A stretch of 64,000 nt of DNA from assembly GCF_056712565.1 (NCBI RefSeq), contig NZ_CM160072.1. One strand, given 5' to 3'. A program made the translations under genes and the position numbers. The notes beneath the pieces were generated by a model. It did not search any database. It worked only from the letters and a program-made list of their open reading frames with translations, and was not told the DNA's origin. Below, one piece after another: positions 1 to 64,000 of the stretch (its first letter is position 1; every line of letters begins with the position of its first letter).

Positions 1-611
1 ATTGGCGGCAGCATTTCGACAATCACCAGACCGTTGTGTAGCCGATTAAGATTAATCTTATTCGAAGTTGTAGAGACGCACACGGGTATAATCGGGACGC
101 CCGCCGCAATTGCCGCGTGAAATGCCCCGGTCTTGAACGGCAGCAGGCCGCGACCACGGCTGCGGGTTCCTTCCGGGAACATCCAGATGGAAATACGGCG
201 TTTTTTGAAGTGATTCACTACTTCCGCAATAGTGCCGTGAGCTTTAGTGCGATTGTTTCTGTCGATCAATAAGTTGCCGGTTAACCAGTACAACTGCCCG
301 AAGAAGGGGATCCACAGCAAGCTCTTTTTACCTACCGTCACTGTCGGCGGCTGCACAATGTTCGATGCCGTCACCATGTCATAATTGTTCTGGTGGTTAG
401 CAATATAGATAGCATTGCCGTAGCTTTCAGCGTCTGCAGGTTTGCGGCACTCCACTTTCAGGCCGAAAAGCGGCGCAAGACGGCCAAACATATGCCCAAA
501 GGTGGCCACATGTTTCGGGTTACGCGGGCTGAAAAGGCAGTAAATGGAGCCGAATACACAGACTAAGATGCTGTAAATCACGGTAATAATAAGACGAAAG
601 ATATATAGCAT
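1..611 (-). CDS. plsC: 1-acyl-sn-glycerol-3-phosphate acyltransferase; N-terminal part only, 3' end lies beyond window start
   Basis: Minus-strand translation from ATG at 609-611 reads MLYIFRLIITVIYSILV..., the PlsC N-terminus; lies downstream of parC as in E. coli. Confidence 0.85.
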   Translation of the reverse strand, partial: MLYIFRLIITVIYSILVCVFGSIYCLFSPRNPKHVATFGHMFGRLAPLFGLKVECRKPADAESYGNAIYIANHQNNYDMVTASNIVQPPTVTVGKKSLLWIPFFGQLYWLTGNLLIDRNNRTKAHGTIAEVVNHFKKRRISIWMFPEGTRSRGRGLLPFKTGAFHAAIAAGVPIIPVCVSTTSNKINLNRLHNGLVIVEMLPP

Positions 612-845
612 AACACCCTCTGAAGGTCTGAGAGACTGGCATTGTACGTCACCTGAAAATCAGGTTAGGGCATTGTTAAAAGCCGCTCTCTGGAAAAGCG
701 TATTGTTAATCGCAACGCATGAATAAACAACGGTTTCAAGGGAATTTTTATCGTTTCCGGGGGTTGAATACGCTGCCGGATGACGACTTAACGTTTCATC
801 CGGCGTTCCTTGCAAGCGGGAGGAAACAGCGCCCTCCCCGGCATA

Positions 846-3104
846 TTACTCTTCGCTATCACCGCTGCTGGCACGGCGAGGAGAGTCGATCTCAACACGA
901 TCGATACGCTGCAAACCGCGCATCAACGTACCGCGGCGTCCACGTTCGCCAGCGACTTTCTGTAGCTCTTCCGGACGCAGTTTAATTTTGCGTTTCCCAA
1001 CATGAATGGTCAGCGTGCTTTGCGGCGGCAGAACGTACAGTTGCGCCAGGCCATCCTCGCCACGCGCGGCTTCTGCCGATGGAATGTTGATAATCTTGTT
1101 GCCTTTGCCCTTCGACAGCTGCGGCAGATCGCTTACCGGGAACATCAACATACGGCCTGCCTGAGTGATTGCCAGCAGCATATCGGAAGCATCTTCAATC
1201 ACCACCGGCGGCATAACATGGGCATTTTCCGGTAAGGTGATCAAAGCCTTACCTGCACGGTTACGCGCCACCAGATCGTTAAAGGTGCAGACGAAACCGT
1301 AACCCGCATCGGAAGCCATCAGCAGTTTCTGATCGTCGCTTTCCATCAGCATATGGTCAACGGTCGCTCCAGGCGGCAACGTTAATTTGCCGGTGAGCGG
1401 CTCGCCCTGACCACGCGCCGACGGCAGCGTAATCGGGTCGATGGCATAGCTACGACCGGTGGAATCAACAAACACTACCGGTTGGTTGCTCTTACCTTTC
1501 ACCGCCGCTTTGAAGCTATCGCCCGCTTTATAATTCAGGCCCGGCGCGTCGATATCATGGCCTTTAGCGCTGCGTACCCAGCCCATCTGCGACAGCACAA
1601 TGGTGACAGGTTCAGACGGCAGCATGTCGTGCTCGCTCATCGCTTTCGCTTCTTCGCGTTCCTGCAACGGCGAACGACGTTCGTCACCGTAGGCTTGCGC
1701 GTCTGCCTGCAGTTCTTTCTTCAGCAGGTTATTCATTTTACGCTCGGAAGCCAAAATGCCCTGCAACTGGTCGCGCTCTTTTTCCAGCTCACTCTGCTCA
1801 CCGCGAATCTTCATCTCTTCCAGTTTGGCAAGATGACGCAGTTTCAGTTCGAGGATCGCTTCCGCCTGGGTTTCCGTAAGGCCAAACCGCGACATCAGCG
1901 CCGGTTTCGGTTCATCTTCATTACGAATGATCTCAATCACTTCGTCGATATTGAGAAACGCCACCAGCAAACCTTCGAGGATATGCAGGCGCTTGAGGAC
2001 TTTCTCCAGACGATAGTTCAGTCGGCGGCGCACGGTATCGCGGCGGAACACCAGCCATTCGGAGAGGATTTCCAGCAGGTTTTTCACCGCCGGACGACCA
2101 TCCAGACCGATCATATTGAGGTTAATGCGATAGCTCTTTTCCAGATCGGTGGTAGCGAAGAGGTGGTTCATCACCTGATCCATATCCACGCGGTTGGAGC
2201 GCGGCACAATCACCAGACGGGTCGGGTTCTCGTGGTCAGATTCATCGCGCAGATCGTCAACCATCGGCAGCTTTTTGTTGCGCATTTGCGCAGCAATTTG
2301 CTCCAGTACGCGCGCACCTGAAACCTGATGCGGCAATGCGCTGATAACCACCGCGCCATCTTCTTTCTTCCAAACCGCGCGCATACGCACTGAACCACGT
2401 CCGTTCTCGTAGATTTTACGAATCTCGGCGCGCGAAGTGATAATTTCCGCTTCAGTCGGATAATCCGGCCCCTGCACGATATCCAGCAGCTGATCGAGCG
2501 TGGTTTTCGGCTGGTCGATTAATGCGATTGCCGCCTGAGCCACTTCACGCAGGTTATGCGGTGGAATATCGGTCGCCATGCCGACGGCAATACCGGTGGT
2601 GCCGTTAAGCAAAATGTTTGGCAGACGGGCAGGTAGCATTTTCGGCTCCTGCAAAGTGCCGTCGAAGTTTGGCACCCAGTCAGCCGTCCCCTGCCCCAGC
2701 TCGCTCAATAGCAGCTCGGAATATTTCGACAACCGGGATTCGGTGTAACGCATTGCCGCGAACGATTTCGGATCGTCCGGCGCCCCCCAGTTCCCCTGAC
2801 CATCAACCAGCGGATAACGGTAAGAGAACGGCTGCGCCATCAGGACCATCGCTTCATAACAGGCACTATCGCCGTGCGGATGGTATTTACCCAGTACGTC
2901 ACCGACGGTACGGGCCGATTTTTTAAATTTGGCGCTGGCATTCAGGCCCAGTTCAGACATCGCATACACAATGCGCCGCTGAACGGGTTTCAGACCATCA
3001 CCAATAAACGGCAACGCACGGTCCATGATCACGTACATGGAGTAGTTTAAGTAGGCGTTTTCCGTAAATTCATGTAGCGCAAGGCGCTCTGCCATATCGC
3101 TCAT
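846..3104 (-). CDS. parC: DNA topoisomerase IV subunit A
   Basis: 752-aa ORF beginning [32 protein letters not shown]..., recognised ParC. Confidence 0.95.
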
Positions 3105-3241
3105 TAATTCTGATTCCTCAACTTATTCGCCAGCCTTCAAAGGGGCAATATTGCCGGAGATACTACATTATCTGCCGCGTCGAGTCACAGGAGATCAGCG
3201 TGAATAGCGCCGCCGGACGTGCTCCGGCGGCGATAAAGGCA

Positions 3242-4849
3242 TCAATGTGCCTTGATATACAACTCTTTGCTGTAGACATAATCCTGGGGATTATGCAGCG
3301 GAAAACCGCCAACGTAGGGTTTAAGCAGTTTGATTAACGGCTGATAGTAGATGGGAATCAGCGGTGCCTGCTGGTTGATGATCACTTCTGCCTGCTGATA
3401 CAACGCATTACGCTTTGTCGCATCAGTGATCTGCGTGGCCTGGTTTAGTAAGGCGTCATACTGCGCATTTTTCCAGTGACCGACGTTTTCTTCACTATCG
3501 CTTTTGAGCGTGTTCAGGAAGCTGGAGGCATCATTGTACGTCGCATCCCACGACTGCCGAGACAGCATAAAATCACCGGCTCGTCGGGCATCAAGATAGG
3601 TTTTCCACTCCATTGTGCGCAGCGTCACCTGTGCACCCAGCCATTTTTTCCATTCGGAAGACAACGCTATCGCGGTCTTTTCATGCAGATCGTACTTGTT
3701 GTAGAACAGCTCAAAGCGTAGCGGATGAGAGGCGTCGTATCCCGCCTGTTTCAGCAAGACTTTTGCCATCGCGACGCGCTCACTCATTGGCTTTTGCAGT
3801 TCATCGAACGTCGTCGCGCTAAAGCCTTTTACCTCTGGCGGCGTCAGCGTGGTTGCGGGCGTTCTCAACCCCAGTACCTTTTGCGCAATAAGCTGTCGAT
3901 CAACCGTAAGATATAGCGCCCGACGCACCCGCACATCGTTAAATGGCGGTTTCTCAAGGTTAAAGTTGTAATATTCGCTGTTCAGACGCGGGATAATTCG
4001 TAGCTCGCCAGGCTGTGATTTTTCAATGGCGGGAATTTGCTGCGCCGGAACCCAGGTGAGATCGACCTCTCCCGCGCGATAGCGGTTATAGCCGGTGACC
4101 GAATTATCCAGCGCCAGATACTCAACCTGTTGCAATACTGTATGTTGCGCATCGCGGTACTTTGGATTTTTGCGTGCAGTAATCTTTTCGTTAACTACCC
4201 ATTTATCAAGCACAAAGGCACCGTTGTAAACCATGTTCTCTGGCTTACTCCAGCTATCGCCATGTTTAGCGATGACATGATGAGGAACCGGGAACAGCGT
4301 CGGCCAGGCGAGCATCGTCGTGAACCAAGGAACTGGCTGCTCAAGCGTAACTTCAAGAGTACGATCATCCGTCGCTTTGACACCCAGCGATGTAACATCT
4401 GCTTTACCCGCAACAATAGCCGCGGCATTGTTAATGTGCGCCTGTGCCAGATAGCCAGCAAAAGGGCTTGCCGTTTTCGGGTCAACCGCGCGCTGCCAGC
4501 CGAGGACAAAATCCTCTGCCGTCAGAGGCTGACCGTCTGACCACTGCAAACCGCTACGCAGATGGAAAATATAGCGCTTGCCGTCGTCAAGTATCTCCCA
4601 GCGTTCAGCCTGAGCGGGCTGCACCTGGCCTTCACCGTCCATCCATACCAGACCTTCAAACAGATCCAGCACAATCTGCGCGGCAGTATTCTCCTCTACC
4701 TTTTGCGGGTCGAGCGTGCCTGGGTCGCTATGATTGTTGTAACGAAAGACTTGTTGCGGGGCGAGCGGTGTGTTGGCGGGAACGTCAGCAGCGTAGAGAG
4801 GAGCCGCACTTACCAGGCTGACCAGCCATAATAAATTTCGCGTATACAT
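3242..4849 (-). CDS. ygiS: periplasmic solute-binding protein (family 5 SBP; YgiS)
   Basis: ORF 3242-4912; start placed at internal Met MYTRNLLWLVSLVSAAPLYA (signal peptide), giving 535 aa. Confidence 0.85.
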   Translation of the reverse strand: MYTRNLLWLVSLVSAAPLYAADVPANTPLAPQQVFRYNNHSDPGTLDPQKVEENTAAQIVLDLFEGLVWMDGEGQVQPAQAERWEILDDGKRYIFHLRSGLQWSDGQPLTAEDFVLGWQRAVDPKTASPFAGYLAQAHINNAAAIVAGKADVTSLGVKATDDRTLEVTLEQPVPWFTTMLAWPTLFPVPHHVIAKHGDSWSKPENMVYNGAFVLDKWVVNEKITARKNPKYRDAQHTVLQQVEYLALDNSVTGYNRYRAGEVDLTWVPAQQIPAIEKSQPGELRIIPRLNSEYYNFNLEKPPFNDVRVRRALYLTVDRQLIAQKVLGLRTPATTLTPPEVKGFSATTFDELQKPMSERVAMAKVLLKQAGYDASHPLRFELFYNKYDLHEKTAIALSSEWKKWLGAQVTLRTMEWKTYLDARRAGDFMLSRQSWDATYNDASSFLNTLKSDSEENVGHWKNAQYDALLNQATQITDATKRNALYQQAEVIINQQAPLIPIYYQPLIKLLKPYVGGFPLHNPQDYVYSKELYIKAH

Positions 4850-4957
4850 GGTATTCCTTACCGGAGAAATTATAAGCCCGACAACAATACGCCTGTGGCA
4901 TTGTTTGCTCAAACTTATCGCGAGTGATTTGGCTCACACTCCGGTAAAGATTCCCCA

Positions 4958-5440
4958 TCACGCCAACGGCACATAAATATCCGTTTCCAGTCGCCGCTCT
5001 GTCATCCCTTCGGCAAGATTGGTGTAGTGAAACAGGATCGGGGCTTTGCGCATTTTTTCGCCGCTTGCAGGTAGCCAGTGGCGAATGATGCCCCATATCG
5101 TGTGTGAAATATCGTCCAGCTCGCCAACATGGCGGGCAACAGCATAACGCCCACCGGTAAGTTCGCCATTACTCACGCCATAACGATTATCGGGGATCGG
5201 TTCGCTAACGCTGCCGCAGATATCAAAGCGAAACGCTTCCGGTGCGGTGGTGGCAGGGTCGTCCCAGGCGACGCCAAAAGTCTGGCTTTGGTTAACAGGA
5301 GAAAGCCCCGTCTCTTTACGCCACATGATAAATTTCGCCACGCTATAGTTGAGCAACTCAGGGCTACAGCGGTGCGGCAACATCGCCACAGGGATTGATG
5401 GGAAATCGATAATATTTACATCCAGTGTCAGGTTTGTCAT
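4958..5440 (-). CDS. ygiV: GyrI-like small-molecule-binding domain protein / transcriptional regulator YgiV
   Basis: 160-aa ORF in the expected position between ygiS and ygiW. Confidence 0.8.
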   Translation of the reverse strand: MTNLTLDVNIIDFPSIPVAMLPHRCSPELLNYSVAKFIMWRKETGLSPVNQSQTFGVAWDDPATTAPEAFRFDICGSVSEPIPDNRYGVSNGELTGGRYAVARHVGELDDISHTIWGIIRHWLPASGEKMRKAPILFHYTNLAEGMTERRLETDIYVPLA

Positions 5441-5492
5441 TTTGCCTCCCTGCGAAATTATTCCCGGGAACGCGTCCCGGGAGCGGTAACAA

Positions 5493-5885
5493 TTACGGAT
5501 TTACTTTGCGGATCTGTTTGACGTCAATTTCAACAGAATTCCAGTCTTTATCGACTTCCCCCTGAATCTCAACCGTATCTTTCGGCGTCACCGTCACGCC
5601 GTTCCAGCGTTTGTGGTCGATATCAACATTGATAGTACCGCTGGCATCTTTGAACACGTAGAGATCGTCAGAGATGCGTTCAACGATATTGCCGCGTAGG
5701 GTTACCCAGGTGTCGTCACGCAGGGATTTTGCGCTTTCTACGGTCGTTACGCTGCCGTTCGGCCCCTGGAATCCTCCGGCCTGACTTTGCGTTGCCGATG
5801 GGCCAGAAAAACCTCCCTGCTCTGCTGCCATAACCGGTGCACTGCACAGGGCCATTACTGCGATTACTGCTGCGAATTTTTTCAT
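5493..5885 (-). CDS. ygiW: BOF/YgiW-family periplasmic stress protein
   Basis: Start placed at MKKFAAVIAVMALCSAPVMA (signal peptide), 130 aa; divergent from qseBC. Confidence 0.85.
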   Translation of the reverse strand: MKKFAAVIAVMALCSAPVMAAEQGGFSGPSATQSQAGGFQGPNGSVTTVESAKSLRDDTWVTLRGNIVERISDDLYVFKDASGTINVDIDHKRWNGVTVTPKDTVEIQGEVDKDWNSVEIDVKQIRKVNP

Positions 5886-6036
5886 GTTTATTACTCCCTT
5901 TAATGTCTGTTTCCGAGCATTTAACAAGATAGTCCTTAACAACTTCTTAAGGGAAAAAAATAAAATTTAATGCTGTACAGAGCGCGTTACAACACGGTTT
6001 ACTGGCAGCAAATACGGTTATCGCAGGGATGAAAAA

Positions 6037-6696
6037 ATGCGAATTTTACTGATAGAAGATGACATGCTGATTGGCGACGGCATCAAAACGGGCCTTAGTA
6101 AAATGGGTTTTAGCGTCGACTGGTTTACACAAGGTCGTCAGGGAAAAGAGGCGCTATATAGCGCACCTTATGATGCGGTGATCCTGGATTTAACCTTACC
6201 GGGCATGGATGGTCGCGATATTTTGCGCGAATGGCGAGAAAAAGGTCAGCGTGAGCCGGTACTGATCCTGACCGCGCGCGATGCGCTGGCGGAACGTGTA
6301 GAAGGGCTGCGTCTGGGAGCTGACGATTATCTGTGTAAACCTTTTGCGTTGATAGAAGTCGCCGCCAGGCTGGAAGCTCTGATGCGCCGAACCAACGGCC
6401 AGGCCAGCAACGAGCTGCGCCACGGCAACGTCATGCTCGACCCCGGCAAACGTATCGCCACGCTGGCTGGCGAACCCTTAACGCTGAAACCAAAAGAATT
6501 TGCCCTGCTGGAATTACTGATGCGTAACGCTGGTCGGGTACTGCCGCGCAAACTGATTGAAGAGAAACTGTATACCTGGGACGAAGAGGTCACCAGTAAT
6601 GCCGTTGAAGTGCATGTGCATCATCTGCGACGCAAACTCGGCAGTGATTTTATTCGTACCGTGCATGGTATTGGCTACACATTAGGTGAGAAATGA
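6037..6696 (+). CDS. qseB: two-component response regulator QseB (OmpR family)
   Basis: 219-aa ORF with receiver domain (MRILLIEDD...) and winged-helix C-terminus; 4-bp overlap with following kinase gene. Confidence 0.92.
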
Positions 6697-8042
6697 AATT
6701 TACCCAACGTCTTAGTCTGCGAGTCAGGCTGACGCTAATCTTTTTAATTCTGGCCTCGGTGACCTGGCTGCTTTCCAGCTTTGTCGCCTGGAAACAAACA
6801 ACGGATAACGTCGATGAGTTGTTCGACACCCAACTGATGCTGTTTGCCAAACGGTTAAGTACGCTCGATCTCAACGAAATCAACGCGGCGGATCGCATGG
6901 CACAGACGCCAAATAAATTAAAACACGGTCATGTTGATGACGATGCGCTGACTTTTGCCATCTTTACCCACGACGGCAGAATGGTCCTTAACGATGGCGA
7001 TAACGGAGAAGATATTCCCTATAGCTATCAGCGGGAAGGTTTTGCTGACGGGCAACTGGTCGGTGAAGACGATCCCTGGCGTTTTGTCTGGATGACCTCA
7101 CCTGATGGCAAATATCGCATCGTTGTGGGTCAGGAATGGGAATACCGTGAAGACATGGCGCTGGCGATTGTTGCCGGACAATTGATCCCGTGGCTGGTCG
7201 CACTGCCGATTATGTTAATCATCATGATGGTACTACTGGGTCGTGAACTCGCGCCGCTGAACAAATTGGCGCTGGCACTACGTATGCGTGACCCAGACTC
7301 GGAAAAACCACTAAACGCGACGGGCGTACCCAGCGAAGTGCGCCCACTGGTTGAGTCGCTAAATCAACTGTTCGCCCGCACACATGCGATGATGGTTCGT
7401 GAACGACGCTTTACCTCCGACGCAGCTCACGAACTTCGTAGCCCGTTAACGGCGCTGAAAGTGCAAACCGAAGTTGCTCAGCTCTCTGACGATGATCCGC
7501 AGGCGCGGAAAAAAGCGCTGCTCCAATTACATTCCGGGATCGATCGCGCTACTCGTCTGGTTGATCAACTGCTCACGCTATCGCGGCTGGACTCACTGGA
7601 TAACCTTCAGGACGTCGCGGAGATCCCGCTTGAAGATCTCCTGCAATCGTCGGTGATGGATATTTACCACACGGCGCAGCAGGCGAACATTGACGTGCGA
7701 CTGACACTCAATGCCAACGGCATCAAACGCACCGGACAACCGCTATTGCTAAGTTTGTTGGTGCGAAATTTGCTGGATAACGCCGTGCGTTACAGTCCAC
7801 AAGGTAGCGTGGTAGACGTCACGCTGAATGCCGATAATTTCATCGTGAGGGATAACGGCCCCGGTGTGACGCCAGAGGCACTGGCGCGAATTGGCGAACG
7901 CTTCTATCGCCCACCCGGACAAACCGCTACCGGCAGTGGACTTGGGCTATCGATTGTCCAGCGAATCGCCAAGCTGCATGACATGAATGTTGAATTTGGG
8001 AATGCGGAACAAGGTGGATTTGAGGCGAAGGTAAGCTGGTAA
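6693..8042 (+). CDS. qseC: sensor histidine kinase QseC
   Basis: 449-aa ORF with two TM segments, H-box (AAHELRSPL) and ATPase motifs. Confidence 0.92.
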
Positions 8043-8049
8043 CTTCTCT

Positions 8050-8083
8050 GTCTATGAGAGCCGTTAAAACGACTCTCATAGAC
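8050..8083. terminator. bidirectional hairpin between convergent qseC and ygiZ
   Basis: Perfect 11-bp inverted repeat gtctatgagag ... ctctcatagac with 12-nt loop. Confidence 0.55.
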
Positions 8084-8087
8084 TTTA

Positions 8088-8420
8088 CTAATAGCAAAAT
8101 ATAAACCGTCCCCAAAAAAGCCACCAACCACAACCCAGACAAATAACGAGCGAGAATACATATAGCCAAAACTCGAACATTTCCCGCATAAAGAGTTTTC
8201 TTAAGATAAGAATAATAAGTGGTGTCAGAAGAAAAAATGCTGCAATCATTGCTTGCAATATACGATCTTCGCCTGAAACAGAAGGTATACTGCAAATATT
8301 GTCTCCCGACTCAAGCATCCAGTCATACTTATTGAAAGCAAAAAAAGAATCTATTAACCAATAAGTAAGCATTATATATAATAGTGCTTCAAATATTGAT
8401 AGTAGTTGTTTTTTTAACAT
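8088..8420 (-). CDS. ygiZ: small inner-membrane protein (about 3 TM helices); YgiZ-like; possible immunity protein of adjacent effector
   Basis: 110-aa ORF, hydrophobic segments, AT-rich; immediately downstream of the effector-like gene (6-bp gap). Confidence 0.6.
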   Translation of the reverse strand: MLKKQLLSIFEALLYIMLTYWLIDSFFAFNKYDWMLESGDNICSIPSVSGEDRILQAMIAAFFLLTPLIILILRKLFMREMFEFWLYVFSLVICLGCGWWLFWGRFIFCY

Positions 8421-8426
8421 ATCTGA

Positions 8427-9137
8427 TTACTCATTAATCAATTTTTTGATATGTTCTCTAATCTCTAACAACCTCATACCATAAGAGATGAATTTATAAT
8501 CATCTGTATCACGCGCAGGCAAATTATTAATTAAACAAATAAAAAAACCCAAATCTCGTTCAACACCACGATTATATCTAATACCAGCCATAATATACTG
8601 CTCATTCGTCATATACAGTGTTGCCGAAGAGGGATAATCAAAAAGAACAAGATCTCTTAAATAAGTAGCAGCAATTTGAAAGGTAAAATCATCCTCCATT
8701 AGGCATGTCGCTAACTCTAACTGATTTCTGGTAGTTAATTCTGAAGGGTCTAGACCTAGAGTAATCGCTGCGGTTCGTATTTGTATACCCATTGAGCCAA
8801 ATGATGTTTTATTTTCAGGCATATCTAACAATCCGATCATTCTTTTTGTTTCATATATCTGAAACTTATAATTTTCAGGCATACCTCCTGACTCAATCCA
8901 GGCCACGCCGCCCAGTAACTCTGGACGAATTCCAGCGGCGTATGCATGTTTAATTATTTTGTCTCTATTATATTGTACATATGCATCTTTATAAGCATTT
9001 AAATAATATACTCCTGAACGGCGACGCGAATCATTTTTTCCTAACTTCCAGAGTAAAACGTCCATTTCATCCCATTTACGGAACTTCGCTTGTGGAATTG
9101 TACAATATCTATTTTTTATAGTGAGATCGCTTTTCAT
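8427..9137 (-). CDS. hypothetical protein with lytic transglycosylase/lysozyme-like (SLT/GH23-type) motifs; candidate Hcp-associated T6SS effector
   Basis: ORF 8427-9164; start placed at ATG 9135-9137 (MKSDLTIKNRY...), 2 bp after hcp stop, with AAGGA RBS inside hcp 3' end. Motifs GGVAWIESGG, FGSMGIQ and AGIRYNRG in SLT-like order; no N-terminal signal peptide. Confidence 0.55.
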   Translation of the reverse strand: MKSDLTIKNRYCTIPQAKFRKWDEMDVLLWKLGKNDSRRRSGVYYLNAYKDAYVQYNRDKIIKHAYAAGIRPELLGGVAWIESGGMPENYKFQIYETKRMIGLLDMPENKTSFGSMGIQIRTAAITLGLDPSELTTRNQLELATCLMEDDFTFQIAATYLRDLVLFDYPSSATLYMTNEQYIMAGIRYNRGVERDLGFFICLINNLPARDTDDYKFISYGMRLLEIREHIKKLINE

Positions 9138-9139
9138 AT

Positions 9140-9619
9140 TTAAAAAATCCTTTCTTCCCAACAACTATATGATTCCGTACTCGCGATATGGTGCTTCCAT
9201 GTTATATTTTTATAATTAAGAACAATGACATCTTCCGGCTGATTACCCGCATGTGTAATTGAGTGTGGATAACATGTCAGAATATTCGATAAATGTGCTC
9301 CTTGCAATTCAATTGTGTAAAACCTTTCAATACAACCGCCAGAATTAATTCTATAAAAATTAAATACAGCTGATAACTCTTCATTTTCAGAAAGAGCGGC
9401 ATTTAATAAAGGGGAGGATTTATCTATTGGCTTGTAAAATTTTATGGGGTGATGCACTACATTATACTCTCGACTTAAAGAATGGTCGAACTGTAAAACA
9501 AAAATTTCATCCACATGATTTATTTGATATTTATTACCAATAGATGCATACGAACCACAACCCTCAGAGATCAAACCTTGTATTTTCCCTTTAATTGATA
9601 AGTATATCATATTTGACAT
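9140..9619 (-). CDS. hcp: Hcp family type VI secretion system tube protein (orphan hcp)
   Basis: 159-aa ORF MSNMIYLSIKGKIQG...; typical Hcp length and conserved blocks (N-terminal YL.IKG, central FYKPIDKSSPLL, C-terminal ITWKH) recognised from memory of Hcp1-family proteins. Confidence 0.75.
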   Translation of the reverse strand: MSNMIYLSIKGKIQGLISEGCGSYASIGNKYQINHVDEIFVLQFDHSLSREYNVVHHPIKFYKPIDKSSPLLNAALSENEELSAVFNFYRINSGGCIERFYTIELQGAHLSNILTCYPHSITHAGNQPEDVIVLNYKNITWKHHIASTESYSCWEERIF

Positions 9620-9868
9620 ATATATTCTCCATAATCATTTTTTCCGAAAAACTCCTGTATCATTTGCATAATACATCTCTCCTGTGGGAGCTTATGGGAA
9701 GTTGATTTAAGTATTGTCATTTTCAGAAAATATTTATCCCGCATCGGTGAATCAGAGAAAGATCAGACTTTTGCTAAATTCGCAAAAGACTTTGCACATT
9801 TTGCTAATTTCACCGTACCGCTCTGTGACGTACTATAGTCGGCAAACGTCTCACCTTGAGGTTAAAAA

Positions 9869-10450
9869 ATGAGCAACATCCTGATTATCAACGGCGCGAA
9901 AAAATTCGCCCACTCCAATGGTCAACTGAACGACACCCTGACCGAAGTCGCGGATGGCACACTGCGCGACCTCGGGCATGATGTCCGCATTGTTCGCGCC
10001 GACAGCGACTACGATGTCAAAGCGGAAGTACAAAACTTTCTCTGGGCTGATGTGGTGATCTGGCAGATGCCAGGCTGGTGGATGGGCGCGCCGTGGACAG
10101 TGAAAAAATATATTGATGATGTATTCACCGAAGGTCACGGGACTCTGTATGCCAGCGATGGTCGTACCCGCAAAGATCCATCAAAAAAATACGGTTCCGG
10201 CGGCCTGGTACAGGGCAAAAAATATATGCTTTCACTGACCTGGAACGCACCAATGGAAGCCTTCACCGAAAAAGATCAGTTCTTCCACGGCGTTGGTGTT
10301 GACGGTGTGTACCTGCCGTTCCATAAAGCAAACCAATTCCTTGGCATGGAACCGCTGCCGACATTTATCGCTAATGACGTGATAAAAATGCCTGATGTTC
10401 CCCGCTATACTGAAGAATATCGCAAGCATCTTGTGGAAATTTTTGGTTAA
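9869..10450 (+). CDS. mdaB: NADPH:quinone oxidoreductase MdaB
   Basis: 193-aa ORF MSNILIINGAKKFAHSNGQLNDTL..., recognised MdaB. Confidence 0.93.
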   Translation: MSNILIINGAKKFAHSNGQLNDTLTEVADGTLRDLGHDVRIVRADSDYDVKAEVQNFLWADVVIWQMPGWWMGAPWTVKKYIDDVFTEGHGTLYASDGRTRKDPSKKYGSGGLVQGKKYMLSLTWNAPMEAFTEKDQFFHGVGVDGVYLPFHKANQFLGMEPLPTFIANDVIKMPDVPRYTEEYRKHLVEIFG

Positions 10451-10480
10451 CTAGAGCTCTGGCTTTAGAAGGAGTTAACC

Positions 10481-10795
10481 ATGATTACAGTAATCGCAGA
10501 AATCCGTACTCGTCCTGGTCAACATCACCGTCAGGCAGTGTTGGATCAGTTTGCTAAAATCGTTCCAACCGTACTGAAAGAAGAAGGTTGCCACGGCTAT
10601 GCGCCAATGGTGGATTGCGCTGCTGGCGTGAGTTTCCAGTCTATGGCACCGGATTCTATCGTAATGATTGAGCAGTGGGAAAGCATCGCGCATCTTGAAG
10701 CGCATCTGCAAACCCCGCACATGAAAGCATATAGCGAAGCCGTAAAAGGTGACGTGCTGGAGATGAATATTCGTATCCTGCAGCCGGGGCTTTGA
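10481..10795 (+). CDS. ygiN: quinol monooxygenase YgiN
   Basis: 104-aa ORF with RBS ggagttaacc before ATG; follows mdaB as in E. coli. Confidence 0.92.
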   Translation: MITVIAEIRTRPGQHHRQAVLDQFAKIVPTVLKEEGCHGYAPMVDCAAGVSFQSMAPDSIVMIEQWESIAHLEAHLQTPHMKAYSEAVKGDVLEMNIRILQPGL

Positions 10796-10839
10796 CATTT
10801 CTAAAAAGAGGCCGGTGCTGCTACCGGTCTCAGCCCAGA

Positions 10840-11727
10840 TTAGCCATTCTTTCTTCCCGTTTTCAGTCCTCGATGGAAATCGTTAATTCGCTTAATGGTT
10901 TTAACCGCACGCTGCGGCACTGCGGAAGCTACCGACCAGACAATCATTTCCAGACACAACAATACCGTACCATGTAGCGGCGTTTTCCCTTTTTCATCCC
11001 CGCGCGGAACATGAATCACGATACTGGCGTCTTTGCTAAAACGTGAATCCAGCGCGTTTGTCAGCAAAATAACAGGGATCCCCAGCCGCCTCGCCTCACG
11101 AAGCGTTGTCAGCCCTTCCCGGTGCGCAGATTTTTGCGCCATCATGATCAGAACATCGCCACGTTGAAGCGCGATCAGTTGCTCGGCAAGGCCAATACCC
11201 GTACGGTTTAGTGCCGTGGCAGGCAAACCTATGCGGTTGAATAGTCGTGCGGTATAGTCCGCCAGAATACCCGAAGCGCCAATGCCAAAAATTGCGACTT
11301 GCCGTGCCTGCACCAACAACGCTACAGCTTGCGCAAGCGCGTGGCGGTTTTCAGGCTCTGACAGGACATTACAGGTATACAAATGCCCTTCAAGAACAAA
11401 GTCGATTGCGGTGTTAACATCGCTCGTCAAGTTACTCACCGTCGTAGACATCTTTTCGCTGGAACTAAGGGCTGGACCAAGCCACTGTTCCAGAGTGCGT
11501 TTCAGATCACGCAGCCCGGCAAACCCCAGGGCCTGTATAGCCCTGATAACTGTGGCATCGGAAGTGTTCAACGTGGCCGCAATTTCCATCGCCGTTTGCT
11601 CGAGTACCACTTCACGATGCTCATTAATGTAGCTGGCGACAGCTCTTAACCCAGGCGTTAACTGACTCGCGCGAGTGCGAAAACGCTCACCAAAAATATC
11701 AACCCGCGCTTTATCTTTCTGGATCAT
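10840..11727 (-). CDS. RpiR/MurR-family transcriptional regulator (N-terminal HTH, C-terminal SIS domain); last gene of Fit-like uptake operon
   Basis: 295-aa ORF; HTH region then SIS-like segment VAIFGIGASG...; start overlaps stop of upstream binding-protein gene. Confidence 0.8.
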   Translation of the reverse strand: MIQKDKARVDIFGERFRTRASQLTPGLRAVASYINEHREVVLEQTAMEIAATLNTSDATVIRAIQALGFAGLRDLKRTLEQWLGPALSSSEKMSTTVSNLTSDVNTAIDFVLEGHLYTCNVLSEPENRHALAQAVALLVQARQVAIFGIGASGILADYTARLFNRIGLPATALNRTGIGLAEQLIALQRGDVLIMMAQKSAHREGLTTLREARRLGIPVILLTNALDSRFSKDASIVIHVPRGDEKGKTPLHGTVLLCLEMIVWSVASAVPQRAVKTIKRINDFHRGLKTGRKNG

Positions 11728-12671
11728 TTAGCCTCCGGTAGAGGTCGCCCTGCAATTTGTGATTGTATCTGCGCAGCCATCAGCCCCAGAGATGCAAAGG
11801 AGTTAGAAATTGCCTCTTCACGAGAAATCAGCACATAACGCCCGGAACGACAGGCAGTCAGAAACTGACACCATCCCGGCATGACTTTTTCCATTGCTGC
11901 CAGCTCATCCTGAGGTTTACCACCGGTGTCACCGCGCCAGGTTGCAAAAACAAAATCGGCATCCAGTTCAGGTAAACGCTCCGCGCTCACATCCATTCGC
12001 CCACCTTCAGGAATGCTCTCAATCAGCGGCGGAAAACGAAAACCAGCATCGCGTAATACCCGCCCCAGCGAATGATAGCTATGCATCACATTAATTTTTC
12101 CCTGGTTTGCCTGAATCACCGATACCGTTATTTTTTGGCTGTCCAGCGTCGCCTTCAGCGCATTGATTTGTGCCTGATAGCGGCGTTCAAGTATCGCCAG
12201 CTGCGACTGCGTTCCTGTAAGTTCTGCCAGCTTGCGATAGATTTCTGGCGCACCCCCTTTGAGATGATCAATGCTCACCGTGGGCGCAATTTTTTCAAGT
12301 TGTTCAATGGGCGTATTACGGGTCGGTTCTGTGATGATCAGGTCAGGCTTTGCCGCCACAATCGCTTCAATATCAATATCAGCGGTACCAATAAAGGCGA
12401 TCGATGAATTATCAAAGTCGACACCTGTCAATAACGCGCCAGATCGAATGAAATGGCTACCGTCAGGCCGAGTTCGCCCGTGGCTGGCGACAGGAGGTAC
12501 ACCGAGCTCAATCAGAGGAATAGTGATATCAAGATCGTGTAAAGAGACAATTCTCTTTGGATGAGCAGGAACAGTGACTTTGCGCCCTAAATCATCAGTA
12601 AATACCTGAACAGGTTCTGTTGCACGGGAAAAAAATGACAACAGTATCAGCAGAGAAAAAAATAAACGCAT
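11724..12671 (-). CDS. periplasmic substrate-binding protein of iron-siderophore/B12-type ABC transporter (Fit-like)
   Basis: ORF 11724-12734; start placed at MRLFFSLLILLSFFSRA (signal peptide); cluster-9 type SBP. Confidence 0.8.
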   Translation of the reverse strand: MRLFFSLLILLSFFSRATEPVQVFTDDLGRKVTVPAHPKRIVSLHDLDITIPLIELGVPPVASHGRTRPDGSHFIRSGALLTGVDFDNSSIAFIGTADIDIEAIVAAKPDLIITEPTRNTPIEQLEKIAPTVSIDHLKGGAPEIYRKLAELTGTQSQLAILERRYQAQINALKATLDSQKITVSVIQANQGKINVMHSYHSLGRVLRDAGFRFPPLIESIPEGGRMDVSAERLPELDADFVFATWRGDTGGKPQDELAAMEKVMPGWCQFLTACRSGRYVLISREEAISNSFASLGLMAAQIQSQIAGRPLPEAK

Positions 12672-12681
12672 ATAACTCCCG

Positions 12682-13731
12682 TTAAAAACTGTTCCTGCGC
12701 TGCCAGAGCAGTAGCAAAAAAAATGGTCCACCAATCAGTGAGATAATGATTCCGGCAGGCAGTTGCAAAGGCAAAAAAGCCAAACGACCAATGCTATCCG
12801 CCAGAATAACTAACAACGCCCCCGATACCGCGCTCCCCAGCAGTAATGTCGTCTGCCCGCCACGTAGAATAAAACGTGATATATGGGGTGCTATCAATCC
12901 GACAAAACCGATGTTACCAACACACGAAACGCAGACGGCTGTCAGGATTATGGGTGCGGCGACACGTAACAACGCCAGACGAGAACTATTCACCCCTAAC
13001 CCGGTTGCAACCTGATGACCAAGCAGAGCGATATCCGCAGTCCTGGCGGTGAACAGCAATAAAAGAGCGGCTGGCAACATCCAACAGGCTGAAATACCGA
13101 CTAACATCCAGTTAGCTGCATGCAGGCTTCCCGATAACCACATCAATGCAGTTTGTACATCTCGAACATCTGCAGTGGTCATAAATACACCGATACCGGC
13201 GGCGAAAAACCAGGAAACACCAATACCAATCAGAACAAATCGCGGGCGGGAAATATCGCGCGCACAAAAAATCACGATTAAAGCCACCAACAGACCACCA
13301 GCAAGACCAGCCACTGGACGCCAGAACATTCCCAGCATTGGAAACTGGAAAATCAGCCACAGCACCGCCACGCTACATCCTTCTTTGACGCCGATTAAAC
13401 CAGGATCGGCAAGGCCGTTACGCGCAATGGATTGCATCGCGGCCCCCGCCATACCTAACATGGCCCCGCATAGCAATGCCATGATGACTCTCGGCAAGCG
13501 AATATCCTGCACAATATAACGTGCGTCTGTGCTTACGTTTTCTGGAGCAAACAACGCTCGTCCTACTTCCGATGCCGGAACAGAGAAAGAACCCTGCATC
13601 AGACCGAATATCAGTATTCCAACCGCAAGCAGGAACAGCCCACCAAGCAACAGCAGATTTTTAGGGCGCACCAGTGTCGAAAACTTACCAACACGTAGTG
13701 GGCGTAGCCCGACGTTCATTATCCGACTCAT
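12682..13731 (-). CDS. FecCD-family ABC transporter permease (Fit-like)
   Basis: 349-aa polytopic membrane ORF; 4-bp overlap with upstream permease gene. Confidence 0.82.
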   Translation of the reverse strand: MSRIMNVGLRPLRVGKFSTLVRPKNLLLLGGLFLLAVGILIFGLMQGSFSVPASEVGRALFAPENVSTDARYIVQDIRLPRVIMALLCGAMLGMAGAAMQSIARNGLADPGLIGVKEGCSVAVLWLIFQFPMLGMFWRPVAGLAGGLLVALIVIFCARDISRPRFVLIGIGVSWFFAAGIGVFMTTADVRDVQTALMWLSGSLHAANWMLVGISACWMLPAALLLLFTARTADIALLGHQVATGLGVNSSRLALLRVAAPIILTAVCVSCVGNIGFVGLIAPHISRFILRGGQTTLLLGSAVSGALLVILADSIGRLAFLPLQLPAGIIISLIGGPFFLLLLWQRRNSF

Positions 13732-14711
13732 TTGAACATCCTCGTCGCCATAATGACAAAAACAGGCGCACCAACTAACGCCGTCATGACACCGGTCGCT
13801 AACTCATGGGGCGTGAAAAGCGTCCGGGCAATAATATCTGCCAGTAATAACAAAAGCGCGCCGACACAAGCTGAAAGAGGGAGCAGAACGCGCAGATCCG
13901 CTGATACCAGACGCCGGACAATCTGCGGTACTAGCAGGCCGACAAAACCAATGGGGCCAGCAATCGATACGGCTGCGCCACAGAGCAACGCGATCGCAAG
14001 CAGGGTGAATGTTCGCGTGCGGAGTACAGAGACGCCCAGCCCCTGCGCCATGCGATCGCCCAGTGCCAACATGTTAAGGGAGGGTGCAAGGTAAAGGGCT
14101 AACACAAATCCCCCCAGAGAAAACCAGGCGGACGTACCCAGCGTCGCCCAATCCTGCCCCGCTAAATCACCTGCTAGCCATGTCCGCATCGCCAGCAGTG
14201 TTTGTTCGTCAAGAATCAGGATTGCAGCCGTTATTGAGGACACGAACGCCGATAGCGCCACGCCGCATAAAGTAACTTTCATTGGCGTTAACCCTGAACG
14301 CCCTGCGGAGGAAAGCAGCAATATCAACAGGAACAATAACGCGCCCCCCGTAGATGCCAGCAGTGGGCGTCCAACCGGAAAGGCCAGTCCAAGCGCACTA
14401 GCGGCAACGACAGCAAGAGCGGCTCCGGCATTTAAGCCTAAAATATGTGGCTCCCCCAATGGGTTACGAATGACAGCCTGCAACAAAGCACCAGCAACAC
14501 CAAGAGAAGCACCGGTAAGCAATGCTGCCGCTAAACGCGGCAAACGGAGTCTTACAATTACGTTGTGATCGAAGTTTTGCGGATCAAAATGAAGAAATGC
14601 CTGCAACACCGTTTGTGGTGCAATAAATCGGGCACCAATCCCTGGATATACCACGCATCCCACCAGCAGTAAGGCGAGGAAAATTACAGTAACCAGCCCT
14701 GTGCGCATCAT
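13728..14711 (-). CDS. FecCD-family ABC transporter permease (Fit-like)
   Basis: 327-aa polytopic membrane ORF; 4-bp overlap with ATPase gene. Confidence 0.82.
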   Translation of the reverse strand: MMRTGLVTVIFLALLLVGCVVYPGIGARFIAPQTVLQAFLHFDPQNFDHNVIVRLRLPRLAAALLTGASLGVAGALLQAVIRNPLGEPHILGLNAGAALAVVAASALGLAFPVGRPLLASTGGALLFLLILLLSSAGRSGLTPMKVTLCGVALSAFVSSITAAILILDEQTLLAMRTWLAGDLAGQDWATLGTSAWFSLGGFVLALYLAPSLNMLALGDRMAQGLGVSVLRTRTFTLLAIALLCGAAVSIAGPIGFVGLLVPQIVRRLVSADLRVLLPLSACVGALLLLLADIIARTLFTPHELATGVMTALVGAPVFVIMATRMFK

Positions 14712-15517
14712 ACTTTTTCTACACCACGAAACGGCATGAAGTACGGCTTTCCCGTCAGAGGATTTATTGATGCGTGAACATCAACGTCAAAGACCGCTTT
14801 TACCAGCTCAGGCGTGCAATGCTCCCCCTCATTCAACACACGCACCACTTTCCCCTGGCGTAAAAATATCAACGTATCACCATAATTGACGGCAAAATTC
14901 AGATCATGCAACACCACGACGACTGTACGCCCGTGATGACGCGTTAAATCATGTAATAACTCAAGAATTTCAACCTGATAACGTAAATCAAGCCAGGTTG
15001 TGGGTTCATCCAGCAGGATATAAGGCGTCTTTTGCGCCAACACCATCGCAATCCAGCAACGCTGGCGCTGCCCACCAGAGAGTTTTTCAACAGGTAAATG
15101 TGCAAACTCCTGCGTACCCGTTAATTTCAGGGCCTCTTCCACCGCCAGCTCATCGGCGTCGCTCCATTGACGTATGAAATTTTGCCAGGGAAAACGCCCA
15201 CGCGATACCAGTTCATAAACGGTTAAGCCCTCCGGCAATAATGGCGACTGCGGCAAGATCCCAAGTCTACGGGATAACGCTTTCGTTGGTTGCTCGTGAA
15301 TCGCTTTGCCATCAAGCAATATCGAACCGCCCATGGGTTGCAAGATACGTGCAATGGTGCTGAGCAACGTCGACTTTCCACAGCCGTTTGCCCCAACCAG
15401 AACGGTCATTTTTTCTGTGGGAACGGAGAAAGAAACACCATCAACAATGATCTTCTTGTGATACCCGGCAGAAACATTGTCGAGGATCAGCCCCTGCCCT
15501 TTTGCGTTATGTGCCAC
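14708..15517 (-). CDS. ABC transporter ATP-binding protein (Fit-like)
   Basis: 269-aa ORF with Walker A GANGCGKST, signature LSGGQRQR and Walker B ILLDEP. Confidence 0.88.
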   Translation of the reverse strand: MAHNAKGQGLILDNVSAGYHKKIIVDGVSFSVPTEKMTVLVGANGCGKSTLLSTIARILQPMGGSILLDGKAIHEQPTKALSRRLGILPQSPLLPEGLTVYELVSRGRFPWQNFIRQWSDADELAVEEALKLTGTQEFAHLPVEKLSGGQRQRCWIAMVLAQKTPYILLDEPTTWLDLRYQVEILELLHDLTRHHGRTVVVVLHDLNFAVNYGDTLIFLRQGKVVRVLNEGEHCTPELVKAVFDVDVHASINPLTGKPYFMPFRGVEKV

Positions 15518-15771
15518 GTGTACGCCAACTTAATCAAAGACAAACAAAAATAAAACTCATTCTCCTTTGAGAGTTTGACGCCACAAAATGTAGTAGTCAA
15601 GCAGTTAAAAGCCACACAAAAACAAGGTAAATAACAGGTAAACTATTTTTATACATAAAAATAAAAACATTAAATATCAATAAATTAAAAGCAATCAAAT
15701 TGTATAAACTTTTCATAAAAACACATGTAGCAATTTTTTGTTATTTCTCATTTACTACTACATTACTGCGT

Positions 15772-15790
15772 GATTGAATGATTCTCAATT
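15772..15790. promoter_or_regulatory. weak Fur-box-like sequence in divergent promoter region between ABC operon and receptor gene
   Basis: gattgaatgattctcaatt partially resembles the GATAATGATAATCATTATC consensus inside a 370-bp AT-rich intergenic region. Confidence 0.25.
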
Positions 15791-15890
15791 ACATATCCGA
15801 TGGCGAAATAACAAACGGATAGTGCTTAGTGAGCAATAAGAAACAATTTTCACTCGCGACAATCCGCGAGTTTTTGGGATAACAGACTAA

Positions 15891-18032
15891 ATGGCTATGT
15901 TCACACCTTCATTCTCAGGACTCAAAGGTCGGGCGCTCTTTTCACTGCTTTTTGCGGCACCGATGATTCATGCAACAGACTCTGTAACGACCAAAGATGG
16001 CGAAACAATCACTGTTACAGCAGATGCAAATACCGCAACTGAGGCAACCGATGGTTATCAACCTCTGAGCACCTCCACGGCGACATTAACCGATATGCCG
16101 ATGCTGGATATCCCGCAGGTGGTCAATACGGTTAGCGATCAGGTTCTGGAAAACCAGAATGCGACAACGCTGGATGAGGCGCTTTATAACGTCAGTAACG
16201 TGGTACAGACCAATACATTAGGCGGGACTCAGGATGCTTTTGTACGCCGTGGGTTTGGCGCAAACCGGGATGGCTCCATCATGACCAACGGTCTGCGAAC
16301 CGTACTTCCTCGTAGTTTCAACGCCGCAACAGAGCGTGTGGAAGTGCTAAAAGGCCCGGCCTCCACGCTGTATGGCATTCTCGATCCTGGCGGACTGATT
16401 AACGTCGTGACCAAGCGCCCGGAAAAAACATTCCATGGTTCGGTTTCAGCCACCTCCTCCAGTTTTGGTGGCGGCACTGGGCAACTTGATATCACAGGTC
16501 CCATTGAAGGCACTCAGCTGGCGTATCGCCTTACCGGGGAAGTGCAGGATGAAGATTACTGGCGAAACTTCGGTAAAGAGCGCAGTACATTTATTGCCCC
16601 GTCACTCACCTGGTTTGGTGATAATGCAACAGTAACCATGCTCTATTCCCATCGGGACTATAAAACTCCATTCGATCGTGGAACGATTTTCGACCTTACG
16701 ACGAAACAGCCCGTAAACGTTGATCGAAAAATACGTTTTGACGAACCGTTTAATATTACAGATGGTCAGTCCGATCTGGCGCAACTCAACGCAGAATATC
16801 ATCTCAATAGCCAGTGGACAGCGCGCTTTGATTACAGCTACAGCCAGGATAAATACAGCGATAATCAGGCGCGTGTTACCGCGTATGATGCAACGACAGG
16901 AACACTGACACGGCGTGTTGATGCAACTCAGGGATCTACCCAGCGTATGCATGCTACTCGTGCGGATCTGCAAGGGAATGTTGATATTGCCGGATTCTAT
17001 AATGAGATTCTGGGTGGGGTGTCATATGAATATTATGATCTTCTGCGTACAGATATGATTCGCTGTAAAAAAGCTAAAGATTTCAATATATACAACCCTG
17101 TTTATGGTAATACCAGCAAATGTACAACGGTTTCGGCGTCGGACAGCGATCAGACGATCAAACAGGAGAACTACTCAGCTTATGCACAGGACGCGCTCTA
17201 TCTGACCGATAACTGGATTGCCGTCGCCGGGATCCGCTATCAGTATTACACGCAATATGCGGGTAAAGGCCGTCCTTTTAATGTCAATACTGACAGCCGC
17301 GATGAACAATGGACGCCCAAACTGGGGTTAGTCTACAAACTGACGCCATCGGTATCCTTATTTGCCAATTATTCGCAAACATTTATGCCGCAGTCGTCAA
17401 TTGCCAGCTACATTGGCGATCTTCCACCAGAATCATCTAATGCTTACGAAGTCGGGGCAAAATTCGAGCTATTCGATGGTATCACCGCAGATATTGCGCT
17501 GTTTGATATCCATAAACGTAATGTGTTGTATACCGAAAGTATTGGTGATGAAACCATCGCCAAAACGGCAGGCCGCGTTCGTTCAAGAGGGGTAGAAGTC
17601 GACCTTGCGGGAGCATTAACTGAAAACATTAATATCATTGCCAGCTACGGCTATACCGATGCAAAGGTTCTGGAAGATCCTGATTATGCAGGGAAACCAT
17701 TGCCGAATGTTCCTCGTCATACCGGTTCGCTATTCCTGACCTATGATATTCATAACATGCCAGGCAATAACACACTGACGTTTGGCGGTGGCGGACATGG
17801 TGTAAGCCGTCGTTCGGCAACCAATGGGGCTGACTATTATCTGCCTGGCTATTTCGTTGCCGATGCCTTCGCCGCATACAAAATGAAATTGCAGTATCCG
17901 GTCACTCTGCAATTAAACGTCAAAAACCTGTTTGATAAAACGTATTACACCTCTTCCATCGCCACAAATAATCTGGGCAACCAGATTGGCGATCCGCGTG
18001 AAGTGCAATTCACGGTGAAAATGGAATTTTGA
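15891..18032 (+). CDS. TonB-dependent outer-membrane receptor (Fit-like iron-compound receptor)
   Basis: 713-aa ORF; signal peptide, TonB-box-like ETITVTA, plug then beta-barrel, C-terminal aromatic residue (…VKMEF). Confidence 0.88.
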   Translation: MAMFTPSFSGLKGRALFSLLFAAPMIHATDSVTTKDGETITVTADANTATEATDGYQPLSTSTATLTDMPMLDIPQVVNTVSDQVLENQNATTLDEALYNVSNVVQTNTLGGTQDAFVRRGFGANRDGSIMTNGLRTVLPRSFNAATERVEVLKGPASTLYGILDPGGLINVVTKRPEKTFHGSVSATSSSFGGGTGQLDITGPIEGTQLAYRLTGEVQDEDYWRNFGKERSTFIAPSLTWFGDNATVTMLYSHRDYKTPFDRGTIFDLTTKQPVNVDRKIRFDEPFNITDGQSDLAQLNAEYHLNSQWTARFDYSYSQDKYSDNQARVTAYDATTGTLTRRVDATQGSTQRMHATRADLQGNVDIAGFYNEILGGVSYEYYDLLRTDMIRCKKAKDFNIYNPVYGNTSKCTTVSASDSDQTIKQENYSAYAQDALYLTDNWIAVAGIRYQYYTQYAGKGRPFNVNTDSRDEQWTPKLGLVYKLTPSVSLFANYSQTFMPQSSIASYIGDLPPESSNAYEVGAKFELFDGITADIALFDIHKRNVLYTESIGDETIAKTAGRVRSRGVEVDLAGALTENINIIASYGYTDAKVLEDPDYAGKPLPNVPRHTGSLFLTYDIHNMPGNNTLTFGGGGHGVSRRSATNGADYYLPGYFVADAFAAYKMKLQYPVTLQLNVKNLFDKTYYTSSIATNNLGNQIGDPREVQFTVKMEF

Positions 18033-18039
18033 TCAAAAA

Positions 18040-18075
18040 AGCCCGGTATACACTTGTATACCGGGCTATGTTTTA
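18040..18075. terminator. bidirectional hairpin terminator between receptor gene and parE
   Basis: agcccggtataca / tgtataccgggct inverted repeat flanked by A-run and T-run. Confidence 0.6.
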
Positions 18076-18095
18076 TTCTTCTGGCGGGAGGATTA

Positions 18096-19991
<1,896 letters not shown>

Positions 19992-20016
19992 TTAAGTTAG
20001 CAATTCGAGTTGATCG

Positions 20017-20598
20017 TCAGAGATGGTGCAGACCAAGAAAATCGACGATCGGGTTGAAATAATCTTCGAAGCCCGTGAATGCGTGGTTGCCGCCTTCTAT
20101 GACAGTCTGGCGGCAGGAAGCGTAGTACGCCACCGCCTGGCGGTAATCCAGCACTTCATCTCCCGTCTGTTGCAGCAGCCAGATCAAATCCGGCGCTTCC
20201 AGCGGGTCAATCTGCATGACTTTGAGATCGTAAATATGGCGTGACTCTAGCACATATTGCTGCCCGGTGTAGGGGTTCTCGTTCTGACCGAGATAGTCCG
20301 TCAGCAGTTCAAACGGGCGCACCGCCGGGTTGACCACCACTGCGGGCAGCATAAAACATTGCGACAACCAGGTGGCGTAATATCCCCCCAGTGACGAACC
20401 GACAATACCCAGCGAATCGCCGCCATGTTCCAGGACAATAGATTCCAGCAGTTCTGCCGCGTCAGAAGGATACGGGGGCAACTGCGGAATGATCATCTCA
20501 ACGTCAGGGTGATGTTCCGCCAGCCAGTTTTTTAACAAGCTCGCTTTTGCAGAGCGCGGCGAGCTGTTGAAACCGTGTAAATAAAGAAGCGTAGACAT
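20017..20598 (-). CDS. yqiA: esterase YqiA
   Basis: 193-aa [22 protein letters not shown]..., alpha/beta hydrolase. Confidence 0.9.
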
Positions 20599-21425
20599 CA
20601 GTAGCCTTCTGAAGCGGTATCAGGTTGGAAGCGTGCGTCCGCCAGGCGATGCACCTCGGTGGTCAGCGTGCCATCAGCATGTAACTCGAGAGTACGCCAG
20701 CCGGGCGCGATGGTGTCCAGCGTAAAGTTAGAACAATGCGGCTTAAACTGCACACAGGTCGACGGCGTTGCCAGCAAGCGGCGACCGTTCCAGTCGAGAT
20801 CCAGCTCCTGATGAATGTGACCGCACAGCAAGTATTTGACGTGCGGAAACTTCGCCAGCACGGTATCCAGTTCGCCCGCGTTACGCAGGCTGTGTTGATC
20901 AAGCCAACTACAACCTGCAGGTAGCGGATGATGATGCAGCAGCAGCAACGTATGGCGTTCTGGCGCATCGGCCAGTTTACGTTCCAGCCACTCAAGCTGA
21001 AACTCGCTCAGCTCACCGTGCGGCACGCCAAACACCTGGCTATCCAGCAACAGGATTTGCCATTGCTCACCAATAAACACGCGCTTCGCCGGGGAGATAC
21101 CCGCATCCTGTAACGCACTGTACATCGCGGGCTGGAAATCGTGGTTGCCCGGCAGCCAGACGCAGGGCGCACGAAAACTTGCGATGCCTTCAGCGAAATG
21201 CTGATAGGCCGCAGAGGATTGATCCTGCGCTAAATCACCTGTCGCGACAATCAGGTCGAATTCGTGCTGGTGTGGCCGAATCGCCTCCAGCACCGCCTGG
21301 TAGCTTTCCCAGGTGTTTACCCCTAACAGGGCTTCGTGCTTTTGTGCAAACAGGTGAGTGTCGGTAATTTGTAAAATCCTGACTCTGGCCTCACCAGCCA
21401 GAGGAAGGGTTAACAGGCTTTCCAA
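20598..21425 (-). CDS. cpdA: 3',5'-cyclic AMP phosphodiesterase
   Basis: 275-aa ORF with metallophosphoesterase motifs (GDLAQD, GNHD). Confidence 0.92.
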
Positions 21426-21449
21426 ATGGTGTCCTTAGGTTTCACGACG

Positions 21450-21872
21450 CTAATAAACCGGAATCGCCATCGCTCCATGTGCTAAACAGTATCGCAACCA
21501 GTCCGCTAAAAACTGATTAATTTGATGCTTTTCGTCGCGTTGATGCAACTTTTTATTAGGATAATCATACCGCGCTTTGAAGCGAAAAATCTGCTGGCTT
21601 GAACACACTTCAGCCACCATCGCGTCATGATACAGACGCACCGTCATTGACGGAAGGCTCCAGTAACTGATCGCGGGCGCAGTCTGTTCTATTGTCACCA
21701 GGGTAGTGTATCGGGTCGATTCCACAATCGTCAGCCGATATTGTGCGTTTGCCACCTGATAGCTTACAGTTTCGCCGGGTGCGTCATTGCGCGGTAACAA
21801 ACGGCGCAATTGTGAAAAGTTCATCTCGCACAGGCGCATCATTTCAGGAAAGTCAGGTGTGTAACGCTTCAT
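21450..21872 (-). CDS. yqiB: DUF1249 protein YqiB
   Basis: 140-aa ORF between cpdA and nudF. Confidence 0.85.
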
Positions 21873-22502
21873 TTATGCCCACTCATTTTTTAACGCTTGA
21901 TGATGCAGCTGCAGCCATTGCAAAGCGATGACCGACGCTGCGTTGTCGATTTTCCCCTCTTCTACCCACTGGTATGCCTGTTCCCGGCTTACCACATGAA
22001 CGCGAATATCTTCGTTTTCATCAGCCAGACCGTGAATACCGCTTGCGGTCGTGGCGTCCACTTCGCCCACCATAATTGACGAACGCTCACTGGTGCCCCC
22101 CGGGCTTGCCAGGAAACTTAACACCGGTTTGGTCCGTTTGACTATCAGTCCCGCCTCTTCAATCGCTTCGCGACGGGCAACATCTTCCACACTTTCCCCC
22201 TCTTCAATCATCCCGGCAACCATCTCCAGTAGCCAGGGGGTTTCGCTGGTGTCGTACGCGGCAATCCGAATCTGCTCAATCAGCACAACTTCATCACGTA
22301 CTGGGTCAAAGGGTAGCAAGACTGCGGCGTGACCGCGCTCAAAAATTTCCCGCCGTACCTCATGACTCATTTGCCCGTTGAATAGACGATGACGAAATCT
22401 ATAAAGATCTAATGAAAAAAAGCCGCGATAAAGTGTTTCTCGTGCAATAATTTCTACATCGTTTTTGCCAAATGTAACGGGCAGGTTGTCTGGCTTAAGC
22501 AT
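21873..22502 (-). CDS. nudF: ADP-ribose pyrophosphatase
   Basis: 209-aa ORF with Nudix-box-like segment (…REAIEEAG…). Confidence 0.9.
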
Positions 22503-22602
22503 TGTTAATGTCCTGGCACTAATAGTGAATTAAATGTGAATTTCAGCGACGTTTGACTGCCGTTTGAGCAGTCATGTGTTAAATTGAGGCACATTAACGC
22601 CC

Positions 22603-22622
22603 TATGGCACGTAACGCCAACC
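22603..22622 (+). promoter_or_regulatory. mar/sox/rob box of tolC promoter
   Basis: tatggcacgtaacgccaacc upstream of a tagaat -10-like hexamer (22644-22649); matches remembered tolC marbox. Confidence 0.5.
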
Positions 22623-22706
22623 TTTTGCGGTAGCGGCTTCTGCTAGAATCCGCAATAATTTTACAGTTTGATCGCGCTAAATACTGCTTCACCACAAGGA
22701 ATGCAA

Positions 22707-24188
22707 ATGAAGAAATTGCTCCCCATTCTTATCGGCCTGAGCCTCTCTGGGTTCAGTTCGTTGAGCCAGGCCGAGAACCTGATGCAAGTTTATCAGCAAG
22801 CACGCCTTAGTAACCCGGAATTGCGTAAGTCTGCCGCCGATCGTGATGCTGCCTTTGAAAAAATTAATGAAGCGCGCAGTCCATTACTGCCACAACTAGG
22901 TTTAGGTGCAGATTACACCTATAGCAACGGCTACCGCGACGCGAACGGCATCAACTCTAACGCGACCAGTGCGTCCCTGCAGTTAACTCAATCCATTTTT
23001 GATATGTCGAAATGGCGTGCGTTAACGCTGCAGGAAAAAGCAGCTGGGATTCAGGACGTCACGTATCAGACCGATCAACAAACCTTGATCCTCAACACCG
23101 CGACCGCTTATTTCAACGTGTTGAATGCGATTGACGTTCTTTCCTATACACAGGCGCAAAAAGAAGCGATCTACCGTCAATTAGATCAAACCACCCAACG
23201 TTTTAACGTGGGCCTGGTAGCGATCACCGACGTGCAGAACGCCCGCGCACAGTACGATACCGTGCTGGCGAACGAAGTGACCGCACGTAATAACCTTGAT
23301 AACGCGGTAGAGCAGCTGCGCCAGATCACCGGTAACTACTATCCGGAACTGGCGGCGCTGAATGTCGAAAACTTTAAAACCGACAAACCACAGCCGGTTA
23401 ACACGCTGCTGAAAGAAGCCGAAAAACGTAACCTGTCGTTGTTACAGGCGCGCTTGAGCCAGGACCTGGCGCGCGAGCAAATTCGCCAGGCGCAGGACGG
23501 TCACTTACCGACTCTGGATTTGACGGCCTCTACCGGAATTTCTGACACCTCTTACAGCGGTTCAAAAACCCGTGGTGCCGCTGGTACCCAGTATGACGAT
23601 AGCAATATGGGCCAGAACAAAGTTGGCCTGAGCTTCTCGCTGCCGATTTATCAGGGCGGAATGGTTAACTCGCAGGTGAAACAGGCCCAGTACAACTTTG
23701 TTGGTGCCAGCGAGCAACTGGAAAGCGCGCATCGTAGCGTCGTGCAAACCGTACGTTCCTCCTTCAACAACATTAATGCTTCTATCAGTAGCATTAACGC
23801 CTACAAACAAGCCGTAGTTTCCGCTCAAAGCTCATTAGACGCGATGGAAGCGGGTTACTCGGTTGGTACGCGTACCATTGTTGATGTGTTGGATGCGACC
23901 ACCACGCTGTACAACGCTAAGCAAGAGCTGGCAAATGCGCGTTATAACTACCTGATTAACCAGTTGAATATTAAGTCAGCTCTGGGTACGTTGAACGAGC
24001 AGGATCTGCTGGCACTGAACAATGCGCTGAGCAAACCGGTTTCCACTAATCCGGAAAACGTTGCCCCGCAAACGCCGGAACAGAATGCTATTGCTGATGG
24101 TTATGCGCCTGATAGCCCGGCACCCGTCGTTCAGCAAACATCCGCACGCACTACCACCAGTAACGGTCATAACCCTTTCCGTAACTGA
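22707..24188 (+). CDS. tolC: outer membrane efflux channel TolC
   Basis: ORF 22668-24188; start placed at MKKLLPILIGLSLSGFSSLSQA, giving 493 aa. Confidence 0.95.
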   Translation: MKKLLPILIGLSLSGFSSLSQAENLMQVYQQARLSNPELRKSAADRDAAFEKINEARSPLLPQLGLGADYTYSNGYRDANGINSNATSASLQLTQSIFDMSKWRALTLQEKAAGIQDVTYQTDQQTLILNTATAYFNVLNAIDVLSYTQAQKEAIYRQLDQTTQRFNVGLVAITDVQNARAQYDTVLANEVTARNNLDNAVEQLRQITGNYYPELAALNVENFKTDKPQPVNTLLKEAEKRNLSLLQARLSQDLAREQIRQAQDGHLPTLDLTASTGISDTSYSGSKTRGAAGTQYDDSNMGQNKVGLSFSLPIYQGGMVNSQVKQAQYNFVGASEQLESAHRSVVQTVRSSFNNINASISSINAYKQAVVSAQSSLDAMEAGYSVGTRTIVDVLDATTTLYNAKQELANARYNYLINQLNIKSALGTLNEQDLLALNNALSKPVSTNPENVAPQTPEQNAIADGYAPDSPAPVVQQTSARTTTSNGHNPFRN

Positions 24189-24335
24189 CGACGACGACGG
24201 GGCTTCGGCCCCGTCTGAACGTAAGGCAACGTAAAGATACGGGTTATCTGCCGCATTCTTCCCCCTTCTCGCTTCAATTTCGACCAGCCATCCTCTATTC
24301 TGATGGGTATTTACCACTGGTCCCGGAAGACAAAA

Positions 24336-25007
24336 ATGAAACGGACAAAATCCATACGCCACGCATCGTTCCGCAAAAACTGGAGCGCACGCCATCTGAC
24401 ACCAGTCGCTCTCGCGGTTGCCACTGTTTTTATGCTGGCTGGCTGTGAAAAGAGTGATGAAACAGTGTCTCTCTATCAAAATGCTGACGACTGTTCAGCT
24501 GCAAACCCAGGCAAAAGCGCCGAATGTACCACCGCGTACAACAATGCGCTGAAAGAAGCCGAACGTACTGCGCCGAAATACGCCACCCGTGAAGACTGTG
24601 TTGCTGAATTTGGTGAAGGTCAGTGCCAGCAGGCACCAGCCCAGGCTGGCATGGCACCAGAAAACCAGGCGCAGGCCCAGCAATCCAGCGGGAGTTTCTG
24701 GATGCCGCTGATGGCCGGTTACATGATGGGACGTCTGATGGGCGGCGGCGCGGGATTTGCACAGCAGCCGCTGTTCTCCTCGAAAAACCCGGCCAGCCCG
24801 GCTTACGGTAAATATACCGACGCGACCGGTAAAAACTATGGCGCAGCCCAGCCAGGCCGCACCATGACCGTACCGAAGACGGCAATGGCACCAAAACCGG
24901 CGACCACTACTACTGTTACCCGTGGCGGTTTTGGTGAATCTGTTGCCAAACAAAGCACTATGCAGCGTAGCGCAACCGGCACCTCTTCTCGTTCAATGGG
25001 TGGCTGA
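24336..25007 (+). CDS. ygiB: DUF1190 lipoprotein-like protein YgiB
   Basis: ORF 24303-25007; start placed at MKRTKSI..., 223 aa; ...MLAGC lipobox-like. Confidence 0.85.
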
Positions 25008-25012
25008 TACCG

Positions 25013-26173
25013 ATGGAAAGAGTCAGTATTACCGAGCGCCCGGACTGGCGCGAAAAAGCCCACGAATACGGTTTCAATTTTCACACCATGTACGGCGAGC
25101 CGTACTGGTGTGAAGATGCTTACTACAAGTTGACCCTCGCCCAGGTTGAAAAGCTGGAAGAAGTCACCGCCGAACTGCACCAGATGTGCCTGAAAGTGGT
25201 GGAAAAAGTGATCGCCAGCGATGAGCTGATGACCAAATTCCGCATTCCAAAACACACCTGGAGTTTTGTGCGCCAGTCATGGCTGACGCACCAGCCATCG
25301 CTTTATTCGCGTCTTGATCTGGCGTGGGATGGCACTGGCGAACCTAAACTTCTGGAAAATAACGCCGATACGCCAACGTCACTATACGAGGCGGCGTTCT
25401 TTCAGTGGATCTGGCTGGAAGATCAGCTTAACGCCGGTAACTTGCCGGAGGGCAGCGACCAGTTTAACAGTTTGCAAGAAAAGCTGATCGATCGCTTCGT
25501 TGAGCTGCGTGAACAGTATGGCTTCCAGTTGCTGCATCTCACCTGCTGTCGCGACACGGTGGAAGATCGCGGAACCATTCAGTATTTGCAGGACTGCGCG
25601 ACGGAAGCTGAAATCGCTACCGAGTTCCTCTACATCGACGATATCGGGTTAGGTGAAAAAGGTCAGTTCACGGATTTACAGGATCAGGTGATTTCCAACC
25701 TGTTCAAGCTGTATCCGTGGGAATTTATGTTGCGTGAGATGTTCTCCACCAAGCTGGAGGATGCAGGCGTACGCTGGCTGGAACCGGCGTGGAAGAGCAT
25801 TATCTCCAACAAAGCGCTTCTACCGCTACTGTGGGAGATGTTCCCGAATCACCCGAACCTGCTGCCCGCTTATTTTGCGGAAGATGATCATCCGCAAATG
25901 GAAAAATATGTGGTTAAACCGATCTTCTCCCGTGAAGGCGCAAACGTGTCGATCATTGAGAACGGCAAAACCATTGCAGCAGCGGAAGGTCCGTATGGCG
26001 AAGAAGGGATGATTGTTCAGCAATTCCACCCGTTACCGAAATTCGGCGACAGCTATATGCTGATTGGTAGCTGGCTGGTGAACGATCAACCTGCCGGAAT
26101 TGGCATTCGTGAAGACCGTGCATTGATCACCCAGGATATGTCTCGGTTTTATCCGCATATTTTTGTTGAGTAA
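25013..26173 (+). CDS. ygiC: glutathionylspermidine synthase-like ATP-grasp protein YgiC
   Basis: 386-aa ORF immediately after ygiB. Confidence 0.88.
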
Positions 26174-26657
26174 TACAGCTTAATATTGCCCCGATAAGCG
26201 GGGCAATCTCTTATAATCCACCATTCATAACTCCCATCAATATATAAACACATACATATCCAACCTTTATTTAACATTAATACTCAATTTAATGTTAAAT
26301 CGTCATATGCAAGCGATATTGTAATTAAAGTAAGTGAATACATCACAACATAACTATTTGATATTATTTAAATACTTTACTTTTATCTCACCAGATTTAA
26401 ATTTAATAATTAAAAAACAATGTTGCAGGGATCACACTACACAGTATTGAACATTGTGATTGATATATTGCCCCCCTACTATCCATTAAACATAAATATT
26501 TGTTTCACCGAATAACAACATATTTAAAAGAAACACAAAAGCATTCTCACTCTTTATTGAATTAATATTTATATTCACGTAACGAATTTATTAGCACCCT
26601 CTCAACAGTCGATATTCATCATTATTATATATTTGCGTTATATAAGGAGATATATCC

Positions 26658-28454
26658 ATGTTTGATAAATATAGAAAAACACTCGTAGCCGGAACTGTGG
26701 CGATAACCCTGGGTTTGTCAGCATCGGGGGTGATGGCTGCGGGTTTTAAACCAGCGCCACCTGCCGGGCAACTGGGTGCGGTCATTGTCGATCCCTACGG
26801 CAATGCACCACTGACCGCTTTGGTTGACTTAGATAGCCATGTTATTTCTGACGTCAAAGTTACCGTCCATGGGAAGGGCGAAAAAGGCGTAGAAATCAGC
26901 TATCCCGTGGGTCAGGAATCACTAAAAACTTACGATGGTGTACCGATTTTTGGTCTTTATCAGAAATTTGCTAACAAAGTGACCGTTGAGTGGAAAGAAA
27001 ACGGCAAGGTCATGAAAGATGATTATGTGGTGCACACTTCGGCCATCGTCAATAATTACATGGATAACCGCTCTATCTCCGATTTACAACAGACCAAAGT
27101 TATTAAAGTCGCACCGGGTTTTGAAGATCGCCTCTATCTGGTTAATACCCACACCTTTACCGCCCAAGGTTCCGATCTCCACTGGCATGGTGAGAAAGAT
27201 AAAAATGCCGGTATCCTTGATGCGGGTCCGGCAACCGGCGCACTCCCTTTTGATATCGCGCCCTTTACTTTCATCGTCGATACCGAAGGTGAATACCGCT
27301 GGTGGCTGGATCAAGACACTTTCTACGATGGTCGTGACCGCGATATCAACAAGCGTGGTTATCTGATGGGTATCCGCGAAACGCCACGCGGCACCTTTAC
27401 CGCTGTACAAGGTCAGCACTGGTACGAGTTCGACATGATGGGGCAGGTGCTCGAAGATCACAAACTACCGCGCGGATTTGCTGACGCCACTCATGAGTCC
27501 ATTGAGACGCCAAATGGCACGGTACTGTTGCGCGTAGGTAAGAGTAACTATCGTCGCGATGACGGCGTACACGTCACCACCATTCGTGACCATATCCTCG
27601 AAGTCGATAAATCTGGTCGCGTTGTCGATGTATGGGATCTGACCAAGATCCTCGATCCGAAACGCGATGCACTGCTCGGCGCGCTGGATGCAGGTGCAGT
27701 TTGCGTTAACGTTGACCTTGCCCATGCAGGACAACAGGCAAAACTGGAACCAGATACACCGTTCGGCGACGCGCTGGGTGTAGGGCCAGGCCGCAACTGG
27801 GCGCACGTGAACTCTATCGCCTATGACGCAAAAGATGACTCTATCATCCTCTCCTCTCGCCACCAGGGTGTTGTGAAGATTGGTCGTGATAAGCAAGTGA
27901 AATGGATCCTTGCGCCCTCTAAAGGTTGGGAAAAACCGCTGGCCAGCAAGCTGCTGAAACCGGTTGATGCTAACGGTAAGCCAATTACCTGTAACGAAAA
28001 TGGCCTGTGCGAAAACTCAGACTTCGACTTTACCTACACCCAGCATACCGCCTGGATTTCCAGCAAAGGAACGCTCACCATTTTTGATAATGGCGATGGG
28101 CGTCATCTGGAACAACCTGCCTTACCAACCATGAAATACTCTCGCTTTGTGGAATATAAGATTGATGAGAAGAAAGGCACCGTTCAGCAAGTGTGGGAAT
28201 ACGGTAAAGAACGTGGCTACGATTTCTATAGCCCGATTACCTCCATCATTGAATATCAAGCCGACCGTAACACCATGTTTGGCTTCGGTGGTTCTATTCA
28301 TTTGTTCGATGTCGGGCAGCCAACCGTCGGTAAGTTGAACGAAATCGATTACAAAACCAAAGAAGTGAAAGTGGAAATCGACGTGCTGTCAGATAAACCC
28401 AATCAGACTCACTACCGTGCGCTGTTAGTCCGTCCACAACAGATGTTCAAATAA
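26658..28454 (+). CDS. assT: periplasmic arylsulfate sulfotransferase
   Basis: 598-aa ORF with signal peptide; followed by dsbL and dsbI as in uropathogenic E. coli. Confidence 0.88.
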   Translation: MFDKYRKTLVAGTVAITLGLSASGVMAAGFKPAPPAGQLGAVIVDPYGNAPLTALVDLDSHVISDVKVTVHGKGEKGVEISYPVGQESLKTYDGVPIFGLYQKFANKVTVEWKENGKVMKDDYVVHTSAIVNNYMDNRSISDLQQTKVIKVAPGFEDRLYLVNTHTFTAQGSDLHWHGEKDKNAGILDAGPATGALPFDIAPFTFIVDTEGEYRWWLDQDTFYDGRDRDINKRGYLMGIRETPRGTFTAVQGQHWYEFDMMGQVLEDHKLPRGFADATHESIETPNGTVLLRVGKSNYRRDDGVHVTTIRDHILEVDKSGRVVDVWDLTKILDPKRDALLGALDAGAVCVNVDLAHAGQQAKLEPDTPFGDALGVGPGRNWAHVNSIAYDAKDDSIILSSRHQGVVKIGRDKQVKWILAPSKGWEKPLASKLLKPVDANGKPITCNENGLCENSDFDFTYTQHTAWISSKGTLTIFDNGDGRHLEQPALPTMKYSRFVEYKIDEKKGTVQQVWEYGKERGYDFYSPITSIIEYQADRNTMFGFGGSIHLFDVGQPTVGKLNEIDYKTKEVKVEIDVLSDKPNQTHYRALLVRPQQMFK

Positions 28455-28471
28455 TTAAGAAGGGAATAAAA

Positions 28472-29140
28472 ATGTCGAAATTAGGGATCTCATCACTATT
28501 TAAAACCATACTGCTTACCGCAGCTCTGGCGGTTTCATTTACCGCTTCTGCATTTACCGAAGGCACGGATTACATGGTTCTGGAAAAACCAATTCCGAAT
28601 GCCGACAAAACGCTGATTAAGGTATTTAGCTACGCCTGCCCGTTCTGTTACAAGTACGACAAAGCGGTTACCGGTCCGGTATCGGAAAAAGTGAAAGATA
28701 TCGTTGCTTTCACGCCATTCCATCTGGAAACAAAAGGTGAATACGGCAAACAAGCAAGCGAAGTCTTTGCGGTCTTGATCAATAAAGATAAAGCAGCAGG
28801 CATTTCCTTATTTGATGCTAACTCTCAGTTTAAGAAAGCCAAGTTTGCCTACTACGCGGCTTATCACGACAAAAAAGAACGCTGGTCTGACGGTAAAGAT
28901 CCGGCTGCTTTTATCAAAACCGGTCTGGATGCCGCAGGTATGAGTCAGGCGGATTTTGAAGCGGCACTGAAAGAACCAGCGGTTCAAGAAACACTGAAAA
29001 AATGGAAAGCCTCTTATGATGTCGCCAAAATCCAGGGAGTTCCAGCCTATGTCGTTAATGGTAAGTACTTGATCTACACCAAGAGCATCAAATCCATCGA
29101 CGCGATGGCAGACCTTATCCGTGAGTTAGCAAGCAAATAA
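28472..29140 (+). CDS. dsbL: periplasmic thiol:disulfide oxidoreductase DsbL (DsbA paralogue)
   Basis: 222-aa ORF with signal peptide and CPFC active-site motif. Confidence 0.88.
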
Positions 29141-29154
29141 CAGGGAAACAGGCT

Positions 29155-29826
29155 ATGGGTATTAAGGGAATGTGGAAAGATCTTCGCACATCACCAGTTG
29201 ACACACTGGTCAGATGGCAGGAGCAACGCTTGTTGTGGTTGTTAATGGCCGTTGCGATGGGCGCGTTAATTATCCTGGCGCACTCTTTCTTCCAGATCTA
29301 TCTCTACATGGCACCCTGTGAGCAATGTGTATACATTCGCTACGCCATGTTTGTGATGGTTATTGGAGGATTGGTTGCAGCGATCAACCCAAAGAACATC
29401 ATCCTAAAGCTAATTGGCTGCGTGATGGCATTTTACGGCAGCATTTTGGGACTGAAGTTTTCGCTCAAACTGAACGATATCCACCATGCAGTACATAATC
29501 CGGATCCCGATTCACTGTTTGGCGTACAGGGTTGCTCTACCGATCCCACTTTTCCCTTTAACCTGCCGCTGGCACAGTGGGCACCAAATTGGTTCAAGCC
29601 TACCGGGGATTGTGGCTATGACGCACCAATCGTTCCTGATGGCGTCACACTGAGCAGCACGCAACAGTGGTTTGTGGAAATGTATCAGCAATCTGAAGGC
29701 TGGTATCTGCTACCACCATGGCATTTTATGAATATGGCTCAGGCTTGTATGCTGGCTTTTGGTATGTGTCTGGTGCTGCTGGTCATTATGAGTGGCGCAT
29801 GGGCGCTTAAAATCATCAGAGGCTAA
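29155..29826 (+). CDS. dsbI: membrane disulfide oxidoreductase DsbI (DsbB paralogue)
   Basis: 223-aa membrane ORF with CEQC motif. Confidence 0.88.
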
Positions 29827-29835
29827 CTCAGCAAC

Positions 29836-29870
29836 ACCCGAAGCCAGTCGTTCTGGCTTCGGGTTCTTTT
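29836..29870. terminator. bidirectional hairpin terminator between dsbI and ygiD
   Basis: acccgaagccag-tcgtt-ctggcttcgggt perfect stem followed by tctttt. Confidence 0.65.
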
Positions 29871-29871
29871 A

Positions 29872-30660
29872 TTAACCTATCTGCACCGACAGCATACTTA
29901 AACTGCCCATTTCTATACCATCGACCGGAATGGTAATTGGCTCCTGCCCATCCCACGCCCCTAAGACATACAACAACGGCAGATAGTGCTCTGGCGTTGG
30001 GTTCGATAACGCGCCACCTTCATGGTCGAGATAATTCACCAGAGGATGTTGTTCCACTGGCCCTTGCCACGTCAGATTCGCTTTCACATACTCATTAAAC
30101 GACGTCGCCCACGGATACGGTGAACTATCACCGTGCCACTTCACTGTACGCAGGTTATGCACCACGTTGCCACTGGCGACCAACATTATCCCTTCATCAC
30201 GCAGCGCCGCGAGTTTGCGCCCCATTTCGAAATGCCAGGCGGCAGGTTTGCTACTGTCGATACTCAACTGCACCATCGGGATATCGGCGTCAGGGTACAT
30301 CTTAATCAGCACTCCCCAGGAACCGTGGTCAAAGCCCCAGGCTTCTTTATCCAGCGCCACAGGAACCGGCGCTAACAGCTCAACCAGACGCTGTGCCAGC
30401 GCAGGCGAACCCGGAGCAGGATAATGCGTATCGTACAGTGCCTGCGGGAAGCCACCAAAATCATGAATCGTGGGCGGCGTCTCCATCGCGGTCACTCCTG
30501 TTCCCCGGGTAAACCAGTGAGCCGAAACCACCACAATCGCTTTCGGGCGTGGCAATGTCATTCCCAACGTCTGCCAGCTGCGGGTATACAAATTATCTTC
30601 CAGCACGTTCATCGGACTACCGTGACCTAAAAACAATGCTGGCATACGTGTTGAAGACAT
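29872..30660 (-). CDS. ygiD: 4,5-DOPA dioxygenase extradiol-like protein YgiD
   Basis: ORF 29872-30687; start placed at MSSTRMPALFLGHGSPMN (262 aa). Confidence 0.88.
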   Translation of the reverse strand: MSSTRMPALFLGHGSPMNVLEDNLYTRSWQTLGMTLPRPKAIVVVSAHWFTRGTGVTAMETPPTIHDFGGFPQALYDTHYPAPGSPALAQRLVELLAPVPVALDKEAWGFDHGSWGVLIKMYPDADIPMVQLSIDSSKPAAWHFEMGRKLAALRDEGIMLVASGNVVHNLRTVKWHGDSSPYPWATSFNEYVKANLTWQGPVEQHPLVNYLDHEGGALSNPTPEHYLPLLYVLGAWDGQEPITIPVDGIEMGSLSMLSVQIG

Positions 30661-30802
30661 GATGATATCCTTAACTAAAGGTGTCATTTTGATATCCTCA
30701 CAATACGCTTGTTCGGCGGAGTAAGAACCCGGATAACAATGATGATGATCATCAGTTATTTTGACGATCTGCCTGAAGGTGAAGATTTATAAGGAGTTGT
30801 CG

Positions 30803-31576
30803 ATGTCAGTACCTCTCATTCTGACCATACTGGCGGGGGCAGCCACGTTTATTGGCGCGTTTCTCGGCGTTCTCGGGCAAAAACCCTCGAACCGCTTACT
30901 GGCGTTTTCGCTAGGATTTGCGGCGGGGATCATGTTGCTCATCTCATTAATGGAAATGCTTCCTGCCGCATTAGCCGCCGAAGGAATGTCGCCTGTGTTG
31001 GGTTATGGAATGTTTATCTTCGGTCTGCTTGGCTATTTTGGCCTGGACCGCATGTTGCCACATGCGCATCCGCAGGATTTAATGCAAAAATCGGTGCAGC
31101 CGTTGCCAAAATCGATCAAGCGCACAGCCATTCTGCTCACTCTCGGCATCAGTCTGCATAACTTCCCGGAAGGGATTGCCACCTTTGTCACGGCGAGCAG
31201 CAACCTGGAGCTGGGATTTGGCATCGCCCTGGCCGTAGCGTTGCACAATATTCCTGAAGGTCTGGCGGTTGCAGGCCCGGTTTACGCTGCAACAGGATCG
31301 AAACGTACCGCGATTCTGTGGGCGGGCATTTCCGGACTGGCTGAAATTCTCGGTGGCGTTCTGGCGTGGTTAATTCTTGGCAGCATGATTTCTCCGGTGG
31401 TCATGGCGGCAATCATGGCGGCGGTTGCAGGAATTATGGTGGCGCTCTCCGTTGATGAATTAATGCCGCTCGCCAAAGAGATTGACCCCAATAATAACCC
31501 CAGCTATGGCGTGCTATGTGGAATGTCAGTGATGGGATTCAGTTTAGTGCTGCTACAAACGGCGGGAATTGGTTAA
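30803..31576 (+). CDS. zupT: zinc transporter ZupT (ZIP family)
   Basis: ORF 30761-31576; start placed at [22 protein letters not shown] (257 aa). Confidence 0.92.
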
Positions 31577-31587
31577 AGACGATAATG

Positions 31588-31621
31588 ACAGATGTTGCCC
31601 ATTGCTAAAGGCAACATCTGT
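31588..31621. terminator. hairpin terminator downstream of zupT
   Basis: acagatgttgcc - cattgctaaag - ggcaacatctgt inverted repeat. Confidence 0.6.
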
Positions 31622-31637
31622 ATCGTTATTAAAGGTA

Positions 31638-31823
31638 TTATTGATGCTTTTCAAACACTTCTTTATCGGAGCGTTTATCTAATTTACTTCGGGCAGCTAA
31701 CAGCGCATCTCTGTCATGGCGAAAAGCTTTACAGTAACGTTTAAGATGAAGAAAATAGCCACCAGCCAGTAGAACAATTAATACAATCCAGTACCAGGCA
31801 ATAAACATCCTTTTCACCTTCAA
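31638..31823 (-). CDS. small single-TM membrane protein (61 aa), hypothetical
   Basis: ORF MKVKRMFIAWYWIVLIVLLAGGYFLHLKRY... with one hydrophobic helix and basic tail; flanked by terminator hairpin and AT-rich upstream region. Confidence 0.4.
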   Translation of the reverse strand: MKVKRMFIAWYWIVLIVLLAGGYFLHLKRYCKAFRHDRDALLAARSKLDKRSDKEVFEKHQ

Positions 31824-32378
31824 AATTTAACATTACTAAACATTTAGCGTTAAAATTTCACATATCCATCGTTGAATACATTCATATACTCGCATAATTC
31901 TGGATCAAGTATATGATTTCGATCATAGTAAGTGTTGTATTATATACCATATCTGGTCAAAAAAAGAACAACCAAGGCTATTAATATATATTATCCCCCG
32001 ATAAAACATTACTAATTAATAATAAAACTTAATAAGCATCGCTAGATATATATTATATCTTCACGATTATTAAGCCCCTACTCGTTATAATAAGTATACA
32101 CTCCCCCCTTTACAACATTAGGCGTAAACCTTTGTCAACAAACGGTTGTTTTTTCGCCGCAATTCATACAAAAAAATTATCACAAATAACGATAAACAAC
32201 AAACATCTAGATATATACACCTCAATATATAACGGGGAATTATATTTTAAGTTTTACTTAATCAGCATTTAATATAAATAACGAGTCAAATTATCTCAGG
32301 TTATGGTAATGTCCATAGCTGAATTAATATTAAATTCAAACCTGTATTTTCCTCATCCATTTATAAAGGATTATAGTC

Positions 32379-32942
32379 ATGTTAAAAAAAACATTGTTAT
32401 CTATGTTCGCAACCGCATTGTTATCAGGCGTTGCTTTTAACGCTCTTGCTGACGATGCTAATCAGGGTTCAGGTAAAATTACTTTTAAAGGTGAAGTTAT
32501 CGATGCACCTTGTTCTATTGCTCCTGGTGATGAAGATCAGACAATAAACCTCGGTGAAGTTGCTGATACCGTATTAAAAAGCGGTCAGAAATCACTGCCT
32601 GTAGATGTCACCATTCATTTGCAGGATTGTATTTTATCTGACGGCACTAACACTGTTGATAAAGTCAAAATCACCTTTAGTTCTGCCAGTGTTGACGCTA
32701 CCGACTCCAACCTGCTTAAAAACACTCTGGAAGGTAACATCGGCGGCGCAACTGATGTAGGCGTACGTCTGGTGAAATCAGACAACACCAACGTGACTCT
32801 TGGCACTCCAATCACTATCAACTTCCCGACGACTAACTCTTACCAGGAGTTGAACTTTAAAGCCCGTATGGAGTCTCTGGGACGCACCGCGACCCCGGGT
32901 AACGTGCAGGCACAGGCTAATTACGTACTCGACTACAAGTAA
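32379..32942 (+). CDS. fimbrial major subunit (chaperone-usher pilin)
   Basis: 187-aa ORF with signal peptide, pilin Cys pair and C-terminal beta-strand (…ANYVLDYK). Confidence 0.85.
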   Translation: MLKKTLLSMFATALLSGVAFNALADDANQGSGKITFKGEVIDAPCSIAPGDEDQTINLGEVADTVLKSGQKSLPVDVTIHLQDCILSDGTNTVDKVKITFSSASVDATDSNLLKNTLEGNIGGATDVGVRLVKSDNTNVTLGTPITINFPTTNSYQELNFKARMESLGRTATPGNVQAQANYVLDYK

Positions 32943-33028
32943 TCGGTAGTCAATACCTACACAACGCCAGGCGGTAAAGCCGATGAAATTTCATCGGCAA
33001 CTTTGGGCCTTTTTAGAAATGGATTTTT

Positions 33029-35551
33029 ATGAACAATAAAAACACGTTTTCCCGGGATAAGTTATCCCATGCAATTAAAAATGCCCTGTCTGGCGTTGTG
33101 TGTTCCCTACTCTTCGTTTTGCCAGTCCACGCCGTAGAATTCAACGTCGATATGATTGACGCAGAAGACCGTGAGAATATCGACATCTCTCGTTTTGAGA
33201 AAAAAGGCTATATCCCCCCTGGTAGATACCTCGTTCGTGTGCAAATAAATAAAAATATGTTGCCACAAACGTTAATACTGGAATGGGTAAAAGCCGATAA
33301 TGAAAGTGGTTCGTTACTCTGCTTAACCAAAGAAAATTTGACTAATTTCGGTCTTAATACGGAATTTATTGAATCATTGCAAAACATAGCTGGCAGCGAA
33401 TGTCTCGATTTAAGCCAACGTCAGGAGTTAACGACACGACTTGATAAAGCTACGATGATATTATCGCTAAGTGTTCCCCAGGCATGGTTAAAATACCAGG
33501 CAACAAACTGGACGCCACCAGAGTTTTGGGATACCGGTATCGCCGGGTTTATCCTTGATTACAACGTGTACGCCAGCCAGTATGCCCCACATCACGGAGA
33601 CAGCACCCAAAACGTCAGCTCCTATGGTACGTTAGGCTTTAACCTCGGCGCATGGCGCTTACGTAGCGATTACCAATATAATCAGAATTTTGCTGATGGA
33701 CGCTCGGTAAACCGCGACAGCGAATTTGCGCGAACTTATCTGTTTCGCCCTATCCCCTCCTGGTCGTCAAAATTCACTATGGGCCAGTACGACCTGAGCT
33801 CCAATCTTTACGATACCTTCCACTTTACTGGCGCATCGCTGGAAAGTGATGAAAGCATGCTGCCGCCAGATTTACAGGGTTATGCGCCACAAATTACCGG
33901 CATCGCGCAGACCAACGCGAAAGTAACTGTGGCACAAAATGGTCGTGTACTTTATCAAACCACTGTCGCGCCAGGCCCTTTTACTATTTCTGATTTGGGG
34001 CAATCGTTTCAGGGGCTGCTGGATGTCACAGTGGAAGAAGAAGATGGCCGCACCAGCACCTTCCAGGTTGGCTCCGCATCCATTCCCTATTTAACCCGTA
34101 AAGGGCAAGTGCGCTATAAAACGTCACTGGGAAAACCGACATCCGTCGGGCATAACGATATCAATAATCCCTTTTTCTGGACGGCGGAAGCCTCCTGGGG
34201 CTGGCTGAACAATGTGTCGTTGTATGGTGGTGGCATGTTCACCGCTGATGATTATCAGGCTATCACTACCGGTATTGGCTTTAACCTTAACCAATTCGGT
34301 TCGCTTTCTTTTGATGTCACTGGAGCAGACGCGTCTTTACAGCAACAAAATAGCGGCAATCTGCGTGGTTACAGCTATCGCTTCAACTATGCAAAGCATT
34401 TCGAATCGACAGGCAGTCAGATTACCTTCGCGGGTTATCGCTTCTCAGATAAAGATTACGTGTCGATGAGTGAGTACCTCAGCTCGCGTAATGGCGATGA
34501 GTCAATCGATAATGAAAAAGAGAGTTATGTCATTTCCTTGAACCAGTACTTTGAAACGCTGGAATTAAACTCTTATCTCAACGTTACACGCAATACTTAT
34601 TGGGACAGCGCCAGCAATACCAACTACTCCGTATCTGTAAGCAAAAACTTTGATATTGGCGATTTCAAAGGTATATCTGCATCGCTGGCAGTAAGTCGAA
34701 TCCGCTGGGATGACGACGAAGAGAATCAATATTACTTCTCTTTCTCTCTACCTTTACAACAAAACCGCAACATCTCCTACAGTATGCAGCGAACGGGAAG
34801 CAGTAATACTTCGCAGATGATTTCCTGGTACGATTCATCAGATCGCAACAATATCTGGAATATTTCAGCGTCGGCAACGGACGACAATATACGTGATGGC
34901 GAACCAACACTGCGCGGCAGCTACCAGCACTATTCGCCGTGGGGACGTCTGAACATTAATGGCAGTGTACAGCCGAATCAGTACAATTCTGTTACCGCAG
35001 GCTGGTACGGTTCACTTACCGCTACACGTCATGGTATCGCCCTTCACGATTATAGCTATGGCGATAACGCCCGCATGATGGTCGATACCGATGGCATCTC
35101 CGGCATTGAAATCAACTCTAACCGTACCGTTACCAACGGGCTGGGCATCGCCGTGATACCTTCGTTATCGAACTACACCACCTCCATGTTGCGGGTGAAC
35201 AATAACGATCTGCCAGAAGGTGTCGATGTCGAAAACTCGGTTATTCGCACCACGCTCACCCAGGGTGCCATCGGCTACGCAAAACTGAATGCCACCACCG
35301 GTTACCAAATCGTCGGCGTTATTCGTCAGGAAAATGGGCGCTTCCCTCCACTAGGTGTGAATGTCACGGATAAAGCGACAGGTAAAGATGTGGGCCTGGT
35401 CGCGGAAGACGGCTTCGTTTATCTCAGCGGTATTCAGGAAAATAGTACTCTGCATTTAACCTGGGGTGATAATACCTGTGAAGTCACGCCGCCAAACCAA
35501 AGTAACATTAGCGAAAGCGCAATAATTTTACCTTGTAAAACAGTCAAATAA
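33029..35551 (+). CDS. fimbrial outer-membrane usher
   Basis: 840-aa ORF with signal peptide, in usher position. Confidence 0.88.
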   Translation: MNNKNTFSRDKLSHAIKNALSGVVCSLLFVLPVHAVEFNVDMIDAEDRENIDISRFEKKGYIPPGRYLVRVQINKNMLPQTLILEWVKADNESGSLLCLTKENLTNFGLNTEFIESLQNIAGSECLDLSQRQELTTRLDKATMILSLSVPQAWLKYQATNWTPPEFWDTGIAGFILDYNVYASQYAPHHGDSTQNVSSYGTLGFNLGAWRLRSDYQYNQNFADGRSVNRDSEFARTYLFRPIPSWSSKFTMGQYDLSSNLYDTFHFTGASLESDESMLPPDLQGYAPQITGIAQTNAKVTVAQNGRVLYQTTVAPGPFTISDLGQSFQGLLDVTVEEEDGRTSTFQVGSASIPYLTRKGQVRYKTSLGKPTSVGHNDINNPFFWTAEASWGWLNNVSLYGGGMFTADDYQAITTGIGFNLNQFGSLSFDVTGADASLQQQNSGNLRGYSYRFNYAKHFESTGSQITFAGYRFSDKDYVSMSEYLSSRNGDESIDNEKESYVISLNQYFETLELNSYLNVTRNTYWDSASNTNYSVSVSKNFDIGDFKGISASLAVSRIRWDDDEENQYYFSFSLPLQQNRNISYSMQRTGSSNTSQMISWYDSSDRNNIWNISASATDDNIRDGEPTLRGSYQHYSPWGRLNINGSVQPNQYNSVTAGWYGSLTATRHGIALHDYSYGDNARMMVDTDGISGIEINSNRTVTNGLGIAVIPSLSNYTTSMLRVNNNDLPEGVDVENSVIRTTLTQGAIGYAKLNATTGYQIVGVIRQENGRFPPLGVNVTDKATGKDVGLVAEDGFVYLSGIQENSTLHLTWGDNTCEVTPPNQSNISESAIILPCKTVK

Positions 35552-35557
35552 TTCAGG

Positions 35558-36307
35558 ATGAATATAATGAAATCACCATTAATCACAACAGGAATGATTT
35601 GTTTACTGGGGATCTGCAACTTTGCCCAGGCGACTGTCTCTCCCGACAGAACACGCATCATTTTTAATGCTTCGAATAAAAGCGCAACGGTTCGCCTGAC
35701 CAACCAAAGTAAAATCGATCCCTATCTGGCTCAGTCGTGGATTGAAGATGCCAGCGGTAAAAAAACGCGTGATTACATCTCGACATTGCCGCCGATGGAA
35801 CGTATTGAGCCTGATGAACAGATACAAATTCGCCTGATGGCACTGGCCTCGTTAAACGACTTACCACAGGACCGAGAAACGTTGTTCTACTATAACGTGC
35901 GAGAAATTCCGCCGCGCGCCAAAGAACAGAATGTAATGCAAATCGCCATGCAAAGCCGCCTGAAGCTATTCTGGCGGCCAAAAGCGATTGAGTTAAAAGA
36001 GGGGGAGATGATTCCTCTGCAAAAAGTAACGATTACCCGCACCGCCGCCGGTCTGACCCTGAATAACCCGACGCCTTATCATATTACCGTCGGTTATATC
36101 GGCACTAATGGCAAGACACTGATGCCCGGTGCGGACAGTATTATGGTGGTACCATTTACTTCTGCAACTCAACACCTAAGCAGCCTGCCCTCTACCTTCC
36201 AGTTAGGCTTTGTGGCGGACTACGGCGGGCTGGAGATGTTTAAAGTCGAATGTAATTCCATCCAATCCCTCTGCCAAACCTCTCCTGCTAAGAAGGGGAA
36301 AATATGA
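35558..36307 (+). CDS. fimbrial periplasmic chaperone (PapD-like)
   Basis: 249-aa ORF with signal peptide; 4-bp overlap with adhesin gene. Confidence 0.85.
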   Translation: MNIMKSPLITTGMICLLGICNFAQATVSPDRTRIIFNASNKSATVRLTNQSKIDPYLAQSWIEDASGKKTRDYISTLPPMERIEPDEQIQIRLMALASLNDLPQDRETLFYYNVREIPPRAKEQNVMQIAMQSRLKLFWRPKAIELKEGEMIPLQKVTITRTAAGLTLNNPTPYHITVGYIGTNGKTLMPGADSIMVVPFTSATQHLSSLPSTFQLGFVADYGGLEMFKVECNSIQSLCQTSPAKKGKI

Positions 36308-37353
36308 TTACGCTTTTTCGTTTACTGGCGATTCTTTGCCTGTTTTTTAACGTTTCAGCTTTTGCTGTTGATTGCTATCAGGATGGGTACAGAGGAACAA
36401 CCCTCATAAATGGAGATTTACCAGCGTTCAAAATTCCAGAGAACGCGCAACCTGGGCAAAAAATTTGGGAGAGTGGAGATATTAATATCACGGTTTATTG
36501 TGACAATGCACCAGGATGGACAACAGACAATCCATCAGAAAATATCTATGCCTGGATCAAATTACCCCAAATAAATAGTGCCGACATGTTGAATAATCCA
36601 TATTTAACCTTTGGCGTGACTTATAATGGTGTAGATTATGAAGGGATAAATGAAAGAATTGATACTCATGCATGCCTGGATAAATATGAGCAATACTATA
36701 ATGGGTATTATTATGACCCTGTATGCAATGGCAGTACCCTTCAAAAAAATGTAACATTTAATGCCCATTTTCGCGTCTATGTAAAATTCAAAAGCCGCCC
36801 AGCAGGAGATCAGACGGTGAACTTTGGCATAGTCAACGTGTTACAATTCGATGGCGAAGGAGGGGCAAACATGTCCTCTAACGCGAAGAATTTACGCTAT
36901 GTGATTACGGGATTAGATAATATTTCATTCCTTGACTGTAGTGTCGACGTCCGGATTTTTCCAGAAAGCCAGATAGTTAATTTCGGGCAAATTGCTGCAA
37001 ACTCTATTGCTACTTATCGACCAAAAGCTGCATTTAGCGTATCTACTATAAAAGATGTTGCTGCCGATTGTACCGAGCAATTTGATGTTGCCACCAGCTT
37101 TTATACGACAGATACGTTACATGATGATACGCATCTGGAAATGGGTAATGGTTTGTTGATGCGTATTACTGATCAAAAAACACAAGAAGACATTAAGTTT
37201 AATCAGTACAAACGCTTCACCACATATATTCCAGGTCAGACTGGAGCGATGGTTACCCGTGATTACCAGGCTGAACTTTCACAAAAACCGGGGGAGACTC
37301 TCGTTTATGGGCCTTTCAAAAAAGATCTCATCGTAAAAATAAACTATAACTGA
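36304..37353 (+). CDS. fimbrial tip adhesin (two-domain: lectin + pilin domain)
   Basis: 349-aa ORF with signal peptide, Cys-rich N-terminal domain; last gene of operon. Confidence 0.75.
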   Translation: MITLFRLLAILCLFFNVSAFAVDCYQDGYRGTTLINGDLPAFKIPENAQPGQKIWESGDINITVYCDNAPGWTTDNPSENIYAWIKLPQINSADMLNNPYLTFGVTYNGVDYEGINERIDTHACLDKYEQYYNGYYYDPVCNGSTLQKNVTFNAHFRVYVKFKSRPAGDQTVNFGIVNVLQFDGEGGANMSSNAKNLRYVITGLDNISFLDCSVDVRIFPESQIVNFGQIAANSIATYRPKAAFSVSTIKDVAADCTEQFDVATSFYTTDTLHDDTHLEMGNGLLMRITDQKTQEDIKFNQYKRFTTYIPGQTGAMVTRDYQAELSQKPGETLVYGPFKKDLIVKINYN

Positions 37354-37406
37354 ACAGCAAAATGCCGGGAACACCCCGGCATTTTCATATTTAGTATTTC
37401 ACGTCA

Positions 37407-38060
37407 TTAGCTGGCTTTACGCTCATGTGCCTGACGGTATGCCACCAGGTCTTCAATAGTCACGAGCGCCATATTGTGTTTATTGGCAAACTCAATGCAC
37501 TCTGGTGCACGCGCCATCGTGCCATCGTCATTAGTCAGCTCACACAGCACACCAGCTGGTTTAAAGCCTGCCAGCGTCATCAGATCGATAGTCGCTTCAG
37601 TATGACCGCCACGCGTCAGTACACCACCTGCCTGCGCGCGAAGTGGGAAAACGTGGCCCGGACGATTCAGATCTGAAGGTTTTGCGCCATCGGCAATCGC
37701 TGCGCGAACGGTCGTAATACGGTCAGCGGCAGAAACACCGGTAGTCACACCTTCAGCCGCTTCAATGGTCACGGTAAAACCGGTGCCATAGGCGCTGGTG
37801 TTATTTTCTACCATCATTGGCAGATCGAGTTGTTTACGGCGATCGTCAGTAATGCACAGGCAAACAATACCACTCCCGTGGCGAATGGTCAGCGCCATCT
37901 GCTCAACGGTCATGGTTTCTGCCGGGAAGATCATATCGCCTTCGTTTTCACGGTCTTCATCATCAAGCACCATCACACCGCGTCCTTCACGCAGCGCAGC
38001 CAGTGCATTTTCAACACGTTCGAAAGGCGTACCAAAAGAGGAAAGTAGCGTCTGATTCAT
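37407..38060 (-). CDS. ribB: 3,4-dihydroxy-2-butanone 4-phosphate synthase
   Basis: 217-aa [45 protein letters not shown]..., recognised RibB. Confidence 0.95.
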
Positions 38061-38119
38061 GGTAAAAAAACCTCACTAAAATTATGGTTACCAGAATCAG
38101 GGCAGTCTTAGGAGTGGCG

Positions 38120-38315
38120 GCATATAGCCAAAATAACGTGAGCGGGTCCATGCCCGACAGAATCGTTACTCTCTCCCATCCGGACTCTAACCGTCGGCCC
38201 CGGAATTACACCGGATCTGCTGTCCTTTGAGTTCGCACCCAAAGCGCTCGCGGGCTTTCAACTGAGTTGATTTACCGCCGGTGGGGAATTTCGCCCCGCC
38301 CTGAGAATAAGCGGA
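38120..38315 (-). promoter_or_regulatory. FMN riboswitch (RFN element) in ribB 5' leader
   Basis: Minus-strand sequence contains ...GGGCGGGGCGAAATTCCCCACCGGCGGTAAA...CCGACGGTTAGAGTCCGGATGGGAGAG..., conserved FMN-aptamer blocks. Confidence 0.8.
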
Positions 38316-38433
38316 TTCACTATAACGCTAATGATTAGCGCCAGCAACGCATAGCTTCACATAATTCTGGTTTATGACTTACCCTTATCGCACTACAATG
38401 GCACTCAACACCTATCAGTACAGGGAAACTACA

Positions 38434-38733
38434 ATGATTGACCCGAAAAAAATTGAGCAAATCGCTCGCCAGGTTCACGAATCAATGCCTAAAGGAATCA
38501 GGGAGTTCGGGGAAGATGTGGAGAAAAAAATCCGCCAAACCCTACAAGCGCAGCTGACGCGTCTCGATCTGGTAAGCCGCGAAGAATTCGACGTTCAGAC
38601 GCAAGTCCTGTTACGGACTCGTGAAAAACTGGCGTTACTGGAGCAGCGCATCAGCGAACTGGAAGCGCGCAATAATCCGATAGCAGAACTTCAATCTCCT
38701 CCGGCTATCCCGCCAGTTGATAAAGCAGAATAA
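38434..38733 (+). CDS. ubiK: ubiquinone biosynthesis accessory factor UbiK (YqiC)
   Basis: ORF 38374-38733; start placed at [13 protein letters not shown]... preceded by agggaaa RBS. Confidence 0.8.
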
Positions 38734-38767
38734 AGCACCACAAAAACGGGCCAGACGGCCCGTAATA

Positions 38768-38968
38768 TCAGTGTTCTAATTCAAGTTCTCTGGTTTGCAT
38801 CATCTGTTGGCAATACCAGGCATAACGCGCGCAAAACCAGGTTCTATGTTCTTCATCCATGTTACCAGTAACGGCCAGAATATCGACCGGGCGACCTTCT
38901 GCGTGCATTCTGGCAAAACTACGCGCGAGAAAATCGAAATTATTTAAAGAATTAAGACTATGATCCAT
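38768..38968 (-). CDS. glgS: surface composition regulator GlgS
   Basis: [66 protein letters not shown] (66 aa). Confidence 0.9.
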
Positions 38969-39237
38969 AAGCACATCCTCCGGTTATTGCATACCTTTTA
39001 AGGCCATATGCTTTTTCTGATTTCAGTATTCCCCAATCAGTGTAGTGCCTTTAAACATAACGTGCGTAAATATATTGTCCCCGATCACACTTTTTAGTGA
39101 AAAATAAAAAAACCATATTAAAAGACTTTCTCTTCCAGAACCTCTCTAACATGTGTTATTATTAACAAAGACAAATGTAAGCAAGGAAACTATTCCAAAG
39201 TAAATATTGCGTCACTAAATGGACATTGGAGTGACAT

Positions 39238-39867
39238 ATGATTTTATTCGCCGACTATAACACCCCTTATCTTTTCGCTATTTCCTTTGTACTCTTGATC
39301 GGCCTTTTAGAAATTTTTGCACTTATCTGCGGTCACATGCTCTCCGGTGCTCTTGATGCACATCTTGACCATTATGATTCCATAACCACAGGTCATATTA
39401 GCCAGGCACTTCATTATCTCAATATTGGAAGATTACCAGCTCTCGTCGTCCTCTGCTTACTCGCTGGTTTTTTTGGTCTTATTGGCATCCTGTTGCAACA
39501 TGCCTGCGTTACGCTCTGGCAATCACCACTCCCCAACCTGTTCGTGGTTCCTGTCAGTTTACTGTTTACAATTATTGCAGTGCATTATACCGGTAAAGTC
39601 GTTGCACCCTGGATTCCACGCGACCATAGTTCAGCTATTACAGAAGAAGAATATGTTGGTAGCATGGCATTAATTACCGGCCATCAAGCCACTTCAGGTA
39701 ACCCTTGCGAAGGAAAACTCACCGATCAATTTGGCCAAATACATTATTTGCTACTGGAGCCTGAAGAAGGAAAAACTTTCACTAAAGGAGACAAAGTGTT
39801 AATTATTTGCCGACTTTCTGCAACGCGATATTTGGCGGAAAATAATCCCTGGCCCCAGATATTGTGA
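39238..39867 (+). CDS. yqiJ: NfeD-like inner membrane protein YqiJ
   Basis: 209-aa membrane ORF upstream of flotillin-like yqiK. Confidence 0.85.
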
Positions 39868-39893
39868 TTTATTAATCAAAAGGAAATTTAATA

Positions 39894-41555
39894 ATGGATG
39901 ATATCGTTAATTCTGTGCCCTCCTGGATGTTTACCGCGATTATCGCCGTATGCATTCTGTTTATTATTGGAATTATTTTCGCCAGGCTCTATCGTCGCGC
40001 TTCGGCAGAGCAAGCATTTGTTCGTACTGGTTTAAGTGGGCAAAAAGTGGTGATGAGCGGTGGCGCAATCGTGATGCCGATCTTTCATGAAATAATTCCC
40101 ATCAATATGAATACCCTGAAGCTGGAAGTCAGCCGCTCAACCATTGATAGCCTGATTACGAAAGATCGTATGCGTGTTGATGTTGTAGTGGCTTTCTTTG
40201 TACGGGTAAAACCGTCAGTAGAAGGCATCGCCACTGCGGCCCAGACGCTGGGGCAACGCACCCTGTCGCCTGAAGACTTACGTATGCTGGTGGAAGATAA
40301 ATTTGTCGATGCCCTCCGTGCAACAGCGGCACAAATGACCATGCATGAGTTACAGGATACCCGCGAGAACTTCGTGCAGGGAGTACAAAATACCGTAGCT
40401 GAAGATCTGTCGAAAAATGGCCTGGAACTGGAAAGCGTTTCACTTACCAACTTTAACCAGACCTCGAAAGAACATTTCAATCCGAACAATGCCTTTGACG
40501 CCGAAGGTTTAACCAAACTGACTCAGGAGACGGAGCGCCGTCGTCGCGAACGTAACGAAGTTGAACAGGATGTGGAAGTCGCAGTGCGTGAGAAAAACCG
40601 TGATGCACTTTCGCGCAAGTTGGAGATTGAACAACAAGAAGCGTTTATGACGCTTGAGCAGGAGCAGCAGGTTAAAACCCGTACCGCTGAGCAGAATGCG
40701 AAAATTGCGGCTTTTGAAGCTGAACGTCGTCGTGAAGCAGAGCAGACGCGAATTCTGGCTGAACGACAGATTCAGGAAACGGAAATCGACCGCGAACAGG
40801 CCGTCCGCTCAAGAAAGGTTGAGGCCGAACGTGAAGTTCGCATTAAAGAGATCGAACAGCAGCAGGTCACCGAAATCGCTAACCAGACGAAATCGATCGC
40901 TATTGCCGCCAAATCGGAACAACAGTCCCAGGCAGAAGCGCGTGCTAACCTTGCACTCGCAGAAGCAGTAAGCGCCCAACAAAACGTAGAAACCACTCGC
41001 CAGACTGCCGAAGCCGATCGTGCTAAACAAGTGGCGTTGATCGCCGCAGCGCAGGATGCAGAAACCAAAGCGGTTGAACTGACCGTGCGGGCGAAAGCAG
41101 AAAAAGAAGCCGCAGAGATGCAGGCGGCGGCTATCGTTGAGTTAGCCGAAGCTACACGTAAAAAGGGTCTGGCGGAAGCAGAAGCACAACGTGCGCTGAA
41201 CGATGCTATCAACGTACTTTCTGATGAACAAACCAGCCTTAAATTCAAACTGGCATTATTGCAGGCGCTGCCTGCGGTAATTGAGAAATCCGTTGAGCCT
41301 ATGAAGGCTATCGACGGCATCAAAATTATTCAGGTCGATGGGCTGAATCGTGGTGGCGCTACGGGTGATGCAAACACGGGGAATGTGGGGGGCGGAAACC
41401 TGGCAGAACAAGCGTTATCAGCCGCACTCTCTTACCGCACACAGGCACCGCTGATTGACTCCTTGCTCAATGAAATTGGCGTTTCAGGCGGCTCACTGGC
41501 GGCATTGACTTCATCCTTAAGCTCAACAACTCCCGTCGAAGAAAAAGCAGAGTAA
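39894..41555 (+). CDS. yqiK: flotillin-like SPFH/band-7 protein YqiK
   Basis: 553-aa ORF with N-terminal TM, SPFH domain and long Ala/Glu-rich coiled coil. Confidence 0.88.
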   Translation: MDDIVNSVPSWMFTAIIAVCILFIIGIIFARLYRRASAEQAFVRTGLSGQKVVMSGGAIVMPIFHEIIPINMNTLKLEVSRSTIDSLITKDRMRVDVVVAFFVRVKPSVEGIATAAQTLGQRTLSPEDLRMLVEDKFVDALRATAAQMTMHELQDTRENFVQGVQNTVAEDLSKNGLELESVSLTNFNQTSKEHFNPNNAFDAEGLTKLTQETERRRRERNEVEQDVEVAVREKNRDALSRKLEIEQQEAFMTLEQEQQVKTRTAEQNAKIAAFEAERRREAEQTRILAERQIQETEIDREQAVRSRKVEAEREVRIKEIEQQQVTEIANQTKSIAIAAKSEQQSQAEARANLALAEAVSAQQNVETTRQTAEADRAKQVALIAAAQDAETKAVELTVRAKAEKEAAEMQAAAIVELAEATRKKGLAEAEAQRALNDAINVLSDEQTSLKFKLALLQALPAVIEKSVEPMKAIDGIKIIQVDGLNRGGATGDANTGNVGGGNLAEQALSAALSYRTQAPLIDSLLNEIGVSGGSLAALTSSLSSTTPVEEKAE

Positions 41556-41571
41556 ACCCTCTTCTATGAAT

Positions 41572-41603
41572 AATCCCTGGCCCAAAAAGCCGGGGATTTT
41601 TTA
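41572..41603 (+). terminator. rho-independent terminator of yqiJK
   Basis: aatccctgg - loop - ccggggatt stem followed by tttttat. Confidence 0.65.
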
Positions 41604-41749
41604 TATCTGCGTTCCGCTAAAAGGTGCAAATGATCAGGCTGTTGCAGCATTTTGCGTGACTGCTCGGGGAAGGTAAAACTGCCTCTGGGAAAGCGTTGCG
41701 CGGGGTCCGGCGCTCATCAACAATCGGGGAGTCAGCAAGGGGCTGAAAC

Positions 41750-41895
41750 GGGAAAGCCCCTCCCGAGGAAGGGGCCTTATAGAAGGAAAGGGTTATGATG
41801 AAGTTCGTCATCATACTGGTTGTGTTGTTACTGTTAAGTTTCCCGACTTACTAACAACTCATCAGAGGGGGGAGAAATCCTCCCTTACCCTTGTT
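41750..41895 (-). ncRNA. sib: Sib antitoxin sRNA antisense to ibs (approximate ends)
   Basis: Minus strand opposite ibs begins near ...aagggtaagggaggatttctcccccctctgat..., a Sib-like 5' block; boundaries not determined. Confidence 0.5.
41795..41854 (+). CDS. ibs: Ibs-family type I toxin (19-aa hydrophobic peptide)
   Basis: atgatgaagttcgtcatcatactggttgtgttgttactgttaagtttcccgacttactaa encodes MMKFVIILVVLLLLSFPTY; yqiK-hldE intergenic, the remembered sibD/sibE locus. Confidence 0.7.
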   Translation: MMKFVIILVVLLLLSFPTY

Positions 41896-41973
41896 CCTTT
41901 ACTTTAGGTTGAAAAAACAACAGCGTCAATAGATCTGCCTGCTACGAAGCGAGATCTGTGAACCGCTTTCCAG

Positions 41974-43407
41974 TTAGCCTTTTTTATCCAGTTGGATCTT
42001 CTTGATGATATTGGTCGTCGAGCAACCGTCTTCAAAGTTGAGCACCAGCACTTCGCCACCGTTGGCCCAGACTTCTTTACTCCCGGCAATCTCTTCTGGT
42101 TTATAGTCGCCGCCTTTCACCAGCAGATCTGGCAAGATCCCGGCGATCAAGCGCTGCGGCGTGTCCTCTTCAAACGACACCACCCAGTCGACCGCTTCCA
42201 GTGCGCCCAGCACAATCATACGCTGTTCGAGCGGGTTAACGGGGCGGGAATCCCCTTTCAGCCGTTTGGTGGAGGCATCGCTGTTCACAGCGACAATCAA
42301 ACGGTCACCCAGTTTACGGGCATTTGCCAGATAAGAGACGTGCCCAGCGTGCAGGATGTCAAAGACACCGTTGGTCATCACCACTTTTTCACCGCGTTTA
42401 CGCGCTGCCGCTACAGCAAGCTTCAGTTCCTCTTCGGTCATCACACCAAAGCCGGTATCTGCACGTCCACGTACTGCGTTTTCCAGCTCGATCGGCGAAA
42501 CCGTGGATGTCCCCAGTTTGCCGACCACCACACCAGCCGCCGCATTGGCAAAGAAGCAGGCTTCTTCCAGCGAATTACCCGCTGCCAGCGTTGCCGCCAG
42601 GACGCCAATCACCGTGTCGCCCGCACCGGTAACGTCATACACTTCCTGCGCCTGGGTTGGCATATGCAGCGGCGCTTTACCCGGTTGCAGCAGCGACATA
42701 CCCTGTTCGGAACGGGTCACTAACAGAGCCGAGAGTTCGTAATCGGCAATCAGTTTCATGCCGCGCTCAACAATCTCTTCTTCGGTCTTACATTTACCGA
42801 CAACAGCTTCAAATTCCGAGAGATTCGGCGTTAACAGCGTAGCGCCGCGGTAGCGCTCAAAATCGGTACCTTTTGGATCAATCAGCACCGGAACACCCGC
42901 TTTACGCGCCAGTTGGATCATCTGCTGTACGCTTGCCAGCGCACCTTTGGCGTAGTCAGAAAGCACCAGCGCGCCAATCGAACTCAGTGCCTGATTAATC
43001 CGCTCGTGCAGCGGCTGCGGATCAACCCCTTCGAAACCTTCTTCGAAATCCAGACGGATCAGCTGTTGGTTGCGGGAAAGTACCCGTAATTTGGTGATGG
43101 TCGGATGCGTCGGTACAGAAACAAAGTCGCATTTGACGTTGACGTCGGCCAGAGATTTACTGAGCGCGCGCGCCGCATCGTCAATGCCCGTCAACCCGAC
43201 CAGGCGTGCATTAGCACCGAGAGAAGCGATATTCATCGCCACGTTAGCCGCGCCGCCCGGACGTTCTTCGATGGTATTCACTTTAACCACGGGCACCGGC
43301 GCTTCCGGCGAGATACGGCTGGTGGGACCATACCAGTAACGATCCAGCATCACATCACCAACCACCATCACTCCTGCACGTTCAAACTCTGGCAGCGTTA
43401 CTTTCAT
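41974..43407 (-). CDS. hldE: bifunctional D-beta-D-heptose 7-phosphate kinase / heptose 1-phosphate adenylyltransferase
   Basis: 477-aa [30 protein letters not shown]..., recognised HldE (RfaE). Confidence 0.95.
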
Positions 43408-43454
43408 TCCTGTCTCCTGAGAGATTCAAAATTTGCGCGCGATAATACCATACT

Positions 43455-46295
43455 TCATTCTTCCACCAGCCACTTCTGCCAGCTTGCCCGCACCAGTTCA
43501 CGCTCTGCGGTGAAGCAATCCTCCGACACATGGCCCGGCAATTCCTGTAATGCCAGATGATGAAGTTCATCGCGCAGCGTTGTGTAAGCACGGGTCAGCG
43601 CCATCGCTTCCTGCTCTTCCATAATGTCGTTTTGCGCCAGTAGTTCCAGAATGCGCACGTTGTCTGACCAGCGCGTTAACTTCGGTTTTTCATGAGCGTA
43701 GCGCAACACCAGATATTGAGTAATAAATTCGATATCGGTAATTCCGCCTTCATCGGCTTTGATATCAAAGCGATCGCGATGTTTATTGCCGAGATGGGCA
43801 CGCATTTTCTCGCGCATTTCCCGCACTTCTGTTTGCAGGGTTTTGCCTTCGCGCGGCAGCGTCATAATCTCCCGGCGTACTGCGTCAAAGTGCGCGGTGA
43901 GCTGCGGATCGCCGTACACTACACGCGCACGCACCAGCGCCTGATGCTCCCACGTCCAGGCCTCGTTTTTCTGATAATCAGCAAATGCTTCTGCGGATGT
44001 CACCAGCATTCCCGCCGCCCCGGACGGACGCAGTCGTGCATCCACTTCATACAAAATGCCGGAAGAGGTTCGCGTACTGAACAGATGCATGATGCGTTGC
44101 GCCAGACGCAGATAAAACTGTCGCCCGTCGATTTCCCGCTCGCCGTCAGTCATCGCATCCATTGGGCAATCATGGAGGAAGATCAGGTCAAGATCGGAAC
44201 TGTAGCCTAACTCCCAGCCACCCAGCTTGCCGTAGCCGACCACCGCAAAACCACGCCCTTCGCGTTCGTTCAGGTGATTTGGCTTACCGTAGCGGGCAAC
44301 CATTTGAACCCACGCCTGCTGAACGACGGCATCAATCATGGCTTCTGCCAGCCAGGTTAAGTGATCGCTCACTTTCATTACCGGTAGCGTACCGGCGATA
44401 TCCGCTGCCGCAATGCGTAACAGCTGCGCCTGTTTGAACTGACGCAGCGCCTCAAGCTGTTGTTCTTCGTCATCTTCCGGCACGCGCAGCAAATACTGGC
44501 GCAGTTCATCACGGTAGGCATCCGTCGCCGTTGGTTGGTAGAGGGTATTTGGATCGAGCAATTCATCCAGCAATAATGGATAACGCGCTAGCTGGCTGGC
44601 AATCATCGGCGATGCAGCACACAGAGAAATCAAATGTTTAAGCGCCGCAGGGAATTCACTAAGCAGCTCAAGATAAGTGGTGCGAGTAACAATCCCCACC
44701 AGCAAGGCGGTAATGCGCGACAGCGTGACAGCAGCGTCTTCACGCGCACAGACATCACTTAGCAGATGTGGCATCAGATGGTCGAGCACCTGACGTCCTC
44801 GCGGCCCGATGGTGCGCTTATCCAGCTCTTTGCGAAAATCAGCAATCAGCATTAGCACCTGTTTGCGCTCATCCTCGCTAAGATGCGCCAGCACTGGCGT
44901 GGTGTCATCTTCCTGCAACGCATCCTGCCACAGCTCACGCCACTGTTCCGACAGCGACTCTTCCTGAGTTTCACTTTCGTCGTCGCCAATCAATTCATTA
45001 AACACCCGGCGCACATTGGCCATATGTGCGGTCAGCACCCCGGTCAATTGCGGCCAGTCAGCAAAGTCCATCGCCCACGCCAGCCGCGCACGGGTAAGCT
45101 CATCAGAAGGAAGCGTCTGGGTTTGTTCGTCGTTAATGCTTTGCAGCAGGTTTTCCAGACGCCGCAGGAACAGATACGCCACTCGCAATTGTTCAGCATC
45201 GTTTTCAGAAAGCAGATGCAGCGCGGCAATGGCGCTGAGCGTTGGCAGTAAAGCGCGCGATTGCAGCGACGGTTCGCGCCCGCCGCGAATGAGCTGGAAC
45301 ACCTGGACGATAAATTCAATTTCGCGAATGCCGCCTGCGCCAAGTTTGATGTTGTCGGTCAAACCGCGTCGACGCACTTCACGGGCAATCATTCCTTTCA
45401 TGTTGCGCAGCGACTGAATCACGCTGAAATCGATGTAACGACGGAAAACAAACGGACGCAGCATCGCACGCAACTCGTTAGCATAGACGCCGTCGCTATC
45501 CCCCATAATCCGCGCCTTGACCATCGCGTAACGCTCCCAGTCGCGCCCCTGCTCCTGGTAATAATCTTCCAGCGCCGCAAAACTCAGCACCAGCGGGCCA
45601 CTTTCACCAAACGGACGCAGCCGCATATCCACGCGATAGACGAAGCCATCCTGCGTTGGTTGATCCAGCACTTTAATCAGCCGCTGCCCCATGCGGGTAA
45701 AAAACTGCGCGTTATCCAGTTCCCGGCGTCCACCCTGGGTACAACCATGTTCCGGCCAGGCAAAAATCAGATCGATATCAGAGGAGAAATTCAGTTCCCC
45801 GCCGCCCAGCTTACCCATGCCTAAAATCAGCAGCGGTTGCGCTTCGCCCTGCGCATTGCACGGCGTTCCCCATTCGCGGCAGCAGGCGTCATACAGCCAG
45901 TCACGCGCCGCAACAATCAGCGTCTCCGCCAGATGGCTGAGCTGCTGCAATATGCTCTCTTCAGTAACCAGAGCCAGCGTTTGCGCCCAGGCGATGCGCA
46001 CCATAATGCGCCGCCGGAATAGCCGCAGCTCGCGCATTAACCCGGCTTCGTCACTCACATTACTGAGCGCCTCCTGCAACCATGCAGCGTAATGCTGCCA
46101 TTCGTCGGCCTGCGGCGGTTGGCTTTCCAGTTCCGTCAGCCACTCTGGATGCGCAATCACGCTGTCCTGCACAAAATCACTGAAAGTAAGTACTGACTTC
46201 GCCTGTGCGCTAAGTGATTCCTCGGCTAAAGGCTCTGGCAGCCGCTCAACAACGGTCTGCCAGTACTGCTGTAACGGTGAAGAGAGCGGCTTCAT
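43455..46295 (-). CDS. glnE: glutamine synthetase adenylyltransferase/adenylyl-removing enzyme
   Basis: ORF 43455-46499; start placed at [21 protein letters not shown], giving 946 aa. Confidence 0.93.
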
Positions 46296-46317
46296 AAGCG
46301 ATTTTATCCTTGCCTGA

Positions 46318-47619
46318 TTAACGTTTTCCGCTGTGCAACCAGAACGGTTCCTGATTGTTTGCCTCATTACGGAAATGTTCAATTTCAATGCGTTGCCCGG
46401 TCGCAATAGCGTGACGCAGCCCCTGCCAGTTCTCCAGCCAGTCTTGCGCGACGACAGGATCGTAGTAACCCGCCAGCAACAGTATTGAGTCAATATCACG
46501 CGTCAGGCGTGGCAATTGGTCACGGTAGCGATCGCCTAACGGCTGGCAGAAAACGCTTTTAAGTTCAGCAGCATGGCGGGAAAGATGGATATCGGCAAAG
46601 CGTTTGAAGGAATCGCTCATTTTACTCTGCGCTTTGGCATCTAAAAACGGCTGCCAGGCTTTGCTTACCAGCCATTCGGTCAACGCCAGCTTCGCCATTG
46701 CCGTTTCGGTAGAGTAGACCGCCGTTACGGCAGAAACCGCAGAAGCAATGGTCGCCTCGCATTGAGTCAGCAGATCACGTAAGTGAGTGCTCGCTTTACG
46801 CGGCACGATACCGCCGAACAGCATCAGTGTATGACGGACCAGGCCAATGGCTGCCAGCACCTGCTCTTTCGCCGCATCGTTGCCGCGTACCCACAGTTCT
46901 TCATGATACTGCCATTGCGCTAACGCCAGCTCGAGCGCCGCTTCCAGCCCCTGTTCCACATCAGCTTTTGCCGCAACATGCAAAATGGTGGTCGGTTTGA
47001 TTTCACGCGCCGGATTGCCCTGCGCCAGATGATAGCCACGCGCTGCTTTGCTCAGGCTGCCCTGGCGTAATCCGGTTTGCGATACCAGTTGGTTCGCCAG
47101 TTTCAGCACCGCACGCATGTCGCCGCTAAGCAGTTCCAGTTCCAGCTCACAGATAGGTTCAGCAAATTCACCCGCTTTCACTTCCCCCTGGTCGAGGGCG
47201 ATTTCAATTTGGCTACCATCAACCTCTACCAGCCACTTTTCGCGATAAAAATCGGTGCTGAACAGCGGTTGTACGCGGGAAGCGAGATCGGCAGGCAATT
47301 CGCCGTTCGGCCAGACTTCCGTCGGTAACTGCGCCAGGTCGAGCGTCGGTGCGCTCAACGCCACGTTATATTCCGGGCGCTGGTGTAAGCCGCCTGTCAC
47401 TCTTCCTGCAACTTTCATGGTCATCTCATAGCGACCGTTTTCGCCACGAATACGCAAGCCCATATCGTGCCCACGCAGCCAGTTATCCGGCGTTTCGTAG
47501 TAAATATTCAGCAACTGCACGGGGTCATGGTGCTCGCCGTCCAGCGTATTGAGATGGTCACGCAGCGCCTCAACGGCACTGTGATTAACAATAAACTTTA
47601 ATTCGATTTCCTGAGCCAT
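46318..47619 (-). CDS. ygiF: inorganic triphosphatase (CYTH domain) YgiF
   Basis: 433-aa [14 protein letters not shown]... (CYTH EXEXK-type N-terminus). Confidence 0.9.
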
Positions 47620-47860
47620 AGCCTTTACTTATCGGTTATGTCACATAAGTGACGATGAACGGCGAACTTAATGCGATCTTTTTTGTCAGTAGATAGTATT
47701 TTGCGCCAAATTGCCATGCAACGGGCAATTTGACGGGCGTAAAAGTTTGAAGCAGTGGCAAGACCTGACACAGAGGATTCCGATTGATGTCGAATGCTTT
47801 GCGTAGCGACACTGATGCCACTACTATCGTTCCACTTTCCATGACAATAACGACAGCCTG

Positions 47861-48481
47861 ATGCCAAAATTACGCCTGATCGGATTAACTTTACTCGCAC
47901 TTAGCGCCACTGCCGTCTCACACGCTGAAGAAACGCGCTATGTTTCTGATGAACTGAATACCTGGGTCCGTAGCGGTCCGGGAGATCATTATCGCCTCGT
48001 GGGCACGGTTAACGCCGGCGAGGAAGTGACCTTATTACAAACTGACGCCAACACCAATTATGCCCAGGTGAAAGACAGCTCTGGCCGTACCGCCTGGATC
48101 CCGTTGAAACAACTTAGCACTGAGCCAAGCCTGCGCTCCCGTGTGCCAGATCTGGAAAATCAGGTCAAAACCCTGACCGATAAACTCACCAATATCGATA
48201 ACACCTGGAATCAGCGCACCGCAGAAATGCAGCAAAAAGTGGCGCAGAGCGACAGCGTGATCAACGGGTTAAAAGAAGAAAATCAGAAACTGAAAAACGA
48301 GCTGATTGTCGCGCAGAAAAAGGTCGATGCCGCCAGCGTACAGCTGGATGACAAACAGCGCACCATCATCATGCAGTGGTTTATGTATGGCGGTGGCGTG
48401 CTGGGGCTTGGCTTGCTGCTCGGTCTGGTACTGCCGCACCTGATCCCAAGCCGCAAACGCAAAGATCGCTGGATGAACTAA
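47861..48481 (+). CDS. ygiM: SH3-domain membrane-anchored protein YgiM
   Basis: 206-aa ORF with signal peptide, SH3b-like region, coiled coil and C-terminal TM. Confidence 0.88.
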   Translation: MPKLRLIGLTLLALSATAVSHAEETRYVSDELNTWVRSGPGDHYRLVGTVNAGEEVTLLQTDANTNYAQVKDSSGRTAWIPLKQLSTEPSLRSRVPDLENQVKTLTDKLTNIDNTWNQRTAEMQQKVAQSDSVINGLKEENQKLKNELIVAQKKVDAASVQLDDKQRTIIMQWFMYGGGVLGLGLLLGLVLPHLIPSRKRKDRWMN

Positions 48482-48544
48482 ATCGCCTTCTTCGTTGCAC
48501 TGTCTTATTATTAGGAATTGTGTATTTGACGAAGGGATGATGGC

Positions 48545-49783
48545 GTGAAGATTTATCTGGTCGGTGGTGCTGTTCGGGATGCATTGTTAGGGCTACCGGT
48601 CAAAGACAGAGATTGGGTGGTGGTCGGCAGTACGCCACAGGAGATGCTCGACGCGGGCTACCAGCAGGTAGGCCGCGATTTTCCTGTGTTTCTGCATCCG
48701 CAAACGCATGAAGAGTATGCACTGGCACGTACCGAACGGAAATCCGGTTCCGGTTACACCGGTTTTACCTGCTATGCCGCACCGGATGTCACGCTGGAAG
48801 ATGATCTTAAGCGTCGCGATCTGACCATTAATGCGCTGGCCCAGGACGATAACGGCGAGATTATCGACCCGTACAACGGTCTGGGCGATCTGCAAAATCG
48901 TCTGTTGCGCCATGTTTCCCCCGCTTTTGGCGAAGATCCGTTACGCGTGTTGCGCGTAGCGCGTTTTGCTGCGCGTTATGCCCACCTCTGTTTCCGTATT
49001 GCCGATGAAACTCTGGCGCTGATGCGCGAGATGACCCATGCGGGTGAACTGGAACACCTGACGCCTGAACGGGTATGGAAAGAGACGGAAAACGCCCTCA
49101 CCACCCGCAATCCCCAGGTGTTCTTCCAGGTACTGCGCGATTGCGGCGCACTGCGCGTTTTATTCCCGGAAATTGACGCCCTGTTTGGCGTTCCGGCCCC
49201 TGCCAGGTGGCATCCGGAAATCGACACCGGTATTCATACCTTAATGACGCTCTCAATGGCGGCGATGCTGAGTCCGCAGGTCGATGTCCGTTTCGCAACG
49301 TTATGCCACGATCTCGGTAAAGGACTGACGCCACCAGAACTTTGGCCGCGTCATCATGGTCATGGCCCGGCGGGTGTGAAGTTAGTGGAACAACTATGCC
49401 AGCGTCTGCGCGTGCCAAATGAAATTCGCGATTTAGCCAGACTGGTGGCTGAGTTTCACGATCTCATCCACACCTTCCCAATGCTGAACCCAAAAACCAT
49501 CGTCAAACTATTTGATTCCATCGACGCCTGGCGTAAACCGCAGCGTGTCGAGCAACTGGCGCTGACCAGCGAGGCTGATGTGCGCGGCAGAACCGGTTTT
49601 GAATCAGCCGACTACCCGCAAGGCCGCTGGTTGCGCGAAGCCTGGGAAGTGGCACAGTCAGTGCCGACAAAAGCCGTCGTTGAAGCGGGATTTAAAGGTG
49701 TGGAGATTCGCGAGGAGCTGACCCGACGGCGGATTGCGGCGGTGGCTGGCTGGAAGGAACAGCGTTGCCCAAAACCTGAGTGA
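48545..49783 (+). CDS. cca: tRNA nucleotidyltransferase (CCA-adding enzyme)
   Basis: 412-aa ORF with GTG start, [16 protein letters not shown]..., HD domain. Confidence 0.93.
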
Positions 49784-49797
49784 GTGTTGGATATTTT

Positions 49798-49955
49798 GCC
49801 GGATGCGACGTAAGCGTCTTATCCGGCTACATGTCAACGACAGTTGTAGGCCTGATAAGACGCGCGAGCGTCGCATCAGGCGTTGATTGCCGGATGCGGC
49901 GTGAACGCCTTATCCGGCCTACGCAATCTGATAAGACGCGTCAGCATCATATCCG
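49798..49955. repeat. BIME: cluster of 3-4 REP palindromic units
   Basis: Alternating-orientation units gccggatgcgacgtaagcgtcttatccggc / gcctgataagacgcgcgagcgtcgcatcaggc / gccggatgcggcgtgaacgccttatccggcc. Confidence 0.85.
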
Positions 49956-49970
49956 ACACTGTTCTTCACA

Positions 49971-50792
49971 TCAAAAGAACACAACGTACACCGCAGCCGC
50001 CACAATAAAGCGATAAATGGCGAACGGGATAAACGAAATGCGCTTAATCAATTGCAGGAAGGTTTTAATCGCTATCAGCGCCACCACAAAAGCGGTGATA
50101 AACCCAACGGCAAACATCGGGATATCGCCGGTAGTCAGGAAGCCCCAGCTTTTGTAGAGATCGAGCGCCGTTGCGCCCATCATCATCGGCACCGCCAGCA
50201 GGAACGAGAACTCGGAAGCAGCGTAACGGCTCACCCCCATCAGCATCCCACCTGAAATGGTCGCCCCGGAACGGGAGAAACCCGGCCACAGCGCCAGACA
50301 CTGGAAACAGCCAATCATAAACGCCTGACGATAGGTCATATCATCAAGACCCGGCGCACGCGGCTCTTTCGGCTTCAGGCATTCGGCGGCAATCAGCAAC
50401 AGACCGCCAACGACCAGTGCATACATGACATTTATCGGGTTAAACAATGATTTAATCGTGTCGTGGAACAACAGCCCCAGTACCACCGCCGGAATCATCC
50501 CCAGCAAGATGTGGATCAGCGTTAAACGACCTTTGCTTTCTCCTTCGTGCTGCAACGGGCGACCAAAGTGGATGCCAATCAGGCCAAACAGACGCCGCCA
50601 GAACATCACTACTACCGCCAGAATTGATCCTAACTGGATCACGACTTCAAAGGTTTTCGCCGTGTCGCCCTCAAACCCCAACAAGTGACCGACAATAATC
50701 ATATGGCCCGTGCTGGATACCGGCAGAAATTCTGTCAATCCTTCGACCACACCCAATATTGCCGCTATCAGCAGCGAGTGCATATCGCTCAT
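49971..50792 (-). CDS. uppP: undecaprenyl-diphosphate phosphatase
   Basis: ORF 49971-50795; [30 protein letters not shown]..., recognised UppP/BacA. Confidence 0.92.
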
Positions 50793-50882
50793 CAATAAAC
50801 CCCTAAATTATAAAAATGTAACGCTTGTCCGAACTACTGCAGTATGACCAGGTTATAATCGTTTGGTTTAACAGCTGTAAAA

Positions 50883-51251
50883 TTAATTATTTTCTTTCAG
50901 ATTATTGCCACGCTCAATGATTACGCCAACATTCGCCGCCCGCGCCACTGCGCCTGGCTTGCTGAGTTTGATACGCACCCACGGCGAGTTGAAGCGTGCT
51001 AACAGCAGCTCCGCCACCTCTTCAGCCACGCGTTCCACCAGCGCAAAACGCGCTCCCTCGACGTGGCTGACCACCGTTTCTGCAATGTCAGCGTAACTGA
51101 GGCAATCCGCCACATCATCACTTTTCGCCGCTTTACGGTTATCCCACGCCATTTCGATATCGAACACTAACTTCTGTTCGATGGTCTGTTCCCAGTCGTA
51201 AACACCAATAGTGGTGATTACCGAAAGTTGCTCTATAAATACAATATCCAT
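50883..51251 (-). CDS. folB: dihydroneopterin aldolase
   Basis: MDIVFIEQLSVITTIGVYDWEQTIEQKLVFDIEMAWD... (122 aa). Confidence 0.9.
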   Translation of the reverse strand: MDIVFIEQLSVITTIGVYDWEQTIEQKLVFDIEMAWDNRKAAKSDDVADCLSYADIAETVVSHVEGARFALVERVAEEVAELLLARFNSPWVRIKLSKPGAVARAANVGVIIERGNNLKENN

Positions 51252-51355
51252 CACGTCCTGCCTGCTTTTTGGCTAACCGGATACCACTTCCGGCGAAATG
51301 TGCGTATTATCCACAGATTCATCGTTGAACACGAATTTTCAAAACGGAACAGCTT

Positions 51356-51973
51356 ATGAGTGCAATCGCGCCTGGAATGATCCTCATCGCGTACCTCTGC
51401 GGCTCCATTTCCAGTGCCATTCTGGTTTGCCGCTTGTGTGGGTTGCCCGATCCGCGAACCAGCGGCTCCGGCAATCCAGGCGCAACCAATGTGTTACGTA
51501 TCGGTGGCAAGGGAGCAGCCGTAGCAGTACTGATTTTCGACGTTCTGAAAGGAATGTTGCCCGTCTGGGGCGCGTATGAATTAGGTGTCAGCCCCTTCTG
51601 GCTAGGCTTAATTGCCATCGCCGCCTGTCTTGGACACATCTGGCCCGTTTTCTTCGGTTTTAAAGGAGGAAAAGGCGTTGCTACCGCTTTTGGTGCCATC
51701 GCACCCATTGGCTGGGATCTCACTGGAGTAATGGCGGGAACCTGGTTACTGACCGTGCTATTGAGTGGTTACTCGTCGCTGGGAGCGATTGTCAGTGCAC
51801 TGATTGCTCCGTTTTATGTCTGGTGGTTTAAGCCACAATTCACCTTCCCGGTTTCGATGCTCTCTTGCCTGATCCTGCTGCGTCATCATGACAACATCCA
51901 GCGTCTGTGGCGTCGTCAGGAGACAAAAATCTGGACGAAATTCAAAAGAAAGCGCGAAAAGGATCCCGAGTGA
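51356..51973 (+). CDS. plsY: glycerol-3-phosphate acyltransferase PlsY
   Basis: 205-aa membrane [29 protein letters not shown]... Confidence 0.92.
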
Positions 51974-51985
51974 TTTCTGGTGGAT

Positions 51986-52918
51986 CTACATGACCTGATA
52001 GCCTTCGTCGGGCTTGCCCAGCCGTTGCTGGCACCATGCCGCCAGAAATTCCACACAGACACGTAATTTCATGCTGCGATAGAGCGGCTCCCGGTAAACA
52101 GCCCAGATATTGGCGCTTTGTGCATACTCCGGCAATACTCGCACCAGTTTGCCACTCTCCAGAAACGGCAACACATCCCACTCGGAACGCAGCATAATCC
52201 CTTTGCCCTCCAGCGCCCATTGCAGCACAATCTCGCCGCTATTGGAGGAAAGATGTCCGCTTACCTTCACCGATTTTTTCTCCTGACCGTTCCCCAACTC
52301 CCATATTCCGTGGGTCATATCGCGCTCTTTGGTCACCAGGCAGTCATGACGACTTAATTCCTGTAAGGATTGTGGCTGCGGATATTTTTGCAGATACTCA
52401 GGTGCTGCGCATAATATTCTTTTATTTTTTGTCAAAAGATGCGCAATATAATAATCAGGAATTGCGTCATTAATACGAATATCCAGATCAATATTATCCT
52501 GCACTAAATCAATTTGTCGATCGAACAATTCAAAATGCACCTGTAACTCAGGATAATTGCGCATCAGTTCGGTAATAGCTGGCGCAATATGGCTGCGCCC
52601 AAAACCAAAACTGCAACCAATGCGGATCATCCCCTCCGGGCGCGTTTTGATTTGCGTGACGTCATCGACCAGTCGCTGATATTGGGTGAGGATTTCCAGC
52701 GCATGTTCGTAACAACGCTGGCCACTTTCAGTCAGCGCCACGCCGCGAGCGGAGCGGTTCAGCAGAGTTGTTGCCAGCGTATTTTCAAGGATTTGGATCC
52801 GCTTGGTGACAAATGCAGGCGTTTGCCCAAGCGTCGCCGCTGCAGCACTAAAACTCCCGCTATGGACGATTTCCACCAGTACCTGCAAGTCTTTGGCTAA
52901 AGGCCAGCTATTTAGCAT
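51986..52918 (-). CDS. ttdR: LysR-family transcriptional activator of tartrate utilisation
   Basis: ORF 51986-52972; start placed at [27 protein letters not shown] (310 aa); divergent from ttdAB. Confidence 0.85.
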
Positions 52919-53124
52919 TGTTAAATATCCGCAGTTTTGATAAACGCAGTGTATTTCGCAAAACATTACCATTCCCTGCTCTGGCGCAATATTCGTTCTT
53001 ATTTTCGCGTTGATTCACGAACTGTTAATTACATATTCACGGTGGCAAAAAATATAAAACCACATTTTTAGTGGTAGTTTGTGGCGGTGAATTTTTCCAG
53101 ACAAATACATAAACTGGAGTTGCC

Positions 53125-54036
53125 ATGATGAGCGAAAGTAATAAGCAACAGGCAGTGAATAAGTTGACGGAGATTGTCGCTAACTTTACCGCCATGATTT
53201 CTACCCGAATGCCTGATGACGTGGTGGATAAACTAAAACAGCTAAAGGATGCCGAAACATCGTCGATGGGAAAAATCATCTACCACACGATGTTCGATAA
53301 CATGCAAAAAGCGATCGACCTGAATCGTCCTGCCTGTCAGGACACCGGCGAAATCATGTTTTTTGTTAAGGTCGGTTCCCGTTTCCCACTGCTTGGCGAG
53401 CTGCAAAGCATACTCAAACAAGCCGTGGAAGAGGCAACCGTCAAAGCGCCACTGCGTCACAATGCGGTAGAAATTTTTGACGAAGTAAACACCGGCAAAA
53501 ATACCGGCAGTGGCGTACCGTGGGTCACCTGGGATATCGTCCCCGACGGTGACGATGCGGAAATCGAAGTTTACATGGCAGGCGGCGGCTGCACGCTACC
53601 TGGCCGATCGAAAGTGTTAATGCCGTCAGAAGGCTACGAAGGCGTAGTGAAATTCGTCTTCGAAAATATCTCCACCCTCGCCGTAAACGCCTGTCCGCCG
53701 GTACTTGTGGGCGTTGGCATCGCTACCTCGGTGGAAACCGCCGCAGTGCTCTCGCGTAAAGCCATTTTGCGCCCGATTGGCAGCCGCCATCCCAATCCAA
53801 AAGCGGCAGAGCTGGAGCTACGCCTGGAAGAAGGACTCAACCGTCTGGGGATTGGTCCACAAGGGCTGACTGGCAACAGTTCAGTGATGGGCGTGCATAT
53901 CGAATCTGCCGCTCGCCATCCGTCAACCATCGGCGTTGCTGTTTCTACCGGCTGCTGGGCGCATCGTCGCGGCACACTGCGAGTTCATGCCGATCTCACC
54001 TTTGAAAATCTGTCTCATACCCGGAGCGCGTTATGA
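53125..54036 (+). CDS. ttdA: L(+)-tartrate dehydratase alpha subunit
   Basis: 303-aa [21 protein letters not shown]... Confidence 0.92.
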
Positions 54037-54638
54037 AAAAGATCCTGACAACCCCGATCAAAGCTGAAGATCTGCAAGATATTCGCGTCGGCGATGTGAT
54101 CTACCTGACCGGTACGCTGGTGACCTGCCGTGACGTTTGTCACCGCCGATTGATCGAACTGAAACGTCCGATCCCTTACGATCTCAACGGCAAAGCGATT
54201 TTCCACGCTGGCCCCATCGTGCGCAAAAACGGCGACAAATGGGAGATGGTGTCCGTCGGCCCGACAACCAGTATGCGTATGGAAAGTTTTGAACGTGAAT
54301 TTATCGAGCAGACCGGCGTGAAACTGGTGGTCGGCAAAGGCGGAATGGGGCCGCTGACCGAAGAAGGCTGCCAGAAATTCAAGGCGCTGCATGTGATTTT
54401 CCCGGCTGGCTGTGCGGTACTGGCGGCAACTCAAGTGGAAGAGATTGAAGAGGTACACTGGACAGAACTCGGGATGCCAGAGTCGCTGTGGGTCTGCCGG
54501 GTCAAAGAGTTTGGCCCGCTGATTGTCTCTATAGATACCCACGGCAACAACCTGATAGCCGAAAACAAAAAGCTGTTCGCCGAACGCCGCGATCCCATCG
54601 TGGAAGAGATCTGCGAGCACGTCCACTACATCAAATAA
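54033..54638 (+). CDS. ttdB: L(+)-tartrate dehydratase beta subunit
   Basis: 201-aa ORF, 4-bp overlap with ttdA. Confidence 0.92.
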
Positions 54639-54685
54639 CCCTCCCGGAGAGGCTCGCCCCTCTCCTTTTTCTCAGGCATAACACG

Positions 54686-56149
54686 ATGAAACCTTCCACT
54701 GAATGGTGGCGATACCTTGCGCCGCTGGCGGTCATCGCCATTATTGCTCTACTTCCGCTTCCCGCAGGGCTGGAGAGTCATACCTGGCTCTACTTTGCCG
54801 TTTTTACTGGCGTGATCGTTGGACTGATCCTCGAACCCGTGCCGGGTGCCGTGGTGGCGATGGTGGGTATATCCATCATCGCCATTCTTTCGCCGTGGCT
54901 GCTGTTTAGCCCGGAGCAGCTCGCCCAGCCAGGTTTTAAGTTCACCGCCAAATCCCTCTCCTGGGCGGTTTCTGGTTTTTCTAATTCAGTTATCTGGCTT
55001 ATTTTCGCCGCCTTTATGTTTGGTACGGGCTATGAAAAAACCGGGCTTGGACGTCGCATCGCTCTGATTCTGGTGAAAAAAATGGGGCATCGCACGCTGT
55101 TTCTCGGCTATGCAGTGATGTTCTCCGAGCTGATACTCGCGCCTGTAACACCGTCCAACTCGGCGCGTGGTGCGGGGATTATCTATCCCATCATCCGTAA
55201 CCTGCCACCGCTCTATCAATCACAACCAAACGACAGCAGTTCGCGCAGCATTGGCTCGTACATCATGTGGATGGGGATTGTTGCCGATTGCGTGACCAGC
55301 GCCATTTTCCTGACGGCGATGGCTCCAAATTTGCTGTTAATTGGACTGATGAAAAGCGCATCTAACGCCACGCTGAGCTGGGGCGACTGGTTCCTCGGGA
55401 TGTTGCCGCTCAGTATTTTACTGGTTCTGCTGGTTCCCTGGCTGGCTTACGTGCTGTACCCGCCGATACTGAAGTCTGGCGATCAGGTGCCGCGCTGGGC
55501 AGAGACGGAACTGCAGGCAATGGGCCCGCTCTGTTCGCGTGAAAAACGGATGCTGGGGCTGATGGTAGGCGCACTGGTGCTGTGGATTTTTGGCGGTGAT
55601 TATATCGATGCCGCGATGGTCGGTTACAGCGTGGTGGCGCTGATGCTGCTTCTGCGCATTATCTGCTGGGACGACATTGTCAGTAATAAAGCGGCGTGGA
55701 ACGTTTTCTTCTGGCTGGCCTCGCTTATCACCCTCGCTACCGGACTCAACAACACCGGTTTTATTAGCTGGTTTGGCAAACTGTTAGCAGGCAGCTTAAG
55801 CGGTTATTCGCCAACGATAGTGATGGTGGCGTTGATTGTGGTCTTTTATCTGCTGCGCTACTTTTTTGCCAGCGCCACAGCGTATACCTCCGCTCTCGCA
55901 CCGATGATGATTGCCGCCGCGCTGGCGATGCCGGAAATCCCGCTGCCGGTGTTCTGCCTGATGGTTGGTGCGGCAATTGGTCTGGGGAGCATTCTTACAC
56001 CATACGCCACCGGACCCAGTCCGATTTACTACGGTAGTGGTTATCTGCCAACGGTGGATTACTGGCGACTGGGGGCAATTTTTGGGCTGATATTCCTCGT
56101 GTTGCTGGTGATTACCGGCTTACTGTGGATGCCCATGGTGTTGCTTTAA
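54686..56149 (+). CDS. ttdT: tartrate/succinate antiporter
   Basis: ORF 54488-56149; start placed at MKPSTEWWRYLAPLAVIAIIALL (487 aa), polytopic. Confidence 0.9.
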   Translation: MKPSTEWWRYLAPLAVIAIIALLPLPAGLESHTWLYFAVFTGVIVGLILEPVPGAVVAMVGISIIAILSPWLLFSPEQLAQPGFKFTAKSLSWAVSGFSNSVIWLIFAAFMFGTGYEKTGLGRRIALILVKKMGHRTLFLGYAVMFSELILAPVTPSNSARGAGIIYPIIRNLPPLYQSQPNDSSSRSIGSYIMWMGIVADCVTSAIFLTAMAPNLLLIGLMKSASNATLSWGDWFLGMLPLSILLVLLVPWLAYVLYPPILKSGDQVPRWAETELQAMGPLCSREKRMLGLMVGALVLWIFGGDYIDAAMVGYSVVALMLLLRIICWDDIVSNKAAWNVFFWLASLITLATGLNNTGFISWFGKLLAGSLSGYSPTIVMVALIVVFYLLRYFFASATAYTSALAPMMIAAALAMPEIPLPVFCLMVGAAIGLGSILTPYATGPSPIYYGSGYLPTVDYWRLGAIFGLIFLVLLVITGLLWMPMVLL

Positions 56150-56191
56150 GTGAGGACGGTGCCGGAAATTGCTCTCCGGCACCTAATAGTT

Positions 56192-57205
56192 TTACGCGGC
56201 CGGTAACTCTGCCAGCGGCCAGCGCGGACGCACGCTAACGCCGAGATCCGCCGTCGCGCCTGCTTTAAACCGCACCATTCCGGCATAGGCGATCATCGCA
56301 CCGTTATCAGTGCAAAATTCCGGACGCGCGTAGAACACTTCGCCACGACGCTTTTTCATCATTTCAGCCAGCTTCGCCCGCAGTGTGCGGTTAGCACTCA
56401 CGCCGCCTGCCATGACCAGTCGCTTAAAGCCCGTCTGATCCAGTGCTCGCTTACACTTAATCATCAACGTATCGACCACTGCATCTTCAAAGGCGCGGGC
56501 GATATCGGCACGCGTCTGATCGTCAGTGCCGTTGTCACGTATGGTATTTGCCGCGAAGGTTTTCAGACCAGAAAAGCTGAAATCCAGCCCCGGACGGTCG
56601 GTCATCGGGCGCGGGAAGACAAAGCGCCCGGCAGTACCCTGAGCCGCCATTTTCGACAGTAATGGCCCGCCAGGATAATCCAGCCCCAGCAGCTTCGCGG
56701 TTTTATCAAACGCTTCACCAGCCGCATCATCGATAGACTCTCCGAGCAGCTCGTACTGACCAATGCCAGTCACGCTGATTAACTGCGTATGACCGCCGGA
56801 AACCAGCAGCGCGACAAACGGAAATTCCGGTGGGTTATCTTCCAGCATCGGCGCTAACAGATGTCCTTCCATATGATGTACCGGGATTGCCGGAACGTCC
56901 CAGGCAAACGCCAGAGAACGCCCCACGGTCGCGCCAACCAGCAGTGCGCCGACTAATCCTGGGCCTGCGGTATAGGCCACAGCATCAATGTCTTTTGCCG
57001 TTAAACCAGACTCCTTTAGCGCCTCCTGGATCAACGGTACGGTTTTACGCACGTGATCGCGGGAGGCCAGTTCAGGCACGACGCCGCCGTAGTCAGCGTG
57101 CAATTTCACCTGACTATACAATTGGTTGGCTAACAAACCTTTTTCATCGTCGTAAATGGCGATGCCGGTTTCATCGCAGGAAGTTTCAATACCCAGTACA
57201 CGCAT
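56192..57205 (-). CDS. tsaD: tRNA N6-adenosine threonylcarbamoyltransferase
   Basis: 337-aa [23 protein letters not shown]... Confidence 0.95.
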
Positions 57206-57403
57206 GACTTGTTTTACCTCGCTTTATTACCGCGCAGTGTAGGACCAATGCGGGTTGATGTAAAACTTTGTTCGCCCCTGGAGAAAGCCTCGTGTATACT
57301 CCTCACCCTTATAAAAGTCCCTTTCAAAAAAGGCCGCGGTGCTTTACAAAGCAGCAGCAATTGCAGTAAAATTCCGCACCATTTTGAAATAAGCTGGCGT
57401 TGA

Positions 57404-57658
<255 letters not shown>

Positions 57659-57664
57659 TTCCCC

Positions 57665-57745
57665 GAGAGCGTTGCTCTCCGATCAGACCGAGTTGTAGTT
57701 GTAAGGCCGTGCTTCCGAAAGGAATGCGCGGCTTATTTTCGTTTA
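57665..57745 (+). terminator. rpsU-dnaG intercistronic hairpins (partial terminator T1 region)
   Basis: gagagc-gtt-gctctc hairpin, then imperfect GC-rich stem followed by cttattttcgttt. Confidence 0.5.
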
Positions 57746-57768
57746 TGAATTGCTAAAAATCGGGGCCT

Positions 57769-59514
57769 ATGGCTGGACGAATCCCACGCGTATTCATTAA
57801 TGATCTGCTGGCACGCACTGACATCGTCGATCTGATCGATGCCCGTGTGAAGCTGAAAAAGCAGGGCAAGAATTTCCACGCGTGTTGTCCATTCCACAAC
57901 GAGAAAACCCCGTCATTCACCGTTAACGGTGAGAAACAGTTTTACCACTGCTTTGGATGTGGCGCGCATGGCAACGCGATCGACTTCCTGATGAACTACG
58001 ACAAGCTCGAGTTCGTCGAAACGGTCGAAGAGCTGGCAGCAATGCACAATCTTGAAGTGCCATTTGAAGCAGGCAGCGGCCCCAGCCAGCTCGAACGCCA
58101 TCAGCGGCAAACGCTTTATCAGTTGATGGACGGTCTGAATACGTTTTACCAACAATCTTTACAACAACCTGTTGCCACGTCTGCACGCCAGTATCTGGAA
58201 AAACGCGGATTAAGCCACGAGGTTATCGCCCGCTTTGCGATTGGTTTTGCGCCCCCCGGCTGGGACAACGTCCTGAAGCGGTTTGGCGGCAATCCAGAAA
58301 ATCGCCAGTCATTGGTTGATGCGGGCATGTTGGTCACTAACGATCAGGGTCGCAGTTACGATCGTTTCCGCGAGCGGGTGATGTTCCCCATTCGTGATAA
58401 ACGCGGTCGGGTGATTGGTTTTGGCGGACGCGTGCTGGGCAACGATACCCCCAAATACCTGAACTCGCCGGAAACGGACATTTTCCATAAAGGCCGCCAG
58501 CTTTACGGTCTTTATGAAGCGCAGCAGGATAACGCTGAACCCAATCGTCTGCTTGTGGTCGAAGGCTATATGGACGTGGTGGCGCTGGCGCAATACGGCA
58601 TTAATTACGCCGTTGCGTCGTTAGGTACGTCAACCACCGCCGATCACATACAACTGTTGTTCCGCGCGACCAACAATGTCATTTGCTGTTATGACGGCGA
58701 CCGTGCAGGCCGCGATGCCGCCTGGCGAGCGCTGGAAACGGCGCTGCCTTACATGACAGACGGTCGTCAGCTACGCTTTATGTTTTTGCCTGATGGCGAA
58801 GACCCTGACACGCTGGTACGAAAAGAAGGTAAAGAAGCGTTTGAAGCGCGGATGGAGCAGGCGATGCCACTCTCCGCATTTCTGTTTAACAGTCTGATGC
58901 CGCAAGTTGATCTGAGTACCCCTGACGGGCGCGCACGTTTGAGTACGCTGGCACTGCCACTGATATCGCAAGTGCCGGGCGAAACGCTGCGAATATATCT
59001 ACGTCAGGAATTAGGCAACAAATTAGGCATACTTGATGACAGCCAGCTTGAACGATTAATGCCAAAAGCGGCAGAGAGCGGCGTTTCTCGCCCTGTTCCG
59101 CAGCTAAAACGCACGACCATGCGTATACTTATAGGGTTGCTGGTGCAAAATCCAGAATTAGCGACGCTGGTCCCGCCGCTTGAGAATCTGGATGAAAATA
59201 AGCTCCCTGGACTTGGCTTATTCAGAGAACTAGTCAACACTTGTCTCTCCCAGCCAGGTCTGACCACCGGGCAACTTTTAGAGCACTATCGTGGTACAAA
59301 TAATGCTGCCACCCTTGAAAAACTGTCGATGTGGGACGATATAGCAGATAAGAATATTGCTGAGCAAACCTTCACCGACTCACTCAACCATATGTTTGAT
59401 TCGCTGCTTGAACTACGCCAGGAAGAGTTAATCGCTCGTGAGCGCACGCATGGTTTAAGCAACGAAGAACGCCTGGAGCTCTGGACATTAAACCAGGAGC
59501 TGGCGAAAAAGTGA
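57769..59514 (+). CDS. dnaG: DNA primase
   Basis: 581-aa ORF MAGRIPRVFINDLLARTDIVDLIDARVKLKKQGKNFHACCPFHNEKTPSF... Confidence 0.97.
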   Translation: MAGRIPRVFINDLLARTDIVDLIDARVKLKKQGKNFHACCPFHNEKTPSFTVNGEKQFYHCFGCGAHGNAIDFLMNYDKLEFVETVEELAAMHNLEVPFEAGSGPSQLERHQRQTLYQLMDGLNTFYQQSLQQPVATSARQYLEKRGLSHEVIARFAIGFAPPGWDNVLKRFGGNPENRQSLVDAGMLVTNDQGRSYDRFRERVMFPIRDKRGRVIGFGGRVLGNDTPKYLNSPETDIFHKGRQLYGLYEAQQDNAEPNRLLVVEGYMDVVALAQYGINYAVASLGTSTTADHIQLLFRATNNVICCYDGDRAGRDAAWRALETALPYMTDGRQLRFMFLPDGEDPDTLVRKEGKEAFEARMEQAMPLSAFLFNSLMPQVDLSTPDGRARLSTLALPLISQVPGETLRIYLRQELGNKLGILDDSQLERLMPKAAESGVSRPVPQLKRTTMRILIGLLVQNPELATLVPPLENLDENKLPGLGLFRELVNTCLSQPGLTTGQLLEHYRGTNNAATLEKLSMWDDIADKNIAEQTFTDSLNHMFDSLLELRQEELIARERTHGLSNEERLELWTLNQELAKK

Positions 59515-59708
59515 TTTAACGGCTTAAGTGCCGAAGAGCGATCGGGAAGCCCCCGACAGCCGCACTGAGAGGCAGCGGCAAATATATAAGTACGCCCTCG
59601 TAATTATCGTTGGCGGTAAACAACCGTTGGATTTCAGCGTTAACGGCTGAAGGACATCGGGTCAATCGCCCAACACCAACCTCATGAAATAAGTGTGGAT
59701 ACCGTCTT

Positions 59709-61550
59709 ATGGAGCAAAACCCGCAGTCACAGCTGAAACTTCTTGTCACCCGTGGTAAGGAGCAAGGCTATCTGACCTATGCCGAGGTCAATGACCATCT
59801 GCCGGAAGATATCGTCGATTCAGATCAGATCGAAGACATCATCCAAATGATCAACGACATGGGCATTCAGGTGATGGAAGAAGCACCGGATGCCGATGAT
59901 CTGATGCTGGCTGAAAACACCGCGGACGAAGATGCTGCCGAAGCCGCCGCGCAGGTGCTTTCCAGCGTGGAATCTGAAATCGGGCGCACGACTGACCCGG
60001 TACGCATGTACATGCGTGAAATGGGCACCGTTGAACTGTTGACCCGCGAAGGCGAAATTGACATCGCTAAGCGTATTGAAGACGGGATCAACCAGGTTCA
60101 ATGCTCCGTTGCTGAATATCCGGAAGCGATCACCTATCTGCTGGAACAGTACGATCGTGTTGAAGCAGAAGAAGCGCGTCTGTCCGATCTGATCACCGGC
60201 TTTGTTGACCCGAACGCAGAAGAAGATTTGGCACCTACCGCCACTCACGTCGGTTCTGAGCTTTCCCAGGAAGATCTGGACGATGACGAAGATGAAGACG
60301 AAGAAGATGGTGACGACGATACCGCCGATGATGACAACAGCATCGACCCGGAACTGGCTCGCGAAAAATTTGCGGAACTGCGCGCTCAGTACATTGTAAC
60401 GCGTGACACCATCAAAGCGAAAGGCCGCAGTCACGCTGCCGCTCAGGAAGAGATCCTGAAACTGTCTGAAGTATTCAAACAGTTCCGCCTGGTGCCGAAG
60501 CAGTTTGACTACCTGGTCAACAGCATGCGCGTCATGATGGACCGCGTTCGTACGCAAGAACGTCTGATCATGAAGCTCTGCGTTGAGCAGTGCAAAATGC
60601 CGAAGAAAAACTTCATTACCCTGTTTACCGGCAACGAAACCAGCGATACCTGGTTCAACGCGGCAATTGCGATGAACAAGCCGTGGTCGGAAAAACTGCA
60701 CGATGTCTCTGAAGAAGTGCATCGCGCCCTGCAGAAACTGCAGCAGATTGAAGAAGAAACCGGCCTGACCATCGAGCAGGTTAAAGATATCAACCGTCGT
60801 ATGTCCATCGGTGAAGCGAAAGCCCGCCGTGCGAAGAAAGAGATGGTTGAAGCGAACTTGCGTCTGGTTATTTCTATCGCTAAGAAATACACCAACCGTG
60901 GCTTGCAGTTCCTTGACCTGATTCAGGAAGGTAACATCGGTCTGATGAAAGCGGTTGATAAATTCGAATACCGCCGTGGTTACAAGTTCTCCACCTACGC
61001 AACCTGGTGGATCCGTCAGGCGATCACCCGTTCTATCGCGGATCAGGCGCGCACCATCCGTATTCCGGTGCATATGATTGAGACTATCAACAAGCTCAAC
61101 CGTATTTCTCGCCAGATGCTGCAAGAGATGGGCCGTGAACCAACGCCGGAAGAACTGGCTGAACGCATGCTGATGCCGGAAGACAAGATCCGCAAAGTGC
61201 TGAAGATCGCCAAAGAGCCAATCTCCATGGAAACGCCGATCGGTGATGATGAAGATTCGCATCTGGGGGATTTCATCGAGGATACCACCCTCGAGCTGCC
61301 GCTGGATTCTGCGACCACCGAAAGCCTGCGTGCGGCAACGCACGACGTGCTGGCTGGCCTGACCGCGCGTGAAGCGAAAGTTCTGCGTATGCGTTTCGGT
61401 ATCGATATGAACACCGACCACACGCTGGAAGAAGTGGGTAAACAGTTCGACGTTACCCGCGAACGTATCCGTCAGATCGAAGCGAAGGCGCTGCGCAAAC
61501 TGCGTCACCCGAGCCGTTCTGAAGTGCTGCGTAGCTTCCTGGACGATTAA
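59709..61550 (+). CDS. rpoD: RNA polymerase sigma factor sigma-70
   Basis: 613-aa [58 protein letters not shown]... Confidence 0.98.
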
Positions 61551-61603
61551 TCGGTAGGCCGGATCAGGTGTTACGCCGCACCCGGCACTAGTCCCTCCGC
61601 ACA

Positions 61604-61630
61604 AACGCCACCTTTTCGGTGGCGTTTTTT
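61604..61630. terminator. rho-independent terminator after rpoD (bidirectional with mug)
   Basis: acgccacc-ttttc-ggtggcgt followed by ttttta; preceded by REP-like palindrome at about 61568-61600. Confidence 0.7.
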
Positions 61631-62135
61631 ATCGCCCACGCACTACCAGCGCCTGGTCCAGCTCGCGATACGCTTCAACCAGTTTCTCCAGTGAAACGCG
61701 ACTTAAACCGCTGGGATTTGGCAGCACCCAAATCTGCGTCGAACCAATGGTGAGAGTTTGTTTCCCCCACTGTGCACCGCGCTGGCTGAATCCCTGTTCA
61801 TATGCTTGTTTGCCCAGAATCGCCAACGCCTGCGGCTGATAATCTTCAATTTTTTCAATCAGCTTACGCCCGCCTGCGTGTAGTTCTTGCTTTGAAACTT
61901 CATTGGCTTGCACCGTTGGACGGTCTACCAGTTTGGTGACGCCACAACGATAATCCAGCAGATGCTGTGCCTCCTGCGGCTTCAACTGACGGTCGGTAAA
62001 CCCGGCCTGATATATCACCTTCCAGAAGCGATTTGCCGGATGAGCAAAGGGAAAACCAGTCCCGGCGGATGAAAGCCCAGGGTTGATACCGCAAAACACG
62101 ACCCGTAACCCTGGAGCCAAAATATCCTCAACCAT
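61629..62135 (-). CDS. mug: G/U mismatch-specific DNA glycosylase
   Basis: 168-aa [54 protein letters not shown]... Confidence 0.93.
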
Positions 62136-62259
62136 ATTTACTCCTTTCTAACATCACCAGGAAAAGTATAACGGATTGAAAATACATTGTTTATAAAAAC
62201 AGCAGGCGCGCGGTAATGGCTGGATTGCGACACGGAGTTACTTTATAATCCGCTACCAT

Positions 62260-62335
62260 GGCCCCTTAGCTCAGTGGTTAGAGCAGGCGACTCATAATCG
62301 CTTGGTCGCTGGTTCAAGTCCAGCAGGGGCCACCA
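62260..62335 (+). tRNA. ileX: tRNA-Ile (anticodon CAU, lysidine-type minor isoleucine tRNA)
   Basis: 76-nt ggccccttagctcagtggttagagcaggcgactcataatcgcttggtcgctggttcaagtccagcaggggccacca with encoded CCA; upstream ttgcga-17bp-tataat promoter. Confidence 0.9.
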
Positions 62336-62343
62336 GATATAGC

Positions 62344-62379
62344 AAAGGCTGACGAGAAATCGTCAGCCTTTTTCTTTTT
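62344..62379. terminator. bidirectional terminator between ileX and yqjH
   Basis: aaaggctgacga-gaaa-tcgtcagccttt followed by ttcttttt. Confidence 0.7.
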
Positions 62380-62388
62380 ATATATCAG

Positions 62389-63153
62389 TTACTTTGCGTG
62401 CCAGTAAGCCGCTGCACGTACCCGCTGTGGGTCATACTGTTCCGCTTCAAAGCGGCGGCTTAAATTCTTAACGACTTTGCCTTCGCCGGTTATCCAGATG
62501 AAGTAATCATCGGCAGGGATTTGCATCTGCGCCAGACGCTCATCTACCGCCTGCTCATCATGTGCCAGCCATTCGATATTAAAACCATCAAGGTGCGCGA
62601 GATAATCCTGACAGGCGTTATCCCGCACGCTAACCAGCGCGCTAACTTGCGGTTTAACGGCAAGTTTGCTCAACGTTTCCAGGCGGCGGCGCAGTGCGGG
62701 CATTCCGGATTCATCGCAGACATACAGCTGATACGCGTAATCCTCTGGCACCACCAGCGAACCGCGCGGACCTGCCACCGTGAGTTTATCGCCCGGTTGC
62801 GCCTGCATCGCCCAGCCGCTGGCGACGCCACCGTCGTGAATAAAGAAATCAATCGCCAGTTCATGGCGTAGTTCGTCATACAGCGGCGTATAGTCACGCG
62901 ACGGTGGGCGTGGTCCTTCCGGCCAGACGATGCCCTCTTCCGTTACCGTTGGCGGCACAAAGTGAGCATCAGATTGAGGAAAGAAGAGTTTGCTGTGATC
63001 GTCAAAGCCGCGCGATGTAAAACCGTCCAGCGCCTCGCCGCCAAGGACAATGCGCTGAAAACCGGCGCTAATACGCTCAGCGCGTAGCACAGTCAATTCA
63101 CGGAAGCGCAGATCATTGCGAACGCGCTGCGGGTAGCGGGGGGAGTTATTCAT
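62389..63153 (-). CDS. yqjH: siderophore-interacting NADPH-dependent ferric reductase
   Basis: 254-aa ORF MNNSPRYPQRVRNDLRFRELTVLRAERIS... Confidence 0.92.
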   Translation of the reverse strand: MNNSPRYPQRVRNDLRFRELTVLRAERISAGFQRIVLGGEALDGFTSRGFDDHSKLFFPQSDAHFVPPTVTEEGIVWPEGPRPPSRDYTPLYDELRHELAIDFFIHDGGVASGWAMQAQPGDKLTVAGPRGSLVVPEDYAYQLYVCDESGMPALRRRLETLSKLAVKPQVSALVSVRDNACQDYLAHLDGFNIEWLAHDEQAVDERLAQMQIPADDYFIWITGEGKVVKNLSRRFEAEQYDPQRVRAAAYWHAK

Positions 63154-63202
63154 TGTTATCGCCTTCGTGATAGTAATCAGATATATCTAAATAAATTTCG
63201 CA

Positions 63203-63230
63203 AATGATAATGATTGTTAATCATGATAAA
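63203..63230. promoter_or_regulatory. Fur box in yqjH-yqjI divergent promoter region
   Basis: aatgataatgattgttaatcatgataaa closely matches GATAATGATAATCATTATC. Confidence 0.65.
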
Positions 63231-63429
63231 TGCAAGCGATTTGTAGAACTGATATATCTGAAGTATGAGAAGACATTCAGCGTCGTAGCAAGGCTGCTGG
63301 ATGCGGCGTGAACGAATTATCCGGCCTGGATGTGAGGTGTATTCACGTTTAAAAATCATTTTTATACTTGCAAAAGCGCTCATATCAGATATAAATTAGA
63401 TATATCTAATTAAGCAAAAGGAGGCTGAT

Positions 63430-64000
63430 ATGAGCTATCATCACGAAGGGTGTTGTAAACATGAAGGCCAGCCACGCCATGAAGGCTGCTGCAAAGGTGA
63501 GAAGTCAGAACATGAGCACTGCGGACACGGTCACCAGCATGAACACGGTCAATGCTGCGGTGGTCGCCACGGTCGCGGCGGCGGTCGTCGGCAGCGTTTC
63601 TTTGGTCACGGTGAATTGCGTCTGGTGATTCTGGATATTCTCTCGCGCGATGACAGCCACGGTTACGAGTTGATTAAAGCGATTGAAAATCTGACCCAGG
63701 GGAATTACACCCCAAGCCCGGGCGTCATCTACCCGACGCTGGATTTTCTGCAGGAGCAGTCGCTGATTACCATCCGCGAAGAGGAAGGTGGTAAGAAGCA
63801 GATTGCGCTGACCGAACAGGGCGCGCAGTGGCTGGAAGAAAACCGCGAACAGGTGGAGATGATTGAAGAACGCATCAAAGCGCGTTGCGTTGGCGCGGCG
63901 CTACGCCAGAACCCGCAAATGAAGCGGGCGCTGGATAATTTTAAAGCGGTGCTGGATTTACGCGTCAACCAGAGCGATATCACTGATGCACAAATAAAAA
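63430..64000 (+). CDS. yqjI: PadR-family metal-responsive repressor YqjI (C-terminus beyond window)
   Basis: ATG at 63430 preceded by aaggagg RBS; MSYHHEGCCKHEGQPRHEGCCKGEKSEHEHCGHGHQHEH... His/Cys-rich N-terminus then PadR winged helix; no stop in window. Confidence 0.85.
   Translation, partial: MSYHHEGCCKHEGQPRHEGCCKGEKSEHEHCGHGHQHEHGQCCGGRHGRGGGRRQRFFGHGELRLVILDILSRDDSHGYELIKAIENLTQGNYTPSPGVIYPTLDFLQEQSLITIREEEGGKKQIALTEQGAQWLEENREQVEMIEERIKARCVGAALRQNPQMKRALDNFKAVLDLRVNQSDITDAQIK

Follow-up and report, generated by a model that had tools for sequence, protein, structure and literature searches.

A BIME-2-type REP array with an apparently chimeric relic unit between the 3′ ends of the convergent Escherichia coli genes cca and uppP

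The intergenic gap between the convergent genes cca and uppP (bacA) is very probably filled by a BIME-2-type array of repetitive REP units in the order y-z2-y, with the relic of a fourth, apparently chimeric unit behind it; the array would serve 3′-end roles for both genes and would have been made by recombination. The array is a textbook example of a previously described kind of intergenic repeat and, as such, is already known. It was studied in a stretch of 64,000 nucleotides, referred to here as the window, whose source is Escherichia coli; the region from 49650 to 50100 is 100% identical to strain ATCC 11775.

The gap comprises all 187 nt from 49784 to 49970, and the two genes converge upon it from both sides. 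Upstream lies cca, encoding tRNA nucleotidyltransferase (48545–49783, plus strand, stop codon TGA at 49781–49783; ORF list and RefSeq annotation of ATCC 11775), and on the far side lies uppP/bacA, encoding undecaprenyl-diphosphate phosphatase (49971–50792, minus strand, an 822-nt CDS with its stop codon at 49971–49973; ORF list and RefSeq). The mechanical ORF for uppP starts at 50795 with a TTG (50793–50795), one codon upstream of the ATG chosen by RefSeq. The RefSeq annotation of ATCC 11775, the strain with 100% identity, places the same two genes around a gap without a CDS. The array is thus extragenic, fully enclosed by two stop codons, and REP units with their linkers make up about 86% of the gap. 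No intrinsic terminator, taken as a GC-rich hairpin followed by a T run, was found on either strand between 49500 and 50300 (0 sites), and the sole promoter-like site near the array is a weak 9/12 match on the minus strand that lies across the uppP stop codon.

A short spacer past the cca stop (49784–49796) leads into the first unit, U1, a y-type REP on the minus strand (TGCCGGATGCGACGTAAGCGTCTTATCCGGCTAC, 49797–49830) with a hairpin of −19.6/−18.9 kcal/mol and with its minus-strand GTAG visible as CTAC at 49827–49830. Between the cca stop codon and the first base of the U1 stem (49798) there are 14 nt (49784–49797). U1 matches the y consensus at 30/35 positions. A 15-nt tail-to-tail linker (ATGTCAACGACAGTT, 49831–49845), which is not the L motif of BIME-1, joins it to U2, a z2-type REP on the plus strand (GTAGGCCTGATAAGACGCGCGAGCGTCGCATCAGGC, 49846–49881) with GTAG at 49846–49849 and a hairpin of −22.1/−21.7 kcal/mol; U2 agrees with the z2 consensus at 35/37 positions and also aligns to the z2 half of the Rfam naRNA4 model. 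The head-to-head linker GTTGATT (7 nt, 49882–49888) is followed by U3, a y-type REP on the minus strand (GCCGGATGCGGCGTGAACGCCTTATCCGGCCTAC, 49889–49922) with CTAC at 49919–49922 and a hairpin of −21.3/−20.9 kcal/mol. Together with the preceding T (49888), U3 is identical to the y consensus (35/35), and it forms the y half of the naRNA4 match.

The fourth unit, U4 (49926–49957, plus strand), is degenerate and apparently chimeric. It lacks GTAG and its hairpin is weak (−6.9/−11.7 kcal/mol). Its left arm and loop (CTGATAAGACGCGTCAGC) are z2-like, with 19/21 positions matching z2, and its right arm (ATATCCGAC) is the one found in the intact REP of the single-REP alleles that other strains carry. 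By computed distance, a 13-nt spacer (49958–49970) separates U4 from the uppP stop codon. The orientation of the units therefore alternates minus, plus, minus before the relic. U1 to U3 are imperfect palindromes in the 30–40-nt size range of REPs, with hairpin energies between −19 and −22 kcal/mol whichever strand is folded, and their predicted hairpins contain, on both strands, an internal unpaired position or a 2×2 mismatch corresponding to the conserved stem mismatch of REPs. A preliminary description of the gap, made from the sequence, had proposed that a BIME of three to four REP units in alternating orientation lies between convergent cca and uppP; the REP pattern, the unit orientation and the naRNA4 score all agree with it, with three of the units canonical and the fourth weak.

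Several further comparisons indicate that the repeats are real. The 13-nt REP core GCCKGATGCGRCG has three exact matches, all of them in the gap and none in the rest of the 64 kb. When up to two mismatches were permitted, the core occurred 19 times in the window compared with 7.9 ± 3.0 times in shuffled sequences, none of which reached 19. The tail motif CTTATCMGGCCTAC has two exact matches in the gap, and its sole other occurrence is a match with one mismatch at a REP near 61554. That REP is a single y-like unit (GTAGGCCGGATCAGGTGTTACGCCGCACCCGGCA, in the region 61554–61632) that begins 3 nt past the stop of an ORF ending in ...LRSFLDD, which we take to be the C-terminus of RpoD, and it is followed by a hairpin and T run at approximately 61603–61632. 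In a scan of the whole window, the Rfam model RF02564 (naRNA4) matched the y-linker-z2 pair formed by U3 and U2 (49849–49919, minus strand) with 83.1 bits against a gathering threshold of 59.5 (E = 2.8e-13), and weaker naRNA4 matches fell on adjacent unit pairs. Elsewhere in the window, matches at gathering level were a Sib antitoxin RNA (41780–41929, minus strand, 142 bits), an FMN riboswitch (38164–38312, minus strand, 121 bits) and a tRNA (62260–62332, plus strand, 73 bits). The RNA of the gap is predicted to fold at −95.4 and −92.3 kcal/mol on the two strands, compared with −60.9 and −58.8 kcal/mol for dinucleotide shuffles (z = −7.6 and −8.1). A query containing the array was found at a median of at least 38 places per genome among the matches listed, as in a high-copy repeat family. 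Alignment to the REP consensus, on which the preliminary description had staked its reading, was carried out, and the units do align to the y and z2 REPs of E. coli.

BIMEs have been divided into BIME-1, whose y and z1 units are separated by a long L linker, often with an IHF site in it, and BIME-2, whose y and z2 units are joined by short linkers and repeated in tandem, the remaining BIMEs being termed atypical (PMC3333891). Given its unit types (y and z2) and the shortness of its linkers, the cca-uppP array is of BIME-2 type, with the arrangement y - 15 nt - z2 - 7 nt - y, or 1.5 y-z2 repeats plus the relic. Among its closest known relatives is its orthologue in K-12 MG1655, the REP cluster of the cca-bacA gap (NC_000913.3 3203130–3203309), which has the locus and the flanking genes in common with it. 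The core, y - 15 nt - z2 - 7 nt - y, and the linker sequences are unchanged in K-12, as is the distance of 14 nt from the cca stop, but the fourth unit has no z2-like left arm there, and the gap measures 180 nt rather than 187 nt. U1 of K-12 has a G-C pair where U1 of the window has A-T, and U3 of K-12 carries one C-to-T change. The MG1655 RefSeq feature table returned for NC_000913.3 3200500–3204500 contained CDSs only and no repeat_region for this cluster, despite the three units in the sequence. The array also resembles REP325/naRNA4, a BIME-2 between yjdM and yjdN, in its alternation of y and z2, and the 77-nt naRNA4 model aligns end to end with the U3-U2 pair at the score given above. However, REP325 consists of 12 units in six tandem repeats inside an operon, whereas the window has three units and a relic between convergent genes, and the head-to-head linker is 13 nt in REP325 compared with 7 nt here. 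With the BIME-1/RIP element between yaaX and yaaA of MG1655 the array has in common an inverted REP pair in an intergenic gap; that element, unlike the array, carries a 35-nt L linker with an IHF site (ATTCAATATATTG). Finally, U1 to U3 resemble the substrates of the REPIN/RAYT (TnpA-REP) system, in which a 5′ GTAG and a two-base stem mismatch are needed for binding and cleavage by TnpA-REP (PMC3333891).

The gap was compared among 5,426 complete E. coli genomes, in which three classes of allele were distinguished. BIME alleles, defined as those of genomes covering at least 80% of the window query, occurred in 2,841 genomes (52%). The form of the window itself, with the U4 relic, was present in about 359 genomes (6.6%), LF82 among them. 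In the K-12 form, with its 180-nt gap, the y-z2-y core is kept without the left arm of U4, and a further BIME allele of 181 nt is close to the form of the window. In strain A10 the gap is 89 nt long with a single y unit, and this allele looks exactly like the product of a deletion between two direct y repeats. The number of units thus does vary among strains, as the preliminary description had proposed to check, with forms of 180, 181, 187 and 89 nt.

The two other classes carry different elements. An allele of 79–80 nt, found in 1,201 genomes (22%), holds a single intact z-like REP (GTCGGATAAGACGCACAAGCGTCATATCCGAC) preceded by an L-like motif. Aligned with L + z2 of the yaaX-yaaA BIME in MG1655, this allele matches at 41/50 positions in strain SA186 and at 39/51 in strain 148, and by this alignment the two are clearly homologous; no intrinsic terminator was found in this single-REP allele. 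The third class, a 162-nt allele present in 1,260 genomes (23%; for example strains 2013C-3277 and 1919D62), has no REP. It contains an unrelated repeat, an imperfect, GC-rich palindrome some 100 nt long that includes GGGGAGAGGGTTAGGGTGAGGGG and the G-run motif GGGTTAGGGTGAGGGG and that may belong to the box C family, which it resembles. The repeat is dispersed: at blastn sensitivity it matched a median of 16 places in each genome, and copies lie in the alx-sstT and gcvP-ygfF gaps. Its motif GGGTGAGGG does not occur as text in the RRS paper, and Rfam gave for this allele only sub-threshold matches of miRNA-precursor type, reflecting a long hairpin. One weak 5-bp terminator site on the minus strand of the 162-nt allele is at chance level. 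The folding z-scores of these alleles were −6.3 (79–80 nt) and −3.9 (162 nt), compared with about −8 for the window.

Approximately 98% of the genomes carry one of the three classes, and about 124 of the 5,426 (2%) are unassigned. Some 45% of the complete E. coli genomes lack the array, so that its sequence in itself is dispensable. Going by recognised strain names, we presume that the alleles follow phylogroups, with K-12 and O157:H7 having the K-12 form, O104:H4 and O103:H2 the 162-nt allele, and LF82 and ATCC 11775 the form of the window. This pattern suggests old events followed by vertical inheritance.

The comparison of alleles also bears on how the array came about. Relative to K-12 and to the strain named ‘capsule spontaneous mutant 1’, the inner stem of U1 has changed from G to A at 49808 and from C to T at 49817, a compensatory replacement of a G-C pair by an A-T pair. 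A change from A to G in the U1 loop (49814) accompanies it. The compensatory change would fit a hairpin that has been maintained, or else a unit that was converted from another one. The spacer between U4 and the uppP stop is that of the 79–80-nt allele with its intact REP, and U4 looks like a recombination junction between a REP already present at the locus and a newly arriving y-z2-y-z2 array, which would explain why its outer stem is unpaired. Most likely the array arose and was resized by REP-specific recombination, either through TnpA-REP/RAYT or through homologous exchange between direct y units, rather than by selection of any one sequence. In vitro, BIMEs are cleaved and recombined by TnpA-REP, which requires both GTAG and the stem mismatch (PMC3333891), and U1 to U3 carry both. 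Mobilisation at the cca-uppP locus we infer from the comparison of alleles only.

Three other identities for the element were weighed. The preliminary description had placed it in a gyrase- and IHF-binding, transcript-stabilising class, and while the class as such stands, its IHF part does not. IHF binding is a trait of BIME-1, and although the wider class includes IHF-binding members and the array contains one match to the IHF consensus with a single mismatch (49876–49888, minus strand, at the head-to-head linker), we consider a BIME-1 (RIP/RIB) identity with IHF binding very improbable for the array. None of its units is a z1 unit, and the 15-nt linker has just 4 nt in common with the 35-nt L of the MG1655 yaaX-yaaA BIME. 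Matches to the IHF consensus with at most one mismatch number 73 in the window compared with 57 ± 7 in shuffled sequences, which leaves the lone match in the array at chance level, and the L-like motif at this locus is confined to the 79–80-nt alleles of other strains, to which IHF binding may apply rather than to the array of the window. The IHF consensus scan and the comparison with a real L motif thus led us to reject this identity; a search of the literature for the L-motif sequence string returned no match. It is somewhat less improbable, though still doubtful in the extreme, that the array encodes a discrete naRNA4-like RNA that binds HU, bridges cruciforms and condenses the chromosome. 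About 80% of REPs have been reported to be transcribed (PMC4550694), and the naRNA4 match at 49849–49919 (minus strand) is above the gathering threshold. However, the model was built from one y-z2 unit of REP325 and fits any y-z2 BIME, so that at the level of sequence a score above gathering shows y-z2 architecture and does not demonstrate a discrete HU-binding RNA. In addition, the linker here is 6 nt shorter than that of the model, the nearby promoter-like site is weak, and a 2026 preprint that shares an author with the naRNA4 paper finds no measurable role of REP325/naRNA4 in compaction (bioRxiv 10.64898/2026.03.23.713779).

That the gap contains real genes is scarcely conceivable. Four mechanical ORFs of 41–78 aa run across the REP repeats, as was to be expected from the preliminary description, which had attributed several spurious small ORFs to the BIME, and none of them is called as a CDS by RefSeq. 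The 78-aa ORF (49780–50016, plus strand) is present in NCBI as EGI25957.1, deposited from E. coli TA206 as ‘ribonucleoside diphosphage reductase 1, beta subunit, B2’. Against its being a gene, this protein is the single member of its cluster and comes from one contig; the name has evidently been transferred and is wrong, and the record is evidently a mis-annotation derived from a REP. The remaining three ORFs are absent from a collection of 15 billion proteins, RefSeq has no CDS in the gap of any strain inspected, and the ORFs are disrupted in other alleles of the locus. Coding potential was rejected on the combined results of the ORF list, RefSeq and the protein collection. Labelling the element as a REP/BIME repeat region would prevent gene calls on ORFs that cross it, although this has little importance beyond annotation.

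The function of the array at cca-uppP we infer, at every step, from what has been described for the REP family. Transcripts of either gene would enter the array and fold into stable stem-loops, which could block 3′-to-5′ exonucleases, so stabilising the two mRNAs, and could terminate part of the transcription with the help of Rho. In this way the array would be a 3′-end element of both cca and uppP and would limit convergent read-through. The preprint already cited describes REP hairpins as blocks to 3′-to-5′ exonucleases and as partial, partly Rho-dependent terminators, and reports that about 30% of convergent gene pairs have a REP, with both genes more highly expressed (bioRxiv 10.64898/2026.03.23.713779). 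In the same preprint, 78 REPs are placed within catalogued bidirectional terminators of convergent genes, nearly 40% of the REPs in such gaps, and the variance is described as large, with terminal REPs not generally tied to longer mRNA half-lives (bioRxiv 10.64898/2026.03.23.713779). A second effect could concern translation. Where a REP lies no more than 15 nt from a stop codon, the gene upstream of it can be translated less efficiently (Liang et al., 2015, summarised in PMC12306157). Because U1 at 14 nt falls within this published limit, it could mildly reduce the synthesis of Cca through ribosome stalling; the U4 relic lies 13 nt from the uppP stop. Finally, in duplex DNA the y/z2 pairs are plausible cleavage sites for gyrase. 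Gyrase cleavage was found to be enriched in ‘a subset of BIME-2’, mainly at y units (PMC6379681), an analogy to be read in light of the presence here of only 1.5 y-z2 repeats. The text of the published Topo-Seq supplements contains no entry for cca or bacA.

The main rival to a hairpin barrier at the 3′ ends is neutrality, that is, that the array is a selfish REP/BIME cluster mobilised by RAYT which sits in a permissive gap and has no measurable effect on cca, uppP or chromosome topology. We regard this as a serious possibility but the less likely one. The locus is multi-allelic, with a BIME, an unrelated repeat or a single REP in different genomes, and the array is missing from nearly half of them. 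U4, without its GTAG, is decayed or chimeric, and the effects of REPs are context-dependent and often nil according to the preprint (bioRxiv 10.64898/2026.03.23.713779). Nevertheless, every sampled allele has kept a strong hairpin element, as seen in the folding z-scores, and none of them has a convincing intrinsic terminator. The compensatory change in the U1 stem and the higher expression, genome-wide, of convergent pairs that bear REPs (bioRxiv 10.64898/2026.03.23.713779) likewise argue against neutrality.

Taken together, the alleles place three hairpin-forming repeat elements in one gap between housekeeping genes; the BIME and single-REP elements are both members of the REP family. The alleles could serve as natural swaps with which the terminator-plus-stabiliser model of REP function can be tested. 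Somewhat speculatively, and with a probability that we would put below that of neutrality, the gap may require some strong bidirectional hairpin element, a need that is met by different repeat families in different lineages. If this is true, Cca and UppP would be expressed at levels that depend on which natural allele is present, and the cca-uppP locus would offer a ready-made allele series on the action of REPs in 3′ untranslated regions.
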